64,000 nucleotides of DNA from an uncultured Candidatus Saccharibacteria bacterium (lineage in GTDB: Bacteria; Patescibacteriota; Minisyncoccia; Minisyncoccales; Staskawiczbacteraceae), in assembly GCA_964424305.1 (NCBI GenBank), contig CAYRHW010000003.1, forward strand, positions 4,895-68,894. The letters run 5' to 3'. Numbering within the stretch: position 1 is the first letter of the stretch; each line of letters opens with the position of its first letter. Below the pieces are notes generated by a model. It had not been told where the DNA came from. It searched no databases and saw nothing but the letters and a program-made list of their open reading frames with translations. Shown one piece after another: positions 1-64,000 of this stretch. Made by a program: the position numbers and the translations under genes.

Positions 1-399
1 CGACACTCCAACACCGTGCAAGCCCCCAGATACCTGATAAGCCTTGCTGCCGAACTTACCACCAGCATGTAAAACCGTCATTACAGTTTCAAGTGTTGAT
101 TTTTTTGTTTGTGGGTGTTTTTCTACTGGGATCCCTCTACCATCATCGGAAACTCGGACTGTATCATTGGGTAGTAAAGTAACATCAATATTCTTACAAT
201 GCCCGGCCATCGCTTCGTCTAAACTGTTATCAACTATTTCCCAAATCAAATGGTGCAAACCATCTAATCCAGTGGAACCAATATACATAGCCGGTCTTTT
301 TCTTACGGCTTCAAGACCCTTTAGGACGTAGATGTCCTTGGCTGTGTATCCGCCATCGCTTTTAATTTCTTCCTTTGGGTTTTTTTCTTTTGCTACCAT
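1..399 (-). CDS. gyrB: DNA gyrase subunit B, N-terminal 133 codons (gene continues past the left edge)
   Basis: Not in the ORF track. My translation from the ATG at 399 gives [67 protein letters not shown]...[23 protein letters not shown], which shows GHKL ATPase/GyrB motifs. Confidence 0.9.
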
Positions 400-427
400 G
401 CTATTGTTTTTGTATTTTTAATTAAAT

Positions 428-1570
428 TTATCTTATAACGGCGCTTAAATCCTGTTTTGTTTTTTCCCTGATTTCTTCTTGGATTTTATTTATCTCTTCG
501 TTGGTTAACGTTCTTTCTGGAGATCTATAGACAATCCGGAAGGTATAACTCTTCTTGTCTTTACCAAACTTCTCTTCATTCTCATAACTATCTACAAGTT
601 TCACCTCTTCGATTATATTCTCTGCGAAATCTCTAACGATCTCGTAATAATTATTCAAATTTATATTTTTATCTATAACAAATGAAATATCTCTTGAAGT
701 TTCTGGATATTTACTTACTTCTTTATATTTACTATTAATATCTTTAAATTGACTAGTAATCCTTGAATCTTCTGACCACAAAATTCTAATATCCGGTATA
801 GCCATTTTTATCATTGCTAGTCTGTCTCCGAATCCAAATGCCCATCCGTTATATATCTCAGGGTCAATTCCAAAAGTTTTTAAGCAAATAGGATTCACAA
901 GGCCGGCACCGTTTACTTCCAGCCAGTCTCCGTTAAACATAATATCCATTTCAAGGCTTTCCACCGTGTATGGGAAATTATCATCTAAAAATTTATATTC
1001 TATATCGTCGCCGAAAATTCCTTTTGCCAAATCTGCCTGAACCTCCTTCAAATCATTCTGCGTTATTATCTTTTGATCTTTCCTGCAAATTAATAATCCG
1101 TCGATTTGATGAAAAGCGGGGAAATGATGTCTGTCAATTTCATCTTTCCTATATACAATACCGGGCGCCAATGCCTGGATGTGCCCGTCAGTTTCCAGTC
1201 TTTTTAAAACATCCTCATCTTTTAAATAAAATGACCAAAAGGCAGTCATCTGAGTCCTTAGGAGATGATCCTTATCCAAATAATAAGTATCGGTTTCTCT
1301 CCTGCTGGAGTGATCCTTTGGGGTATTTAACAGATCAAAATCTTGCTCGGGTGTTATAATTTTTGGGAACTCAACAATATCAAAGTCCTTAAACCTTGGT
1401 AATTTGATAATTTGATCAAACAAAATTTTAACGGGAGAGTTTTCCTTTTTAGTCAGATCGGGAAGTTTCAGCAATCTCTTGATCCTTTCTGCCTTAATAT
1501 CACTCCTCTTCTCTATTTCCTTAATTAAAACGTCCTCTTCGGGATTGGTTATTATTATATTTTTTCCCAT
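428..1570 (-). CDS. pheS: Phenylalanine--tRNA ligase, single-chain form: PheS-type catalytic core fused to a C-terminal FDX-ACB-like domain
   Basis: Class II motif 2 (GIVYRKDEIDRHHFPAFHQIDGL) and motif 3 (GWAFGFGDRLAMIKMAIPDIR). The C-terminal SRDISFVIDKN...YTFRIVYRSPERTLTNEEIN resembles the PheT B8/FDX-ACB domain. Confidence 0.85.
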   Translation of the reverse strand: MGKNIIITNPEEDVLIKEIEKRSDIKAERIKRLLKLPDLTKKENSPVKILFDQIIKLPRFKDFDIVEFPKIITPEQDFDLLNTPKDHSSRRETDTYYLDKDHLLRTQMTAFWSFYLKDEDVLKRLETDGHIQALAPGIVYRKDEIDRHHFPAFHQIDGLLICRKDQKIITQNDLKEVQADLAKGIFGDDIEYKFLDDNFPYTVESLEMDIMFNGDWLEVNGAGLVNPICLKTFGIDPEIYNGWAFGFGDRLAMIKMAIPDIRILWSEDSRITSQFKDINSKYKEVSKYPETSRDISFVIDKNINLNNYYEIVRDFAENIIEEVKLVDSYENEEKFGKDKKSYTFRIVYRSPERTLTNEEINKIQEEIREKTKQDLSAVIR

Positions 1571-1670
1571 GATATTATTCTTCTATTTTACCCTAAAATT
1601 ACGTCCAAAGCAATAGCTAAATACACCCAAAAAGCTGCCTGATATGACAGCTTTTTATATTGCAAAATAC

Positions 1671-1988
1671 TCATTTTTTAACCCACTCTCTGGTAATCCA
1701 TTTCCTATATACCGCATCTTCTAAATCAATACCCAAAAGATGGGCGTTTACGATGAGCATACCCAAAACATCTGCTAATTCCTTTGCGAGTTCTTTCTTT
1801 GATTCCTCCTTCGAAACATGCTTTTCCGGCCTACTCTTCTTTCTATGGATTAAAACTGCCTGAGATAATTCCCCCACTTCTTCATATAATTTGAATAACG
1901 CAAAATCTTCATCAATCTTTATATTATACCTCTCGCCATACTTCATGGCGTTTTCTACAACTTTTTTCTGAAGTTCTTTGAAATCCAT
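1671..1988 (-). CDS. MazG-like all-alpha NTP pyrophosphohydrolase (small)
   Basis: 105 aa with the EEVGELSQAV...ELADVLGMLI metal-binding helix pair typical of the MazG/NTP-PPase fold. Hairpin terminator at 1629-1656. Confidence 0.7.
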   Translation of the reverse strand: MDFKELQKKVVENAMKYGERYNIKIDEDFALFKLYEEVGELSQAVLIHRKKSRPEKHVSKEESKKELAKELADVLGMLIVNAHLLGIDLEDAVYRKWITREWVKK

Positions 1989-2024
1989 AATTAATATATT
2001 ATACCTATTTTAATAAAAAACGCA

Positions 2025-3290
2025 CTAATTTACTCCTCCAGCGCCCTTCCCGGCTAAATACCCAGTACTCCAGCAGGCTTGTAAATTAAAACCGCCAGTC
2101 TTGCCATCTATATCAATAATCTCTCCTGCAAAGTATAGATTGTCGATTATTCTCGACTTCATTGTTTTCCCATCTATTTCTTTAAGTGGAACTCCTCCGC
2201 TTGTAACCATAGCGGAATCAAAACCCAACAACTCGGTTGCGGTAACTCCTACTTGTTTCAGTAACTTTGCAATACTCACCCTCTCACTCTTAATTATATT
2301 ATTCGTTGGTTTTTCACCCCCTATCCCGATGACTTGCATAAAAATTGGGACAAGTTTCTGGGGCATGAGATCTGCCAAAAAATTCTTAACCGATATCTTC
2401 GGATTTTGGACGATCTTTTCATTAATCTTTTTTAAAAGTTCCTCGGCATTTAGGGTTGGATAGAAATCTATGCAAACTATTACCTCTCCCTTTTTTAGTA
2501 ACTCCCCTACTCTTTTGCTGACATTCAAAATTGCCGGGCCACTTAATCCAAAATGGGTGAATAAAACGTCTCCCACCCCCTGTAGTTGTTTTTTATTATT
2601 CTGGGCAACAGTTACCCCTACTTCCCTTAAAGACAACCCCTGCAAGTCTTTTACCCAATCCTCTTTTACTTTTATTGGCACAAGGGCCGGAGAAGGGCTT
2701 ACCACGCCGTGCCCCATATTTTTTAACCACTTCGTGCCATCTCCAGTAGACCCAGTTGTTGGATAAGAATTACCACCAATACAAAAAATGTATTTTTTAG
2801 CAACTACCTCCTTCCCTCCTACAACTATGTTTTTTATTTTCTTGTCTTTTAAAATGACGTTGGAAACCGGAGATTCTAAAAAGACATTAATTTTATTCTT
2901 TAATAAACATTTATTTAACACTTCCCGAACATCCCCGGCATTTCCAGACAAAGGAAAAACCCTGTTACCTCCCTCTACCTTTGTTTTAATCCCAAGCTTC
3001 TCAAAAAAACTAATAACTTCTTTCGGACCAAAAACAGAGAAAGCATGGAAAAGGAATTCTCCTCCCCTACTATAATTATCAACTAATTTTCTAAGATTGA
3101 ATTCTGCGTTAGTTAAATTACACCTACCATTGCCAGTTAAGAGAAGCTTCTTCCCAAGCTCCTTATTCTTCTCTAATAATACAACCCGAGCGCCAGCCTC
3201 TGCCGCCGTAATAGCTGCCATCATCCCAGCTGGGCCTCCACCGATTACTGCCACATCAAAAATCTTTTTTTCTGTTTTCATAACTTTCAT
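2025..3290 (-). CDS. FAD-dependent oxidoreductase, HI0933/BaiN-like flavoprotein family
   Basis: N-terminal dinucleotide fold DVAVIGGGPAGMMAAITAAEAG. The C-terminal FAGEIIDIDGKTGGFNLQACWSTGYLAG is typical of the HI0933 family. Confidence 0.8.
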   Translation of the reverse strand: MKVMKTEKKIFDVAVIGGGPAGMMAAITAAEAGARVVLLEKNKELGKKLLLTGNGRCNLTNAEFNLRKLVDNYSRGGEFLFHAFSVFGPKEVISFFEKLGIKTKVEGGNRVFPLSGNAGDVREVLNKCLLKNKINVFLESPVSNVILKDKKIKNIVVGGKEVVAKKYIFCIGGNSYPTTGSTGDGTKWLKNMGHGVVSPSPALVPIKVKEDWVKDLQGLSLREVGVTVAQNNKKQLQGVGDVLFTHFGLSGPAILNVSKRVGELLKKGEVIVCIDFYPTLNAEELLKKINEKIVQNPKISVKNFLADLMPQKLVPIFMQVIGIGGEKPTNNIIKSERVSIAKLLKQVGVTATELLGFDSAMVTSGGVPLKEIDGKTMKSRIIDNLYFAGEIIDIDGKTGGFNLQACWSTGYLAGKGAGGVN

Positions 3291-3359
3291 TAGTTTAACA
3301 CCTTATTTAGCTTGGTGTAAATAAAAAATCGCTAAAAAGCGACCAGCCCACCCTTGCTA

Positions 3360-5093
3360 CTATACGGGGACAGTAAAGTAGAAAGTACTTCCCTCCCCCT
3401 CGACAGAACCCACGCCGGTTACCCCCTGATGGGATTCTATAATCCCCTTAACTATTGCTAGACCCAGCCCAGTCCCCTGTTTCTTAATAAATGTGTCCTT
3501 CACTTGGGAAAATTTGTTAAAGAGTTGGCTTATCTCCATGCTTGGGATCCCCCGCCCGTCATCGGTGACCGCAATAACCAAAGAATCTGCTAAATTATTG
3601 AAACTTTCTGATTGCTCATTAAAGAACCAGACCATCTTCTCTGTTTTCACCTCTTCTTTTATGTCTTTACCATTTTTGTGGAATAAGACGTCCACACTAA
3701 CTTTCCCATCCTTCTTAGAAAACTTAATGGCATTAGAGATAAGATTATTTAAAACCTGAGAAATTGTGAAATAATCAAAGTTAACTTTCTCTGGTAGATT
3801 ACTCCCAAGATGTTTTACTAATTTGATTCCGGAATCTTGAGCTAATGTATTTAGGAACCCAACACACTCATCGATAAGTTGTTTAATATCAGATGGCTGC
3901 TTCTGAATTTGGAACTTCCCAGCTTCTATCTTCGCAACGTCTAAAAGGTTATTGATCAATTCCAGCATGTCGGTAGATTTTTTATACATCATCTGGAAAT
4001 ATTCCATCTGCTCTGATTTCTTTTGCTTATTTGATCTAATAAACTCGACCATCTTTTTAATGGTGCCCAATGGAGATCTCAGCTCGTGGACTATCATTGA
4101 AGTAAAATCTTCTCTCATTCTCTCAATTTCCTTTTCTCGAGTCATATCTCTAAAAATCACGATGCAACCCAAAACCTCTTTTTGTAGTCCGACTGTCCCC
4201 TCAACCGGAGAGACGATGATACGATAAAACTTATCTTGTAGTAAAATTTCATCGGAAGAAAAAGTTTTCCCTATTTTAATACTTTCTTCTATCTTCTCTC
4301 TAAAATTAAACTTCTCGCCTAGCTTATCAACAAAATCAAAAACAGATAATTCTTTTTTATCTGCCAACCCAATGGCACTCTTCGCAGCCGGATTAACAAC
4401 TACAATCCTATAGTCCTTATCTGTCATGACAACACCCTCTATCATACTTTCCACCATTGCATTTAGTTTCCCCTCCTCGATGCCAATGACCTCCTGCAAC
4501 CGAGTGACAGCCTGGGAAGCTTGCTGTGTTATTTTATATAGGATCGTCATTTCTTCTTCCTTATACAGTCCACTCTTTGTATCCGTAATGGTTAGAACGC
4601 CGACTAACTTACCTGCGATAACTAAAGGAATGTTAAAAAATGAACGGACCGGCTCGTCAATATTTTCGGATAAGATTGCCCCCGATAGAATTTCTTCTAT
4701 TCTTATCTTTTTGAAATCGTTATTTAGAAGTGCGGAAAGAGAACCGATCATCCTTGCCTTAATATCGTCTATGAACTTTCTTGAGACTGACTCCTCAAGA
4801 TGAACCTTAAACACTATTTTCTCTGGTTCAATGAACATATATGATACGGCACTATACCCAATAAACTGGTGCAGGGAACCAGTAATGATATCTATTATGT
4901 TCTGCACATTTAGAGAATATCCTATCCTGTCACCAAGTTCCTTTAAGATAGAAAGCTCGTACATTCTCCGTTTTGTGCTTTCCTCCCTCTTAATCAGACT
5001 CTCTTGCAAATTCCGGCTTTTTATATAAACAAAAAAAGCACTGACAACAGCAAGAAGAGCAATCGAGTAAGATACGATTATAGAAACTGCCAT
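3360..5093 (-). CDS. Sensor histidine kinase (TM anchor, GAF-like, PAS-like, HisKA, HATPase_c)
   Basis: H-box FTSMIVHELRSPL, N-box LNNLISNAIKFS and G-boxes DDGRGI / GTGLGLAIVKGI. The N-terminus is hydrophobic. Confidence 0.9.
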   Translation of the reverse strand: MAVSIIVSYSIALLAVVSAFFVYIKSRNLQESLIKREESTKRRMYELSILKELGDRIGYSLNVQNIIDIITGSLHQFIGYSAVSYMFIEPEKIVFKVHLEESVSRKFIDDIKARMIGSLSALLNNDFKKIRIEEILSGAILSENIDEPVRSFFNIPLVIAGKLVGVLTITDTKSGLYKEEEMTILYKITQQASQAVTRLQEVIGIEEGKLNAMVESMIEGVVMTDKDYRIVVVNPAAKSAIGLADKKELSVFDFVDKLGEKFNFREKIEESIKIGKTFSSDEILLQDKFYRIIVSPVEGTVGLQKEVLGCIVIFRDMTREKEIERMREDFTSMIVHELRSPLGTIKKMVEFIRSNKQKKSEQMEYFQMMYKKSTDMLELINNLLDVAKIEAGKFQIQKQPSDIKQLIDECVGFLNTLAQDSGIKLVKHLGSNLPEKVNFDYFTISQVLNNLISNAIKFSKKDGKVSVDVLFHKNGKDIKEEVKTEKMVWFFNEQSESFNNLADSLVIAVTDDGRGIPSMEISQLFNKFSQVKDTFIKKQGTGLGLAIVKGIIESHQGVTGVGSVEGEGSTFYFTVPV

Positions 5094-5112
5094 TACAAAA
5101 ACTGACTATGAA

Positions 5113-5442
5113 TTACTTACCGGTTAATTTTTCAGTTTCCTTCCTAGCGTCTTCGAGAACCTTAAGGGTTAAAAGAAACACGACAAACCAAACAAGAAAA
5201 ACTGGCAGACCCAGATAGATACCTCTTTCGTCAACAAGCATAAGAACTGTGGTCACTATCCCCAAACTATACATTTCTACTAGAATTGTTAAAACTAAAA
5301 CCTTCGTAAGTTTACCAATCAATGACCCCTTAACCAACCTGTAAACACTACTTCCTTTTACGAAAAGATAGATACTTCCAGCAATCAAAACTGGCCACCC
5401 TATAATTAGTATTAAATTTCTTATCATAATTAAATATTGCAT
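5113..5442 (-). CDS. Small integral membrane protein, unknown function
   Basis: 109 aa with about 3 hydrophobic spans. Lies between the kinase and the regulator. Confidence 0.5.
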   Translation of the reverse strand: MQYLIMIRNLILIIGWPVLIAGSIYLFVKGSSVYRLVKGSLIGKLTKVLVLTILVEMYSLGIVTTVLMLVDERGIYLGLPVFLVWFVVFLLTLKVLEDARKETEKLTGK

Positions 5443-5447
5443 AATAA

Positions 5448-5717
5448 CTATTCAACTTTTTTAATTTGTGGATACTTTGTAAAGATCGAGCTTAATGCGC
5501 TCTTAACGATCATACCCGATAGTTCCACGTAGGTATCAATTAATTTCTCAACAGCTTCGGCTGGATCGCCGTTAATGCCGGTGACCTTACCCGAATCATC
5601 TACGGTTAAACCAGCTACATTTCTCGCCTTTAGTATCGCGATGTCTGGGCCTAGAATAACGGCCTGCTTTCCGATAATTTCTGTTAATAATCCTAAATAT
5701 TGAGCTTTATCGTCCAT
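5448..5717 (-). CDS. Hypothetical soluble protein (89 aa)
   Basis: ORF in an operon position between the response regulator and the membrane protein. No motif recognised. Confidence 0.45.
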   Translation of the reverse strand: MDDKAQYLGLLTEIIGKQAVILGPDIAILKARNVAGLTVDDSGKVTGINGDPAEAVEKLIDTYVELSGMIVKSALSSIFTKYPQIKKVE

Positions 5718-5754
5718 TTTATTTAAATATTAAATTATTAATGCGACCTTTTAA

Positions 5755-6138
5755 TTAGATTCCTGTTTCTAATTTTTGTTTCACTCTTTTCGCCAATTCT
5801 TCTGCGCTCCAAGTAGATTTAACTAAATAATCATAAGCGCCGGTTGCCAGGAAATCTGCCATCGTTCTTTCGCCAGTTAAATTAGTCAATATGATAATAT
5901 TTGCATTTTTACCCCATTTATCTTTCCTCAACTCCATAACCATTTCCATCCCGTTCATAATTGGCATCATGACGTCAACTAAGAGCAAATCCGGATGCTC
6001 CCTAAGCGCTATTTCTAGACCTTCCTTACCGTTCTCTGCCTCAAAAATAGTATACTTCTCTTTTTTAAGGGTATCGACGTTGACACGCCTAGACGCTGCA
6101 TCATCTTCCACTATTAAAATCTTTTTATTTATCTCCAT
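5755..6138 (-). CDS. Single-domain response regulator (CheY-like receiver)
   Basis: The patterns ILIVEDD...LLLVDVMMP...ILT...K show the receiver acidic pocket and phospho-acceptor Asp context. Confidence 0.9.
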   Translation of the reverse strand: MEINKKILIVEDDAASRRVNVDTLKKEKYTIFEAENGKEGLEIALREHPDLLLVDVMMPIMNGMEMVMELRKDKWGKNANIIILTNLTGERTMADFLATGAYDYLVKSTWSAEELAKRVKQKLETGI

Positions 6139-6236
6139 AATTAAAAATTATAAATTTTGATTTTCATCTATATTTTACCATAAATTTGAAAAGCAAGATA
6201 TAATTTTATCCACAATATTAACCAACTTTTTGTCAA

Positions 6237-6262
6237 CAAAAAAACCCACGATGTTATCGGGG
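6237..6262 (-). terminator. Rho-independent terminator after the 6269-6553 gene
   Basis: The minus strand reads CCCCGATAACATCGTGGG followed by TTTTTTT. Confidence 0.6.
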
Positions 6263-6268
6263 CTTCAT

Positions 6269-6553
6269 TTAAGCAGCGAGACGACTTCCCAAATAGTATA
6301 CAAATAATTCATGCCTCTCATTGGGGCAATGAATTGTAATGCCATTCCTGGCTAATATCTCCCACATCAAATCAAATACTTGTATCGACAAGGTCTTGCT
6401 ATCGGAAAGATCGGGGTCAAAATTCAAAATCCACAATCTCAGAAAATTATGAGACAAAATAAGATCAAGGCTATGAAGACTTGAATTCCTTCGGATATTT
6501 GCCAAATGTGCAATTTCTTTTTGCAAACGCTCCATCATTATTGCCTCGGTCAT
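6269..6553 (-). CDS. Hypothetical protein, 94 aa (start re-called from the track ORF 6269-6622)
   Basis: A TTGACA-N17-TAGTAT promoter lies inside the track ORF's 5' end. The in-frame ATG at 6553 is preceded by AAGGGAG. GC is higher than in the flanks. Confidence 0.55.
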   Translation of the reverse strand: MTEAIMMERLQKEIAHLANIRRNSSLHSLDLILSHNFLRLWILNFDPDLSDSKTLSIQVFDLMWEILARNGITIHCPNERHELFVYYLGSRLAA

Positions 6554-6593
6554 CGCTACTCCCTTCGGTCTGTTAAAGATCCGCGAAAAATAC

Positions 6594-6622
6594 ATACTAA
6601 CAGAACGTAACATAAATGTCAA
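6594..6622 (-). promoter_or_regulatory. Sigma70-type promoter (TTGACA, 17-nt spacer, TAGTAT)
   Basis: Read on the minus strand: -35 at 6622-6617 and -10 at 6599-6594. Confidence 0.55.
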
Positions 6623-6711
6623 TAATTGATAGCAACAAAAAAGCTCGGCGGGACTTCGCAGAGCCTAGGTCTATTCTACTATCAAACAATCGACCGCCGA
6701 TAAAACCCAAA

Positions 6712-6813
6712 TTATTTCTTTCTCTTCGGACGAACCATCTCTTCAAGATAATATAGCATTGTAAAAAAGGCCAATATAGTTACACCAATTATTAGCGCGT
6801 CCTTGAGCATCAT
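6712..6813 (-). CDS. Possible 33-aa single-pass membrane peptide (below the ORF-track size cutoff)
   Basis: GGAAGGAGAAAG precedes ATGATG. Translation is MMLKDALIIGVTILAFFTMLYYLEEMVRPKRKK, a hydrophobic core with a basic tail. Confidence 0.4.
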   Translation of the reverse strand: MMLKDALIIGVTILAFFTMLYYLEEMVRPKRKK

Positions 6814-6902
6814 CTTTCTCCTTCCACAGATGGATTCCACTATTTAAATATTAAATTGACAAATAACAAGATAATATAATCTACAATTTTAATTAGTTGC
6901 TG

Positions 6903-7196
6903 TCAAAGCGCTTCGTTCTCGGGTGCTTCTTTTTTCTTTTCAATCGGGACTAGAACGCGCTTCTCATTAAGCTCGACTAATGGCTTGCGGCCGAGATGAC
7001 TTTCTAGCCACACATACAGTTCGTCCTCACCAGGCATTTTACTGTAATCAGTCCTTTCTTTTAATAATAAGTCCTCAACTTGATGGGGTTCATTCTTTTC
7101 TGCTAAATCCATAACAGCACTCCAATATTCTTGGGCGTCTTTCCACTCCCTTTTTTCTAATATTTGCTCTGAATCATCCTTAAATTCCTCTACCAT
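6903..7196 (-). CDS. Hypothetical acidic protein (97 aa)
   Basis: ORF only. It is rich in Glu/Asp/Lys and has no recognisable motif or obvious SD. Confidence 0.4.
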   Translation of the reverse strand: MVEEFKDDSEQILEKREWKDAQEYWSAVMDLAEKNEPHQVEDLLLKERTDYSKMPGEDELYVWLESHLGRKPLVELNEKRVLVPIEKKKEAPENEAL

Positions 7197-7310
7197 AAAT
7201 ATATTTTACCAAAAACCCAATTCAATTAAAAGATGCTTAAATAATGAAAAACCCCGGGATATCCTCCTGGGGTCTCTAGAAAATAATATTATGATTTACT
7301 CTTTGGTCTT

Positions 7311-7670
7311 TTAAAGATGCTGCCACAGAGACAGCTCAATAATATTAATTCCCTGAATTTTTCTCTTGCCCTTTTTTCCAAGGCCCCTTACAAGCCTTTT
7401 GAACTCCAGATATTTTCTGTAATTGCAACTCGATAATTCACATCGCGTTACTCCCTCTTCGGGGAAGGTGTGAATAGCGAGATGGCTTTCAGCAAGAACC
7501 CAAACAGCAGTGTAACCCTGTGGTTTAAAGGGGACTCCGATGAAACCCTTTATTCTGAACTTACTTTGTCTCAAAATAGTCGTGAATCGTTTCTTCAACT
7601 CCCTTGCATCGACTTTGTCGATCCAGAAAAGGAAGTTATAAATCCTGGCCTTCATTTTTTTGGGCTTCAT
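7311..7670 (-). CDS. S-adenosylmethionine decarboxylase-like pyruvoyl enzyme proenzyme (SpeH/AdoMetDC class 1 family)
   Basis: VWVLAESHLAIHTFPEEG matches the self-cleavage/pyruvoyl motif (ES|H..IHT.PE). A strong SD (AGGAGGTG) lies upstream and a hairpin terminator at 7246-7273. Confidence 0.65.
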   Translation of the reverse strand: MKPKKMKARIYNFLFWIDKVDARELKKRFTTILRQSKFRIKGFIGVPFKPQGYTAVWVLAESHLAIHTFPEEGVTRCELSSCNYRKYLEFKRLVRGLGKKGKRKIQGINIIELSLWQHL

Positions 7671-7808
7671 GTTAGCACCTCCTTTGCCCTGGCTGTTGGT
7701 TATATTCTCGATGTCAAAGAAAAATTATTTTTGTAATTATATATTAATCTTAATAACAATTTTTTACAATGAAAAACCACAAGTAAAAATAAAATTAAAC
7801 CCGTGTTA

Positions 7809-7834
7809 CAAAAAAAATCCACCATTTTGGCGGA
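7809..7834 (-). terminator. Rho-independent terminator after the 7846-8625 gene
   Basis: The minus strand reads TCCGCCAAAATGGTGGA followed by TTTTTTTT. Confidence 0.6.
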
Positions 7835-7845
7835 CAGTTCTCGTC

Positions 7846-8625
7846 TCAGCTGTTAATGGTGTTGATGGTTGCATCAATTTCATAGCCAAGTTTTACTTTC
7901 CTGGCGATGATGCTAATGCGGAACCTACCAACATTTTTAATGCCGATTTCTATAACCCCTGCGGCCGGGGCATATTCGTAATTAAGGGCAATTCCTGCCA
8001 TAACGAATAATTCGTTGATCACTTTGGCAGAAATATTTGCCGGAATGCGTAAATCCCGCGACTCTTTACAATCAATGGTGAAAATATGCCCCTGATCATC
8101 CGGGCGGATCTTGAATCCCTTTGCGTCAAGGTTGAAGACCATAGCGATGGCATCGTTAAGCCACGCGGTCGATTGATCTCTTTCGGAATCTGGTCTCCCG
8201 ATAGGAAGTCCCGTGGCCCAAACACCAACATCCCCACGCTTCTTCTTTTTCCAAAGCCACACTTCCCCATCACCCAATCGCATTACCACTGCCTTTACCC
8301 TGTTGTTATACACAAAACGAATCAAGGCTGCCTCAATCTCTGCGGTGCTATCGCTTGGTTGCAGTACCTCTGCCACTTTGAACTGAGGCGGAATTTCTAT
8401 CGCCGTTACTTCGCCTTGCTGGATGTATGCAACGAATACTTCGGTGCCCCACCAGAGGACAACATCACCGAAAGAAATCTCAGTATGAAAAGGTACACCT
8501 TTATCGGATGCCAGTTTATGGTCGTTAGCCCAAATAGCTCTTAAAAAGCTGACAATCTCCATTCTCCAGCGAAATGTTGCCCATTTGCCTGGAGAAATTC
8601 CCTGCAGAAAGAAAGCTTCAATCAT
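7846..8625 (-). CDS. Hypothetical protein, 259 aa (start re-called; the track ORF used TTG at 8667)
   Basis: The ATG at 8625 is preceded by GGAAGGAG. It has its own promoter and terminator. GC is elevated (31/60 in line 8101-8160). No motif recognised. Confidence 0.6.
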   Translation of the reverse strand: MIEAFFLQGISPGKWATFRWRMEIVSFLRAIWANDHKLASDKGVPFHTEISFGDVVLWWGTEVFVAYIQQGEVTAIEIPPQFKVAEVLQPSDSTAEIEAALIRFVYNNRVKAVVMRLGDGEVWLWKKKKRGDVGVWATGLPIGRPDSERDQSTAWLNDAIAMVFNLDAKGFKIRPDDQGHIFTIDCKESRDLRIPANISAKVINELFVMAGIALNYEYAPAAGVIEIGIKNVGRFRISIIARKVKLGYEIDATINTINS

Positions 8626-8694
8626 ATCTCTTCTCCTTCCTTGGTAGATATTTCTGTCATTTCGCAATTATTTTTATTTAAAACGGCTGATACC

Positions 8695-8723
8695 AGTATA
8701 CGTTTCAATTTGAGTTTTGTCAA
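8695..8723 (-). promoter_or_regulatory. Sigma70-type promoter (TTGACA, 17-nt spacer, TATACT)
   Basis: Read on the minus strand: -35 at 8723-8718 and -10 at 8700-8695, about 70 nt upstream of the ATG at 8625. Confidence 0.6.
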
Positions 8724-8727
8724 CCAC

Positions 8728-8760
8728 TAAAAACCGCTCTCATTGAGTAGCGGTTTTTAT
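8728..8760. terminator. Bidirectional hairpin terminator
   Basis: AAAACCGCT..loop..AGCGGTTTTT, an A-run/T-run flanked stem, lies just downstream of the gene ending at 8790. Confidence 0.6.
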
Positions 8761-8789
8761 TAGCTAACCAGTAAACTTCGATAATATAT

Positions 8790-9164
8790 CTACGCTCCAG
8801 ATCTATTCCTATTTGACTTCTTCCAGCCGAAAACCAAAGGAATAACAAAAGTTAAAATGTAATATAGGTATACGTCTAATTTGTAATACCCATCTGCTGG
8901 CTTAAATACCCTTACAAGAAAAAAATAATCGAGAATTATCGCAATCAAAGTCCAAACAATTGCCAATAGTAAATAATACGACAGAGAATCACCCTTCACC
9001 TTTTTAAATAATACCCAAAGAGTAATCACAATTCCTATGGGCATAATAACCCATCCGATCATAGATGGGGGCACGATTGCGAAAAGGATTATACCAAGGG
9101 CATAACCAATTAACCAAAGAAGGAATCCCCAACCGAAAGCATCTTTATACACTTGTTTATTCAT
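8790..9164 (-). CDS. Integral membrane protein (about 4 TM), unknown function
   Basis: 124 aa, strongly hydrophobic with Trp/Tyr-rich interfaces. Confidence 0.55.
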   Translation of the reverse strand: MNKQVYKDAFGWGFLLWLIGYALGIILFAIVPPSMIGWVIMPIGIVITLWVLFKKVKGDSLSYYLLLAIVWTLIAIILDYFFLVRVFKPADGYYKLDVYLYYILTFVIPLVFGWKKSNRNRSGA

Positions 9165-9204
9165 AATTTTATTAATTAATTATTATATTAAAAACTAAAA
9201 CTTT

Positions 9205-9690
9205 TTACCACGACCCATTTGTGAACGACATGCCCCCATTTTCAAAATTCATTACTATTAATTGAAAAGTTTTTGCCGCTTTATCAACTGTAAACCAATA
9301 ACAATAATTGCTGTTTAGATTATTTATCGGATCGACTGGAACCGAGGACATATATACGTAATTATTTGAATTAATAGTTGGATACCCAGGCGGAGTCCCC
9401 TTTAGGAAAACCATAAACCCTCCCGTGCAGCTGAGATCAACGGTCCCGCCAACGCCGTAATCCCCACCCCCGTAATCTATCGGGGCAGGGAGAGAACCAT
9501 AATCTGCGATATACATTTGCAGTGCCTTATTTATACTATTCGCATCCATCTTCCTCACTGAATCTCTAGCACTCGCCCTAGCCTTCGAAACAGAAACCGC
9601 AATGATAGAAGATAAAATTCCGATAATAGCTATTACAACTAATAGTTCTATCAGAGTAAAACCTCTTTGTTCCCGGGTATTTTTAATCAT
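9205..9690 (-). CDS. Type IV pilin / pseudopilin (prepilin-type N-terminal cleavage/methylation domain)
   Basis: RGFTLIELLVVIAIIGILSSI is the class III signal peptide with the G|F cleavage site and Glu+5. Confidence 0.9.
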   Translation of the reverse strand: MIKNTREQRGFTLIELLVVIAIIGILSSIIAVSVSKARASARDSVRKMDANSINKALQMYIADYGSLPAPIDYGGGDYGVGGTVDLSCTGGFMVFLKGTPPGYPTINSNNYVYMSSVPVDPINNLNSNYCYWFTVDKAAKTFQLIVMNFENGGMSFTNGSW

Positions 9691-9796
9691 CTATATATAA
9701 CATTATTTACATTAATAATTATACCATTTTATAAAAAAATCACTCCGACTAAGGAGCGATTTTTATGACAATGCCCAACGAGGTTCGAACTAGAGC

Positions 9797-10207
9797 CTAT
9801 TGTGTAACTGTTATTTTCCCCAACATTGATGGGTGTATGGCACACGAATAGTTGTATTCACCCACGGTAGAAAAATCAAATTGAAAACTTTCGCCAGTGC
9901 TTAAAACCGCAGAGTTGAAAACGGCGGATTTAATTTGGTGAGGTACAGAATCTTTATTCGTCCACGACACAGTATCTCCCTTTTTTATAGTTAAAGCCGA
10001 TGGAGAAAAAGCAAAATTCTTTATTTCTATTTTATAAAACTTTCCGCCTGTCTCCGGGTTAATGGGCGGATTATCATTTGGGTTAGTAACTGAGTTTTCC
10101 CCGGCCGGAGCTTTTGTGTTGTACGTTGACCCATTGTATATATAGTACCCTCCAACCAAAATGATTAATATGATAACGATGATTGAAATTAAAATTGTTT
10201 TATTCAT
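9797..10207 (-). CDS. Membrane-anchored cupredoxin (type 1 blue-copper, plastocyanin/amicyanin-like)
   Basis: N-terminal TM segment. Candidate Cu ligands are His in SVPHQIKS and C-x2-H-x2-M in YSCAIHPSMLGKI. Confidence 0.75.
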   Translation of the reverse strand: MNKTILISIIVIILIILVGGYYIYNGSTYNTKAPAGENSVTNPNDNPPINPETGGKFYKIEIKNFAFSPSALTIKKGDTVSWTNKDSVPHQIKSAVFNSAVLSTGESFQFDFSTVGEYNYSCAIHPSMLGKITVTQ

Positions 10208-10223
10208 ATAATTTTTTTAATTA

Positions 10224-10424
10224 TTAAAAATATAATAGAAAACCCAAAACTAAATGTACGCCGACGATACTACAAAGGACGATCGCGTTGCGCCTATGGT
10301 ATTTGAAATATTCTGGATGGCCCCTCGTTATCTTTATGCCTAAATAGATTTGAATACAAAAGCTTATTAAAGCAACGAGCCCCACCCAGAAAACCAAAGG
10401 CTTATTAAATAAGATAATTATCAT
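10224..10424 (-). CDS. Small membrane protein (2 TM)
   Basis: 66 aa and hydrophobic. Only a 3-nt gap separates it from the upstream gene. Confidence 0.45.
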   Translation of the reverse strand: MIIILFNKPLVFWVGLVALISFCIQIYLGIKITRGHPEYFKYHRRNAIVLCSIVGVHLVLGFLLYF

Positions 10425-10427
10425 ATT

Positions 10428-10751
10428 TTATTCTAACTCAAATGGTGCCCCTGGCAAGCGCACATTAAGAATCATATTCCTATTTGCCTCTTTAGCAGGA
10501 TAAATACAATATGTAATCTCTACCCCATATTTTTTATTCATACCCTCAAGAAAAAGACTAATAGCTTTGACGTCCATCTCCGTGAAATGTATTACTCCCA
10601 AATTCAAATCAAACTCAAACTCGTCTACTTGTCCCCTATAAAAGTTCAACCCCCTTTTTCCAAAAAGCTTAAACTCAAAATTTTTGAAAAACGCCAGGAC
10701 TTCGTTCTGCAATTCCTTATTATTTAAAAAACTAATTTTAGATTTTCCCAT
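10428..10751 (-). CDS. Hypothetical protein (107 aa)
   Basis: ORF with host-like AT-rich composition. No motif recognised. Confidence 0.45.
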   Translation of the reverse strand: MGKSKISFLNNKELQNEVLAFFKNFEFKLFGKRGLNFYRGQVDEFEFDLNLGVIHFTEMDVKAISLFLEGMNKKYGVEITYCIYPAKEANRNMILNVRLPGAPFELE

Positions 10752-10920
10752 ATTTCTTACTTTAATTATATTAATCCATTATACAACCAAAGGGCCGTTG
10801 TTGAAACGGCTTCCGGATAAAACGTGGGTGGCTAGACGATTTCCGAACCTATGAGTGAGAACGATGATTCCCCGACCCTGAGTCAACGGTTGAAAAGATT
10901 AAACAATTATTGGTTTTGGT

Positions 10921-10961
10921 TTAAAATAAAAGCCCCGTTCGCTTGTGAGCTACTAGGGGCT
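10921..10961 (-). terminator. Rho-independent terminator of the rSAM-peptide operon
   Basis: The minus strand reads AGCCCC-loop-GGGGCT followed by TTTTATTTT, starting 12 nt after the peptide stop codon. Confidence 0.7.
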
Positions 10962-10973
10962 ACGATGGAACGG

Positions 10974-11138
10974 CTAATCGCCGTCGCCGCCGCACGACCC
11001 ATCGCCATGGCAACCGTCGCCGCTGGAAGAACTGCAACCTTCGCAGTCACTGACGCCGCTATTGCGTCTCAACGGCCTGTTCCAGTGGGCATAACGCGCC
11101 TTGATGAGGGCCAGCTTGATTCTGAGGGTCTTTTTCAT
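10974..11138 (-). CDS. Candidate RiPP precursor peptide, 54 aa: basic leader plus acidic 4-Cys Gly/Ser/Asp-rich core
   Basis: My codon-by-codon translation gives MKKTLRIKLALIKARYAHWNRPLRRNSGVSDCEGCSSSSGDGCHGDGSCGGDGD*. The SD AGGAGGTG lies 6 nt upstream, the gene starts 31 nt after the rSAM stop on the same strand, and a terminator follows. Confidence 0.7.
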   Translation of the reverse strand: MKKTLRIKLALIKARYAHWNRPLRRNSGVSDCEGCSSSSGDGCHGDGSCGGDGD

Positions 11139-11144
11139 GGTAAT

Positions 11145-11152
11145 CACCTCCT
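11145..11152 (-). promoter_or_regulatory. Shine-Dalgarno site of the peptide gene
   Basis: AGGAGGTG on the minus strand, with a 6-nt spacer to the ATG at 11138. Confidence 0.7.
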
Positions 11153-11169
11153 TTCACCCTATCGAGAGG

Positions 11170-12255
11170 TTAATGTGCCGACAATACTCGCCAACACTGA
11201 GGATCAGGCGCAAAGAAATTGCCACCCGAAGCTCCGAATGACACGGCTGGACAACCACGACAATAGCACAGAAGCGGGCACTTAGAGCATGCCTCAAACT
11301 TGGCGATGTCGCGGTACTGGTCCATTCTTTCGGATGTAAAGATTTCCAAGATACTTTGATCGGGCACCTTGCCGATTGGACTATTAAATCGTCTACAGGC
11401 AAATACTGTGCCGTCGGCCAGGATGGCTACATCCCTTGCGCCGATATGGCATCCTGAGACTACCTGGCCGTCGGGATTGACCGACGGATGGAATTTCCCC
11501 TGCTCGTACATGAGAAGCGTCCACAAATGATCCTTGAGAGTAAAGGTGGTTTTCGAACCCTTTGCTTTGAGCTCGGCAACCAAGTCCTGGACTCGCAACA
11601 AAAGATCTCTATACCCCAGAGGGGTTAACATCGCTTCTGCTGGTGAAATCTTAGCAGCGATTCCTGGGCTACTAGACAGCCGTGCGAAAGCAAAGGCGCC
11701 CACGCCCAATTTGTCTACCAACCTCATCGCGTCGAGGAGATCCCCACTGTTTTTCTTGCTAAGGGTGTACATCACCACCGCTCTCATCTTACATTCGACG
11801 AGGAGCTTGATGGCGGCAACTGTCGCAGAAAAACTTCCGGATTTCCTCAGGGAATTGTGCATCTCCTCCATTCCGTCGAGACTCACCTGGTAGCTGACAA
11901 CCCCGAGACTCTTCATCTTGGCGATGTTATCGGCGGTAAGGTGGAATGGATTTCCCATGACACACAGCTTAATGCCTCGACTCGATGCGTACTCCAGAAT
12001 CTCGAAAAAATCGGAACGCAAGAGGGGGTCTCCGCCGGTGAAATTGATCTTGGGATTCGCCCCTGCTGTTTCACAAAAATCAACGAAGGAATCGATCACT
12101 GCCTTGCAGCTGTCTAGAGAAAGCTCTTCTGCAAGCTCACGTCTATATGAAACCGGGTCGTTAACCATGTAACAGTGCAGACACGACTGATCGCAGTGAG
12201 CAGTAATGTGCCATTGGATCACGAAAAGTGGCAATTTATCCTTATCGCGTGTCAT
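11170..12255 (-). CDS. Radical SAM enzyme with C-terminal SPASM (twitch/auxiliary Fe-S) domain; putative peptide-modifying maturase
   Basis: CX3CX2C at residues 21/25/28 (CDQSCLHC) and the GGDPLL SAM motif. SPASM-like elements are CHIGARDVAILADGTVFAC (CX12GX4C), CSKCPLLCYCRGC and DPQCW. There is no N-terminal RRE-sized extension. Confidence 0.85.
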   Translation of the reverse strand: MTRDKDKLPLFVIQWHITAHCDQSCLHCYMVNDPVSYRRELAEELSLDSCKAVIDSFVDFCETAGANPKINFTGGDPLLRSDFFEILEYASSRGIKLCVMGNPFHLTADNIAKMKSLGVVSYQVSLDGMEEMHNSLRKSGSFSATVAAIKLLVECKMRAVVMYTLSKKNSGDLLDAMRLVDKLGVGAFAFARLSSSPGIAAKISPAEAMLTPLGYRDLLLRVQDLVAELKAKGSKTTFTLKDHLWTLLMYEQGKFHPSVNPDGQVVSGCHIGARDVAILADGTVFACRRFNSPIGKVPDQSILEIFTSERMDQYRDIAKFEACSKCPLLCYCRGCPAVSFGASGGNFFAPDPQCWRVLSAH

Positions 12256-12456
12256 TTTGGGTCCTTTCTTCGTGTTAAAGAACTGTTCATCTGTTCTAAA
12301 CTGGGACTCTCTGGCTTCCGCTTAAGGTTAACCTTTTGCCGGGGCTTGTCAACGAAAGGGCTGTTTTTTATCGATTTAGACGTGAATGTATTGAATTTGA
12401 CTCTATTTACGGCTATGATATAGTATAAATAATCCGCCATTTTTGGCGACAAAATT

Positions 12457-13200
12457 ATGATTTACGATAAATTACAAAAAATTGGTCTTTCGGAAAGAGA
12501 GGCGAAAATCTACGCTGCCCTTCTAGAATTAGGGGAAACTAGCATCCAAAGAGTTTCCAAAAAGTCTAAAATTAAGAGGACAACCATTTATAATATAATC
12601 GATACCCTAAAAGAAAAGGGGTTAGTCTCCGTTATCTTTAAGAAAAAAAGGAAGTATTATGTTGCCTCTGATCCCAGAGATTTAGAGCTAAAGCTAGATC
12701 AGCAAAGGAGTATTTTAAAAAATATTCTGCCAGAACTTTTATCAATTTCTAACCTCATTGATAAAAAACCTAAGATAAGGTTTTTTGATGGCATTGAAGG
12801 CATTAAAGAAATATATCTAGACACTCTCAAATATGTAGGGCAACCGCTTTGGGCTTGGGTGACAGACGAAGTGTTCGATGACCTTGATAAAGAATTTGCT
12901 GAATATTACGTTTCTAAACGAGCAGAAAATAAAATTATGGCTTATGTTATAGCTCCGGATACACAAAAAATTAAAAACTATAAAGCCGGAGACATGAAAT
13001 CTCTAAGACAGACAAGAATTGACCCAGAAAGCTCTAACATCGAAGTTGAAATGGATATATATGGAAATAATAAAGTGGCCATAATGTCCTTTGGAGAAGG
13101 CTTTGGCCTTATTGTCGAAAGCAAAAAAATTTACAATACCTTAAAGAGTATCTTTGATATTTCGTGGAAAAATTTGGGACACGGTTATCAACAATTATAG
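12457..13200 (+). CDS. TrmB-family transcriptional regulator (winged HTH plus C-terminal effector-like domain)
   Basis: The N-terminal LQKIGLSEREAKIYAALLELGETSIQRVSKKSKIKRTTIYNIIDTLKEKGLV is the TrmB HTH signature. It is the only plus-strand protein gene and is divergent from the rSAM gene. Confidence 0.8.
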   Translation: MIYDKLQKIGLSEREAKIYAALLELGETSIQRVSKKSKIKRTTIYNIIDTLKEKGLVSVIFKKKRKYYVASDPRDLELKLDQQRSILKNILPELLSISNLIDKKPKIRFFDGIEGIKEIYLDTLKYVGQPLWAWVTDEVFDDLDKEFAEYYVSKRAENKIMAYVIAPDTQKIKNYKAGDMKSLRQTRIDPESSNIEVEMDIYGNNKVAIMSFGEGFGLIVESKKIYNTLKSIFDISWKNLGHGYQQL

Positions 13201-13324
13201 CAACTATTGGGCTCAAAAAACCACCTCAATTAAAAGGTGGCTTTTGATAAGAGTTAATACCACAGTAAGGGAATAGACAGATTACTCGCGATTTTAATAA
13301 ATTGAGCACAATATTTAAACCCAA

Positions 13325-13729
13325 TTAGTTGGTAGGCTTATCTGTGATTGGTCGTATTTGAATTGTTTGAGCCGTTATACTTCCGTCTGTGTTGGTAGCT
13401 CCGTTAACTGTTACCGACTCCCCTATAGCTAGATCACCATAATTCCCATTGGTAAACTTTCCAATTGTTGTAGCATCTGAAAAGAAAATTATTTTTGACC
13501 CACCGGTAGATAATTTAATTGTGATAGATTTATCATCTTTTGATAGTATTTCTCCTGTAGTCATCCCGCCTCCGGCTCTTAAATTTTTTACATCACCTTG
13601 TTGGAATCCTTGCATTCTTTGACCAAACCCATTCTTTGTTTGATTTTTGTTATACTGCACTCCCCCATAAAAAGCCCCGCCCGCTAGAATTATTGCTCCG
13701 ATGATTGCAAAAATATATATTTTTTTCAT
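13325..13729 (-). CDS. Secreted/anchored small beta-rich protein, paralogous C-terminal domain with 17331-17846
   Basis: Signal anchor MKKIYIFAIIGAIILAGG. GEILSKDDKSITIK...DATTIGKF...GDLAIGESVTVNG...GSITAQTIQIRP aligns by eye with the 171-aa protein. Confidence 0.5.
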   Translation of the reverse strand: MKKIYIFAIIGAIILAGGAFYGGVQYNKNQTKNGFGQRMQGFQQGDVKNLRAGGGMTTGEILSKDDKSITIKLSTGGSKIIFFSDATTIGKFTNGNYGDLAIGESVTVNGATNTDGSITAQTIQIRPITDKPTN

Positions 13730-13747
13730 ATTTATTTAATTAATTAT

Positions 13748-14980
13748 TTATTCATACCTTAGGGCTTCTATCGGATTTAACCTAGCTGCCCGTCTTGCTG
13801 GATAATATCCAAAGATTACTCCGATTACCACAGAAACCCCGACCGCAAGAAGCACTGTGGAGAAAGAAACTTTTGTCTGCATTAATCCAAAATATGTAAT
13901 TCCGAATGCTATCATCCATCCTAAAAATACCCCAACTAGTCCACCGATGAAAGTTAGCATCATTGCTTCAACAAGAAATTGGAAGCTAATATCTTTCCTT
14001 TTTGCACCAATGGCTTTTCGTAATCCTATCTCTCTTGTCCGCTCAGTAACCGTTGTAAGCATCATATTCATAATTCCGATTCCTCCAACAACTAAAGAAA
14101 TTCCGGCTATTGCAGCAAGTAATAACGTAAGAGTATTTGTGATACTAGAGGCACTAGCTAATATATCAGACTGATTCTGGACAGTAAAATCCGCTGCAGT
14201 TGGATCAGAAATTTTATGGCGAGTTAATAATAACTCTGTTATCTGTTCTTGAACGCTATCCATTGAACTCGCGTCAACCGCCTGGACATTAATAGTTGAA
14301 AGGTAGGCGCTACCAGCAAGAAACTTTTGAGCAGTAGTTAAGGGAACGTATATTATATCATCCTGATTGTTAAAACCACTTCCGCCTTTTGTTTTTGTAA
14401 CACCGATAACTTTAAATTGCATACCGTTTATCCGTATTATTTGGCCCATTACACTACTCGAGTCAACGTCAACACCAAATAAATCATCTTTAGTTGTCGG
14501 GCCTAATACCGCTACCTTAGACAAGTTTTGGATATTTTGCTCAGTTATAAATACTCCTTGGTCGGTGTCTACATTTTTGACTATGCTATAGGAGGGAGTA
14601 ACCCCCGCTATCGATGTATTGGTGTTTGCGCCCTTACCCACCACTTGGTATCTGCTAGAGAGAACGGGAGCTATATCTTTTATGGATGTTACTTCATTAG
14701 CAATCGCATTAGAGTCTTCTTGGGTTAAAGTTTGCGCAACCCCCCTCCCGCCCCCAACTCCATAGCCGAAGCTTCTCTGGCTTCCGGGGGAAACCATAAT
14801 GAGATTTGACCCCATTGATTCTATATTCGACTGAACAGATCCTTGTGCCCCTTGGCCGATGGATACCATAGCAATTACAGAACTAATACCGATTACTATA
14901 CCAAGAATCGTAAGGCTAGACCTTACCTTATTCGCAGAAAGGGCAATATATGTTTCTTGTAGTGTGTCCCCTATTTTCAT
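13748..14980 (-). CDS. ABC transporter permease, MacB/FtsX-type with large extracytoplasmic domain
   Basis: TM1, then an extracytoplasmic domain of about 230 aa, then 3 TM. The C-terminal YYPARRAARLNPIEALRYE is the FtsX-family signature. Confidence 0.9.
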   Translation of the reverse strand: MKIGDTLQETYIALSANKVRSSLTILGIVIGISSVIAMVSIGQGAQGSVQSNIESMGSNLIMVSPGSQRSFGYGVGGGRGVAQTLTQEDSNAIANEVTSIKDIAPVLSSRYQVVGKGANTNTSIAGVTPSYSIVKNVDTDQGVFITEQNIQNLSKVAVLGPTTKDDLFGVDVDSSSVMGQIIRINGMQFKVIGVTKTKGGSGFNNQDDIIYVPLTTAQKFLAGSAYLSTINVQAVDASSMDSVQEQITELLLTRHKISDPTAADFTVQNQSDILASASSITNTLTLLLAAIAGISLVVGGIGIMNMMLTTVTERTREIGLRKAIGAKRKDISFQFLVEAMMLTFIGGLVGVFLGWMIAFGITYFGLMQTKVSFSTVLLAVGVSVVIGVIFGYYPARRAARLNPIEALRYE

Positions 14981-15660
14981 TATTTTTTTGTATCGCTGAC
15001 CATAAGGCCATCCTTAAGTTGAATAATTCTCTGGGCGTGTTCTGCAACATCATGCTCATGAGTGATTAATATGATTGTCCGTCCCTGCTCAACATTAAGC
15101 CTTCTGAATGTCTCTAAAACAATTTCTCCTGTTTTTGTATCAAGATTACCAGTTGGCTCATCGGCTAAAATTAATGTCGGGTTATTTACTAAGGCACGGG
15201 CGATGGCAACGCGCTGGATCTGCCCACCAGAAAGCTGGTTTGACTTGTGGTCAAAAAATTCTGCATCCAAGCCGGTTGCTTTTAAGGCTTCTCTAGCTCT
15301 TTCCTCGCGTTCCTCTCCTTTAACTCCGGCGTAAACAAGGGGCAGCATAGTGTTTCTTAAAACAGTTGTCCGCGGGAGAAGATTAAACGATTGGAATACA
15401 AACCCTATCTTATTTTTCCTAATATCGGTAAGCTCGTCATCATTAAGCTTCGACACATCCTTGCCATCAAGAAAATATGTCCCGCTTGTGGACGTATCTA
15501 GAGCTCCAAGAATGTGCATCAAAGTGGACTTACCAGATCCCGAGGGCCCCATTATTGCAACGAACTCTCCATCTTCTATTCTGAAACTAACCCCAGACAA
15601 AGCTTGAAACTCCATGTCACCAGTTTTATACACCTTTGTGATATTTTTAACTTCAATCAT
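14980..15660 (-). CDS. ABC transporter ATP-binding protein (MacB/LolD-type)
   Basis: Walker [10 protein letters not shown], signature [15 protein letters not shown] and Walker [12 protein letters not shown]. Start and stop overlap with the neighbouring genes. Confidence 0.95.
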
Positions 15661-17325
15661 TTAATTGGGGCGTCCTCCTCCCATATTAAGAATATTCGCA
15701 TTTGTTCCAGTTGTAGCTTTTTTGACTGTCCCTGTGGTTGTTTTTACAACCACCTGGTCTCCTTCTTTAACCCCGCTAATAATTTCTGTTTGATTATCAT
15801 CAGAGATGCCAACTTCAACTGTAACTTTATTGGGCGCTACGGCAGAAGCGACTGCTTGACCAATCTGGTTATCTGAAAACTTTTCTCCAAATACCTCAAC
15901 GTAATATGCACCTCCTTGAGATTTCACCGCGCTGTTTGATAATACCAACACGTTTTGCTTGCTATCTGTGATGATTGCGACAGAAACGCTCATTCCTGGC
16001 TTTATCCTGTCATCTTGAGTATCAAAATTAATTTTTACAATATACGAAACTACGCCCTGTGATACGGTTCCGACTGCGTCGATATATATAACCTTACCAG
16101 TAAGGGTAAGATCTGAAATTGCGTCAAACGTAATTGTTGTTTTCTGACCAATCTTTACTTTCGCCGCATCTATTTCGTTTAGTGATATTTCAGCGACAGC
16201 TTCTTTCGTAATAATTTTTGCTATAGCAGTCCCAGTTGAAACTGAATCCCCATTTTTTGAATTAACTGCAGAAATTATCCCATTGAATGGAGAGTAGACA
16301 AAACAATAGGAAAGATTTGTCTTTGCGTCATCAAGCGCTGTTTGTTTTGTCGTTACAAGGGCCTCCTGATCAGTAATCGTATAGTCAGTGTTAATAAGGC
16401 TTTCTTTATCTGCTTCCAGGGTATTTTTTATTGAAAGCAGTGAAGAAAAATAACTATTGGTTGTGTTTAAGTAGCTGTTTAAACTTGTTAAGTGAGTATT
16501 GGATGCTGCTTCGGGCGTTGTACCACGAACCGTGAGCTCATCTTGGTAAGATTGGATTAAATTTGTTGTATCTTTTATCGTTTGAGATATCTCTTCAACT
16601 GTGTCGTATGTTTGATCTATTAATGCCTCGATCGCCGAAGTACTCGAGGTTCTATTGGTTATTTTATAGTCGTTAAAGTTTTTTTCATAGGAAGTTCTAG
16701 CCAGTTGATAGCTATTGTAGGCATTATTTCTATATATAATATTGGTTTGAGTAGTATAGTAATCAATATTCCAAGAGCTTCTACTTAGCGTGTAATCAAA
16801 CAAAATACTTTGGAGGCCCGTCATTATGGTCGGAAGATTAATGAAAGCATTGGCTATTGTATTATAACCGCTAACATAATCGCTATTTAAGCTATCTTGG
16901 GCTTTTTCTTTAACACCCCTTAGCGTTCCCAAAGAAGTTTCAATCCCCTTCATCTTTTCTAGATCAAGGCTTGCTTGGTCCAGCGCCCTCTGCGCGTCAG
17001 TCACTGCCTGCTGAGCGTTTGAAGTATTAATTTTGGCTAACAATTGCCCCCTATAAACGGCTTGGCCCGCCACAATGGGAAGATATATTAAATCTCCGGA
17101 GATCTTAGGGCTGATGTTTAATTCGTTAGAAGCCGAAACTTGCCCACTACCAGTAACCGAGGAAACGATCGTTCCTTTTTCGACAATCCCTACCGTATAT
17201 CTGGTCTCTTGGCTGGTATTCGTTAGCGCCTTATACCCGTAGAAACCAACAATTAATACGACCAAAACAGCTGCTCCAGCAATGATTTTATGATTAACAA
17301 CAAATTTTCTAATTTTATTAAACAT
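15661..17325 (-). CDS. HlyD/MacA-family periplasmic adaptor with long coiled-coil insertion
   Basis: N-terminal TM. Lipoyl-like halves (GDLIYLPIVAGQAVYRGQLLAKI and SPFNGIISAVNSKNGDSV) flank a helical region of about 230 aa. Confidence 0.8.
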   Translation of the reverse strand: MFNKIRKFVVNHKIIAGAAVLVVLIVGFYGYKALTNTSQETRYTVGIVEKGTIVSSVTGSGQVSASNELNISPKISGDLIYLPIVAGQAVYRGQLLAKINTSNAQQAVTDAQRALDQASLDLEKMKGIETSLGTLRGVKEKAQDSLNSDYVSGYNTIANAFINLPTIMTGLQSILFDYTLSRSSWNIDYYTTQTNIIYRNNAYNSYQLARTSYEKNFNDYKITNRTSSTSAIEALIDQTYDTVEEISQTIKDTTNLIQSYQDELTVRGTTPEAASNTHLTSLNSYLNTTNSYFSSLLSIKNTLEADKESLINTDYTITDQEALVTTKQTALDDAKTNLSYCFVYSPFNGIISAVNSKNGDSVSTGTAIAKIITKEAVAEISLNEIDAAKVKIGQKTTITFDAISDLTLTGKVIYIDAVGTVSQGVVSYIVKINFDTQDDRIKPGMSVSVAIITDSKQNVLVLSNSAVKSQGGAYYVEVFGEKFSDNQIGQAVASAVAPNKVTVEVGISDDNQTEIISGVKEGDQVVVKTTTGTVKKATTGTNANILNMGGGRPN

Positions 17326-17330
17326 GTTAT

Positions 17331-17846
17331 TTATATTTTTAAATTTTGCCTTAAACCACCGGGCATTATGCGATCGTTTGGATTAAAAGATGCCTCTAGT
17401 GGGGGTGGCATTAATCTGATCAGTTTTGCCTCTATCTGTCCGGCATCATTAGGATTTCCAATTATTACAACGTTATCATCCACCTTGAGATCGCTTAACT
17501 TCAGAGTATCTCTAAAGCGGACAATGGTTGTGTCGTCTTTGATTAAAACTACTTTTTCTATATTCTTAGCATCTTTAACAACTAAAGTTTGGCCATCTAT
17601 TTTTATTATTTGGCCAAATGCTCCGTTCCCTTCAATAAAATCCGGTCCCATTAATTCATTAAAAAACCCTTGTCTTGGACCAGCAAAATTATTATGGTAA
17701 TTCTCGCCCCACCTGAAGGCGAAATCAGCTCTTCGAGACCCAATGAATATTCCCAACTTAAGAATGAAAAGAATAGAAGCCAGGAGCACTATCCCAATTA
17801 TTATTCCCTTAAATAATCTTGATTCAAAAAATTTATTTATATCCAT
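17331..17846 (-). CDS. Membrane-anchored beta-rich protein (paralog of the 13325-13729 domain)
   Basis: N-terminal TM. GQIIKIDGQTLVVKD...DDTTIVRF...LKVDDNVVIIGNPNDAGQIEAKLIRLMP follows the same pattern as the 134-aa protein. Confidence 0.5.
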   Translation of the reverse strand: MDINKFFESRLFKGIIIGIVLLASILFILKLGIFIGSRRADFAFRWGENYHNNFAGPRQGFFNELMGPDFIEGNGAFGQIIKIDGQTLVVKDAKNIEKVVLIKDDTTIVRFRDTLKLSDLKVDDNVVIIGNPNDAGQIEAKLIRLMPPPLEASFNPNDRIMPGGLRQNLKI

Positions 17847-17854
17847 AATTATTA

Positions 17855-18283
17855 CTAATTAATTGCCAGAGCAGTTCTAATGTTTTTTGTTAAATATTTA
17901 GCAGATTCAAATAGTATAAACAAAACCACAAAGAATATGATAAGGCTCATTATTGGCAAGGCCTCTAATAAAGCTAAAGTAAAGTTTTGCCAATGGGTGG
18001 CTACAACGGAAAAGTCGGAGAACATCAGAGAAACAAATTGGAAAAAACCAGATTGCAAAAATTCTATTTTTACTGCTCGATATGCAGGCCAAAATGCAGC
18101 TAAAGATCCCAAAAGCCCCACAGAAAATATAAAAATCCTGTTTCTAATAGTTAAAAGCCGCCTTTCTTTATGAATGCGGGTAATGATCTTCTCGTATAAA
18201 CCATTTGGTGGCTCTATGTTATTACGACTTTTGATCATGTTGATATACTCTTTAATACGAAAAGAAGATGCATTCGGGTGCAT
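17855..18283 (-). CDS. Possible anti-sigma-factor-like membrane protein (start uncertain; alternative ATG at 18238)
   Basis: Lies immediately downstream of the ECF sigma gene. It has a short cytoplasmic N-terminus and 3 hydrophobic spans. The call rests on position only. Confidence 0.35.
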   Translation of the reverse strand: MHPNASSFRIKEYINMIKSRNNIEPPNGLYEKIITRIHKERRLLTIRNRIFIFSVGLLGSLAAFWPAYRAVKIEFLQSGFFQFVSLMFSDFSVVATHWQNFTLALLEALPIMSLIIFFVVLFILFESAKYLTKNIRTALAIN

Positions 18284-18305
18284 CTTCTTGAATACTCTTC
18301 ATATT

Positions 18306-18851
18306 TTATCTTCTAAATTTTTTCCTAAGGGACGAAACTGCCCTCCGGTATCTACTTTTTATGGTATTGACTGGTTCTCCCAATAACTTAGCTATTTCAG
18401 AAAAATTAAAACTATTATATCTATAGGAAAATATTGCACGATCCCTTAAAGACAACGCATCTATTACATTGTTCAATAATCCCCTATCATCAATGTTCTC
18501 TGAAGGATGAACCGCTGAACCGGCTAGCCCCTCTAAAAGCAGGTTCTTTCCATCACTATTCTCAAAACGCGAGAATGAAACTAATTTTTTCTTCCTTGAG
18601 AAATCAATTATGGTATTTTTAGCAATCTGAAAAATCCATGGTTTAAAGTTTTTTTCTCGATCAAATTTCTTAATATTTTTCCAAACCTTCAAAAAAGTTT
18701 CCTGTGTTATATCTTCCGCATCGGCAGAATTTCCGATATTGCGGTAGACATAATTATAAATATGTTTTAAATACTTTTTTATTAAAAATTCGAGAGAGTC
18801 ATCATTCCCGGACAAATAATTTGTTATAAGCTGTTTATCTGATAAATCCAT
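18306..18851 (-). CDS. ECF-type RNA polymerase sigma factor (start re-called to Met52 of the track ORF)
   Basis: Region 2 (AEDITQETFLKVWKNIKKF) and region 4 (FSEIAKLLGEPVNTIKSRYRRAV). The track ORF's first 51 codons overlap tRNA-Asp, so the start is the ATG at 18851. Confidence 0.85.
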   Translation of the reverse strand: MDLSDKQLITNYLSGNDDSLEFLIKKYLKHIYNYVYRNIGNSADAEDITQETFLKVWKNIKKFDREKNFKPWIFQIAKNTIIDFSRKKKLVSFSRFENSDGKNLLLEGLAGSAVHPSENIDDRGLLNNVIDALSLRDRAIFSYRYNSFNFSEIAKLLGEPVNTIKSRYRRAVSSLRKKFRR

Positions 18852-18919
18852 ATTTCTTACTCTACCAAAAAACCACCCCAATTGAAAGGTGACCTTTAAT
18901 AATAATTGATACAACTTGA

Positions 18920-18997
18920 TGGCGCGGGTGACGGGATTTGAACCCGTGATCTGATCCGTGACAGGGATCCGAGGACTCCAGACTCCTCCACACCCGC
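18920..18997 (-). tRNA. tRNA-Asp (anticodon GTC), CCA encoded
   Basis: Hand-folded cloverleaf: acceptor GCGGGTG/CACCCGC, D stem GAGG/CCTC, anticodon arm GATCC-CTGTCAC-GGATC, T arm ACGGG-TTCAAAT-CCCGT, then GCCA. Confidence 0.9.
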
Positions 18998-19008
18998 ATA
19001 ACAATAAA

Positions 19009-19680
19009 TTAACTTATTTTAAAATATTTTTCAAATATTTTCTTCTTTCTATTAAGAAACAACCCACCCTCTAGGTTTCTATACATAAACCTATACAACT
19101 TTAAACTATCCTTTACTGAAAAATTTAGTCTGTATCCCCTACTATTATAATTTAATGCACCTCCGCTTATATTGGCCGACTCTTTAAGCCTAGTATGCAA
19201 ATTACCCAAAATTTTCTTACTCCCTGACACAAAACCAGAGATAATAACAAAACTTTTCCTATTATTTCTGTCAGCTCTTATATATTTACAAATCGTGACA
19301 CTACCATCCCCATCAAAGTATCCCCTTGTAAAATGCGACAAATATTGATTGGGTATCTTTGGCAGATTAACTATTTTACTCTTAGCTGGCGTTAAACCTA
19401 GCCCCATTAAATCGTAAAACATTTCTTTACTACCAATTTGTAAACGATATGCTGTTTTACACGGGAACTTTCTTTCCCTAACTGATATCTTATGGTTTGA
19501 GCATATAATCCTCCTAATTTTATATAATAAACCTTTGTCTGTTATCTCAATTTCTATAAAATGGGCTCCTCTTTCGTTCTTAGTCATACTCCCGTCGGCA
19601 GTAAAGAACCCTAACACATATGCCATCTCCGACGACCATTTTTTAAAAAAATCCTTGTTTTTTGTTTTAAAAATCGGCAT
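19009..19680 (-). CDS. LAGLIDADG homing endonuclease (two-motif, single-chain)
   Basis: Two LAGLIDADG motifs, YVLGFFTADGS and FTRGYFDGDGSV. The ORF fills the spacer between tRNA(CAT) and tRNA-Asp, with gaps of 2 nt and 11 nt. Confidence 0.85.
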   Translation of the reverse strand: MPIFKTKNKDFFKKWSSEMAYVLGFFTADGSMTKNERGAHFIEIEITDKGLLYKIRRIICSNHKISVRERKFPCKTAYRLQIGSKEMFYDLMGLGLTPAKSKIVNLPKIPNQYLSHFTRGYFDGDGSVTICKYIRADRNNRKSFVIISGFVSGSKKILGNLHTRLKESANISGGALNYNSRGYRLNFSVKDSLKLYRFMYRNLEGGLFLNRKKKIFEKYFKIS

Positions 19681-19682
19681 AG

Positions 19683-19755
19683 TGCCGGCGACAGGGATCG
19701 GACCTGTGACCTTGCGCTTATGAAACGCATGCTACTACCACTGAGCTACGCCGGC
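19683..19755 (-). tRNA. tRNA with CAT anticodon (elongator Met or Ile2 type), no encoded CCA
   Basis: Acceptor GCCGGCG/CGCCGGC, anticodon arm TGCGT-TTCATAA-GCGCA, T arm ACAGG-TCCGATC-CCTGT. Position 55 is C, which is unusual. Confidence 0.75.
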
Positions 19756-19762
19756 TTACTTG

Positions 19763-19833
19763 TTGCGCCGCCCCGAATTGCACGGGGGCCCACAGCTTAT
19801 GAGACTGTTGAGGTACTACTCCTCCACGGCGCT
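19763..19833 (-). tRNA. Atypical tRNA-like gene with CAT anticodon (possible initiator-like or degenerate tRNA)
   Basis: Acceptor AGCGCCG/CGGCGCA (A1 opposite A72), D stem GAGG/CCTC, anticodon arm ACAGT-CTCATAA-GCTGT, T arm CCCCG-TGCAATT-CGGGG with a non-canonical loop. Confidence 0.5.
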
Positions 19834-19873
19834 ATGCAGATTCTAACATAAAAATAGCAGGCAATCAAGTGTG

Positions 19874-20203
19874 CTATCTTATATCTCCATCTCCATTTAT
19901 TGTATTTCTATATAGGCGTGATGCTAATTTCTGAATATTGGCTTGGGCGATTTCATCTATGCTTAAATCTAGGCGGGTTGAAATCTCTGCTACGTACCAA
20001 AGAATATCTCCCAATTCATTTATAATCTCTGCTTTTCTTAAATCAGTTACTACGCCCTTGTCATCCCTAAAAATCTTCTTTATCTTATTCGTTAATTCTC
20101 CTGCCTCCCCCGCCAAGCCTAAAACAGGATAAATATATTCTGTGCCTATTTGAACAGTCTGGGCTGTTCGATGCGCTAACTTTTGGTATTCTTTAAAATC
20201 CAT
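19874..20203 (-). CDS. MazG-like all-alpha NTP pyrophosphohydrolase (second copy)
   Basis: LGLAGEAGELTNKIKKIFRDD...ELGDILWYVAEI is the MazG/YpjD-type helix pair. Confidence 0.75.
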   Translation of the reverse strand: MDFKEYQKLAHRTAQTVQIGTEYIYPVLGLAGEAGELTNKIKKIFRDDKGVVTDLRKAEIINELGDILWYVAEISTRLDLSIDEIAQANIQKLASRLYRNTINGDGDIR

Positions 20204-20207
20204 GTGT

Positions 20208-22013
20208 TTATTGTCTACTTTTAAATATTTCTAAAAATGCTTTGTGAGAAACCTCCACCCTCCCTTTTTCTTTTAACAACTTTTTGCCTTTCTTTTGCTT
20301 CTCAAGTAGCTTTCTCTTTCTAGTTACATCTCCACCGTACAAGTAACCCGTGACATCTTTTGCCCGTGCCTTGATTGTTTCTCGAGCCATAACCTTACCA
20401 CCAACCACTGCTTGTAAAGCAACCGAAAATTGCTCTGGTGGCAAAATCTCTTTTAGTTTCTCTACTAAAAACTTACCTTCGCCGTAGGCTTCGTTTTCTG
20501 AAACAATTTTTGAAAAAGCTTCCTCTGCTCTTCCGGCTATCCAAATTTCCATTTTCACCAATTTCCCAACCTTAAACCCGAGAACCTTATAGCTCATTGA
20601 AGCATAACCTTGGCTGATACTTTTCACTTTATCGTATAGATCAGTAACAATACTTCTCAGAGGAACCTCGTACGACAATATCGCCCTTTCTACACCGAAG
20701 TATTGCGTATCTACATATTTCCCATCGAGGCTCTTCAACACCTCCATTATTTTACTTAAATACAAAGTAGGTGAAACAATCTCTAAAAGAACTATTGGCT
20801 CTTCTGTGCTTCTAATATATGAAACGTCTGGCCAATCAGTGGCAGAATAAATCAATTCCTCCTTCCCTTTCTGATTTATTATTTTGTAAACCACGGAAGG
20901 TGTCGAAATAACTAGGTCTAACCCAAATTCTCTTCTTAATCTTTCGGAAACTATTTCAACATGTAGGGTCCCCAAAAATCCGCACCTGTATCCCCTGCCC
21001 AAAGCCTCTTTTGTTTCCGGATCATAGGTGAAAGACGGATCACTTAACTTTAATTTTCCTAATGCATCTTTAAGTAAATCGAAATCCCCTGCATCCTGTG
21101 GGTAGAAGCTAGCAAAAACCATTGGTTTCGGCTCTTGATAGTCGTGTAAAGGGCTGATCGCCCCACCCTGGAGTTTAAACTGGGAACTTAAGATAATGGT
21201 ATCCCCCACCCTTACCTTCCCCGGCTCCTTAATACCCGTGGCAATGTATCCAATCTCTCCAGCTACAATTTTGTTCTGAGCAACTGGGCCTGGCATGAAA
21301 TATCCAATCTCTTTTGTTTCTGCCTCTGTGTTGGTTGCCATTAGTCTTATCTTTTCTCCCATATTAATTTCTCCATCGACAACGCGGATGAAAGCGATTA
21401 CTCCTTTATAGACATCGTAGTCTGAATCAAATATTAAAGCCCTAAAGGGCTTATTCTCCTTTATCTCTGGCGGAGGAATCTCTTTGATTATCGCATCTAA
21501 CAATTGTTCGACATTGGTTCCAACCTTTCCCGATACTTTTAAAATACTATCCGGATCAACAGTTAAGAGATTAGCCACTTCTAAAACGCACTCTTCTATT
21601 CTTGCGTCTGGTGAATCTATCTTGTTTATCGCGGGAATAATAACTAGATTCTGCTTATTGGCTAGATCTAAATTAGCTAAAGTTTGAGCCTGTACTCCTT
21701 GGGTCGCATCTATTAGCAAAACTACTCCTTCAGCGGCAGCAAGGGCCCTTGAAACTTCGTAAGAAAAATCCACATGGCCAGGAGTATCTACTAAATTCAA
21801 GACGTAATCTTGTCCATCAGCAGAATAATCCATCCTTACTGGTTTTAGTTTTATGGTAATTCCCTTTTCTCTCTCCAAATCCATCCTATCTAAAAACTGA
21901 GGCTTCATTTTATCGTGTTTTACGGTTCCAGTCATTTCTAAAAATCTATCTGCTAGGGTAGATTTTCCATGGTCAATGTGACTTATTATACAAAAATTTC
22001 TAATGTTTTGCAT
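20208..22013 (-). CDS. lepA: Elongation factor 4 (LepA)
   Basis: IRNFCIISHIDHGKSTLADR and DTPGHVDF GTPase motifs, LepA-length protein with a LepA-style C-terminal domain. Confidence 0.95.
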   Translation of the reverse strand: MQNIRNFCIISHIDHGKSTLADRFLEMTGTVKHDKMKPQFLDRMDLEREKGITIKLKPVRMDYSADGQDYVLNLVDTPGHVDFSYEVSRALAAAEGVVLLIDATQGVQAQTLANLDLANKQNLVIIPAINKIDSPDARIEECVLEVANLLTVDPDSILKVSGKVGTNVEQLLDAIIKEIPPPEIKENKPFRALIFDSDYDVYKGVIAFIRVVDGEINMGEKIRLMATNTEAETKEIGYFMPGPVAQNKIVAGEIGYIATGIKEPGKVRVGDTIILSSQFKLQGGAISPLHDYQEPKPMVFASFYPQDAGDFDLLKDALGKLKLSDPSFTYDPETKEALGRGYRCGFLGTLHVEIVSERLRREFGLDLVISTPSVVYKIINQKGKEELIYSATDWPDVSYIRSTEEPIVLLEIVSPTLYLSKIMEVLKSLDGKYVDTQYFGVERAILSYEVPLRSIVTDLYDKVKSISQGYASMSYKVLGFKVGKLVKMEIWIAGRAEEAFSKIVSENEAYGEGKFLVEKLKEILPPEQFSVALQAVVGGKVMARETIKARAKDVTGYLYGGDVTRKRKLLEKQKKGKKLLKEKGRVEVSHKAFLEIFKSRQ

Positions 22014-22014
22014 T

Positions 22015-23679
22015 TTAGTTCTTCTTTCCGTTTAATAGTCCGAATCTTGCCAGAACAAAAGACTTTAAAGATTTTACTTCGGCTGACCCAAGCATGTGAG
22101 CAGTAAACAGATAAAATCCAAAGCCCAATCCACCAGCCAAAGCAGCCTGTAGTAAAATAGTTATAAATGTTTTACCACCCATAAATCCCCCCGAAATCTG
22201 ACGAATGAAATATGTGAAAAAGAGGGTCAAAAATGTTGCCCCTATAACCTTCGAAACAGACGATAATATTTCATCTGAATGGAAGTCTCCAATTTTTCTC
22301 TTTAATAGAATAAGCAACAAAATCATCTGCAACATGACATCCAAAGATAGCGCCAATGGCAAACCAACAACGGGTAAGTTCTGCATCCCATCTATTTTCA
22401 GAGCAGAAGCAACGAAAACTGAAAACACATTAGAAAAACTTAAAAGCCCGACAAACACATAGGCGAACAGAGCCGTGGTCCCGACGCTCAAAATGCTAAC
22501 AAGGGCGGGAATCCGCGTATTGTGGATTGAGTAAAAGGCTTTAACAATTAGATAATTCAATCCTTGGGCGAACAACCCTATCATAAATATTCCGAAACAG
22601 GCGGCAGTGAGTTTTGTGGCTGACCAATCAAACTTACCCGATCCAAAAACAATTCTGACCAAATGGGCCCTTAGAATAAAGGCTATGGCGCTTATTGGAA
22701 TTATTAAAAAAAGTACCTGTCTAAAAACAGAAGAAAACTTAGCCACCATCTCCTTCTTCTCTCCCCTTGAATAAGCCAAAGACAACGCAGGAAAAACAGC
22801 CGTAGCGAATGGGATAGCAACCAGACCGATTATCGGCAGAGATAAATCATTAGCAAAACTCAAAACAGTTACACTGCCAGCAACTAGAGTAGAACCGATG
22901 ATGGTGACCACAACTAAATTAATCTGTGTAGCAGCTAATCCGATTGCCCTTGGTATGGTTAACTTTATTGTTTGAATAAAGTTCTGGTCTTTAAAATTGA
23001 ACACTTTTCTCAGCTTAAAACCCACCTTAAACAGCGAGGGAAGTTGGACCAAAAGGTGCATTACGGCCCCTAAAACAATGCCCCAGGCTAGGCCTGCAAT
23101 GCCCATTTTAGGGACAAAAAAGACAATCCCGACAATACTCCCCAGATTGTAGAATATGGGGGCCAGGGAGGTAATTAGAAACCTTTGAAAAACTCTCAAT
23201 ACAGCGGAAATAATGTTACTAATGCCCAATAATATTGGACTTAAAAACATTATCCTTGTTAGAAGGATCGCTATCTCTCTCTTCTCCACTGAGAAACCCG
23301 GGGCAATCAAAGATAACAGTTGGGGGGTGAAGACAAATAGGACGGAACAGATAACGATTAAACCCGCCAGAGAAATGTTTAGCAGATTAGAAAGATACAG
23401 AAAAGCTTGTTCCTTGCTTTTTATTAAACTCTTAGTAAATAACGGAATGACGGCAACCCCGATGGCCCCAGTCATTAAAACCATGGCGATAAAATCTGGG
23501 ACACGAAAAGCTACATAATATACATCCAACTCGTTCCCTGCGCCGAACCTCCCTGCCAATAAATGATCTCTTAACAAGCCCAGTAGAAAACTTAAGAATG
23601 AGAACACAGACAAAATCAAAGCAGCTATACTTACGCTGCGTGTTTCGTGGTTAGATATTCCTTTTAGAAAATTTTTCAC
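22015..23679 (-). CDS. murJ: Lipid II flippase MurJ/MviN
   Basis: 554 aa with about 14 TM. N-terminal LLGLLRDHLLAGRFGAGNELDVYYVAFRVPD is the MurJ signature region. Confidence 0.85.
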   Translation of the reverse strand: MKNFLKGISNHETRSVSIAALILSVFSFLSFLLGLLRDHLLAGRFGAGNELDVYYVAFRVPDFIAMVLMTGAIGVAVIPLFTKSLIKSKEQAFLYLSNLLNISLAGLIVICSVLFVFTPQLLSLIAPGFSVEKREIAILLTRIMFLSPILLGISNIISAVLRVFQRFLITSLAPIFYNLGSIVGIVFFVPKMGIAGLAWGIVLGAVMHLLVQLPSLFKVGFKLRKVFNFKDQNFIQTIKLTIPRAIGLAATQINLVVVTIIGSTLVAGSVTVLSFANDLSLPIIGLVAIPFATAVFPALSLAYSRGEKKEMVAKFSSVFRQVLFLIIPISAIAFILRAHLVRIVFGSGKFDWSATKLTAACFGIFMIGLFAQGLNYLIVKAFYSIHNTRIPALVSILSVGTTALFAYVFVGLLSFSNVFSVFVASALKIDGMQNLPVVGLPLALSLDVMLQMILLLILLKRKIGDFHSDEILSSVSKVIGATFLTLFFTYFIRQISGGFMGGKTFITILLQAALAGGLGFGFYLFTAHMLGSAEVKSLKSFVLARFGLLNGKKN

Positions 23680-23683
23680 AAAT

Positions 23684-24376
23684 TTAATTACCAGGTCGAA
23701 TTAATATTATTGGTGTTTGCTCATCTGACTGACCAGCTGGATTATCCTTTAAGATACTGACCAACATCTTCTCTTTCCCTTTTAAATCTGCGCTTGACCC
23801 CAGTACATTTCCCCCCAAATCATTCACATCAGCGACGAAAAATGAAAGATTGAATTTCTCTCCAAGTCTATCACATAGAGAATCGCAGTCAACCGGACCC
23901 AAAATCCCCATATCTTCATAAACGGGATATGCTTTCCCATAAAACCCGTCTATCTCGTTTATCTGATTACCGGCCACCCTATAAAAGGTGCCAGCCACCC
24001 CAAATGTTTTTGCGAACACGCTGCAAAATCCGGCAAACAATATTCTCGGCAAACCTGCCAAGTTAATGGCTAACTGCATTTTTAAAGGATTCCCAACAGA
24101 AAATCCATAGGGTGTTTTTTTAGCAAACTTAGATAAGAGCTTGGCCCAAAAACCAACCTTAATATCTTTTCTGTAAACGATCCTTTTCTGGATAATAGAA
24201 ACTATCTTTTGCCCCAGGGCAACAATGTCCCCTCTTTGGGACATTGGTAAAACATACCTTTCTATTACATCCACAAAGTTATCATCTACTCCAATAAAAT
24301 GGGTTTTTATTGGATAACGATTCCAATTCTTCCCATCGGCCTTAATTATTAATTGTTTGTTGGCGTTGGCTTCCAT
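23684..24376 (-). CDS. CofE-like (F420-0:gamma-glutamyl ligase family) protein
   Basis: The pattern RGDIVALGQKIVSIIQKRI and overall length resemble the CofE fold family. By-eye assignment only. Confidence 0.45.
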   Translation of the reverse strand: MEANANKQLIIKADGKNWNRYPIKTHFIGVDDNFVDVIERYVLPMSQRGDIVALGQKIVSIIQKRIVYRKDIKVGFWAKLLSKFAKKTPYGFSVGNPLKMQLAINLAGLPRILFAGFCSVFAKTFGVAGTFYRVAGNQINEIDGFYGKAYPVYEDMGILGPVDCDSLCDRLGEKFNLSFFVADVNDLGGNVLGSSADLKGKEKMLVSILKDNPAGQSDEQTPIILIRPGN

Positions 24377-24384
24377 ATATTTTA

Positions 24385-25467
24385 TTAAATTGACATCCAG
24401 ACATCGTTGGTCCTCTGCCCATTACTTTTCATCCCAGCCATCATGAATATTTTCTTTTGGAATTCAACACAAGAAAGATCTTCTCTCCCCTTCCATAAAG
24501 ACGCCTTCTCTGTTTTTTGCCAAGAAATTCCATCTTTTGAGAACCAAACATCATTAAACCCAACCGCATAACCCGACCAACCACCAATTACCCATAAATA
24601 CCCGTTATATGAAATGAGACAGTAACAATGGCGCCCCTTCCATGGAGCATCTGTAACTTTATTCCATACGATCCCATCTTCTGAATTCCAGACGTCCTTT
24701 TGTCCCATTTTATCAGGAAAATTTCCTCCCGCCATCCAGATCTTATTATCATAAACTTCTGTTATTAACCCTAACCTTGGCGACCAAGCCGCCTTTTTTA
24801 TAGCTAAAAACCAATCTTTACCATTTTCTGAATACCAAACATCATTTTTGACATCCTTCCCATCTATCCCCCCCATTACCCACATTTTGTCCTTAAAAAC
24901 CGTTGCGGCAAAACCCTTTCTTGGTGTCCATGCGGCATTGTCAGTAATTTTCTGCCAGCTTATCCCATCCTCCGACATCCACACATCATTAAAGTATTTC
25001 TCATTTTTCCCGGCGCCGCCAAAAAGCCATATTTTATCTTGAAAAACCAACACATTATGGGATCGCCTTCCAGCCCACGGGGCGCTACTGGTGACAAGCG
25101 TCCAATTGACCCCATCTTCTGAATTCCAAACATCATTATAGTTTGGGCTATATACCGGCGCTGTTCCGCCAACTCCACCGAATAACCACAGCTTATCTTT
25201 AAAAACAATCACTGCTTGCGAATCCCTTTTTGCCCAAGGAGCCTGAAGTGTTAGAGCCTGCCAGTCTAATCCCGATGGATTAAAAACCGGAACCAAGGGG
25301 TCTACCTTAATGTCTTCCTGGGGGTTAACTACCGAGATTAAACTCGCTGGCTGTTCGAAGAAAAAAGCATCCCCTTGGGTGCTAAAAGTTGAATAGATAC
25401 ATACGAAAGACGTACCTATAAACAAAAAAGAAAATAATAGTACTTTTTCGAAAAAATTAAACTTCAT
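24385..25467 (-). CDS. Secreted beta-propeller repeat protein (Kelch-like blades)
   Basis: Signal peptide, then about 6 repeats of (F.DK.W..GG ... NDVW.SEDG..W). Confidence 0.7.
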   Translation of the reverse strand: MKFNFFEKVLLFSFLFIGTSFVCIYSTFSTQGDAFFFEQPASLISVVNPQEDIKVDPLVPVFNPSGLDWQALTLQAPWAKRDSQAVIVFKDKLWLFGGVGGTAPVYSPNYNDVWNSEDGVNWTLVTSSAPWAGRRSHNVLVFQDKIWLFGGAGKNEKYFNDVWMSEDGISWQKITDNAAWTPRKGFAATVFKDKMWVMGGIDGKDVKNDVWYSENGKDWFLAIKKAAWSPRLGLITEVYDNKIWMAGGNFPDKMGQKDVWNSEDGIVWNKVTDAPWKGRHCYCLISYNGYLWVIGGWSGYAVGFNDVWFSKDGISWQKTEKASLWKGREDLSCVEFQKKIFMMAGMKSNGQRTNDVWMSI

Positions 25468-25564
25468 GTATAAAAATATTCGTAGTTTTGTGAAGAGACC
25501 AATGGATAAATAAACTATAGTCTATTTTAGCTTTTTTTAGGATTTTTTCAAATATTTATAGATA

Positions 25565-25593
25565 TTGACAATATTTTGGAATATTTGTACAAT
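25565..25593 (+). promoter_or_regulatory. Consensus sigma70 promoter of rnpB (TTGACA, 17-nt spacer, TACAAT)
   Basis: -35 at 25565-25570 and -10 at 25588-25593, 7 nt before the start of the P1 helix. Confidence 0.75.
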
Positions 25594-25600
25594 ATATATG

Positions 25601-25950
25601 TCCTAGTAAGCTAGACGATCGCTCTTTTTTAAAGAGAGGAAAGTCCGAACACCATCTCCGCTTTCCGCGGGATAAAATTGTAGCGGCTAACGGCCGTCCA
25701 CAGCAATGTGCGAGGTGCGAACAGAAACGGCTATGATCGAAAGATCTGGCATTCCAGCAATGGAATACTTCTACAGTAATGTAGGAATGAAACGGCTAAA
25801 TCCTTACAGGGCGCAAGAGCAAAGCAGAAATTCAGGTTAAATACATCTTGAATATCTGTTAAAAGTAGTTCGCCAGAGCCAGCAAGTAATTGCTAGCCCA
25901 GACAGATGATCGTCCCAGACAGAATTCGGCTTATCGGCTTGCTAGGACAT
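25601..25950 (+). ncRNA. rnpB: RNase P RNA, bacterial type A
   Basis: Conserved GAGGAAAGTCCG (P4 5' strand) and ACAGAATTCGGCTTATCGG (P4 3' strand). P1 pairs TCCTAGTAAGC with GCTTGCTAGGA. Confidence 0.95.
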
Positions 25951-25951
25951 C

Positions 25952-25979
25952 AAAAAACCGCGCTAAACGCGGCTTTTTG
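25952..25979. terminator. Bidirectional hairpin terminator (rnpB and the convergent ATP-grasp gene)
   Basis: AAAAAACCGCG-CTAAA-CGCGGCTTTTT. Confidence 0.75.
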
Positions 25980-25997
25980 ATTATATTTTCTAATTCC

Positions 25998-27359
25998 TTA
26001 ATAAAGGTATCCCCAGGTTTGTAGCTTATCAGAATCTTCATGCCACCTGAGCCCTATATCCGTCCGGTAAAACATATTCTGAAGCATTATATTATCCAAC
26101 CTTGCATAAACCTGTTTTCTTGCATCATCGACGGTAATCCCCGACCCCGTTACCACCAAGACATACCCTGACTCTCCGGCAACTCCCCAAATCCCGTTGG
26201 TTATCTTCGTATCTCCCAAATGGACTCCGTCTATATTATTTTTTTTGAAAATTATCGAAAGATCTTTATAAATATATGATTCGTTTTTATCTACAAAGGG
26301 AAATGGTGGCACAGCTACAATAACACCGATTTGAAAGCCTTTTTTAGTTTTTAACTCAACCTTCTCTTTTTTAGCTATCCTATACAGAAATTCTCCCCAA
26401 GAAGACGTTACCCCCTCTATTTGAATGCTTATTATTGGATAGCCAAATCTTGAAGTGAATTCCAAAGGATAAATTCCTCTTGCATTTGCGATACAATTAA
26501 TATCAATGTACCCGACATAGCCCGACCTAGCTAAATCCTCCTTCATTTTAAATAATGTATTCCTAAATATTTCGTTAGAAGGAGAGTGAAAAACTAACGT
26601 GCCCATTTCGCCCGTGTATGGACCAATATCTCCGGGGAATAGTTTCTTATGCTCAAAATTAATGTTTACCGGATAGACGAAATCTTCTCCATTGAAAAAT
26701 GCCCCAACGGCAACTTCGACGCCAACAGCCATTTTCTGTAGTTGGAATCTTTTTATCTTCTTCGCCCAAGTTTTTTTATTCTGCTCTAAAATTTCCAGTA
26801 AATCTTTGCCATCGTCTTCTTGCCCTAAAAACAGTATCCCTTTTTGGGCTGAAGATACATTCCCAGATGGCTTGAAGACATATCTTCCTGGGTTTGTTCT
26901 AATAAATTCAATGGCGGAATCAAAATCAGAGAAATCCCAATGGGGCAGGACAAGCATTCCCACCCGTTTCATTTCATTCTGTCCAAACTCTCGATCGCTT
27001 TCTAATTTATCAGTATATGCGCTACCACCCACTACAAGCTTGCCTGAAGCTCTTAGAGAATCTGCGATTACTCCGAAATCAACATCATCAAAAACAATTA
27101 CATCTGCCCAATCTTTGTATTTCTCCCAATCATCAACCTTATCAAGAAATCCATCATAGACATCGTTGTCATTACTACTTTGGATGAAAGCTTTTACTTC
27201 GTGCCCCTCTTTCTTAATTTCCCAGGCCAAATCACCGCTTAAGCTTTCGAAGGAAACGAATAAAAACTTTTTAGGGACAAAATCTCCGTTTAATTTACTT
27301 TCGCTATTATTGTCGAAACCATTAACCATATTATTTATACTTCCAATCGTAGGTTCCAT
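25998..27359 (-). CDS. ATP-grasp enzyme, PurD (phosphoribosylamine--glycine ligase)-like
   Basis: ATP-grasp layout. EFTSRFGYPI resembles the PurD EFNxRFGDPE motif. The likely true start is the ATG at 27329 (Met11), just after the SET gene stop. Confidence 0.55.
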   Translation of the reverse strand: MEPTIGSINNMVNGFDNNSESKLNGDFVPKKFLFVSFESLSGDLAWEIKKEGHEVKAFIQSSNDNDVYDGFLDKVDDWEKYKDWADVIVFDDVDFGVIADSLRASGKLVVGGSAYTDKLESDREFGQNEMKRVGMLVLPHWDFSDFDSAIEFIRTNPGRYVFKPSGNVSSAQKGILFLGQEDDGKDLLEILEQNKKTWAKKIKRFQLQKMAVGVEVAVGAFFNGEDFVYPVNINFEHKKLFPGDIGPYTGEMGTLVFHSPSNEIFRNTLFKMKEDLARSGYVGYIDINCIANARGIYPLEFTSRFGYPIISIQIEGVTSSWGEFLYRIAKKEKVELKTKKGFQIGVIVAVPPFPFVDKNESYIYKDLSIIFKKNNIDGVHLGDTKITNGIWGVAGESGYVLVVTGSGITVDDARKQVYARLDNIMLQNMFYRTDIGLRWHEDSDKLQTWGYLY

Positions 27360-27738
27360 AGGAAACTACCAATTCTTCTCCTTTCTTTACCTTCCTTAAA
27401 GTTAAAAAACTATCGCCACCGTCAACTGTTTTTATATTCGGCTTTTTAGAATGATTGACGAAAAAAGCAATACTCATTCCGTTCAACCCGCTCTTCGGGA
27501 CCCAAAGTCCGCCATCTTCCTCAATCACAAAAAAGTCATCAATCATTTTCATTAACTCCTTATCGAACCCTTTAAAGTCGGAAACGTTAAATCTGTACCA
27601 ATTTTTTTCATCCTTCCAAAAAGGATTCTTTCCTTTGGGTATTTCTCTTATTGCAAAAACCCCCACTCCGCTTACTTTAGATGGCTTAAGACGACAATAG
27701 GTATTTTTTAAACTTTCTAACGCCTCCTTCTTGGACAT
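27331..27738 (-). CDS. SET-domain protein (putative lysine methyltransferase)
   Basis: GVGVFAIREIPKG, the NHS..PN motif (FVNHSKKPN) and the C-terminal EELVVSYG are SET signature elements. Confidence 0.7.
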   Translation of the reverse strand: MSKKEALESLKNTYCRLKPSKVSGVGVFAIREIPKGKNPFWKDEKNWYRFNVSDFKGFDKELMKMIDDFFVIEEDGGLWVPKSGLNGMSIAFFVNHSKKPNIKTVDGGDSFLTLRKVKKGEELVVSYGTYDWKYK

Positions 27739-27854
27739 ATATTTTTATTTAGTATTTTTTATTATATCACAGAAAAAAAATAAAAAGTAAATATTTTTGA
27801 AACAAAATCAACCTCTGTGCAAACAAAAGGCCGCACTAAGCGGCTTTTTATTTA

Positions 27855-28325
27855 CTATTTGATAATCGTCGTGTTGGGTAGCGTAGACTGAATCTTATCT
27901 AGATCTTGCTGCGAATAGTTGTTCCCTGAGATATTAAAGGTTTCTAGTTGGGTCAAATTTCCTAACTCATTTGGAAGACCAGTAATTTTATTATTCGATA
28001 GATCTAAAATTCTCAATTTCCGCAACTGCCCTATTTCTGCTGGAACACCAGTGAAGTTACTTCCGCTGAGGTTGAGAACTTGTAAATTTTGAAGCTTCCT
28101 TACTTCGGCCGGTAAGGCCCCAGTGAAATTATTGCCAGACAAATTAAGCTCGACAAGATTCACTCGGCTGAAAATATCCATTGGCACCTGCGTCAATCCT
28201 TTGTTGCTAAGATCGAGAACATTCCCGCCACCCAAATTTTGCAAAGGCGTCTTCCCATTCAAAAAATATGCAAAACCAAAAACGACTATAGCGACAACGA
28301 TGAGTAATAATATAAATTTGTTCAT
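27855..28325 (-). CDS. Membrane-anchored leucine-rich repeat (LRR) protein
   Basis: N-terminal TM, then about 5 LRRs (L..L.L..N.ftG.lP.E...L..L). Confidence 0.85.
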   Translation of the reverse strand: MNKFILLLIVVAIVVFGFAYFLNGKTPLQNLGGGNVLDLSNKGLTQVPMDIFSRVNLVELNLSGNNFTGALPAEVRKLQNLQVLNLSGSNFTGVPAEIGQLRKLRILDLSNNKITGLPNELGNLTQLETFNISGNNYSQQDLDKIQSTLPNTTIIK

Positions 28326-28384
28326 ACAGTGATAATAACTCTTTAAATATTAATAGTACACTAACACTCCGAGGAAATAACACG

Positions 28385-28828
28385 TTAAAGTAGCGTCTGA
28401 TTTTTCCTATTACCATCCAAAGTTTCGTTAACCATCCTATCGGCAACAGTATTTTTCTCCCTAGGAATTTTTTTAAATTTAACGTGTTTAAAATCTAATT
28501 TTAAATTCCATATTTCGATAAAGAATCTTTGTATCTTCTCGTCCATTATCTTATACTCTCCATTTAATTGCATCACCATTAGCTCTGAATCTGACCTCAC
28601 TTCTACCTCGGTGTTTTCGGCCAGTTTACTCCCGAACAATGCTTTGAATTTTTTAAGAGCAATAATTACGGCCCTATATTCTGCCTCATTGTTCGTTAGG
28701 TTATCGCCGATGTACTCCCCATATTTTTTAAGCTCTTGCTCTCTCTCATTGTATATTACAAAACCGACAGCGGCCTGCCCTGGATTCCCCCGCGATCCTC
28801 CGTCGGTGTAGATAATAAACTTTTTCAT
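28385..28828 (-). CDS. rnhA: Ribonuclease HI family protein
   Basis: IYTDGGSRGNPG, NNEAEYRAVI and the C-terminal NTVADRM give a DEDD-type RNase H motif order. Confidence 0.8.
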   Translation of the reverse strand: MKKFIIYTDGGSRGNPGQAAVGFVIYNEREQELKKYGEYIGDNLTNNEAEYRAVIIALKKFKALFGSKLAENTEVEVRSDSELMVMQLNGEYKIMDEKIQRFFIEIWNLKLDFKHVKFKKIPREKNTVADRMVNETLDGNRKNQTLL

Positions 28829-29991
28829 TTATTTTTTTCCTTAAAATATTTAATAAGGCATTCTTTAAATCTTGCTAGGTTTTCATTTTTTATTCTAAAA
28901 CCAGATGCAGGTGGGTGCCCGCCGTAGCTTATTAGAAAATTAGAGCAAGGCGCCATCGCATCTACAGAATTCACATCTTTTGGAACTCTAACAGAACCCA
29001 CACTTTCAGTTGAACCTTTCCTATATATGAACACGGGCTCATCAAATCTTTGGACAACAGCAGAGGCAACTGGGCCCGCAAGAATTAACGGCCACGAGGC
29101 GTCTCCCTCAAAGATAATCCCAACCCTTGGTTTTTCCAAGACCCTTGCTTCCACTTCTCTAATTATCTCCTTTATCTTATACTGCTTGCCCTGCGCCTTG
29201 CTGATTAAGTTCTCAGCTATCACCCTTGCCTCTTTTACAGAGGAAGAAGTTAAAACTAAATATGTTTCATTTACTCTGTCTATTCTCTCACAGGAGTTCA
29301 ATGCAGAAATAATGCTTTGAATATTTCCATAGCTAGACACATCGCTATTAATTATTTCGAAAAAAGCTTTTAATCCTGGCCTAAAGGTATTATGTATAGA
29401 CCCTAGGCCCTTCTCGATGAATAATTTGTTGTCATCAGTTTGTGGCATCATATCTGCTATTGTGGCAATTGCAGTTAATTCTAAAAAACTGTTTTTAAGA
29501 TTCTCTGAAAATTTATCTTTAAATAGCTCTTCTGCAAGCTTAAAAATAATCCCTACATTTGCGAAACCTTTAAACGGATAATTATCTCCTTTTTGTTTTG
29601 GGTCAACGACAATCGAAGCCGCAGGAATCTTGCCCTCCAGTATCTGGTGATGGTCAATCACAATAACCTCAAAACCCATTTTCTTTGCAATCTTAATCTC
29701 TCTAAAATTTCCTATACCTAGGTCAACGGAAATTAACAAAGCCGGTGCAAGGTGTTTTAACTCTTCCAGCGCGCCTTCCGTAATACCGTAGCCGTCATTT
29801 TCTCTGTCGGGAAAAAAAACTGAGGTGACATTGCCCCCCAAATTTTGAATACTTTCCTTTAGAATTATAACTGATGATACCCCGTCTAAATCTGCATCAC
29901 CGTAAAGAATGATCTTCTCCTTTTTCTTTACTGCCCTTATAATCCTATCGGCGGTTTTTTTTAGATTCTTAATTTCTGGTTTTTTCGTCAT
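28825..29991 (-). CDS. DHH/DHHA1 phosphoesterase (RecJ/NrnA-like)
   Basis: Motifs GDADLDGVSS, VIDHHQ and GGHPPASGF. Confidence 0.8.
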   Translation of the reverse strand: MTKKPEIKNLKKTADRIIRAVKKKEKIILYGDADLDGVSSVIILKESIQNLGGNVTSVFFPDRENDGYGITEGALEELKHLAPALLISVDLGIGNFREIKIAKKMGFEVIVIDHHQILEGKIPAASIVVDPKQKGDNYPFKGFANVGIIFKLAEELFKDKFSENLKNSFLELTAIATIADMMPQTDDNKLFIEKGLGSIHNTFRPGLKAFFEIINSDVSSYGNIQSIISALNSCERIDRVNETYLVLTSSSVKEARVIAENLISKAQGKQYKIKEIIREVEARVLEKPRVGIIFEGDASWPLILAGPVASAVVQRFDEPVFIYRKGSTESVGSVRVPKDVNSVDAMAPCSNFLISYGGHPPASGFRIKNENLARFKECLIKYFKEKNK

Positions 29992-29992
29992 T

Positions 29993-31051
29993 TTATCTTC
30001 TTATCAATGGCTGCAACCCAACAAGTGTTTCTCCGGAAAGAAAACTCAACATTGCCCCTCCACCCGTTGAAACATGATCAAATTTAGATATTAACCCCAC
30101 CTTATTTAAAAACTCTACCGTCTCTCCTCCGCCGACGACACAAAACCCCCAAGATTTTGCAACCGCCTTAGCAATCTCCAATGTCCCCTTTACATACTCC
30201 TTTTTCTCTATAAAACCAAACGGGCCGTTCCAAAGTATGGTTTTTGCTCTTCTAATTGATTTTTTAAAAAGTTTAATGGATTTCGGCCCTATGTCGGGTT
30301 GCTTCCCATCCACCTCTATGGCATCTATGGGTGCAATTAATTTCTCCTGGTAATCAAACTTCATCCCAGTGTTATCTATTTCTTGCTTAATTAACCCCGA
30401 AATTATTACCTTATCTGCAATTTTTAAAATATTGGTGATTAATTTGGACTTTGTTCCCACCTTCGCTCCACCGATAATAGCCAACATAGGTCTCTTGGGT
30501 TTTTGCATTATCTTTTCTAGCGTCCTTATCTCTTTCTCTAATAATAAACCAATGCCACTATCTAATAACAAGGGGACGCTGACGACAGAGGCATGGGATC
30601 TATGGCAAACACCAAAGGCGTCATTGATATATATATCTGCCAATTTTGAAAGAGCCTTAGCAAATTCTGGATCATTTTCTGTTTCTCCAATGTGAAATCG
30701 CAAATTTTCTAAAAGAAAAACTTCTTTTGAAGTTAATCCATAACAATATTTCTCTATATCGAAACCAATACAATCTGGAGCCTTAGTTACTGGAACACTT
30801 AGATAGCCAGCAAGCTTTTCTTGGACTTTGTCCATTGTCAGGGTCGGAACAACTTTTCCCTCTGGCTCTCCCAGGTGACTAATCAAAATTACTTTTGCTC
30901 CCATCTTAAGTAGATACTCAATGGTGGGGATTGTCTGACGTATTCTGAAATCATCCAAAATGTTCCCTTGCTCGTCTAGGGGAACATTGAAATCGCACCT
31001 TACTAAAACCCTTTTGTTTAAAAACTTAAAATCCTTAAGCGTTTTAATCAT
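29993..31051 (-). CDS. pgk: Phosphoglycerate kinase (compact form, 352 aa)
   Basis: VLVRCDFNVPL, ILISHLGEP, AIIGGAKVGTKSKLI and HVSTGGGAMLSFLSG. Confidence 0.9.
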   Translation of the reverse strand: MIKTLKDFKFLNKRVLVRCDFNVPLDEQGNILDDFRIRQTIPTIEYLLKMGAKVILISHLGEPEGKVVPTLTMDKVQEKLAGYLSVPVTKAPDCIGFDIEKYCYGLTSKEVFLLENLRFHIGETENDPEFAKALSKLADIYINDAFGVCHRSHASVVSVPLLLDSGIGLLLEKEIRTLEKIMQKPKRPMLAIIGGAKVGTKSKLITNILKIADKVIISGLIKQEIDNTGMKFDYQEKLIAPIDAIEVDGKQPDIGPKSIKLFKKSIRRAKTILWNGPFGFIEKKEYVKGTLEIAKAVAKSWGFCVVGGGETVEFLNKVGLISKFDHVSTGGGAMLSFLSGETLVGLQPLIRR

Positions 31052-31052
31052 C

Positions 31053-32951
31053 TTAGAATTTTACCACTTCCCCCGGATTAATTACACCCCTTTTTGAGCC
31101 ATCATTGGAGACTTTCTCTGGGATTGGAACTGGCTCCTTCTCTACGACGGGGTTAGGGTTATTATTTATATTTTTCTTAGCAGGCTCTGGTTTATCATTT
31201 TCTTCGGCCAATGATTCTTTTATGGCCTTTCGCAGCTCCGAGACATCAACCTCTTTCCTCTTCACCTTATCTTTATCATGACTATCTCTGTGGGGAGAGA
31301 AAGAAACCACCTCCTGATGCATCGCTTCTCTCAAAGACACTGCCGGGGGTTTTATATCTTGCCTCACCTCCTGCTTTTCTACATGGGCTTCCGGACGAAC
31401 TTCAGACGTGATCTTTTCGGCAGTAGTAACTCCATCCTGCGGTTTCCCACTAGCAACAGGGGCCACTACTTCACTTCGAGGCTTCACTTTCTTCAAACAA
31501 TTTTTACAATATATTGGCCTACCCTTCTCTGGCTCAAAAATTACTTTAGTCTTCTTATTACACATGGAACAAACGGCATCGAAAAGATGCGATTGTTCCT
31601 GCCCCCCGAAGCCTCCCTGCATTACTGGCCTCGGTGTATTCCCCTGCGAAGTTGCAGATAATGTATGCTCTGCATTGTCTTCAAAGCCAGTCCAACGTTT
31701 TATCTTTTCCTCTACTATTTCTTTCCTTACTCCGTATCTCTCTCTACTTGCATTAATGATCTTTTCTCTGTTTGAAGTCTCTTCTGCTTTAATGGGAGGA
31801 AGGGTTTCTGCTGAAAACGGCCGGCCAGCAACTCCATCGATCATTAATTTTAAATATATATTGTATTTTGTAAGGCCAACCAAATCCGTGGCCATAAACT
31901 CTGGCTCAAATTCTCTTTCTAGAAAATCAGCATCCTCTGCACCAATTCTAAAAACCACCATTGTCCCCACATTACCAAATACTGCGTCCCTCACTTCCTC
32001 TTCCATTTGAGTGATATATTGATGTCCCAGCGTCAGGTTCAAACGATATTTTCTTGCCTCGGACAATATGGAGGCAAAGGATATAGTTGCAAAGTTCTGG
32101 AACTCATCGACGTAAAGATAGAAATCTTTTCTATCTTCTTCGGGGATATCAACCCGGGACATGGCGGCTAATTGCATTTTTGTAATTAACAAAGCTCCCA
32201 ATAATCTGGAATTATCCTCTCCGATCCTACCTTTCGATAGGTTGATTATTAATATCTTGCCCTCATCCATTATTTTCCTAATATCGAGAGTGGACTTTAC
32301 CTGCCCGATACTATTTCTGATCAAAGGATTGGAAACGAACTGCCCTACTTTATTCTGAATAGCGGCTGTTGCTTCAACCTCGTATTTCTGAGTATACCTG
32401 GCATATTCATTCACCCAGAAAGATTTAACAACTGGGTCAGTGATCTTTTCCACCACCTTTCCCCTATACTCTGGGTCAGCCAACATTCTGTTAACCCCAA
32501 GCAAAGTTGACTCTGGATATTCCAAAAGCGCCAAGATAGAGTTATTCAAAATATATTCCATACGGGCGGACCAAACATCAGGCCAAACTTTTTTGAAAAC
32601 AGCCATCAACCCACTAGCCACTAAATGCCTGAATCTGAAATCCACCTTTTCCATAACGTTAAAGGCGATTGGGAAATCAAGATCCGCTGGGTTGAAATAC
32701 ACAACATCATTTATTCTGCTAGAAGGAACGAAGTCCAACAAGCCCTCGGCAGCTTCTCCGTGGGGGTCGACGAATGCAATACCTCTTCCTTTTTGGATAT
32801 CCTGCCTGGCCATATTTTCCATTAGGACGGTTTTGCCCATACCAGTTTTCCCAATAACGTAAACGTGCCGACGTCTATCGTCGGGCTTTATACCAAATTT
32901 CTTCTCCTGGTTGCGAAAGGTTGTTTTCCCTAAAAATGTTATCTCTGCCAT
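31053..32951 (-). CDS. TraD/VirD4 (type IV coupling protein)-like P-loop ATPase with C-terminal zinc ribbon and low-complexity tail
   Basis: Walker A IGKTGMGKT and Walker B LYVDEFQNF. C-terminal CSMCNKKTKVIFEPEKGRPIYCKNC (CxxC...CxxC). Confidence 0.65.
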   Translation of the reverse strand: MAEITFLGKTTFRNQEKKFGIKPDDRRRHVYVIGKTGMGKTVLMENMARQDIQKGRGIAFVDPHGEAAEGLLDFVPSSRINDVVYFNPADLDFPIAFNVMEKVDFRFRHLVASGLMAVFKKVWPDVWSARMEYILNNSILALLEYPESTLLGVNRMLADPEYRGKVVEKITDPVVKSFWVNEYARYTQKYEVEATAAIQNKVGQFVSNPLIRNSIGQVKSTLDIRKIMDEGKILIINLSKGRIGEDNSRLLGALLITKMQLAAMSRVDIPEEDRKDFYLYVDEFQNFATISFASILSEARKYRLNLTLGHQYITQMEEEVRDAVFGNVGTMVVFRIGAEDADFLEREFEPEFMATDLVGLTKYNIYLKLMIDGVAGRPFSAETLPPIKAEETSNREKIINASRERYGVRKEIVEEKIKRWTGFEDNAEHTLSATSQGNTPRPVMQGGFGGQEQSHLFDAVCSMCNKKTKVIFEPEKGRPIYCKNCLKKVKPRSEVVAPVASGKPQDGVTTAEKITSEVRPEAHVEKQEVRQDIKPPAVSLREAMHQEVVSFSPHRDSHDKDKVKRKEVDVSELRKAIKESLAEENDKPEPAKKNINNNPNPVVEKEPVPIPEKVSNDGSKRGVINPGEVVKF

Positions 32952-32974
32952 TTAGCTTAATTTAATAGTAAACA

Positions 32975-34369
32975 TTACTCCATTGGTAAATTAGGCGGTG
33001 GTCCACCCTTCTTGGCCTCGACACGAACAACCGTAGAGGCTATTAAAGCTGTGATCCTCGTTGGGAAATGATACATTGTTGCCAACTCCTCACTGTTTAA
33101 TATGGAGCTTCCTGGCAAATCCCACCTTGGAAAAAACGGGGGGAATCTATTGATATAGTGCTCGAGCATTTTCCTTTGCCTGACAAGAAGCCTTTTCTTT
33201 CTCATAAAGAAGTGCACCTTTGTCCTCGTGTCGGCATTAAACTTAAAGTGATTCATATTCTGCGTATGGAAATGCGGCAAATAGGACTCAATGGTTTTTC
33301 TGTGGCCCGAATCCCACTTTTCTCTCTTGGCTATATACACTCCCCTTATGGTTGTCTTCCAGGCAGACTTTTCCATTTTTTCTTCTACGGCCATAAGAAC
33401 CCCTCTTTCTCCGGGGGTCAACAACATTTCCCTTTCATTGCTCTCTGTTTTTGTTTCCGATAAAGATTTTGCTGCTCCTTTCTCATCAGAGCCAGCCGAA
33501 CCAGTAAATCCAGCAAAAAGCTCTTTAAACATCTGGAACAATAAATCGATTAATGTTTCCTTTTTATCCTCCGGTCTTTTTGCAATCTGGCTAATTAATT
33601 TCTTCCCCTCTTCTCTCCACGGGAAATCATGATCTGAAATGGGGATAGTAACCATCTGAAACCAAAGTTGTTCTCCGGGCCCCAATCTTGCCATGCCCTC
33701 CAACAAAGAAACGATTGGGTCGATTCTTTTTTCTTCTTGAGAAATTTTTTCACCGCCTATTTCAAAAAACTTTGAGAAAGTTTTAATAGGATAAGCGTCT
33801 TCCTTGCCCAAGATAAATTCCGTACCATATATGTTCCACTCCTTATTGGGAATATTTTGAGGAACATTTTTTGTGTAATCTGAAACTTGTGTTATCTCCA
33901 CTTCTGGATAATGAGAGTACAATGCTGACTCGACAAGTGAGCGATGGCCGGACATACAGCGGATGTAGAAATGGATAGATCCCTCGACGCTGGCTACTTC
34001 CCAAGAAAGCCATTCTGGGCATGTTTCAAACTCTCCCTCACACCACCTTTCTCTCCAGTTGGCGGTATCAATGATTGTCCAAACAGCAGAGAACACATCT
34101 TCCATGGCCTTAAAAGGAGCCAGACTTTCCTTTGGGGGAACAAGTTCAAGAATTACCCATTTTTTCTTTTGATACCAAAAGTCCCACCTGATCCACCATA
34201 AATAGTAGGTCTCTAGTGGGAATACCAAAAGGATGGGGATTATTAGCCACCACCAGACATTAATTACGGGAATAAAAAAAACGGCAATCGATAAAATCAA
34301 CCACCAGAATGGGGTCCAAATTATTTTTCTGGGAACGTCCAGCCACCAAAAGAAAGACTTAGCATTCAT
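32975..34369 (-). CDS. Membrane protein, unknown function (partner of the T4CP-like ATPase)
   Basis: Trp-rich N-terminal TM hairpin and a large soluble domain. A 24-nt gap separates it from the ATPase gene. Confidence 0.5.
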   Translation of the reverse strand: MNAKSFFWWLDVPRKIIWTPFWWLILSIAVFFIPVINVWWWLIIPILLVFPLETYYLWWIRWDFWYQKKKWVILELVPPKESLAPFKAMEDVFSAVWTIIDTANWRERWCEGEFETCPEWLSWEVASVEGSIHFYIRCMSGHRSLVESALYSHYPEVEITQVSDYTKNVPQNIPNKEWNIYGTEFILGKEDAYPIKTFSKFFEIGGEKISQEEKRIDPIVSLLEGMARLGPGEQLWFQMVTIPISDHDFPWREEGKKLISQIAKRPEDKKETLIDLLFQMFKELFAGFTGSAGSDEKGAAKSLSETKTESNEREMLLTPGERGVLMAVEEKMEKSAWKTTIRGVYIAKREKWDSGHRKTIESYLPHFHTQNMNHFKFNADTRTKVHFFMRKKRLLVRQRKMLEHYINRFPPFFPRWDLPGSSILNSEELATMYHFPTRITALIASTVVRVEAKKGGPPPNLPME

Positions 34370-34458
34370 ATCTTTATCCCGCGAGATGCTGCATCATCTC
34401 ATAGGATTATATTATTATACCGTAAAAAATGAAACCCAGCGAGAGACTTGTAAAAAAA

Positions 34459-34668
34459 CTAAAAAAGCTGCGGGATATACTCCAACAGCAAAGAGGCCAA
34501 AACAACTACAAAAAATCCTACTAAAAAAAACTTAAAAGTATATATTAGGGGCACAACCAAAAACGTTGATTTTGCTTCGTGCCAATAAAAGACAAAACCG
34601 AAAAAGATGATATAGAATAATGCGGTCGCTATTAATAGAATCTGAATTCCCAGAAGGAAATAGATCAT
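34459..34668 (-). CDS. Small membrane protein (2 TM)
   Basis: 69 aa and hydrophobic. Confidence 0.4.
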   Translation of the reverse strand: MIYFLLGIQILLIATALFYIIFFGFVFYWHEAKSTFLVVPLIYTFKFFLVGFFVVVLASLLLEYIPQLF

Positions 34669-34678
34669 GTAAAACTTT

Positions 34679-35707
34679 TTAGGCTGTTTGAGTTTTCCTT
34701 AAAATGTATTTTCCCTTTTCGTCTCTGCTAAATAACTTTTTGTCGTTAAGATTCATTAGGATAGTATTCTTCGCAACCATTCTTTGGTCAAGAACTTTTT
34801 GCACCAAGACTTCCTTGGTTAAAGAATCAGCGCTCTCCTTTATCGTTTTAACGATTACATCTTTAACAGTTCCTGGGTTATACCCCCATTGCTTTAAAGC
34901 ATAAATACCACGACCGACTAGGACGAATCTATCATCTTTAATCAATTCGTTGTGTACTGTTTGAGGTAAGGTTTTTTTGTTCGGAAGGTTGTAGTTAAAG
35001 CTATCGATCAAAGAAGCCACTTTTGTAAAATGTAGTGGTTTGTTTTCTTTCTGGAAAACTAAAAAGGATTTGTCTCTAACCCCCTTTGGGTTAATTTCTG
35101 GCCAATCAACTAAACCAATTTGTCCTTCTGTGTTTTCTTTGATATTCTTAGAAGCCTCAAGATAAGAGTTAAGGACTATTGGAGTTAAATTGTACTTGCT
35201 GGCGAATTGGGCAACAAATTCTTTTTTGGCCATTGGTTTGCCTTGTTTTTTTAAATCCGCGACCAAATTAGCCAAAAATGCATTAGTTGCTTTCTCACCG
35301 CTATCTACGGTAGACCAAAAAGAATACAAATCTCTTTTTTCACAAACTCTTGAAAACTGCTCTCCTAGGGTTAGGAGGAATAGGATGTAAGGTTTTTCAT
35401 TTTTTCCGCCCAAATCTTCTAAAGCTAAATCTTCTCTGCGGAAGCCTCCTTTGCTTTTTAAATAGCTGGAAAGTTCTTTAAATATCTTTTCTAGGGCCTC
35501 TTTCTTTCCATTTTTGATGTTAACAAAACCAGCGTCCTGTATCTGACGCACTCTTTCCCTTGTTACTCCCATGGTTTGACCAATGGATTCTAGTGTTTCT
35601 TGTTCCTTTCCACCAATGCCAAATCTGCGGGCAAAAACTTCTTTTGTTTTATCCGAAAGGCCTTTTACAAGGCTTGCATATATCGCTGAATAATTAACTT
35701 TTTCCAT
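34679..35707 (-). CDS. Sigma-70 region-4-like HTH plus C-terminal HARE-HTH-like domain protein
   Basis: TLESIGQTMGVTRERVRQIQDAG is a sigma region 4.2 helix-turn-helix. C-terminal RFVLVGRGIYALKQWGY is a HARE-HTH-type motif. Confidence 0.6.
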   Translation of the reverse strand: MEKVNYSAIYASLVKGLSDKTKEVFARRFGIGGKEQETLESIGQTMGVTRERVRQIQDAGFVNIKNGKKEALEKIFKELSSYLKSKGGFRREDLALEDLGGKNEKPYILFLLTLGEQFSRVCEKRDLYSFWSTVDSGEKATNAFLANLVADLKKQGKPMAKKEFVAQFASKYNLTPIVLNSYLEASKNIKENTEGQIGLVDWPEINPKGVRDKSFLVFQKENKPLHFTKVASLIDSFNYNLPNKKTLPQTVHNELIKDDRFVLVGRGIYALKQWGYNPGTVKDVIVKTIKESADSLTKEVLVQKVLDQRMVAKNTILMNLNDKKLFSRDEKGKYILRKTQTA

Positions 35708-35781
35708 AAAACTATATATATTGAATATTGTTCTATTTAACCATATTTAAATCCCCTTGTCAAGCCCTAAACCCAAGCCCT

Positions 35782-36690
35782 CTATTTCCCGCTTAATGCC
35801 CTCTTTTCTTTCCATTTTAACCAGGTTACCAACAAAGGACTAGCAATAAAAATAGAAGAGTAGGCCCCTGAAGTGATACCGATTATCAAGGCTAAGGCAA
35901 AATATTTTAAAGTTTCTCCCCCGAAAAAGAAGAGTGAGAATAGGACTAATAAGGTGGTAAACACGGTTCCAACTGATCTGCCTAGTGTCTGGCTTAAACT
36001 CCAATTGACTGTTTCTCCGAAGGATTTCATTCCTTTCCTTAATATGTTCTCTCTGATTCTATCAAAAATGACGATTGTATCGTGGACGGAAAAACCCAAA
36101 ACAGTAAGCAACGCAGCAATAATTGGAACTGTAATTTCAACGTTATAATAATGGCCCAAGACAGAGAACACTCCAATTGGCACCAAAACGTCGTGGAAAA
36201 GAGCGATCAAAGAAGTAATACCATATTTCCAAGAAGAAACTGGTCTAGATACCTTTCTGAAGGCCAGGGCGATATATATAGTTATTGCCAATAAAGCCAA
36301 AACTATAGCTAACTCTGTTTTTTGTTTTAGCTCATTGCCGATAGAAGGCCCGATGAATTCAAATCTTTTCTCTTCAACCTTCGATATCTCATTTATCTTG
36401 GTAATTATCTGTTGGTGAGTGGGCTCATCTACGCCCTTAAATCTCAAAACCATATCTTTGGCCCCAACTGGTTGAATTGTTACCTCCCCCAAGTTAAAGG
36501 TTGCTAGGGCGGCTGATACGGCATCGTTTGATGGTCTATCTCCCTGGAATGATAATTCGGCGATACTTCCGCCGGTGAACTCAATACCAAATTTCAATCC
36601 AAAATTAAACAAGGCGACAATTGTTGCTACCACTAAAAGTATTGAGAAAATGTAGTAAACTGCTGAATATTTTGTAAAATTTATATTCAT
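35782..36690 (-). CDS. secF: Protein translocase subunit SecF (start re-called to the ATG at 36690)
   Basis: 6-TM SecF pattern (GIEFTGG, HDVLVPIG, DTIVIFDRIREN). Lies directly after secD. Confidence 0.9.
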   Translation of the reverse strand: MNINFTKYSAVYYIFSILLVVATIVALFNFGLKFGIEFTGGSIAELSFQGDRPSNDAVSAALATFNLGEVTIQPVGAKDMVLRFKGVDEPTHQQIITKINEISKVEEKRFEFIGPSIGNELKQKTELAIVLALLAITIYIALAFRKVSRPVSSWKYGITSLIALFHDVLVPIGVFSVLGHYYNVEITVPIIAALLTVLGFSVHDTIVIFDRIRENILRKGMKSFGETVNWSLSQTLGRSVGTVFTTLLVLFSLFFFGGETLKYFALALIIGITSGAYSSIFIASPLLVTWLKWKEKRALSGK

Positions 36691-36694
36691 AATA

Positions 36695-38119
36695 TTAAAG
36701 AAGCCATTTAAGTTTTTCCATTCTCTTGCCGACAAAAACCATTAACAAAATTCTGGTGATGAATATTGCCGAGAATAAACTTACTAAAATACCGATACTT
36801 AGGGTTAAAGCAAAACCCTTGATAAAGCTAGTTGCGAAAGTGAATAAGATTGCACAAACAATTAAGGAATTCAGATTACTGTCCCTAATTGATGGCCATG
36901 CTCTCTTAAATCCTTCTTCAATTGCTGCAGACAACGGCTGGCCATTTTTAATTTCTTCTCTCATCCTGGCAAAAATCAAAATATTAGCATCAACCGCCAT
37001 ACCGATAGACAATACAAAACCACCAATGCCAGCCAGCGTTAGGGTTACTGGGATAAGTTTAAATAAAGCTAATGCAATCGCTATATATATCGTTAAAGCA
37101 ACGGAGGCTAAAACTCCGGGCCAACGATAAATCAAAATCATAAATAAGACTACTGCTAAAAATCCGTACAAACCTGCCATGAGCGACTTTTCCAACGAGA
37201 CGGCTCCTAGGGTTGGGCCGACTGTCTGTTGAGAAATTGGAGCGCCAATTTTAACTGGAAGAGCTCCGGAATTTAGACGTCTTACTATTTGATTAGCCTT
37301 TTCAGTACTCATATCTCCTCCGGAGATAACGGCCTTCCCACCCGTAATCTTATCTTCTACAATTGGAGCATATAGATCTTGGTTATCGATTATTCCATCA
37401 CCATTTGTATCAACGATTGATTTCCCATCTAAAAATATCGCTAAAGGTTTCTTTATATTCCTGGCTGTAATATCTTCAAACAACTTTGACCCTTCATCAT
37501 TAAACTGTAGTTGCACAGTCGCCTTATAGCTTGTCTGATCAAAGATAACCCTGGAAGCTTTTAAATATTTACCAGTTAATTCAGTTGCAACAAAATACGG
37601 GTTTTCAAGGGCTAACTGCCAATCCTTTACCTTCTGAATGGCTTCGGTATCTTTCCCATCTAATTCTTTTATCTTATCTAATATCTTTTGAGTATCTGCT
37701 TCGGGTCTTTGCTCTAAAAATTCGAGATAGGGAGTTTCACCTATCATCTTAATGGCATCGTCAACATTGGTCACACCGGCCAATTCAACAACTAATCTAT
37801 TTTCTCCTTGTACCTGTACAACCGGTTCTGTTACTCCAAAAAGATTCACCCTTCTTTCTATAACATCACGCAATCCTGCCATTGCTTCGGATTTGCTTCT
37901 ATCGCCAATACTCGCCAAATCAGCCTCGTAAACTAAACTTACCCCGCCCTGGAGATCTAACCCTAGCCTGAAAGGTTTAACCCAGAAATGAGGAATGCTT
38001 TGAGAGAGTTTACTATTAAAAATATCAATACCTTTATTTAGGTAATCTGGATAAACAAAATTCGCGGCAAAAAAGGCAACGACCAAGACTGCTATTAATA
38101 TTGAGTATTTTTGTTTCAT
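36695..38119 (-). CDS. secD: Protein translocase subunit SecD
   Basis: LGLDLQGG, a periplasmic P1 domain and C-terminal TM block with GMAVDANILIFARMREE. Confidence 0.9.
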   Translation of the reverse strand: MKQKYSILIAVLVVAFFAANFVYPDYLNKGIDIFNSKLSQSIPHFWVKPFRLGLDLQGGVSLVYEADLASIGDRSKSEAMAGLRDVIERRVNLFGVTEPVVQVQGENRLVVELAGVTNVDDAIKMIGETPYLEFLEQRPEADTQKILDKIKELDGKDTEAIQKVKDWQLALENPYFVATELTGKYLKASRVIFDQTSYKATVQLQFNDEGSKLFEDITARNIKKPLAIFLDGKSIVDTNGDGIIDNQDLYAPIVEDKITGGKAVISGGDMSTEKANQIVRRLNSGALPVKIGAPISQQTVGPTLGAVSLEKSLMAGLYGFLAVVLFMILIYRWPGVLASVALTIYIAIALALFKLIPVTLTLAGIGGFVLSIGMAVDANILIFARMREEIKNGQPLSAAIEEGFKRAWPSIRDSNLNSLIVCAILFTFATSFIKGFALTLSIGILVSLFSAIFITRILLMVFVGKRMEKLKWLL

Positions 38120-38167
38120 AAATAATGCTCTTATTATACCTATATATTAAAATTTATCAAGCCTTTT

Positions 38168-38635
38168 CTAGATATTTAATCTCTCGATAATCTTGAGCTC
38201 TAGTTTATCGGTTTTCGTATCGTAGGTTGCGAATGTAGCTTTGTTATAAATCCCGGCTGCCTCTCCTGGATTCACTAATTTACACTCCCCCACCATACTC
38301 TCCCAAGGCTTATGGGTGTGACCGTGGAAAACCAAATCATATTTTTTAGTATTACATAATTCGTTGGCTTCCGTTGGGAAATGAGTAAAAGCTATTCTCT
38401 TTCCATCAATCTCCACTTCTTCAAACTCATTTAATCCCTCGATACTAACATCGGCATTGCCTCTAGCGAATTTGGCCTCTCCCTTAAAAGTGTCTCCAAT
38501 CATCTTTATTGTTTCTTTAGAGTTAATATCTCCGCAATGCAAAAGCAGAGTTATCTCTTCTTTGTTCAACCAATTAATAACGTTTTTAACGTTGGCTAGG
38601 TTGTCGTGAGTATCTGAAATGATTGCGAACTTCAT
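38168..38635 (-). CDS. YfcE/MJ0936-family metallophosphoesterase
   Basis: Motifs ISDTHD, HCGD and GHTH. Confidence 0.8.
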   Translation of the reverse strand: MKFAIISDTHDNLANVKNVINWLNKEEITLLLHCGDINSKETIKMIGDTFKGEAKFARGNADVSIEGLNEFEEVEIDGKRIAFTHFPTEANELCNTKKYDLVFHGHTHKPWESMVGECKLVNPGEAAGIYNKATFATYDTKTDKLELKIIERLNI

Positions 38636-38639
38636 TAAT

Positions 38640-38873
38640 CTATTCTTTTATATATTTAAACCTTGGGATCTTTCTACCATCAACTTCGACCTCCTCTGAG
38701 AACATTCCAATTGGGCGAACCCACATCTGTCCATCGCCATCTAGGTGCTGGTAAGCGACTAGTTCCTCTTGGGTTTCAGAATGTTTCGCCAAACCAATAA
38801 CCTTGTATCTCTCTCCCTTAAAATGCTGATAAATATCGCCAGGATTTATCTCCATGGAATTACGATTCTTCAA
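38640..38873 (-). CDS. DUF1653-like small protein
   Basis: YQHFKGERYKVIGLAKHSETQEELVAYQ matches my recollection of the DUF1653 core. Confidence 0.55.
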   Translation of the reverse strand: MKNRNSMEINPGDIYQHFKGERYKVIGLAKHSETQEELVAYQHLDGDGQMWVRPIGMFSEEVEVDGRKIPRFKYIKE

Positions 38874-39168
38874 GAATTATTTTATCTTTGAACCCTCCTC
38901 TTTCTGCCGCCTTTTTCTTTTTCGTATTATCTAACTCTATTTTATCTATCTTTAAATAGTCACAGATGGCATCTACCACCTCGAGAATGTCTGCCAACTC
39001 TTCTGCCACAGAATTTTGACTGAATTCATTAACCTCTTCTTGGAGTTTCTCTTTCAATTTACTCCAATATTCTTCATCTCCCGCAATATGGGTAACGGGG
39101 CTTCCTCCTTTCTGCTTAATGATCTCTGGGATCCTATCCCTGATTAGTTTGTTATATTTTATTGTCAT
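38860..39168 (-). CDS. MazG-like / PRA-PH-like NTP pyrophosphohydrolase (third all-alpha NTP-PPase in the window)
   Basis: KLIRDRIPEII...EEVNEF...EELADILEVV. Its start overlaps the hicA stop by 4 nt. Confidence 0.65.
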   Translation of the reverse strand: MTIKYNKLIRDRIPEIIKQKGGSPVTHIAGDEEYWSKLKEKLQEEVNEFSQNSVAEELADILEVVDAICDYLKIDKIELDNTKKKKAAERGGFKDKIILEES

Positions 39169-39356
39169 TCACTTTTTACATCTAATCCTAGATCGCGACA
39201 TATCTTTTTTGCCAGAAAATTATTTATCTCGTTATGCCGGGGAACTGTTGATACATTTTTAGTTTGAGAATTAAAAAAGACGCTATGTTTTGCGCCCTCC
39301 CGTATCAATACACACCCATTTTGGACAAGATACTTTATTAAATCTTTCCTTTTCAT
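39165..39356 (-). CDS. hicA: HicA-family mRNA interferase toxin
   Basis: 63 aa. GAKHSVFFN...TVPRHNEINNFLAKKICRDLGL is the HicA/YcfA signature. Confidence 0.85.
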   Translation of the reverse strand: MKRKDLIKYLVQNGCVLIREGAKHSVFFNSQTKNVSTVPRHNEINNFLAKKICRDLGLDVKSE

Positions 39357-39586
39357 TCAAGACAAATTGACAATGGCTCTCTTATCACCTTCCCCTTTAT
39401 CTCTTCGTTTACTATTTTATTGGCCTCCAAAACTAACAATATCGCCTCTTTAAGGTTTTCTTTTACCTCTTTAATGGTTCTACCCTGTGAATTCGCACCA
39501 GGGATCTCCTCTATCCAGCCAATGTATTGCTTTCCTATTTTTTTATATAATGCAGTAAATTGTCTTACCATATTTTTATTGTACAT
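39353..39586 (-). CDS. hicB: HicB-family antitoxin (short form without obvious DNA-binding domain)
   Basis: YIGWIEEIPGANSQGRTIKEVKENLKEAILLVLE is the HicB N-terminal fold motif. A 4-nt overlap joins it to hicA. Confidence 0.8.
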   Translation of the reverse strand: MYNKNMVRQFTALYKKIGKQYIGWIEEIPGANSQGRTIKEVKENLKEAILLVLEANKIVNEEIKGKVIREPLSICLE

Positions 39587-39633
39587 CTTCGGATGGTTAT
39601 GTCAACTTTTGATTTTTCGCAACACTCTAGGAA

Positions 39634-39909
39634 CTATTCCAGCGAAATAACCTGCACCCCCTTCTCCTTAATTACATCCTCTTGACCAAAATCATTCAAT
39701 TTAAACTTTAAAATATACCCAACCTTTTTCTCTATACTTCTCCCTGTGTATTGTTTTGTTTTTGGATCCCATTCTTCAAGTATTAAAGTATCTCCCTCGT
39801 TAATCTCAAAATCTGCTACCCTTAATTCAAAGTTTTTCTTCCCAGAGGAAATCGCATTAAAATATTCTGGCCAAGTTTTCTTCTTAATTATTGCCATATT
39901 ATTTCCCAC
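39634..39909 (-). CDS. ASCH/DUF3850-like small protein
   Basis: KTWPEYFNAISSGKKNFELRVADF..GD.L.L.EW is an ASCH-type beta-barrel pattern. Confidence 0.6.
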   Translation of the reverse strand: MGNNMAIIKKKTWPEYFNAISSGKKNFELRVADFEINEGDTLILEEWDPKTKQYTGRSIEKKVGYILKFKLNDFGQEDVIKEKGVQVISLE

Positions 39910-42346
39910 AACATTTTTTATACTTCATCGGCTCTCCTGTCACGGGATTCTTTTTCCCACAGGGACACGGATCATTCCGTCCCGGCTCATCCTTATTTGC
40001 TACTGGAGCAACTACTTGAGCCGGCCTTTGTGATTGTGGCTTCAGCTCAGCTTTTAATATGTTATTTGCAATTGCATTTTCTGTTTCTTCTAACAATCTT
40101 TGAAACATCATTCTTCCTTCCTTTTTATATTCTATTAAAGGATCTTGCTGGCCGTAGGCTCTCAATTTTACAGAATCTCTTAGATAGTCCATGTCTTCTA
40201 GGTGCTCAATCCAGTAAGTATCTAAAACCTTAAGGCAAACAAACTTCGCTAGTTGATTCATATTGTCCGCTCCAACTTCTTTTTCTTTTTTATCATAATC
40301 TTCTTGAGTAAACCCAGCCTTCCCAATAACTTCTACGATATATTCTTTTAAAGTATTAGCAGCTGATCTCTCTAATACCTCTTTCCTTCTTTTGTAAAAC
40401 ACTTCTCTGTGTTTATTCATTACCTCGTCATAATCTAGAACGTGTTTTCTTGCATCGAAATTGAATCCTTCCACTTTTTCTTGGGCTCCCTCGATTGCCT
40501 TTGAAATCATCCCGGACTCAATGGCCTCATCTTCGGGCATGTTAAACATCTGCATTACCCCCTTTATCTTATCTCCACCAAAAACTCTCATTAAGTCATC
40601 TTCTAAAGAAACGAAAAACTGAGAAGACCCTGGATCTCCCTGTCTACCAGCTCTACCTCTAAGCTGGTTATCGATTCTTCTGGCCTCGTGCCTCTCTGTT
40701 CCAATAACATGCAGACCACCAGCTGTAATAACCTTCTTCTGTTCCTCTATATCTACTGGGATTCCTCCTAAGATAATATCCACTCCACGACCAGCCATAT
40801 TAGTAGCAATAGTTACCGCTCCAAACTTACCAGCTTGAGCAATAATTTCAGCTTCCTTTTCATGATTCTTAGCATTAAGTATTTTATAATCAACGCCCTC
40901 TCTCTCCAAAAACTTTCCAAGGAGTTCGTTCTTCTCGATCGAGACTGTGCCAACCAAAACTGGCTGACCATTTTTGTTCCTCTCTTTTATTTCCCGCACC
41001 ACCGCCCTAAACTTTCCCTCAATCGACTTATATATCCTATCGGGCAAATCTTTTCTTATCATTAACTTATTCGTTGGGATAGACTCAACATCTAATTTGT
41101 ATACCTTATCAAATTCTTCGGCCGAGGTTTGGGCGGTACCCGTCATTCCAGAAAGCTTTTTGTACATTCTAAAATAGTTCTGGAAAGTAATTGTTGCCCA
41201 AGTTTTGGATTCTTCCTGTACCTTCACCCCTTCCTTGGCTTCTATCGCTTGATGTAACCCAGCTGACCATCTTCGACCAGGCATCAATCTGCCGGTGAAT
41301 TCATCAACAATAATAATCTCGTTGTTTTTTACAACATAGTCCTTGTCTTTCTGGAATATTGTTTTTGCTTTCAAGGCCGACTCTAATTGATGGGTGGTTG
41401 ATATATCATTATCTATCCATGGGTCAAAGCCCAATTCCTTTATTACTACATTCTGACCAGCTTCGGTAAAAGTAGCTGCTTTTAACTTTTCGTCAACCTC
41501 ATAGTCCCTTGTTTCTTCAAGTTTGGTTGCTAGCTTTGCAAAAGTATAATACTTATCCGTAGATTCTCCTCCGGGAGAAGAAATGATCAAGGGGGTTCTT
41601 GCTTCATCGATTAAGATGGAATCAATTTCATCAACAATGGCGTAATTGTGGCCGCGCTGCGATTCTTGTTCTAGGCCATATACCATATTGTCTTTTAAAT
41701 AGTCGAATCCATATTCGTTATTGGTTCCGTAGGTTATGTCAGCAGCATAGGCCTCTTTTCTAGTAACTGGCCTTAGAAAATCTTCGAATACCTTAAAGCT
41801 ACCTAAAATATCTCTGGCCTTATCTTCTGTGGCCTGGGCCTGTTTGTAGTTTGGATCGTAAAGAAAGGATTGTTCGTGCCCGATACATCCCACGGTCAAG
41901 CCAAGGAAGCTATAGATCTGCCCCATCCAGACAGCATCTCTTCTCGATAGATAATCATTAACCGTTACAATGTGTACCCCTTCGCCAGGCAAGGCATTCA
42001 AATACGCCGATAGTGCTGAAGTTAAAGTTTTACCTTCTCCCGTCTTCATTTCAGACAACTTTCCTTGGTGTAGAACAACGGCACCAATTAACTGAACATC
42101 AAATGGTCTTTGTTTTAATGTTCTTCTGGCCGCTTCTCGAGCCACTGCAAAGGCCTCTGGCAATATATCATCCAAAGTTTTCCCTTCAGTTAATAATTTT
42201 CTAAATTCTTCTGTCTTCTTATTGAAGTTTTCATCGGCCTCCTTCTTTAACCCTTCTTCAAAAGAATTAATTTTATCAACTACCGGCGATAAAGATTGTA
42301 TATATCTTTGGTGAGAACCACCAAAGATGCCTCCTAGGAATGACAT
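39899..42346 (-). CDS. secA: Preprotein translocase ATPase SecA
   Basis: MKTGEGKTL, DEIDSILIDEARTPLIIS and TNMAGRGVDI. C-terminal zinc site CPCGKK...KKCCGK. Confidence 0.97.
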   Translation of the reverse strand: MSFLGGIFGGSHQRYIQSLSPVVDKINSFEEGLKKEADENFNKKTEEFRKLLTEGKTLDDILPEAFAVAREAARRTLKQRPFDVQLIGAVVLHQGKLSEMKTGEGKTLTSALSAYLNALPGEGVHIVTVNDYLSRRDAVWMGQIYSFLGLTVGCIGHEQSFLYDPNYKQAQATEDKARDILGSFKVFEDFLRPVTRKEAYAADITYGTNNEYGFDYLKDNMVYGLEQESQRGHNYAIVDEIDSILIDEARTPLIISSPGGESTDKYYTFAKLATKLEETRDYEVDEKLKAATFTEAGQNVVIKELGFDPWIDNDISTTHQLESALKAKTIFQKDKDYVVKNNEIIIVDEFTGRLMPGRRWSAGLHQAIEAKEGVKVQEESKTWATITFQNYFRMYKKLSGMTGTAQTSAEEFDKVYKLDVESIPTNKLMIRKDLPDRIYKSIEGKFRAVVREIKERNKNGQPVLVGTVSIEKNELLGKFLEREGVDYKILNAKNHEKEAEIIAQAGKFGAVTIATNMAGRGVDIILGGIPVDIEEQKKVITAGGLHVIGTERHEARRIDNQLRGRAGRQGDPGSSQFFVSLEDDLMRVFGGDKIKGVMQMFNMPEDEAIESGMISKAIEGAQEKVEGFNFDARKHVLDYDEVMNKHREVFYKRRKEVLERSAANTLKEYIVEVIGKAGFTQEDYDKKEKEVGADNMNQLAKFVCLKVLDTYWIEHLEDMDYLRDSVKLRAYGQQDPLIEYKKEGRMMFQRLLEETENAIANNILKAELKPQSQRPAQVVAPVANKDEPGRNDPCPCGKKNPVTGEPMKYKKCCGK

Positions 42347-42446
42347 AGTGTTTAATTAAATAATTTCCTTCATATTAAAGTAAAAAGGGGGCGTTGTAAA
42401 CTTAAAACCGCCCGGTAGGGCGGCTTAAGTTCAAACAATTTTCTCC

Positions 42447-45089
42447 TTAATCTCTCCTAAACCCCTGTATCATCCTGGCGATGCCAAGGAGGACAAGGAT
42501 AATGATTATGATGATGAGGAATAAGTATAAAGGGTTGGAGAGGTTGAGACCGAGTAATCCGGCTAAACCTTGCTGTGGCACAAAGACTGTACCACCATTA
42601 TTGTTGTTGGTATCAGTTCTGTTCAAAATGACCGTGGCTGTGTCCTGAGAAGAACCAGCAGAAGTAGTAACTGTGGCTAGGGTGCTAGCTTCATTGCCGA
42701 ATATGGAGTTGTTTTCTACTACCTGAGCTTTGTAGGTTATGGTTCTAGTAGACTTTGGAGCTAAAGATCCTAGGGTTATCCCTGCTCTAACATCTCCTGA
42801 ATAATCATTACCATCTAACTTTAAACCTCCTTTGTATAATACTTCTGAAGGTAAGTTGGCTTTTACGAAAACATCATTCATTGTGGTGTCTAAACCATTG
42901 CTGACAACCAATAGATAGTCTAGGTTCTGACTGGCATTGGCTGAAAAGGATTTTGTCCATTGGACAGGATCATTCTCTCTCTTTCCAAAGATAGTGACAG
43001 CTAAACCGATTACATTACAATCTTGAGCACAGGATTGGATTGTTTCACCTTCACTACAGGTTCCATCTCCACAAACAGTACATTGAGATATATATTCTGG
43101 AGATCCTTTGGCACAGGTGGTGCCATCACATTTAAGTAAGTTGGTACAAGTGGTTCCATTACAGGAATCGAAGGTACAAGTATTACTGTCTTGGCAAGAT
43201 CTGTATAGGTTTAATCTGACATTGGTTGAACCACTAAACCAGTAGATATCATTGTTGTAACAACCTCTGTAGTTTGTAGACACTGGTGGGATTACTGGTG
43301 GGATGTATGTAGTCACGCAATAACCACCCTGGCAAGTTTGGTTAGATAAACATGTTTGGATTAAACCTTGCCTGGTGTTGTAGGTATCAAACCAGTAAAC
43401 ACTGTTGTTGTAGCAACCTCTGTGATCGTTGTAGTTAATTGTGTTTACACAGTAACCATTCTGACATGTTTGGTTGTAGGCACAGGTTTGAACAAGCTGG
43501 GCATTGTTGTTCCCGGTATTGTAACAAGCACCGTTAGAACAGCCTCCATTAGAATAACCCTGGCGGTAAACACTGTTACCTATGCAGTAGTTGGCTCCAT
43601 TATTGTAATTGTTGTTGGTACAAGTTTGAAATAATTCTTGTCTAACACCAGCCGAGTTGTACCAGTAGACATTGTTATCATAGCACTGAGTGTATGAATG
43701 GTTTATGGTTGAATCAACACAAGCTCCATTCTGACAAGTCTGGTCATAGGTACAATCTTGGTAGATGTCGTTTCTGGTATTGTTTGAGTCAAACCAGTAA
43801 ACATCGTTGTTGTAGCATGCTTTGTGATCATGATTTAAAATCATATTCACACAGACTCCGTTTTCACAGTTCTGGTTAACAGTACAATCTTGGTACAAAT
43901 CATTCCTAGTATTGCTTGAACTAAACCAGTAAACATCGTTGTTGTAGCATGCTCTGTGGTCGTGATTGATGGTAATGTCTATGCACTCGCCATTAACACA
44001 GTTCTGGTTAACAGTACAATCTTGGTACAAATCATTCCTAGTATTGCTTGAACTAAACCAGTAAACATCGTTGTTGTAGCATGCTCTGTGGTCGTGATTG
44101 ATAACATTGGTCACACACTCGCCGTTAACACAGGTTTGGTTGGCAGTACAATCTTGGTATAGATCATTTCTTGTGTTGGTGGAACTAAACCAGTAGACAT
44201 CGTTGTTGTAGCATGCTCTGTGGTCGTGGTTGATGGTAATGTCTATGCACTCGCCATTAACACAGTTCTGGTTAACAGTACAATCTTGGTACAAATCATT
44301 CCTAGTATTGCTTGAACTAAACCAGTAAACATCGTTGTTGTAGCATGCTCTGTGGTCGTGATTGATAACATTGGTCACACACTCGCCGTTAACACAGGTT
44401 TGGTTGGCAGTACAATCTTGGTATAGATCATTTCTTGTGTTGGTGGAACTAAACCAGTAGACATCGTCATTGTAACAAGCTCGGTGGTCGTGGTTGATAA
44501 TTGGCTGGGTGATGGCGTAAAAGATCTTCATCTTATCCTCGTTTACACTGGTTGTACTACAAAGTGTCCCCGAGCTTCCACTCCAAGTGAATTGATCATT
44601 CCCAGGATTACTGCCCCTATCATTTCCCTCGATGACACCACAGGTCCCACTCGGATCCTCATAGTTTATATTCTGGATATTCGTGATCGAAGCATTGGAA
44701 AAACTAAAACTTGCCCTCACGGTTTCCCTGGTGCTTTCGCCACCAAATCCATATGCCGTGATTTGGACATACCCATTCTTCCTTATCACATGTAAACCAG
44801 CGACATTATCAGTTGAATCACCGTCAATTACTGCCGATCCATTAACAACCAAGGGGATGGAAACGCTTCCTGTTCCGAAGACAGCTGAGTCGGTCCCTAC
44901 AAAAATATTATTACTCATATTTGGAATATGGGAAGCGCTAGTCGGGGAATAGTTACCGGTATAATTTACGGTAAGAGTAAGCGAAACATCCCCAGCGGTA
45001 GCAGAGACTACTCCAGGGGTCGATAATGTTATTAGAATAACTGACACCATGAAAATGAAAACGCATTTACTTTTTATTTTTGTGATCAT
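42447..45089 (-). CDS. Large secreted, C-terminally anchored surface protein with about 9 Cys-rich 44-aa tandem modules
   Basis: Signal peptide, then repeats of INHDHRACYNNDVYWFSS.NTRNDLYQDCT.NQ.C.NGEC. A beta-rich domain and a C-terminal TM plus basic tail (LGIARMIQGFRRD) follow. Confidence 0.85.
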   Translation of the reverse strand: MITKIKSKCVFIFMVSVILITLSTPGVVSATAGDVSLTLTVNYTGNYSPTSASHIPNMSNNIFVGTDSAVFGTGSVSIPLVVNGSAVIDGDSTDNVAGLHVIRKNGYVQITAYGFGGESTRETVRASFSFSNASITNIQNINYEDPSGTCGVIEGNDRGSNPGNDQFTWSGSSGTLCSTTSVNEDKMKIFYAITQPIINHDHRACYNDDVYWFSSTNTRNDLYQDCTANQTCVNGECVTNVINHDHRACYNNDVYWFSSSNTRNDLYQDCTVNQNCVNGECIDITINHDHRACYNNDVYWFSSTNTRNDLYQDCTANQTCVNGECVTNVINHDHRACYNNDVYWFSSSNTRNDLYQDCTVNQNCVNGECIDITINHDHRACYNNDVYWFSSSNTRNDLYQDCTVNQNCENGVCVNMILNHDHKACYNNDVYWFDSNNTRNDIYQDCTYDQTCQNGACVDSTINHSYTQCYDNNVYWYNSAGVRQELFQTCTNNNYNNGANYCIGNSVYRQGYSNGGCSNGACYNTGNNNAQLVQTCAYNQTCQNGYCVNTINYNDHRGCYNNSVYWFDTYNTRQGLIQTCLSNQTCQGGYCVTTYIPPVIPPVSTNYRGCYNNDIYWFSGSTNVRLNLYRSCQDSNTCTFDSCNGTTCTNLLKCDGTTCAKGSPEYISQCTVCGDGTCSEGETIQSCAQDCNVIGLAVTIFGKRENDPVQWTKSFSANASQNLDYLLVVSNGLDTTMNDVFVKANLPSEVLYKGGLKLDGNDYSGDVRAGITLGSLAPKSTRTITYKAQVVENNSIFGNEASTLATVTTSAGSSQDTATVILNRTDTNNNNGGTVFVPQQGLAGLLGLNLSNPLYLFLIIIIIILVLLGIARMIQGFRRD
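43250..44505 (-). repeat. Coding tandem repeat, 132-nt period (about 9 units; the five units at 43789-44448 are near-identical)
   Basis: The unit landmark CTAAACCAGTA recurs at 43921, 44053, 44185, 44317 and 44449. The units at 43921 and 44185 differ at 2 of 132 nt, and 44053 and 44317 look identical, giving a 264-nt super-repeat. Confidence 0.9.
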
Positions 45090-45171
45090 AATTTTTATAT
45101 TATTTTTATTAAAATGCTTACGACTTCCTTAATATAAGATGGGGCATAGCCCCTACTGAATAATATATAAT

Positions 45172-45200
45172 ATAATACAACTTATACTATTTTTTGTCAA
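45172..45200 (-). promoter_or_regulatory. Sigma70-type promoter of the repeat-protein gene (TTGACA, 17-nt spacer, TATTAT)
   Basis: Read on the minus strand: -35 at 45200-45195 and -10 at 45177-45172. The leader is about 75 nt and contains the hairpin GGGGC-ATA-GCCCC. Confidence 0.6.
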
Positions 45201-45306
45201 TAGTCCCGCACCAGTTCTTGAATAATATCAAACTATCAATAAAACACAGTAAAATCAATGGGCTAAATCAAAAAGACCCCTTTTAAGGGGTCTTTTACCA
45301 ACAATC

Positions 45307-45693
45307 CTAGATAACCTGTGCTTTCATTCTCTTCTTTTTTAGCTCTCTTCTCTTCGCCTCAATCATCTTGGCCTTATACTTTTTCATCTCCTGCTGCATC
45401 TCATCTTTAACTTCGACGATGGCTGATCTCAAATCCTCATTATTAGCAGCTGCTACAATAGTTTTACCAGGCAAACTTATTTTCACCTCAGCTTTAAAGT
45501 ATGGTCCCTTTCTATGATGCTTTGTCTCTTTCTCTATCTCCACGAAGAAATCACAGGTTGATTTTACCCTCTCCCATTCATCATCCCTATGGCAGGATTG
45601 CACAAATTTCTGAAGACCTCCGATCTTCTCATTAATAAACTCTTCAATTGCTGGTGTTAACTCGATTATCTTTGTCTTTATTATTATTTTCAT
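45307..45693 (-). CDS. hpf: Ribosome hibernation-promoting factor / RaiA family (short form)
   Basis: MKIIIKTKIIELTPAIEEFINEKIGGLQKF is the S30EA/YfiA N-terminal pattern. Terminator at 45270-45297. Confidence 0.75.
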   Translation of the reverse strand: MKIIIKTKIIELTPAIEEFINEKIGGLQKFVQSCHRDDEWERVKSTCDFFVEIEKETKHHRKGPYFKAEVKISLPGKTIVAAANNEDLRSAIVEVKDEMQQEMKKYKAKMIEAKRRELKKKRMKAQVI

Positions 45694-46637
45694 AGGTGTT
45701 GTACCTCTTCTTCTAATTTAATATTAAATTTAGCTTTTACCTTTTGTTTAACTACTTTAATTAATTTTACCACATCTTCTGCTTTAGCTCCTCCGGTGTT
45801 AATTATAAAATTGGCGTGCTTCTCCGAAACCTGCGCCCCTCCGATCTTCTTCCCCTTTACCCCAGCCTTATCTATTAAATACGAGGTCGGTATTCTGCTA
45901 CCCTTGTTGAACTCATTAAGCTCGGGGTATTTCTTTAGTAAATTCTTATTGGTTATTTTCTTTGTATAGTTTTTAAAGATACATCCAGCCGAAGGAAAAC
46001 TTAATGGATGATTTGCTTTTCTGTAATCGCCGAATCTTTTTACTTCTTGAGTGATTACATTCTTCTCTCCGGGCTTCACTTCTAATACTACAGACAGAAT
46101 GATTAAGTCCTTATTAACTTTAAAAATACTATGCTTATTATTAAACCTACAATCTTTTTGAGAAAGGGTTTTTATCTTTAGACTTCTAATATCTAATACT
46201 CTTACGCTTTTGATGTTATTGGCCATTGTTGAGCCAAAAGCCCCTACATTACCATAAACCGCTGCCCCGACGCTCCCAGGTATCCCCTCAGCCCATTCTA
46301 GGCCAGTTAGAACGCTATCTGTGGCTAGTTTGACTACTGTTCTTAGAGAAACACCGGCATCAGCAATAATACTTCTATTATTAATTTTAATACCATTGTT
46401 CCCCATTTTTATAATCATCCCCTTATATCCCTTGTCTGAAACCAATAGATTGCTTCCTTCGCCCATGATAAAAAAAGGCAACCTAAGTTGCTTAGCTACT
46501 TTAATGGATTTTACTAATTGCTCTGGTGTTTTTGCCGTGAAGAAATACTTAGCCCTTCCCCCTATTTTAAAGGTTGTGCGATCGGCTATTGATACATTCT
46601 CTTTTATTCCAGATAACATTTTTCTAATATCTATCAT
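45690..46637 (-). CDS. murB: UDP-N-acetylenolpyruvoylglucosamine reductase
   Basis: FAD-binding TTFKIGGRAKYF and GEGSNLL. The C-terminal SAGCIFKN and GGAQVSEKHANFIIN are MurB motifs. Confidence 0.9.
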   Translation of the reverse strand: MIDIRKMLSGIKENVSIADRTTFKIGGRAKYFFTAKTPEQLVKSIKVAKQLRLPFFIMGEGSNLLVSDKGYKGMIIKMGNNGIKINNRSIIADAGVSLRTVVKLATDSVLTGLEWAEGIPGSVGAAVYGNVGAFGSTMANNIKSVRVLDIRSLKIKTLSQKDCRFNNKHSIFKVNKDLIILSVVLEVKPGEKNVITQEVKRFGDYRKANHPLSFPSAGCIFKNYTKKITNKNLLKKYPELNEFNKGSRIPTSYLIDKAGVKGKKIGGAQVSEKHANFIINTGGAKAEDVVKLIKVVKQKVKAKFNIKLEEEVQHL

Positions 46638-46641
46638 AGCT

Positions 46642-48228
46642 TCATTTTGCCAATAACAGATTCAACTGAGCCCTTGTCCCATTGCCAACAAAACCCGTAA
46701 CAGCTATGGGGTAACCGGCTGTCTGAGAAATTTGGGATCTGTATTTATTCTGGAAACATTTTACTGCCGCCAGGGTCTGAACCCCAAAATAGTTTGTATT
46801 TGCAACACCGGACAAACATCCTTCGGATGCCAACATATATTTTAAATAAATGACGTCTTGAGTTTTTGCTCCAAAGGCTAAGTTTCTTACAAGACTAAAT
46901 CCCGCCGGAATACTATTAGACGTTACCGTTTGTCCCGTGCCCGAAGCAGAAACAGTAAAGGTAAAAGAACGAGATGGTTCGTTGTCTCCAAAATCTGACG
47001 TCTTAGCCTGGGTAGACGGCATAATAATTAAAGCCGTATTCTCAGTACCAAAATTTTGAACACTTATTTCTCCCCTTGAATTAACTAAATTCAAGAAATT
47101 CACAGTATAGCTTCCATTGTTTTTTTGTACTAAATAGGGAATTTTAAAACTGGTACCACTATTACTTGAAAAAGAAAGCTTAACGCTTCCCTTGCCTCCA
47201 ATTATTTTAAACCAATTCCCCGCCCAATCTTTCGTTATATCTGTAACGCTTAAAATACTTTGCCCCGACAGTGGAAGAAAATTAATTTTTGGATAAACAT
47301 GCAAATCCTTGAGATTGTTATTTAGATAACAATAACTTGCACCAAAATTACAATCATTAATATAAACGGCAATCATCCAATCAGTAAAAATTTGCGCAAA
47401 ATTTTTAATTGATCCCTCTTTATTCAAAGCATAATTAATACTCTCTATCCCAACCTTTGAATTTCGCAAGGAATCAACCAAAACTTCTTTCCCATAATAA
47501 TCAACCAAATATTGGGTAAAAAGACTTACAACTCCATAATCAGCTTTCGACCCCTTCCAATCGGTAATTGAGTCAAATGGCTCATCTGAAAAAACCTGTG
47601 CCCTATTTTGGAGATAACTTCCAGAAAAAATATTATCATATCCCAAAAGAGTGGGCGCATACTCTGCCCTCGCTTCGTTAAGCCAAGTATCTTCTTCGGC
47701 ACCATAAATTTTATTCTTTTGATTAAAAGTAACTAAATGAGTAAATTCATGTGCCAGAAAGCTCGGGGCATTCGTGTCTTTCAGTCTCGCAGCACTTAAA
47801 TACACCATCTCTCTTTCGTTGGACCCAGGAACCTGCAATTTAGTGTATTCATCATTTGAACGAAAATAACCACCAGCGTCTTTCGCCATAGAATGTATGA
47901 GGATAGTAACCTTGATGTCTTTATCTATCCCTGGAGTCCACTCCGAACCATAACTAGCTACAAGGCCGGGATAGATCTTGTTATCAAACTCATCCCCCAG
48001 CAATCCTAGTGCTGCAGAAATCTCGTTTTGAGGAGCAAAATTCCACCAACTCTCATCAACATAAAAATATGCTTTTGAGCTAATTTTTAATAAAACAGCA
48101 TCTACAGTATTTCTCTTACTTGCATCATAACTAGAATCTACGTAAAAATTTCTTTTTTCGCCTAAATTATCTGCGCTTACCAATAATGGGAAGAAAATAA
48201 GGCAAACAACAATAACAATTTTTTTCAT
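46642..48228 (-). CDS. Secreted zinc metalloprotease-like protein with C-terminal peptidoglycan-binding domain
   Basis: Signal peptide and HExxH (LAHEFTHLV). C-terminal PG_binding_1-like DVIYLKYMLASEGCL...FGVQTLAAVKCFQ. Confidence 0.65.
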   Translation of the reverse strand: MKKIVIVVCLIFFPLLVSADNLGEKRNFYVDSSYDASKRNTVDAVLLKISSKAYFYVDESWWNFAPQNEISAALGLLGDEFDNKIYPGLVASYGSEWTPGIDKDIKVTILIHSMAKDAGGYFRSNDEYTKLQVPGSNEREMVYLSAARLKDTNAPSFLAHEFTHLVTFNQKNKIYGAEEDTWLNEARAEYAPTLLGYDNIFSGSYLQNRAQVFSDEPFDSITDWKGSKADYGVVSLFTQYLVDYYGKEVLVDSLRNSKVGIESINYALNKEGSIKNFAQIFTDWMIAVYINDCNFGASYCYLNNNLKDLHVYPKINFLPLSGQSILSVTDITKDWAGNWFKIIGGKGSVKLSFSSNSGTSFKIPYLVQKNNGSYTVNFLNLVNSRGEISVQNFGTENTALIIMPSTQAKTSDFGDNEPSRSFTFTVSASGTGQTVTSNSIPAGFSLVRNLAFGAKTQDVIYLKYMLASEGCLSGVANTNYFGVQTLAAVKCFQNKYRSQISQTAGYPIAVTGFVGNGTRAQLNLLLAK

Positions 48229-48258
48229 TAGTTTATTCTATCATAAACAAAAAACTTT

Positions 48259-50115
48259 TTAAGCCTTCGTATTAAAATATGGGACAAAACTTTTTAATTT
48301 ACTGATTATCATATCAACTTCTGATTTATTCAAGATATTATCAAGACCCTCCAGATTTTTCCCTAGCTCTTCCTGATCAATTTTTGAAAGCTTCGCTATA
48401 AATATTTTTTTATTCTTAGTTGCGACAGTCCCCTCTTCTGCAGTTAACATTTCCTCAAATAACTTTTCTCCCGGCCTTACCCCAGTGAAAACAATCGCTA
48501 TATCTCTGTCCTCTTCTAGTCCAGACAATTTTATCATTTCTCTCGCTAAATCCAATATCTTTATCGGCCCACCCATGTCCAATACGAACACCTCCCCACC
48601 AAATCCCATAAACCCAGCCTGCATCACCAAAAGACAAGCTTCGGAATTTAACATAAAATATCGTTTCATCTCCGGATGTGTCACTTCTACAGGCCCACCC
48701 CTTTTTATCTGTTCTCTAAATGTAGGGATCACGCTACCACGACTATCCAAAACATTACCGAATCTTACAGAAATAAATTTCGTTTTATTTTGTTGATTAA
48801 GTGCCTGGCATATCATTTCCCCAACTCTTTTTGTTGCTCCCATAACTGATGTGGGATTTACGGCTTTATCAGTTGAAATATAAATGAATTTTTCTACATT
48901 ATTTTCAACAGATAATTCAGCAACATTTTTTAAACCAAATATATTGTTTCTTACTGCTTCATCGGGTTGCCCCTCCATTAATGGAACGTGCTTATACGCA
49001 GCGGCGTGGAAAACGACGTTTGGCTTTAAATCAATAAACATCCTTTTAAGATTTTTTGTTTCTATTATGTCTCCCACAAGCGAACGCAAAACCAAATCTG
49101 GAAGTTCCTTTTTTAAGGCTTCCGATATATTAAATATTCCTGTTTCGTCTTGATCTAATAAAATTAAAAGCGCGGGAGAAAATCTTGCCACCTGTTTTGA
49201 TAATTCTGACCCAATCGATCCTGCGGCCCCTGTAATTAACACAATCCTTCCCTTAATAAAGGAGGCGATTTCTTTCGTATCGATTTCTATTACCTTTCTC
49301 CCAAGTAAATCGCCAACCTCGACCTCCTTTAAAGACGACAATTTCACCTTCCCATTAATAATTTCCGAGACCGGCGGAAGAATTTTAATATCTTTAATCC
49401 CAGATTCCCTCCCCAACCTAACCGCTTCCCCAATTAAGCGACTACTCGCTGAGGGGATGGCTATTATTAAAATCTCGATCGCATGTTTTTTAATTACTTC
49501 TGGCATATCTGATACCTTCCCTAAAACTTTTAAACCGTGAATCATCACTCCGCGTTTCGAGACATTATCATCAACAAAACCCACTAATAAATATGGGGAT
49601 TTGCTAGAAAAAACATTCCTCGCAAGCTGCTCTCCCGCGTCACCAGCCCCAACTACTAGTGTTTTCCTTTTTTGTAATAATCGATCTCCCCTAAAGATAA
49701 TCGCGTACACCCTTTTTCCCAACCTCAACCCACCACAGAAAATAAAAATTAAGATGAATATTATTATAAGTATTGACCTAGGAAAATTTATAAAAAAGGG
49801 GAAATATTTAGAGATGTACAATGTAATAGAAAAAATAATAAACGACAGGGTTGTTGCTTTGAAAAGACTAACCAACTCAACAGTACCAACATATGCCCAA
49901 GAAAAATTATATAATTTAGAGATATAAAAAATTGGAATAGTAAACACAACTGCCAATATTATCATTCTTTCGACAAACCCCTCATACTGGCTAGGGACAT
50001 TCCCTTCAAATCTAATAAAAAAAGCGAACACCACCGATATAGAAATTAGCAATATATCCGATAAAAGGAAAAACAAAAACCGGGTTTTGTTATTTTTGTT
50101 AAAAAAATTAAGCAT
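48259..50115 (-). CDS. Membrane-bound nucleotide-sugar 4,6-dehydratase (CapD/PglF/WbpM family)
   Basis: 4 N-terminal TM, then SDR domains with VVGAGDAGEQLA and LITGAAGSIGSEL. Confidence 0.85.
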   Translation of the reverse strand: MLNFFNKNNKTRFLFFLLSDILLISISVVFAFFIRFEGNVPSQYEGFVERMIILAVVFTIPIFYISKLYNFSWAYVGTVELVSLFKATTLSFIIFSITLYISKYFPFFINFPRSILIIIFILIFIFCGGLRLGKRVYAIIFRGDRLLQKRKTLVVGAGDAGEQLARNVFSSKSPYLLVGFVDDNVSKRGVMIHGLKVLGKVSDMPEVIKKHAIEILIIAIPSASSRLIGEAVRLGRESGIKDIKILPPVSEIINGKVKLSSLKEVEVGDLLGRKVIEIDTKEIASFIKGRIVLITGAAGSIGSELSKQVARFSPALLILLDQDETGIFNISEALKKELPDLVLRSLVGDIIETKNLKRMFIDLKPNVVFHAAAYKHVPLMEGQPDEAVRNNIFGLKNVAELSVENNVEKFIYISTDKAVNPTSVMGATKRVGEMICQALNQQNKTKFISVRFGNVLDSRGSVIPTFREQIKRGGPVEVTHPEMKRYFMLNSEACLLVMQAGFMGFGGEVFVLDMGGPIKILDLAREMIKLSGLEEDRDIAIVFTGVRPGEKLFEEMLTAEEGTVATKNKKIFIAKLSKIDQEELGKNLEGLDNILNKSEVDMIISKLKSFVPYFNTKA

Positions 50116-51238
50116 TTATTTCTTTGATTATTCTCTTCAAATTATTCACTACAAAATTAATCTCTGATTCCTTGATAGTATTATAAAATGGCAAAGCTAA
50201 CGTGCGGCTTCCTACTCCCTCGGCAATAGGGAAAGATTCTTCAACGTAATGAAATTCTTCTTTATAAAAAGGTTGCAAATGTATTGGATAAAAATAATTG
50301 CTGCATTGGATTCCCACTTCGGCCATTTTGGCAATTACGGTATTCCTTTCTTCTGCCGCTTTACCAAAAAGCTTTACAACATAAACAAACCAACTGATTT
50401 TCTTTCCTTCTTCAAATTCTGGAGTAAAAACAAAATTTACACCTTTAAACTTTTTATTATATAACTTAACAATTGATTCCCTCCTCTTCATCGTTTCCTT
50501 TATCCTACTCAACTGAGAAATCCCCAATGCACAACTCATCTCATCTAGACGATAATTATATCCCAATCTAATATGTTCTAACCACTTTCCACCGTCAGTT
50601 TTTCTCCCCTGGTTTGCCATGCTCCGACATAAATCCGCTAATTCCTTATTGTTTGTCAAAATCATCCCACCCTCACCGGTTGTAATTTGTTTATTTGGAT
50701 AAAAAGAAAATACCGCTGCATCCCCAAAGCTCCCACATTTCTTCTTACAACATTCTGATCCAACGGCCTCAGCAGAATCTTCTATTAATAGTAAATTATG
50801 TTTTTTGGCTATTTCAGTCAAAGCTAACCAATCAGCTGGCCTGCCGAAAACATCAACCGCCAATATGGCTTTTGTTTTTGAAGTAATTTTCTCCTCAATT
50901 TTAGAAACATCAATATTAAAGGTTTGTTCATCGATATCGATAAATATCGGCATAGCCCTCTCATATAATAAACAATTTGACGAAGACACAAAAGAAAACG
51001 GCGTTGTTATTACCTCGTCCCCTTCCTTTATGCCCAAAGCTCTAACGATTAAATGCAAAGCAGAAGTCCCACTATTCACGACCACTGCATGTTTCACCCC
51101 AACAAATTTAGCTAATTTATTCTCAAATTCAATATATCTTTCTCCCAAAGACAAAAAATTGGTTTTTAAAACCTTTATAACTTCCTGACGATCACCGTAT
51201 GTAATATCGGGCTTTGACAGCGGTATTTTATACTTCAT
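50108..51238 (-). CDS. DegT/DnrJ/EryC1/StrS-family PLP aminotransferase (PglE-like)
   Basis: VVNSGTSALHL, the active-site region FSFYPNKQITTGEGGMI and YNYRLDEM. Confidence 0.9.
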   Translation of the reverse strand: MKYKIPLSKPDITYGDRQEVIKVLKTNFLSLGERYIEFENKLAKFVGVKHAVVVNSGTSALHLIVRALGIKEGDEVITTPFSFVSSSNCLLYERAMPIFIDIDEQTFNIDVSKIEEKITSKTKAILAVDVFGRPADWLALTEIAKKHNLLLIEDSAEAVGSECCKKKCGSFGDAAVFSFYPNKQITTGEGGMILTNNKELADLCRSMANQGRKTDGGKWLEHIRLGYNYRLDEMSCALGISQLSRIKETMKRRESIVKLYNKKFKGVNFVFTPEFEEGKKISWFVYVVKLFGKAAEERNTVIAKMAEVGIQCSNYFYPIHLQPFYKEEFHYVEESFPIAEGVGSRTLALPFYNTIKESEINFVVNNLKRIIKEINA

Positions 51239-51632
51239 TTATATCTTTAATTACTTTGGCTGGGATTCCATAGGCAATAACATTATCCGGTATATTCGTA
51301 TTAACAAAACTCAAAGCACCAATAATAGAGTTCTCTCCTATGGTTACACCCGGCATAATAACTGAATTAGCGCCAATTTTACAATTTTTTTTAAAGGTTA
51401 CCTTTCCCTCTTTATTATCAACCGTTGAAACAGAATATACCTTCGTCCCTCCCCCTATTTGAACGCCATCTTCAATTATTACCCCGGCCCTAGCATTTAT
51501 ATATACAAAAGCCCCGATATCTGTTTCTTCACCTAATTTAAAATCTTTTACTCCTTGCACCATCCAGTTATATTTTGTTAGCTCTCCCTCATTAATTATT
51601 GGCCTCTCCCAATTTTTGAATCTCTTCTCCAT
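51228..51632 (-). CDS. Hexapeptide-repeat (left-handed beta-helix) acetyltransferase
   Basis: Repeated [LIV]G..-type hexads, e.g. IGANSVIMPGVTIGENSIIGALSFV. Confidence 0.8.
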   Translation of the reverse strand: MEKRFKNWERPIINEGELTKYNWMVQGVKDFKLGEETDIGAFVYINARAGVIIEDGVQIGGGTKVYSVSTVDNKEGKVTFKKNCKIGANSVIMPGVTIGENSIIGALSFVNTNIPDNVIAYGIPAKVIKDINEV

Positions 51633-51647
51633 ATTTTATAGTTAATA

Positions 51648-52319
51648 TTATTTTACCACTTCCCTTATAAGCATAAACGCCTCAGCTGCCATGGCACCGC
51701 ATTCTGTGCCTCTTTTTTGAGCCAGAATTCTTATCCCCTCTAAAGATCTTGGATGAGGATAATCTTTTAATTCACTTTTATAGCATCCCATCGCTTTTAG
51801 TTTTCCATCTAAAAATTCTGAAATATCTTCGTAGTAATTTGGGATAAAAACGTCTTCTATCTTCTGGGCAGGCTTAGCCCACTCTGTCTCTGATAAAACC
51901 TCGTAACAATAGACTTTTTTTATCAGCGAGCCGGGTTTGGGCCTAGCCGCCACCAATGTGGCCTCACAAACTAATTTATGATCTTTATTGATATCTCCAT
52001 AAAAAGGAACGAAAACTACTTCTGGCCCTATATCATTTATACAATCCGACATCAAATCATTAAGTTTTTTTTGAGGAATAGTATCTAACTTCACCGTTGG
52101 CAAATCTAAAAATACGATACCATTGATACCCAGAATACCCTCTGCGCACTTTATCTCTTTCCCCCTATTAGCGATAAAGTCATCACTCCAGTCGGGAGCA
52201 TATGCCTTAGTCACAATACATAAAAAAACCTCGTCTCCATTGTTAATATATTTTTGTATCGTCCCACCACATCCAAGGACTTCATCGTCGGGATGGGGGG
52301 CTATTACTAATATTCTCAT
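51648..52319 (-). CDS. PIG-L/LmbE-family N-acetylglucosaminyl deacetylase
   Basis: ILVIAPHPDDEVLGCGGT and the HKL/H.D pattern. Confidence 0.85.
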   Translation of the reverse strand: MRILVIAPHPDDEVLGCGGTIQKYINNGDEVFLCIVTKAYAPDWSDDFIANRGKEIKCAEGILGINGIVFLDLPTVKLDTIPQKKLNDLMSDCINDIGPEVVFVPFYGDINKDHKLVCEATLVAARPKPGSLIKKVYCYEVLSETEWAKPAQKIEDVFIPNYYEDISEFLDGKLKAMGCYKSELKDYPHPRSLEGIRILAQKRGTECGAMAAEAFMLIREVVK

Positions 52320-53038
52320 ATCTTTGTTCTACTACTAGATTGAATTATTTCCAAGCTCTTGGGTCCACAATTAAACAACAAGTCAATTACCGAAAGATTC
52401 TCGATGAATGGCTCAAACCTTTGAGGGTAGATGGGGTGCTTAAATTCTGAAAAAATATGCTTTACATTATTTTTCGCAAATTTTTCTTCTTCTAAATAAC
52501 TTTTCCCGCCAAGTTTTTTACTTCCCGACCCCGTAAGGTGCGTATCTGCTCCCAACTCTTCACATAATTCAATTAACAGATCTGTTTTTTTCCCTTTTAA
52601 TTTATATTTCGAACTTTCGATAAGTGGTGTCTTAATTCCCAATTGTTCTTTCAAATAATAAATTACAGTTTCGTTCAAATCAATTAAGTTTACCCATTTT
52701 TTAGAATATAAATTTTTAAAAAAAGCTTCGTGCTTACTGAAAAACGGAGTTTTTTTATAATTAAAATAAATTGTTTTCCAGTGTTGTCTCCCCCAGGATG
52801 AAGAATTATCTATTTTTATCTCATTTATCTTTTGGAAACCTTTCCCTTTCGCGATTACGGGCACCGTAAGCCAAGCCCAGCCCCGAGGGTCAGAAACTGT
52901 TCTAATTCTATTCCTGTTTTGGAACCCTCCGGTAGAAAATTGGATATGATCAACTAAAATAAATCTATCAACATTTGCCATTTTATAAAAAAATCCTAAG
53001 TAGGGGAGATATTCTGGTTGATGTGCAGATATAATCAT
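52316..53038 (-). CDS. WbqC-family protein
   Basis: MIISAHQPEYLPYLGFFYK is the WbqC N-terminal signature. Confidence 0.8.
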   Translation of the reverse strand: MIISAHQPEYLPYLGFFYKMANVDRFILVDHIQFSTGGFQNRNRIRTVSDPRGWAWLTVPVIAKGKGFQKINEIKIDNSSSWGRQHWKTIYFNYKKTPFFSKHEAFFKNLYSKKWVNLIDLNETVIYYLKEQLGIKTPLIESSKYKLKGKKTDLLIELCEELGADTHLTGSGSKKLGGKSYLEEEKFAKNNVKHIFSEFKHPIYPQRFEPFIENLSVIDLLFNCGPKSLEIIQSSSRTKI

Positions 53039-53099
53039 TTCTTTGTAATTCTAATTTATCAATTCTATCTAATAATTATGATTACGGCAAATATTTTGC

Positions 53100-53753
53100 T
53101 TATTCCTCCTTTTCCTCACCTTCCTCTAGCAGTGAAGGAAGTTCATTCCTCCCACCGTTACCGTACACTCCCTTTCTCGATAAAACCGCAAAAAATCCAA
53201 TAATAAATACCTTAAGATCTAGCCACAATGACCAATTATCAACATACCATGCATCATATTCCAACCTTTTACCCCATGGAACAAGGCCTCGACCCTTGAT
53301 ATCTACTAAACAAATCAACCCAGGTTTTACCAATACCCTCTTTTCCCACAATCCACTAGAAAATCTACCCATATTTTCATACTTAGGTAGGGGCCTTGGC
53401 CCGACCAAACTCATCTCTCCCCTTAATATGTTGACTAACTGTGGCCATTCATCAAGCGTCCATTTCCGTAAAAATTTGCCGATTTTTGTCACCCGAGGAT
53501 CATTTTCTGCAGAAGCCAAGCCTAACCCAATGCTTTCAGCATTTTTAATCATTGTCCGAAATTTCCAAATTCTAAATAATTTCCCGCCCTTACCCAGCCT
53601 TTCTTGCTTAAAAATCACCGGCCCATCCGAATCAAAAAATATTGAGATGACTATAATCAAAAAGAGCGGAAACAATAAAATTAACGCAAAAAGCGCTAGC
53701 AAGAAATCGGCCATTGTTTTAATAAATTGGAAAAGTGAATATCTTGTTTTCAT
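53100..53753 (-). CDS. Polyprenyl-phosphate sugar-phosphate transferase (small PglC/WbaP-C type initiating enzyme)
   Basis: Re-entrant N-terminal helix, then GPVIFKQERLGKGGK.F...KFRTM and MSLVGPRP. Confidence 0.9.
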   Translation of the reverse strand: MKTRYSLFQFIKTMADFLLALFALILLFPLFLIIVISIFFDSDGPVIFKQERLGKGGKLFRIWKFRTMIKNAESIGLGLASAENDPRVTKIGKFLRKWTLDEWPQLVNILRGEMSLVGPRPLPKYENMGRFSSGLWEKRVLVKPGLICLVDIKGRGLVPWGKRLEYDAWYVDNWSLWLDLKVFIIGFFAVLSRKGVYGNGGRNELPSLLEEGEEKEE

Positions 53754-54466
53754 TTTTTAACACCATCTATATAAAAACTATGCGAAAGAAAAATAAAAAT
53801 TGGGAAAAAAATAACATTAAGCCACCTATAAATCTTCGACCATAAAATTATTCTAGTAAAAACCTCTAAAAACTTTGGACATATATATATCCCCTTGATA
53901 GAAATATTTTTGAAGCCTTCTTTGCTCAAAATTTTTTTTAATTGAAGTGGGCTATAAAAAGTGAAAATCGGACTATTCTTACCACGAAAAGACGATATAG
54001 CAAAGGTGTTTAAAGTTCTAATAATAAGGACGCCATCTTTTTTTAAAGTGCGCGCCATCTCTTTTATGGCCCGAGATGGATCAGCAACCGTTTGAAGAAC
54101 ACCAAGACACACCACAACATCGAAAGATTCATTAGGAAACGGTAATTTATAGATTGGAGACCGCTGGAAATCAACTGTTGGAGCATACCGCCTTGCGACT
54201 TTAACGACCTCTTTCGAAAAATCAACACCATATGCTTCAAAGCCGAGCCGAGCAAGCTCCTTACTAATAACTCCGGACCCACATCCAACATCAAGCACTG
54301 AAGATTTCAGGTTTATATCCTTAATCTTTTTTAGATAGTACTCAAAAAAATACTGAAAATATATCTTCCAACTACGCTCGAATCCGTCCAAAGACATAGA
54401 TCCATTTTTTATTATAGCCTTGTCAATACTTTTCTCCCATTTATGCTCTAATTTTATTTCCTTCAT
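53750..54466 (-). CDS. Class I SAM-dependent methyltransferase with hydrophobic C-terminal tail (paralog A)
   Basis: SAM motif I VLDVGCGSGV. The tail is FFPIFIFLSHSFYIDGVKK. Confidence 0.85.
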   Translation of the reverse strand: MKEIKLEHKWEKSIDKAIIKNGSMSLDGFERSWKIYFQYFFEYYLKKIKDINLKSSVLDVGCGSGVISKELARLGFEAYGVDFSKEVVKVARRYAPTVDFQRSPIYKLPFPNESFDVVVCLGVLQTVADPSRAIKEMARTLKKDGVLIIRTLNTFAISSFRGKNSPIFTFYSPLQLKKILSKEGFKNISIKGIYICPKFLEVFTRIILWSKIYRWLNVIFFPIFIFLSHSFYIDGVKK

Positions 54467-55179
54467 TTTTTTACACCTTCAATATAAAACCCATGAGAAA
54501 AGAAAACAAATATTGGAAAAAATAAAAAATTAAAAACTTTATATAATTTTATTCTGACAAAAAAACCGCTTAAAAAATCGAGTTTGGGGGGGAAAGAAAA
54601 TATGCCCCTTATAGGAAAAACATTAAATCCTTCTTTTTCCATCATTTTTTTAAAACTAAACGGATTATAAAAAATACAAACAGGGTTATCTCTTTTTCCC
54701 CTAAATGACAAAAGAAAAAGAGTGTTTAAGGTTCTAACTATTAATATTCCCCCTTTCTTTAAAACCCTCCCCATTTCTGCGATTGCCCTATCTGAATGCT
54801 CAACCGTCTGGAATACTCCCAAACATACAACTATATCAAAGGTTCCATCGAGAAACGGTAATTCATATATAGATGACTGCGTGAAATCAACCCCAGGATT
54901 TTCTTCTCTAGCGAATTTAACAACCTCCGAAGAGAAATCCACCCCAGACACTCTAAAACCGTGCTTTAATAGCTCCTTACTAACTAACCCAGTCCCACAA
55001 CCGACATCAAGCAGAATTGTTTTTGAGTTATCTCTCTTAATGTGAGAATAAAAATATTCTAAAAAGTACCGCAAATTATTATTCCAGTTCTTTTCCACCA
55101 TGAATTTTGCATCTTTCCCATAAGTAGCAAATACATTGTCATAATATTTTTTGATTCTTACCTCTATATCTTTTTCCAT
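54463..55179 (-). CDS. Class I SAM-dependent methyltransferase with hydrophobic C-terminal tail (paralog B)
   Basis: LLDVGCGTGL. The tail is FFPIFVFFSHGFYIEGVKK. Same length (238 aa) as the neighbouring paralog. Confidence 0.85.
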   Translation of the reverse strand: MEKDIEVRIKKYYDNVFATYGKDAKFMVEKNWNNNLRYFLEYFYSHIKRDNSKTILLDVGCGTGLVSKELLKHGFRVSGVDFSSEVVKFAREENPGVDFTQSSIYELPFLDGTFDIVVCLGVFQTVEHSDRAIAEMGRVLKKGGILIVRTLNTLFLLSFRGKRDNPVCIFYNPFSFKKMMEKEGFNVFPIRGIFSFPPKLDFLSGFFVRIKLYKVFNFLFFPIFVFFSHGFYIEGVKK

Positions 55180-55193
55180 ATTAATATTATCGA

Positions 55194-56360
55194 CTAATTC
55201 AATTTTTCATTAACCAACCGTTGATATTCTGTTTTTAATCTATTAAAAACTATTCCTGAATCGAATTCTTCTAAAATTTTACACCTGCCAGCCATGCCCA
55301 ATTTTTGCATTTTCTCAGGATTCCCCAACAGGGCGATTATCGCCCTTGCTAATTCTTTTGGGTTTTTTAGTGGAACTAGAATGCCAGTTTCGCCATCGTT
55401 GATAGCCTCTGGACAGCCTCCCGTATTTGTGGCTATTACTGGTATCCTCATGGCTGATGCTTCCAAAATCGACGCCCCGATTCCTTCTCGATGAGTAGGC
55501 AAAACAAATATATCCATCACGCAATATATTTCCTCAATATCACTCTTTTCTCCTAAAAATATGACACTATTTTGTATGTTATATTTTTTAACAACCTCCG
55601 GGTCTATCGCATCCCTCTTTGTCGGCTCTGATTGCCCGATAATTAACAAGATAGCATCCGGGAAACTAGCAATCACAGACCCGAAAGCTTCAAAAAGCTC
55701 GAGATATCCTTTTTCTTCAACCATTCTTGCCACTATGCCCACCACCTTACCGAAAGGATTTATACCTAATTGTTTTTTCTTCTTGATAACGAATTCTTTA
55801 GAAAAATTTTCAGGATTGAATCTATTAGTATCAATGTCTCTACCTAAATACTTCAGTAAATTTGGCTGACAAATATTTCCCTCAAGCGCTGATTTAATTA
55901 CTGCTTCGCTCACTGAAAATATAAGACTTGAGTATTTACTAGCGATTTTTTGTAGAAAACCAAACACCTTTCTCCCTATGAAAGGAACATCTGCTGATAA
56001 ATCGAACCCATGCAAAGTATCAATGATAATTGGGACTCCGGCCAATTTAGCGGCTATCTGACCATAAATTTCTGGTTTCGGAGTATGTGTTTGAACTATA
56101 TCAAACTTTTCTTTATTAAAATAAAAAAACATTTTTACCAAAAAAACTAGGTCCGCGATAGGACTCATTTTTCTTTTAATAACCATGGTTTTTACCCTAA
56201 TGCCCTCTTGCTCAATATCTTTAACCCATTTTCCGGGAGAACAAATTGCTGACACATCATAGCCCTGATCTCGTAAAAATTTTAACTGACCAAAAAGCAT
56301 AAACTTCAAAGTAATGTCTACGCTAACAACACAACAAATTTTAACTTTTTTATTTTCCAT
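55194..56360 (-). CDS. Glycosyltransferase family 4 (GT-B) (start re-called to the ATG at 56360)
   Basis: EGIGASILEASAMRIPVIATNTGGCPEAI is an EX7E-type motif. Confidence 0.85.
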   Translation of the reverse strand: MENKKVKICCVVSVDITLKFMLFGQLKFLRDQGYDVSAICSPGKWVKDIEQEGIRVKTMVIKRKMSPIADLVFLVKMFFYFNKEKFDIVQTHTPKPEIYGQIAAKLAGVPIIIDTLHGFDLSADVPFIGRKVFGFLQKIASKYSSLIFSVSEAVIKSALEGNICQPNLLKYLGRDIDTNRFNPENFSKEFVIKKKKQLGINPFGKVVGIVARMVEEKGYLELFEAFGSVIASFPDAILLIIGQSEPTKRDAIDPEVVKKYNIQNSVIFLGEKSDIEEIYCVMDIFVLPTHREGIGASILEASAMRIPVIATNTGGCPEAINDGETGILVPLKNPKELARAIIALLGNPEKMQKLGMAGRCKILEEFDSGIVFNRLKTEYQRLVNEKLN

Positions 56361-57258
56361 ACATTTTTTCAAAAACATCTTTATACGTAGCAACCCAAAT
56401 ATCATCTTTTTTCCCCTCGATATACTCTAATATTAGCTTAAAATCTTTTAAATCAACAACGTCCTGCGGATCGAAATATACATTAACGTATGCGTTATTA
56501 TTTACCCCAGATTCTACCAAGCTTTTAAATAATCTGTAAAATTCTTCTTTTCGAATGTGTTTTTTATTTCCTCTTTCTAGGGAGTGCCACGTGTCAAAAA
56601 CTGCAAAAGAATGTTTGGGACAATTACTTAAAGGAAATTCCACTATTCCATTTTTTACAAACGGGAAACCACAACTAGATGTTTTTATAGCCGACATAGA
56701 GGAAGAATACTTATATCCCACCTCTCTTAATACTCCATACACGTCCTCGGTATGCAAGTTTCCGAAATGCGGCGTTCTAAATCCCACGGGAGCATACCCC
56801 AAAATGTTTTTACAGGCCATATGACATTTTTCAATTTCCATTATTTTTTGGCTACCTGTAAGTTCATCGAATTTTTGCGCTGGATTCAATTCTTCATTAT
56901 TGGGATGTGTGTAACTATGATTTACAATCTCATGCCCATTCTCAATTATCCTTCTATGCTCCTTCGGATATTTTTCAATAAATTTACCGACGCAAGCGAA
57001 AGATGCCTTGAACGAATAAGCCGAGAGAATATCTAGAAGAGGCCGGAGCGACAAAATATCCTTCGTATGATCACAATCAAAGGATAAACAGAGACAAACT
57101 TTTTTCCCATTCCAATTAGTTTCAATTGTATTTTTTTTATAAAAAACTTCCGAGCAATAGAATAATCTTATTTTACAAATCACGTAATCAAACAATCTTT
57201 GTTTAACTTTTCTAATTATTAAAAATATTTTTCGCACAATTTTGTTATCCCTTAACAC
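56350..57258 (-). CDS. Polysaccharide deacetylase (CE4 family)
   Basis: FDCDH, GHEIVNHSYTHP and FRTPH. Confidence 0.8.
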   Translation of the reverse strand: MLRDNKIVRKIFLIIRKVKQRLFDYVICKIRLFYCSEVFYKKNTIETNWNGKKVCLCLSFDCDHTKDILSLRPLLDILSAYSFKASFACVGKFIEKYPKEHRRIIENGHEIVNHSYTHPNNEELNPAQKFDELTGSQKIMEIEKCHMACKNILGYAPVGFRTPHFGNLHTEDVYGVLREVGYKYSSSMSAIKTSSCGFPFVKNGIVEFPLSNCPKHSFAVFDTWHSLERGNKKHIRKEEFYRLFKSLVESGVNNNAYVNVYFDPQDVVDLKDFKLILEYIEGKKDDIWVATYKDVFEKMYGK

Positions 57259-58466
57259 TGTATTAAATTTTCTAAAATTTTAACCAAGGTTCCGGTGCAA
57301 TTTTTAGCATCGTATTTTTTTATTTCTTCCCGATTGGGCTTTATCTCAAGCTTTAAACCCACATATAACTCATAGTAATTTCTGATCGCCTCTTTAATGC
57401 CCTCTATATCATCTACCATCACGACTACCCCAGTTTTAGTAGCCCGAATGACATCCGCAGATGCTCCAGCAGGAACGATAGCTAAAATCGGCTTACCTAT
57501 ATTAATGTACTCCATAAGTTTTGACGGAAGGAACACACTCTCTTTTTCGCTTGGCGCATCTATCAAAAGTAGTGCATCTGCGCTGATGAGATGATGCAGA
57601 ATTTCCTTCCTTGGCACAGTGTCTATAAGTTGAACAATATTTTCCAACTGATATTTTTTTATTAAACTCTTACCTTTCTCAATCTGCCCTATTAACTTAA
57701 CTTTAATTTTTCCGTCAATATCCATTTCGTTCTTTAGCATTTTTAGCGCCCTAAAAAATGGCTCTGGCGATCTTGGACCATAAAAATTACCGGCATGAGT
57801 AATTACAAACTTATTTTCTTTCTCTTCTTGACGGCCATCAGGAAACCCTAAAAAATCATAAGAATTAGGTACCACTTCTATTTTATCTTCTATCTTATAT
57901 TTTTCTAAAAATAACCTTTTTGTTTGGTCTGTAGTGACAATAATTTTATCGGCGGTGAACATAACCTTTTTCTCTAAATATTCATCAATCTTTTTAACAA
58001 TCCTGTTCGGAGAGAAATAATATGAGCTTTGAGTCCAGGGGTCGGAAAAACACGCCACCCAATATAAGTTACTTAGAGATTTTAATTTTAATGCCACCAA
58101 ATGACTAACGATTGGCGTTGATCTAGATATGATTATATCAATTTTTTCTTTTTTTAAAATTTTTTTACCGGCCTTTATTGCAGACAGCGCCCATCCTATT
58201 CTACTATAAGTGTGAGATAAAATTTTCAATTTTTGAAACCCGTAAACCATTATATTCCCTATAGGTCGAACCCTAAAAAACGAAACATTTTTAATGGAAC
58301 CACAGGGCATTGAAAAATCTAATAAATCTCCTATTGATTTCTTGGCGCACAAAATCGTGGCGCCCCAATTAAAGCAAGATAAATATTTTACGAAATTAAA
58401 AGTCATCGCACTTTCTGCAGATTTGATTGGAGGGAAAAAATGAGAAATTAAAAGTATTCTTTTCAT
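57252..58466 (-). CDS. Glycosyltransferase, GT-B fold (GT4-like)
   Basis: The C-terminal half has LPSKLMEYINIGKPILAIV, a GT-B nucleotide-sugar binding pattern. Confidence 0.7.
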   Translation of the reverse strand: MKRILLISHFFPPIKSAESAMTFNFVKYLSCFNWGATILCAKKSIGDLLDFSMPCGSIKNVSFFRVRPIGNIMVYGFQKLKILSHTYSRIGWALSAIKAGKKILKKEKIDIIISRSTPIVSHLVALKLKSLSNLYWVACFSDPWTQSSYYFSPNRIVKKIDEYLEKKVMFTADKIIVTTDQTKRLFLEKYKIEDKIEVVPNSYDFLGFPDGRQEEKENKFVITHAGNFYGPRSPEPFFRALKMLKNEMDIDGKIKVKLIGQIEKGKSLIKKYQLENIVQLIDTVPRKEILHHLISADALLLIDAPSEKESVFLPSKLMEYINIGKPILAIVPAGASADVIRATKTGVVVMVDDIEGIKEAIRNYYELYVGLKLEIKPNREEIKKYDAKNCTGTLVKILENLIQC

Positions 58467-59575
58467 TTATTAGAAACAATAATATCAATAATTTTTTTTG
58501 CTGCAGTCCCGTCTCCGAAGGGATTATTTTTAATACCGCATGTTATTTTTTTATTAAACATTTTCTCGGCCGATTTTAAAATTTTCCTTGGGTCACTTCC
58601 CGCTAAAATATTCATCCCGAATTCTATCGTCTCGGGCCTTTCCGTACTATCTCTTAGGGTGACACAAGGAATCCCGAATATAAAAGCCTCTTCCTGAACG
58701 CCCCCCGAATCAGTCAATATAAGCTTCGCATTTTTCTCTAATTGCAAAAATTCTAAAAATCCGACGGGCTCCATCAACGACACCCCCCTCGGAAGTGATA
58801 TACCGAATTCAATTATTTTATTTTTAGTTCTTGGGTGAATTGGAAAAATTACTGACCTTTTAAATCTGTTCGAGACCAACTCAATCCCTTTTAATATTCC
58901 CTCTAGCTTTTCTTTTTTGTCTACATTTTCCGATCTATGAAAAGTTACTAAAATATATTCACCGCTCTTTAATTTTAATTTTTTAAGAATATTTGTTTTT
59001 TTGTTTGCTATTTGAATATTTTGCAATATAGCATCCACTATTGTATTCCCGGTTACAACAATCCTACCCAAATCTCTACCTTCTTGCCGCAAATTCTCCA
59101 GTGCATTCTCTGTTGGAACCATAAGAAAATCAGCGATATGATCGACAATAACCCTTATCACTTCCTCCATCATTGATGTATCATGACTTCTCAAACCTGC
59201 TTCATGATGAACCAACTTAATTCCTAACTTATTAGCCGCGAGCGCTCCAGCCAAAACTGATATTGTGTCTCCCTGCACAATAACAATATTTGGTTTTTCT
59301 TTTATTAATACTGCCATAATATTCTTAACCATTATACCAACCTGCATTCTATATGGCTGTCCCCCGATTTTAAGATTAAATTTCGGAGTCGCCAAATTTA
59401 AATCTTTAAAGAACACTTCGTCCATCTTTTCGCTATAATGTTGCCCAGTATGCAAAACGAAATAAGTCAAACCCCGAACATCACACTCTCTAATAATCGG
59501 CGACATTTTTATTATTTCTGGACGGGTGCCCAATATAATACAAATTTTATTTTTGGGATTTATTTTTTTGATCAT
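58463..59575 (-). CDS. wecB: UDP-N-acetylglucosamine 2-epimerase (non-hydrolysing)
   Basis: ILGTRPEIIKMSPI, VQGDT, HHEAGLRS and LTDSGGVQEEA. Confidence 0.9.
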   Translation of the reverse strand: MIKKINPKNKICIILGTRPEIIKMSPIIRECDVRGLTYFVLHTGQHYSEKMDEVFFKDLNLATPKFNLKIGGQPYRMQVGIMVKNIMAVLIKEKPNIVIVQGDTISVLAGALAANKLGIKLVHHEAGLRSHDTSMMEEVIRVIVDHIADFLMVPTENALENLRQEGRDLGRIVVTGNTIVDAILQNIQIANKKTNILKKLKLKSGEYILVTFHRSENVDKKEKLEGILKGIELVSNRFKRSVIFPIHPRTKNKIIEFGISLPRGVSLMEPVGFLEFLQLEKNAKLILTDSGGVQEEAFIFGIPCVTLRDSTERPETIEFGMNILAGSDPRKILKSAEKMFNKKITCGIKNNPFGDGTAAKKIIDIIVSNK

Positions 59576-59582
59576 TTTTTTA

Positions 59583-60323
59583 TTACCTCTTTTTTAAAAT
59601 AAGACACAACGTAGCATAACCAGAACCCTTAACAGATTTTGAAACATCAAGCCAACAATCGACTTCTATATTTTTTTTAATGATCTCAAAATTGTTATTT
59701 TGAAGCCACCCTTCAAACATCTCCGATCTTAGAGAATGGGGGTGGGAAATATCTACCGGAACATTTAAATTTTCTAAAATGTAAAAAATACCTCCCTTTT
59801 TAAGAATTCTTTTCCCCTCTCCCAAAACTTTCCCAGGAGAAATAACATGTTGAAGAACATTATATATAAATACTCTATCAACAGATTCATCGTGCAAAGG
59901 AATATTCTCACCCGGTGAACAGATTCGCTCAATTATTTTATCATTTTTATTTATTGGCATTGGATCTATCGCAATCCTTCTTTCGGCTCTAAGCTTTGTT
60001 AAAATACCAATAGGACCAGACCCGATATCTACAAGAATATTATTACCAAAATTTTCATTTTCTTTTAACCCAAAATATTCTAGAACTATCTTGAGCCATT
60101 GGTCATCATTTTTATTTTTTTCTAACCATTCCTGCCACCCTTTTTTTTGGCTAATCTGGGAAATAAACCAACCCAACCTCGGGCTAAACCTAAATATTTT
60201 CTTATGCAAAGGATTTAATGCAGCTATTAATTTCCGCCTAACCCTGATAAAAATTGAAGACTTAACGCTTGATTGATTATCCCCCATTTTATATATGTTA
60301 TTTTCCAAATTTACTTTATCCAT
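59583..60323 (-). CDS. Class I SAM-dependent methyltransferase
   Basis: VDIGSGPIG and the downstream VDRVFIYNVLQHV pattern. Confidence 0.7.
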   Translation of the reverse strand: MDKVNLENNIYKMGDNQSSVKSSIFIRVRRKLIAALNPLHKKIFRFSPRLGWFISQISQKKGWQEWLEKNKNDDQWLKIVLEYFGLKENENFGNNILVDIGSGPIGILTKLRAERRIAIDPMPINKNDKIIERICSPGENIPLHDESVDRVFIYNVLQHVISPGKVLGEGKRILKKGGIFYILENLNVPVDISHPHSLRSEMFEGWLQNNNFEIIKKNIEVDCWLDVSKSVKGSGYATLCLILKKR

Positions 60324-61447
60324 ATAAAATTTCCTTCCGCTTCTCTTATATTCTGGGAAACTTTTTCCCCATCGACCGTCATTTCTTTTATCCTGCCCAA
60401 TTCACTAATTGAGATACCTCTCTCGGCATATTCATTTCTTTTAACAAACGGCATACTAAATTCGTTACAAATCTCACTTATTTTCATTTCTACCTGTATC
60501 CCAACAAAGGGCACACCCAAAATAGCACTGAAAACTAATGCGTGATATCTATTGCTTATTGTAAAAATCGCCCTTCCGATATATTCCCCAACCTCTTCCT
60601 CCTCGCTTAAATATTTAACAATTATCCTGCCTACAAAAGTGGGGTGCTCTGCTAAAATACTATTATTAAGTCCGTCAAGAAATTCATAGTCACAACCACC
60701 CTCTTTACCCTGGAAAGCGCAAAGGACGAGAATATATTCATGCCCCCACTTGTTAAGAACATCCACAATAAGATTCAAGGACTGCTCACGAAACAGCACC
60801 CCATCCCTTGCACCACCGCATATTCTACCATAATCAAACAACGCCAAAGCAATATATTTTTTCCCGTAACCGGTGTATGGTAAAAACGATTTTACAAATC
60901 CATTATCAAAAAGTATATCAGCCGTTTTGATTACCCCCGCTTTACCAACAAGAACGCTTGCGGCATTAAAAGAAAAATTATCTCTAACAGATGTAAATTC
61001 GCTTTTTTTTATAATATATTTTAGATACCAAACATTTATAGAACAAGTTATCTTATCGATACCGACACCTACTACATATATTTTTTTAGAGAATACGCTC
61101 CTTAAATAGCTGACTACGCACAACATCAACATCGCTGGATTATGTTTACCACTATCAATGAACAAAGTCCCGCCCCCAATCACTAGCTTATCAGCACCCA
61201 AAACAGCAATAAATAACCTACCTAAATATTTAATGCGCGAAATAAATAAAAACTCACCCGGTTTTTTTTTAATTCCAATCTGAAATATACCATTAACTTT
61301 TGGAAGATTTTTGCAAACAACGTAAATTAATGAAAAAGGATGCACCTCACGTATTCTTTTTATAATAACCTTAAGCATAAGCTCATCCCCAAGATTACCA
61401 AATCCATAATATCCCCAAATCAAATATTTTATATTTCTAGTTTTCAT
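60311..61447 (-). CDS. Polysaccharide pyruvyl transferase (CsaB/WcaK family)
   Basis: N-terminal GYYGFGNLGDELML and C-terminal SNRYHALVFS motifs. Confidence 0.8.
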   Translation of the reverse strand: MKTRNIKYLIWGYYGFGNLGDELMLKVIIKRIREVHPFSLIYVVCKNLPKVNGIFQIGIKKKPGEFLFISRIKYLGRLFIAVLGADKLVIGGGTLFIDSGKHNPAMLMLCVVSYLRSVFSKKIYVVGVGIDKITCSINVWYLKYIIKKSEFTSVRDNFSFNAASVLVGKAGVIKTADILFDNGFVKSFLPYTGYGKKYIALALFDYGRICGGARDGVLFREQSLNLIVDVLNKWGHEYILVLCAFQGKEGGCDYEFLDGLNNSILAEHPTFVGRIIVKYLSEEEEVGEYIGRAIFTISNRYHALVFSAILGVPFVGIQVEMKISEICNEFSMPFVKRNEYAERGISISELGRIKEMTVDGEKVSQNIREAEGNFIWIK

Positions 61448-62243
61448 CCCTATATTTTTCTTTATTCAATGAGCATCTATGCGCGTATACTATGCTCCCT
61501 ACCCGTTTAACTTTAAAGTTGAATTTTTCCAATCTACAAATGATTTTGGCCAATCTTTCCAAGTATGTTTCGCCACACTTATGATATTCAAATACTATAT
61601 GGCGGATGCGACCAAACACCCATTCGGGAGCCTTCTCAAAAATATCATATTCCCCTCCCTCAACATCAACTTTAAGCAAGTCAATTTTTTCCAATTGGTG
61701 TACCCTAAAAATATCTTCCAATGTTACTACCAAAATCTTTCTACTCTCTCCCCCAGAATAAAAATAAGATGATGCATGAATTTCCTGTCCATTTTTGCTT
61801 ATATTAAGATTTTCGTGCTCACCACCTCCAACTCCCTTACAAACAGATTCAATAACTTTGCTAAAATCATTTATTTTAATGTTTTTTTCTAAAATAAAAA
61901 AGTTTTCTATAATCGGTTCGTAGACAATAACCCTTGCATCTAGATACTTCGCAGCATACAAGGAAAAATCTCCTATGTACCCCCCAACATCTACGATAAT
62001 CGGATGCTCTCCCGATCTAAAGTTTTTTATATAAGCCCTCATCAGAAACGTCTCTGCAACAACGCGCGCATCCCAGATATTTCTTCGTATTATTATTTTC
62101 AACCCATCTCTTGTTTTTAATATAACTTCTCCTTCTCCTTTTTTATATAAAGCCGAAAGATACGTACTAAAATTTCTGAAATAAAACGCAGCTCGTATGA
62201 TTGATGCAATATAACGTTTTAATACAAACAGCTTTTCTTTCAT
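61437..62243 (-). CDS. FkbM-family methyltransferase
   Basis: VDVGGYIGDFS and LLKVDVEGGEYDIF. Confidence 0.8.
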   Translation of the reverse strand: MKEKLFVLKRYIASIIRAAFYFRNFSTYLSALYKKGEGEVILKTRDGLKIIIRRNIWDARVVAETFLMRAYIKNFRSGEHPIIVDVGGYIGDFSLYAAKYLDARVIVYEPIIENFFILEKNIKINDFSKVIESVCKGVGGGEHENLNISKNGQEIHASSYFYSGGESRKILVVTLEDIFRVHQLEKIDLLKVDVEGGEYDIFEKAPEWVFGRIRHIVFEYHKCGETYLERLAKIICRLEKFNFKVKRVGSIVYAHRCSLNKEKYRDEN

Positions 62244-62980
62244 TGTGATGGCCCCTTCCTATAACTTAGGATTAGATCAACAGCTAAACTATCAAAATCT
62301 TTTTTTAAAATCTCTGCGTTTGGAATAACGCAGTGGCCACCTATAACACCCTTTGGAGGGAGAAGAACCGGCCGCACGACATTGCACATTCCCAATTTTG
62401 CGTACCCATCATTATAAGTTTTATTAAAGTCACTTACTGTTTGCCCAAAATCAACATTAAATTTATCACAAACTTTTTTCATTTCTCCGTGCCAGGCGAT
62501 ACACACCCCGTAATAACTAGTATCTAAAATTTTTGCCAATTCAGTAGCACAAGATGGGAAAAGTAATTTTGTTTTTATCCCCAATCCCTTTAAGTGTTTT
62601 TCTGCCAATTCACCTGCTTTTTTCCCGTCAGCACCCACATACTTTACAAAAGTTTTAATCCCTTTATAAAGATTAGGGTGCACTCCCCTAACAGGGCTGT
62701 GGACAACCATTTCATTAAATTTTTGGCCTATTTTTTTAGTAACTCCTGGGGCAACGGTAGAATGAATTATCGTTAATTTCGGCTTTACTTTCTTTATTTC
62801 TTCCTCAACTATTGCCATAAACTTATCTGACCAAGGAACGCAAATATTTAAGATATCTGAACCGATGAGACCATCGTCTCTCGTCAAATCTTTAATAGAC
62901 GGGTTTTTATAAAATTTAGCAATCGCCTGACCAACTTCACCGTAACCCAAAATACCGATTTTTTGTTTACTATTTTTCAT
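62240..62980 (-). CDS. NAD-binding protein, short UDP-glucose/GDP-mannose dehydrogenase-like
   Basis: Rossmann IGILGYGEVGQAIA, central ELAKILDTSYYGVCIAWHGEMKKVCDKFNVD, and IGGHCVIPN resembling the catalytic Cys loop. Confidence 0.45.
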   Translation of the reverse strand: MKNSKQKIGILGYGEVGQAIAKFYKNPSIKDLTRDDGLIGSDILNICVPWSDKFMAIVEEEIKKVKPKLTIIHSTVAPGVTKKIGQKFNEMVVHSPVRGVHPNLYKGIKTFVKYVGADGKKAGELAEKHLKGLGIKTKLLFPSCATELAKILDTSYYGVCIAWHGEMKKVCDKFNVDFGQTVSDFNKTYNDGYAKLGMCNVVRPVLLPPKGVIGGHCVIPNAEILKKDFDSLAVDLILSYRKGPSQ

Positions 62981-63893
62981 GCTTTTTATATTTTTCTTGA
63001 AACCATTTTTTCGCCATCTCTACCCCATCTTTAAACTCAACTTTCGGCTCCCACGAAAGAAGTTCTTTCGCCAAAGAAATATCTGCTTGAGTGTGACGTG
63101 GATCGCCCGCACGCGCTGACAAATACTGGATCTCTCCTCCAACCATTTCTGCCAAACTTTTAATAGAATGGGACTTCTCTTGTCCAATATTAATAACGTC
63201 TCCCCCTTTAATTTTTTTACTTTCTGCGGCTTTAATATTAGCGTCAACAACATCACCAACAAAACAAAATCCCCTAGTCTGCTCTCCGTCTCCAAAAATA
63301 GTTAAGGGCTTATTTTGAGCTCGCAATCTTAAAAATTTACCGAGAACTAAACTATAATCGGAATCAAAATCAATCCTTGGCCCATAGACATTAAAATAGC
63401 GCAAACAAACTATTTGGATTCCATAAATGTCTGAGAACATCTTTGCTACCTGTTCGCCAACCAACTTTTGCAAACCATATGGACTAATCGGATTGGGTAT
63501 CATCTTTTCTTCAAGTGGTAATTTGGGCTGATTCCCATAGACCGAAGAAGAAGAAGCAAAAATGACTCTTTTGACTTTATTGTCTATGGCTGCCTTAAAA
63601 ACATTAATCGCTCCTAAAATATTAACATGAGATGTTCCAACTGGATCTTCAATAGAAAGTGGCACCCGAGGGATAGCAGCTAAATGGAAAACACAATCCA
63701 CTCCCTCAAAAACAGGATTTATTATATTAAAATCACAAATATCCATTTGGTGAAAATCCACTTTTGGATTTATGTTTTCCTTTTTTCCAGTTGAAAGATT
63801 ATCAATAACAACTACACTATGCCCCTGCTCAACTAATCTATCAACAAGGTTACTACCTATAAAACCCGCACCACCAGTAACTATATATTTCAT
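62970..63893 (-). CDS. NAD-dependent nucleotide-sugar epimerase/dehydratase (extended SDR)
   Basis: VTGGAGFIGSNLVDRL and the catalytic YxxxK in SPYGLQKLVGE. Confidence 0.9.
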   Translation of the reverse strand: MKYIVTGGAGFIGSNLVDRLVEQGHSVVVIDNLSTGKKENINPKVDFHQMDICDFNIINPVFEGVDCVFHLAAIPRVPLSIEDPVGTSHVNILGAINVFKAAIDNKVKRVIFASSSSVYGNQPKLPLEEKMIPNPISPYGLQKLVGEQVAKMFSDIYGIQIVCLRYFNVYGPRIDFDSDYSLVLGKFLRLRAQNKPLTIFGDGEQTRGFCFVGDVVDANIKAAESKKIKGGDVINIGQEKSHSIKSLAEMVGGEIQYLSARAGDPRHTQADISLAKELLSWEPKVEFKDGVEMAKKWFQEKYKKHEK

Positions 63894-64000
63894 GAAATGT
63901 ATTTATTTAAATTATTTAAAAATGAAACATTGATATTTTTAAAACCCGTAAAACCAAGCGGGAGCAGACACAAAAGGGACAATATGGCAGGAATTCTAAT

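What the first reader, a model, noticed from the sequence alone, without database searches (positions are those of the whole stretch)
42447..45089. 880-aa surface protein built from a novel-looking 4-Cys 44-aa module, with a near-perfect 264-nt DNA duplication
Seen: after a signal peptide and a beta-rich N-domain there are about 9 tandem modules, (I/L)NHDHRACYNNDVYWFSS.NTRNDLYQDCT.NQ.C.NGEC. Each carries 4 Cys, presumably forming two disulfides. Degenerate modules follow, then a Cys-rich linker, a beta-sandwich-like domain and a C-terminal TM with a basic tail. At the DNA level, units alternate between A and B variants. The A-B pair 43921-44184 is repeated at 44185-44448 with only 2 differences that I can find, implying very recent duplication or ongoing gene conversion. 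Inference: this is an adhesin-like, rapidly evolving host- or partner-interaction protein. Repeat number may be variable in the population and may be collapsed or expanded by assembly.
Basis: partly seen in the sequence, partly recalled or inferred. Interest (0 to 1): 0.55.

Follow-up and report, generated by a model that had tools for sequence, protein, structure and literature searches.

The report
Cysteine-rich repeat surface protein of CPR bacterium
This gene encodes a membrane-anchored cell-surface protein of an ultra-small (Patescibacteria/CPR) bacterium whose stalk consists of a 44-residue, probably disulfide-bonded beta module that is common in CPR bacteria and DPANN archaea but absent from the domain and structure databases searched; the stalk's repeat number differs between two assemblies of the same population.

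Summary
ORF 42447-45089 (-) encodes 880 aa: signal peptide, orphan beta-sandwich head, nine Cys-rich modules, Cys-knot linker, DUF11-like domain and a C-terminal TM helix with an RRD tail. The 264-nt blocks 43921-44184 and 44185-44448 differ at exactly 2 positions.

The 44-aa module has invariant C8/C29/C35/C40 and near-invariant Y14-W15. It matches nothing significant in Pfam-A, NCBIfam, PDB sequences or PDB/BFVD folds. AlphaFold2 nevertheless folds it at pLDDT 94 into five beta strands. It is not rare: 2,024 protein clusters carry it, with up to 26 copies per protein. Named carriers include CPR bacteria, DPANN archaea and Omnitrophota, and partner domains vary widely.

The gene sits in a conserved MurB-HPF-[X]-SecA slot. 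In related genomes X keeps the C-terminal ~500 aa, but its head is LamG or PKD and its array differs.

A second assembly of an almost identical population encodes a 792-aa version that lacks exactly one 264-nt period. This is either real copy-number variation or a k=141 assembly collapse.

Best reading: a stalk of variable length presents a swappable head. An adhesin role is plausible but untested.

The parts
42447..45089 (-). Whole gene, 880 aa plus stop codon. It is a positional orthologue of P0002 and P0008 in the MurB-HPF-[X]-SecA slot.
45000..45089 (-). Sec-type signal peptide, aa 1-30: Lys-rich n-region, hydrophobic core, then VSA|TA.
   Evidence: Read directly from the translation. The cleavage site is inferred, not predicted with a tool.
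44502..44999 (-). N-terminal head domain, aa 31-196. All-beta, 2 conserved Cys, conserved DSTDNV.GLH..RK.GYV motif. It is an orphan domain with about 5 known homologues.
   Evidence: homologues P0049, P0048, P0050, P0022, P0240. AF2 gives all-beta with pLDDT 41-84. There is no significant PDB sequence or fold match.
43707..44498 (-). Six canonical 44-aa (132-nt) NHDH-type modules, units 1-6: A, B, A', B, B/divergent, divergent. This is the lineage-specific expanded part of the array.
   Evidence: AF2 pLDDT is 93-97.
43921..44448 (.). The tandem 264-nt duplication, 43921-44184 and 44185-44448, with 2 differences. The perfect 238-nt core is 43966-44203 = 44230-44467. One period is absent from the alternative assembly L001/P0001.
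43437..43706 (-). Composite ~90-aa module, aa 462-551. A module whose second half is interrupted by a nested hairpin unit. It is conserved in orthologues P0002, P0003 and P0004.
43305..43436 (-). Canonical module of NYNDHRGC type, aa 552-595. It is single here and triplicated in orthologue P0002.
43146..43283 (-). Terminal variant module, aa 603-648, whose tail is C.D.N.CT.DSC (Dicty_CTDC-like).
43014..43145 (-). Cys-rich linker, aa 649-692, with 7 Cys: CDG.TC..GS..Y...C..CGDG.C...E....C..DC. It is conserved in 49 homologues.
42585..43013 (-). Membrane-proximal beta-sandwich domain, DUF11-like (PF01345 / TIGR01451 type), aa 693-835.
   Evidence: the window fragment scores E=8.9e-4 and 20 bits, below the 24.6-bit cut-off, while 17 of 19 aligned homologues hit. 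Precomputed PF01345 hits are listed.
42450..42530 (-). C-terminal TM helix, aa 854-871, and a short basic cytoplasmic tail RMIQGFRRD. It is preceded by the conserved [QE]G[FWL]LAGLLG.N motif.
   Evidence: Read directly. No LPXTG motif is present, and NCBIfam finds no CTERM sorting-signal model.

Best explanation
The gene encodes a Sec-exported type I membrane protein on the surface of a Patescibacteria (CPR) cell.

A constant base is kept across positional orthologues. It consists of the C-terminal TM helix with its basic tail, a DUF11-like beta-sandwich, a Cys-knot linker, a terminal variant module, one canonical module and one composite module.

On top of the base sits a variable part. Here it is a run of six near-identical 44-aa modules and an orphan beta-sandwich head. 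Each module is a five-stranded mini-domain, probably held by two disulfides formed by four invariant Cys. The connectivity is unknown.

The modules act as a protease- and denaturation-resistant spacer that holds the head away from the membrane. The head is the specificity-determining, ligand-binding part, and it is exchanged between lineages: LamG in one orthologue, PKD in another.

Stalk length changes in steps of 132 or 264 nt by unequal recombination or slippage between near-identical units. Gene conversion keeps the units alike.

Shown: the architecture, the module family and its breadth, the confident fold, the synteny with N-terminal replacement, and the mosaic of perfectly identical DNA. 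Inferred: disulfide formation, the stalk role, binding by the head, and any host-interaction function.
For: Architecture:
- Signal peptide, TM helix and basic tail are read directly from the translation.
- The DUF11-like domain is supported.

Module:
- In 103 diverse copies, C8, C29, C35 and C40 are invariant and Y14 and W15 exceed 90%.
- AF2 gives pLDDT 94.3 with five beta strands, and pLDDT 93-97 in a three-module context.

Generic-spacer behaviour:
- The module is found in 2,024 representative proteins at E<=1e-3 and 791 at E<=1e-10, with up to 26 copies per protein.
- Its partners are unrelated extracellular domains: PKD, LamG, CAP, trypsin, peptidase M23, FGE-sulfatase, Lcl_C, CARDB, alpha/beta hydrolases, FG-GAP, PD40 and CBM96.

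Constant base and variable top:
- The MurB-HPF-[X]-SecA slot is conserved in three other genomes.
- SecA is 83% and 72% identical. X aligns only over its C-terminal ~500 aa, at 60% and 34% identity.
- P0002 has amplified a different unit three times.

Array dynamics:
- There is a 238-nt perfect repeat and a 106-nt segment present three times. A and B units nevertheless differ at 14 synonymous codons.
- An alternative assembly lacks exactly one period.

Disulfide capacity:
- CPR genomes are reported to be enriched in MdbA-like oxidoreductase and VKOR (bioRxiv 10.1101/335083).
Against: - No experiment bears on this protein, and no binding partner is known.
- The head model is only moderately confident (pLDDT 41-84) and has no significant fold match; the best is E=0.3.
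- Inter-module geometry is not confidently predicted (pTM 0.50), so a rigid rod is not shown.
- No DsbA/MdbA or VKOR gene appears in the gene tables examined, which cover roughly window 1-55 kb.
- The near-invariant Y14-W15 pair could equally be a ligand-binding site, which would make the modules more than a spacer.
- The only copy-number difference seen is between two assemblies of a near-identical population and could be technical.
Confidence: 0.55

Rival explanations
1. The modules themselves are the functional binding units. In this reading the array is a multivalent lectin-like or cell-wall-binding device, analogous to choline-binding / CW_binding_1 repeats and clostridial CROPs, and the conserved aromatic pair Y14-W15 contacts the ligand. 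Copy number would then tune avidity rather than reach.
For: - Y14 and W15 are over 90% conserved. They are neighbours on one beta strand, so they cannot both face the same side (the geometry is inference).
- The local motif VYW[YF]DS.G resembles the WYYFD..G hairpin of choline-binding repeats (own knowledge).
- The top Foldseek hits, though insignificant, are CROPs, LytA/LytC/Pce and glucansucrase glucan-binding repeats.
- One of 103 modules hits PF01473 at E=0.003.
Against: - All those matches are far from significant: Foldseek E>=2 and TM<=0.42, and 102 of 103 modules give no PF01473 hit at E<=0.1.
- Choline-binding repeats have no disulfides and are about 20 aa long.
- The module co-occurs with many domains that are binding or catalytic in their own right, which is typical of spacers.
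Confidence: 0.2
2. The 264-nt duplication, or its absence in the other assembly, is an assembly artefact, so the true copy number is not what the window shows. The array may hold one, two or more A-B pairs and be fixed in the population.
For: - Apart from the indel, the window and ENA contig k141_378670 share all but 12 positions over about 55 kb. They therefore probably represent one population, possibly one dataset.
- The perfect repeat is 238 nt, longer than the k=141 in that contig's name (behaviour of de Bruijn assemblers is established knowledge).
- No third assembly of the gene was found.
Against: - The two copies in the window are distinguished by two fixed differences 33 nt apart. This argues that at least two copies really exist.
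- Assemblers collapse tandem repeats far more often than they invent them.
- Mosaic identity is present whatever the pair count, for example the 106-nt segment found three times.
- An independent three-fold amplification of another unit occurs in orthologue P0002.
Confidence: 0.3
3. The protein is a structural envelope component, for example an S-layer-associated or wall-spanning strut, with no partner-specific binding role. Its head and array vary through relaxed constraint or phage and predator evasion rather than host recognition.
For: - DUF11-type domains are typical of archaeal and monoderm envelope proteins (Pfam description and own knowledge).
- The gene lies among housekeeping and envelope genes: SecA, MurB, MurJ and polysaccharide synthesis genes.
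- The gene shows no SNPs between the two assemblies apart from the indel.
Against: - Replacement of the head by LamG and PKD domains in positional orthologues. These are typical ligand-binding modules (own knowledge), which suits a recognition function better than a strut.
- The protein has a single TM anchor and no known S-layer motifs.
Confidence: 0.15
4. The Cys and His residues (the NHDH motif plus four Cys per unit) bind metal ions. The array would then be an extracellular metal-binding or redox protein.
For: - Six units begin with NHDH, and His at module position 3 occurs in 47% of family members.
- Four invariant Cys per unit.
- Some relatives carry MopE-type metal-binding motifs (PF11617) elsewhere in the protein.
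Against: - The Cys spacing C-x20-C-x5-C-x4-C has no CxxC knuckles, unlike zinc ribbons (own knowledge).
- The second His is not conserved in the family.
- AF2 folds the module confidently as a compact beta unit without a ligand.
- The protein is exported, which favours disulfides.
Confidence: 0.07

Closest known systems
DUF11 / TIGR01451 'conserved repeat domain' surface proteins (Pfam PF01345)
   Same: The membrane-proximal domain (aa ~716-818) is of this type. 17 of 19 aligned homologues hit PF01345, and many relatives carry precomputed PF01345 hits. The overall logic is the same: an exported, anchored, multi-domain envelope protein.
   Different: The window's own domain scores below Pfam's cut-off, 20 against 24.6 bits. 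DUF11 occurs once here rather than as the repeating unit. The repeating unit is an unrelated 44-aa Cys module.
Small disulfide-rich extracellular tandem modules: EGF-like, EB module (PF01683), Dumpy DPY module (PF21164), Dictyostelium CTDC repeat (PF00526)
   Same: These are tandem arrays of ~25-45-aa modules held by disulfides that build extended extracellular stalks. The C-terminal hairpin C-x5-C-x-NG-x-C gives weak hits to EB and DPY. The terminal variant module and linker resemble Dicty_CTDC: 3 of 19 homologues hit at up to 3e-4, and 2 of 77 family members at 4.5e-32.
   Different: No canonical module reaches any Pfam gathering score. The N-terminal three-stranded part with its YW motif has no counterpart in those families. 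There is no significant PDB fold match. The known families are largely eukaryotic (own knowledge), whereas this one is seen mainly in CPR bacteria and DPANN archaea.
Choline-binding / cell-wall-binding repeats (PF01473) and clostridial toxin CROPs
   Same: Both are repeated beta-hairpin units with conserved aromatic residues and an acidic-Ser/Gly turn. These proteins are the top-ranked, though insignificant, Foldseek hits.
   Different: Those repeats are ~20 aa, have no cysteines and form a solenoid. The statistics do not support homology: E>=2, TM<=0.42, and 1 hit among 103 modules.
Repeat-stalk adhesins of Gram-positive bacteria with near-identical DNA repeats and copy-number variation, such as Rib/alpha C protein and SasG/Aap (own knowledge, not tested here)
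   Same: The design matches: signal peptide, N-terminal binding head, a stalk of tandem domains encoded by near-identical DNA, and a C-terminal anchor. Repeat number changes by recombination.
   Different: The stalk modules have a different fold. They are disulfide-stapled rather than Ig-like or G5-E. The anchor is a TM helix rather than an LPXTG/sortase signal. The organism is an uncultured CPR bacterium.

Membership tests
Unnamed CPR/DPANN 44-aa Cys-rich beta module family (defined here by alignment A2) | Four invariant Cys with spacing C-x20-C-x5-C-x4-C, plus the [VIL]-Y-W-[YF] strand after the first Cys. | tested here: met
   All canonical units in the window carry it. The family alignment has C8, C29, C35 and C40 invariant and Y14 and W15 above 90%. 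Window units score 54-67 bits against the family HMM.
Unnamed CPR/DPANN 44-aa Cys-rich beta module family (defined here by alignment A2) | A fifth Cys in the DSCG turn (position 19), often with a sixth at the unit's end. | tested here: not met
   C19 is present in 53% of 324 distinct family modules, but every unit in the window has S, N, T or Y there. The window carries the 4-Cys variant.
DUF11 (PF01345) | Score at or above the Pfam gathering threshold of 24.6 bits. | tested here: inconclusive
   The window fragment scores 20 bits, E=8.9e-4, over aa 716-818. 17 of 19 aligned orthologous fragments hit, best 4e-7.
Dictyostelium CTDC repeat (PF00526) | Profile match to the C.D.N.CT.D.C repeat. 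| tested here: inconclusive
   The window protein has no hit at E<=1. 3 of 19 orthologous C-terminal fragments hit at up to 3e-4. The motif SCQDSNTCTFDSC is visible by eye at aa 631-643.
Choline-binding / CW_binding_1 repeat (PF01473) | Profile match and a beta-hairpin solenoid fold. | tested here: not met
   1 of 103 modules hits at E=0.003, and the window protein does not hit. Foldseek to CROPs, LytA and LytC gives E>=2 and TM<=0.42.
EGF-like / EB / DPY modules | Profile match over the whole module. | tested here: not met
   Only sub-threshold hits to the last ~15 residues: EB in 8 of 103 modules with best E 0.0068, and DPY in 3 of 103 with best E 0.0088. Fibrillin scores E=1.1 against PDB sequences.
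Sortase (LPXTG) or exosortase/archaeosortase CTERM-sorted proteins | A sorting motif immediately upstream of the C-terminal hydrophobic segment and basic tail. | tested here: not met
   There is no LPXTG motif. The window has VPQQG, but the Pro is not conserved in orthologues (P0003 has VVQQG, P0004 has KSEG), as read. NCBIfam finds no CTERM sorting-domain model.
Sec-exported type I membrane protein | An N-terminal signal peptide and a single C-terminal TM helix with a positive-inside tail. | tested here: met
   Read directly from the sequence: MITKIKSKCVFIFMVSVILITLSTPGVVSA|TA, and LYLFLIIIIIILVLLGIA followed by RMIQGFRRD. No dedicated predictor was available.

The most novel reading that the evidence does not exclude
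The 44-aa module is a structurally new, disulfide-stapled beta domain that belongs to the shared surface toolkit of ultra-small episymbionts: CPR bacteria, DPANN archaea and Omnitrophota. It would have been exchanged across the two domains of life. In proteins such as this one it would form a length-tunable stalk at a hypervariable, syntenic 'contact protein' locus. Head swapping and repeat-number changes at that locus would set host range and reach across the host envelope.
Probability: 0.25. Interest if true: 0.65.

Novelty: new variant of a known kind. Interest (0 to 1): 0.45.

Why it matters
How CPR bacteria and DPANN archaea attach to and recognise their hosts is largely unknown, and most of their large surface proteins carry no annotation.

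This work defines a compact, confidently folding and widespread module that can be used to find and classify such proteins. At least 2,024 clusters at 50% identity carry it, and it is absent from Pfam, NCBIfam and the PDB.

It also identifies a concrete syntenic locus, between the hibernation factor gene and secA, where the exposed part of the protein is replaced between related genomes while the anchor is kept.

That gives experimentalists a defined candidate for host-contact studies. It gives domain curators a new family to build. It also warns that short-read assemblies mis-count the repeats in these genes.

Tried and rejected
- Homologues of the head domain. A single-sequence search returned nothing. 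A 3-sequence profile returned only one new protein, P0240. Neither search re-found the known relatives, so this tool's word filter is limiting. A local BLAST of the head against 130 module-rich representatives also found none.
It was replaced by a degenerate DNA pattern scan.
- Alignment A5 (head plus modules) was discarded. MAFFT had pulled the second half of the head homologues onto the modules. Alignment A8 was rebuilt with longer rows after a local check.
- Other assemblies of this gene, sought in order to count repeats. There is no exact gene record for the 880-aa product. An exact 38-mer scan and a degenerate HDHRACYN[ND]DVYWF scan of JGI metagenome contigs both gave 0 hits.
- Viral origin or sharing. 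The motif has 0 hits in IMG/VR, and there is no significant BFVD fold match.
- Apparent SNPs between the window and L001. The 35 mismatches reported are BLAST over-extension into the repeat. All 42 positions flagged across the two over-extended alignments lie at 44028-44229, so this was rejected as evidence of strain divergence.
- Sortase signal and lipoprotein signal. Both were rejected on reading the sequence.
- Literature. No paper in the library contains the motif strings. Four keyword searches found no description of the module.
It was repeated on 77 proteins.
Full report
**1. The observation**

The minus-strand ORF 42447..45089 encodes 880 aa. It lies between secA (39899-42346) and a ribosome hibernation factor gene followed by murB (45307-46637). 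The window has 38% G+C, nearly all long ORFs lie on one strand, and its gene set includes MurJ, a type IV pilin, SecDF and polysaccharide synthesis genes.

Window 43921-44184 and 44185-44448 differ at two positions only, 43932 and 43965. The perfectly identical core is 238 nt, 43966-44203 = 44230-44467. A 106-nt stretch is present three times with no difference. TRF sees periods of 132, 264 and 396 nt.

In the reading frame there are six 44-aa units. Units 2 and 4 are identical in DNA, and units 1 and 3 differ at 5 nt. A-type and B-type units differ at 23-28 nt, many of them synonymous. So A and B are old relative to the duplication of the A-B pair, and the mosaic of perfect blocks points to recent unequal recombination or gene conversion.

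A module HMM finds 10 matches in this gene and none elsewhere in the window.

**2. Anatomy of the protein**

Read from the sequence:
- aa 1-30: a Sec-type signal peptide ending VSA|TA.
- aa 31-196: a beta-rich head.
- aa 198-461: six canonical modules.
- aa 462-551: a ~90-aa composite module.
- aa 552-595: one more canonical module.
- A short Pro-rich hinge.
- aa 603-648: a terminal variant module.
- aa 649-692: a 7-Cys linker.
- aa 693-835: a beta domain.
- aa 854-871: a TM helix, followed by the tail RMIQGFRRD.

The beta domain is DUF11-like. The window fragment scores just below Pfam's cut-off, at 20 against 24.6 bits, but 17 of 19 aligned homologues hit PF01345. There is no LPXTG motif, and no known CTERM sorting signal was found.

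**3. The module**

Neither the whole protein nor 103 diverse module copies reach the threshold of any Pfam-A family. NCBIfam has nothing for this protein or for nine module-rich relatives. A module profile finds nothing in PDB sequences.

With the 103-sequence alignment A2, AlphaFold2 gives mean pLDDT 94.3 and five beta strands at residues 5-9, 12-16, 22-27, 33-36 and 39-42. The modules again score 93-97 in a three-module construct.

Foldseek finds no significant match in the PDB (best E=2, TM<=0.42) or in BFVD. The top, insignificant PDB hits are beta-hairpin repeat proteins: CROPs, choline-binding repeats and glucan-binding repeats. This is a lead on how the module might work, not evidence of membership.

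The family signature is xxH....C.(n)N(d)VYW[YF]DS(C)G......Q.C.....C.NG.C. C8, C29, C35 and C40 are invariant, and Y14 and W15 are above 90%. Most family members have a fifth Cys in the DSCG turn, so the window's units are a 4-Cys variant.

I could not retrieve the model coordinates. The two-disulfide reading and its connectivity therefore remain inferences.

**4. Breadth**

An exhaustive HMMER search of 1.84 billion representative proteins finds the module in 2,024 proteins at E<=1e-3, 791 at E<=1e-10 and 164 at E<=1e-30. One protein carries up to 26 copies.

Named carriers are Patescibacteria (Staskawiczbacteria, Paceibacterota, Nealsonbacteria), a Woesearchaeota archaeon and an Omnitrophota bacterium.

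A DNA scan of GTDB species representatives for the single motif variant NDVYW[YF]DSCG hit 16 loci. These came from Saccharibacteria, Parcubacteria, Woesearchaeota, Pacearchaeota, Nanoarchaeota, Aenigmatarchaeota, Omnitrophota, a Myxococcota MAG and several MAGs named only as bacterium or archaeon. The module HMM confirmed 13 of the 16. There were no hits in IMG/VR.

Partner domains are diverse and extracellular: DUF11, PKD, LamG, CAP+MopE, trypsin, peptidase M23, FGE-sulfatase, Lcl_C, CARDB, lipase-type hydrolases, FG-GAP, PD40, CBM96 and PEGA. This pattern fits a general-purpose extracellular spacer or scaffold module.

No paper in the searchable library contains the motif or describes the module.

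**5. The locus**

In three other genomes the gene between the hibernation factor and secA is a relative of this protein. These are GCA_964395515.1, GCA_018896955.1 and GCA_018895235.1. The relatives are P0002 (990 aa, LamG head) and P0008 (916 aa, PKD heads).

The neighbouring genes are 53-83% identical to the window's: SecA 83% and 72%, MurB 73% and 59%, and the adjacent 528-aa protein 71% and 69%. The surface protein aligns only over its C-terminal ~500 aa, at 60% and 34%. The first ~370 aa have no counterpart.

P0002 has independently triplicated the NYNDHRGC-type unit, which is single in the window. The window's head domain has its few relatives in Staskawiczbacteria-type proteins at a different locus.

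The result is a constant anchor with an exchangeable exposed part. Fast-evolving surface proteins have been reported in other episymbionts: Nanoarchaeota show higher non-synonymous SNP density in putative surface proteins (PMC6142677).

**6. Copy number**

The 880-aa protein is on record from an NCBI assembly, on a 95,953-bp contig. A 792-aa protein, P0001, comes from ENA contig k141_378670 and also from JGI. It is identical except that it lacks 88 aa. At DNA level it lacks one 264-nt period, with the junction anywhere inside the 238-nt perfect core.

Outside the repeat, the two assemblies differ at only 12 positions in about 55 kb. Eleven of these cluster at 7371-7482. The apparent mismatches are alignment over-extension into the repeat.

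The two assemblies therefore represent essentially one population. The difference is either within-population copy-number heterogeneity or a collapse of a repeat longer than the k=141 in the ENA contig's name.

The two fixed differences between the copies in the window argue that at least two pairs exist. The true number could be higher. No third assembly was found.

**7. The head domain**

Only about five homologues exist. AF2 gives an all-beta model of moderate confidence, pLDDT 41-84. The best PDB fold hits are accessory beta-sandwich domains of a GH98 xylanase and a chondroitin lyase, at E=0.3-1, which is not significant. The profile finds nothing in PDB sequences. Its function is open.

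**8. Interpretation**

The best-supported model is a Sec-exported, TM-anchored surface protein. A conserved base (DUF11-like domain, Cys linker and proximal modules) carries a stalk of probably disulfide-stapled modules. The stalk's length changes by recombination, and it presents a lineage-specific head.

Disulfide formation outside the cell is plausible in CPR bacteria, because they are reported to be enriched in MdbA-like oxidoreductases and VKOR (bioRxiv 10.1101/335083). No such gene appears in the gene tables examined for this window, which cover roughly 1-55 kb.

Four rival readings remain open:
- The modules themselves bind a ligand through the conserved Tyr-Trp pair.
- The copy-number difference is purely technical.
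- The protein is a structural envelope strut.
- The Cys and His residues bind metal.

**9. Verdict**

The finding is real and the description accurate. The module is an unannotated but widespread domain family, not a one-off. Its fold has no detectable solved relative.

The protein belongs to a familiar kind: a modular repeat surface protein with a variable number of repeats. It is built from a new module and sits at a locus with head replacement. The adhesin or host-interaction role is reasonable but unproven.

Noticed in passing
window 7371-7482 (within ORF 7311-7670, minus strand): Eleven of the 12 real differences between the window and the ENA assembly of the same population cluster in 112 nt, and 10 of the 11 are transitions. 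They fall in the C-terminal half of a 119-aa ORF whose sequence (..VWVLAESHLAIHTFPEEG..) looks like a small S-adenosylmethionine-decarboxylase-type proenzyme. The rest of ~55 kb has a single difference. This may be a local recombination or conversion patch, or a polymorphic hotspot.
   Followed up: partly
window 46642-48228 (minus strand): A 528-aa secreted protein sits next to murB. It has no Pfam hit on record but is conserved in synteny at 69-71% identity in three related genomes. Its C-terminal ~60 aa read like a peptidoglycan-binding (PG_binding_1-type) repeat; this is by eye only.
   Followed up: no
P0022, P0049, P0240 (relatives that share the head domain): In these proteins the head is followed by a second, different Cys module of ~65 aa: C...SDCG.NG..G..FC...G.VY......C.N.GT..S.C.......Q..Q.C...Q.C.NG.C. 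It ends with the same Q.C-x5-C-x-NG-x-C hairpin as the 44-aa module. This suggests a wider superfamily built on that terminal hairpin.
   Followed up: no
family members: Four of 77 module-rich proteins carry FGE-sulfatase (PF03781) or Lcl_C (PF07603) domains. These are the C-type-lectin-fold domains that diversity-generating retroelements usually target (own knowledge). The gene tables for window ~1-55 kb show only an RNase H/RVT_3 protein and no DGR-type reverse transcriptase, and this protein lacks such a domain.
   Followed up: no
window 19009-19680 (minus strand), next to tRNA-Met genes at 19682-19755 and 19762-19833: A 223-aa ORF with a faint LAGLIDADG_3 hit lies directly beside two tandem tRNA-Met genes. 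tRNA-Asp is at 18920-18997, and bacterial RNase P RNA is at 25603-25949.
   Followed up: no
L020 14695-17940 (ENA contig, just beyond the window's low-coordinate end): The gyrB gene of this organism carries an intein: a 1,081-aa product with a PF14890 Intein_splicing hit.
   Followed up: no
window 27855-28325 and neighbours: A small leucine-rich-repeat protein (156 aa) and a SET-domain protein (135 aa) sit between housekeeping genes. A DUF87/TraG-like ATPase (632 aa, 31053-32951) and a type IV pilin (9205-9690) are also present. All are possible cell-contact machinery.
   Followed up: no
tool behaviour: The word-indexed homologue search failed to return proteins that local BLAST shows share the head domain at 45% identity (P0049, P0022), and it did not return the query's own protein. 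'No hit' from that tool is therefore weak evidence for short queries.
   Followed up: yes
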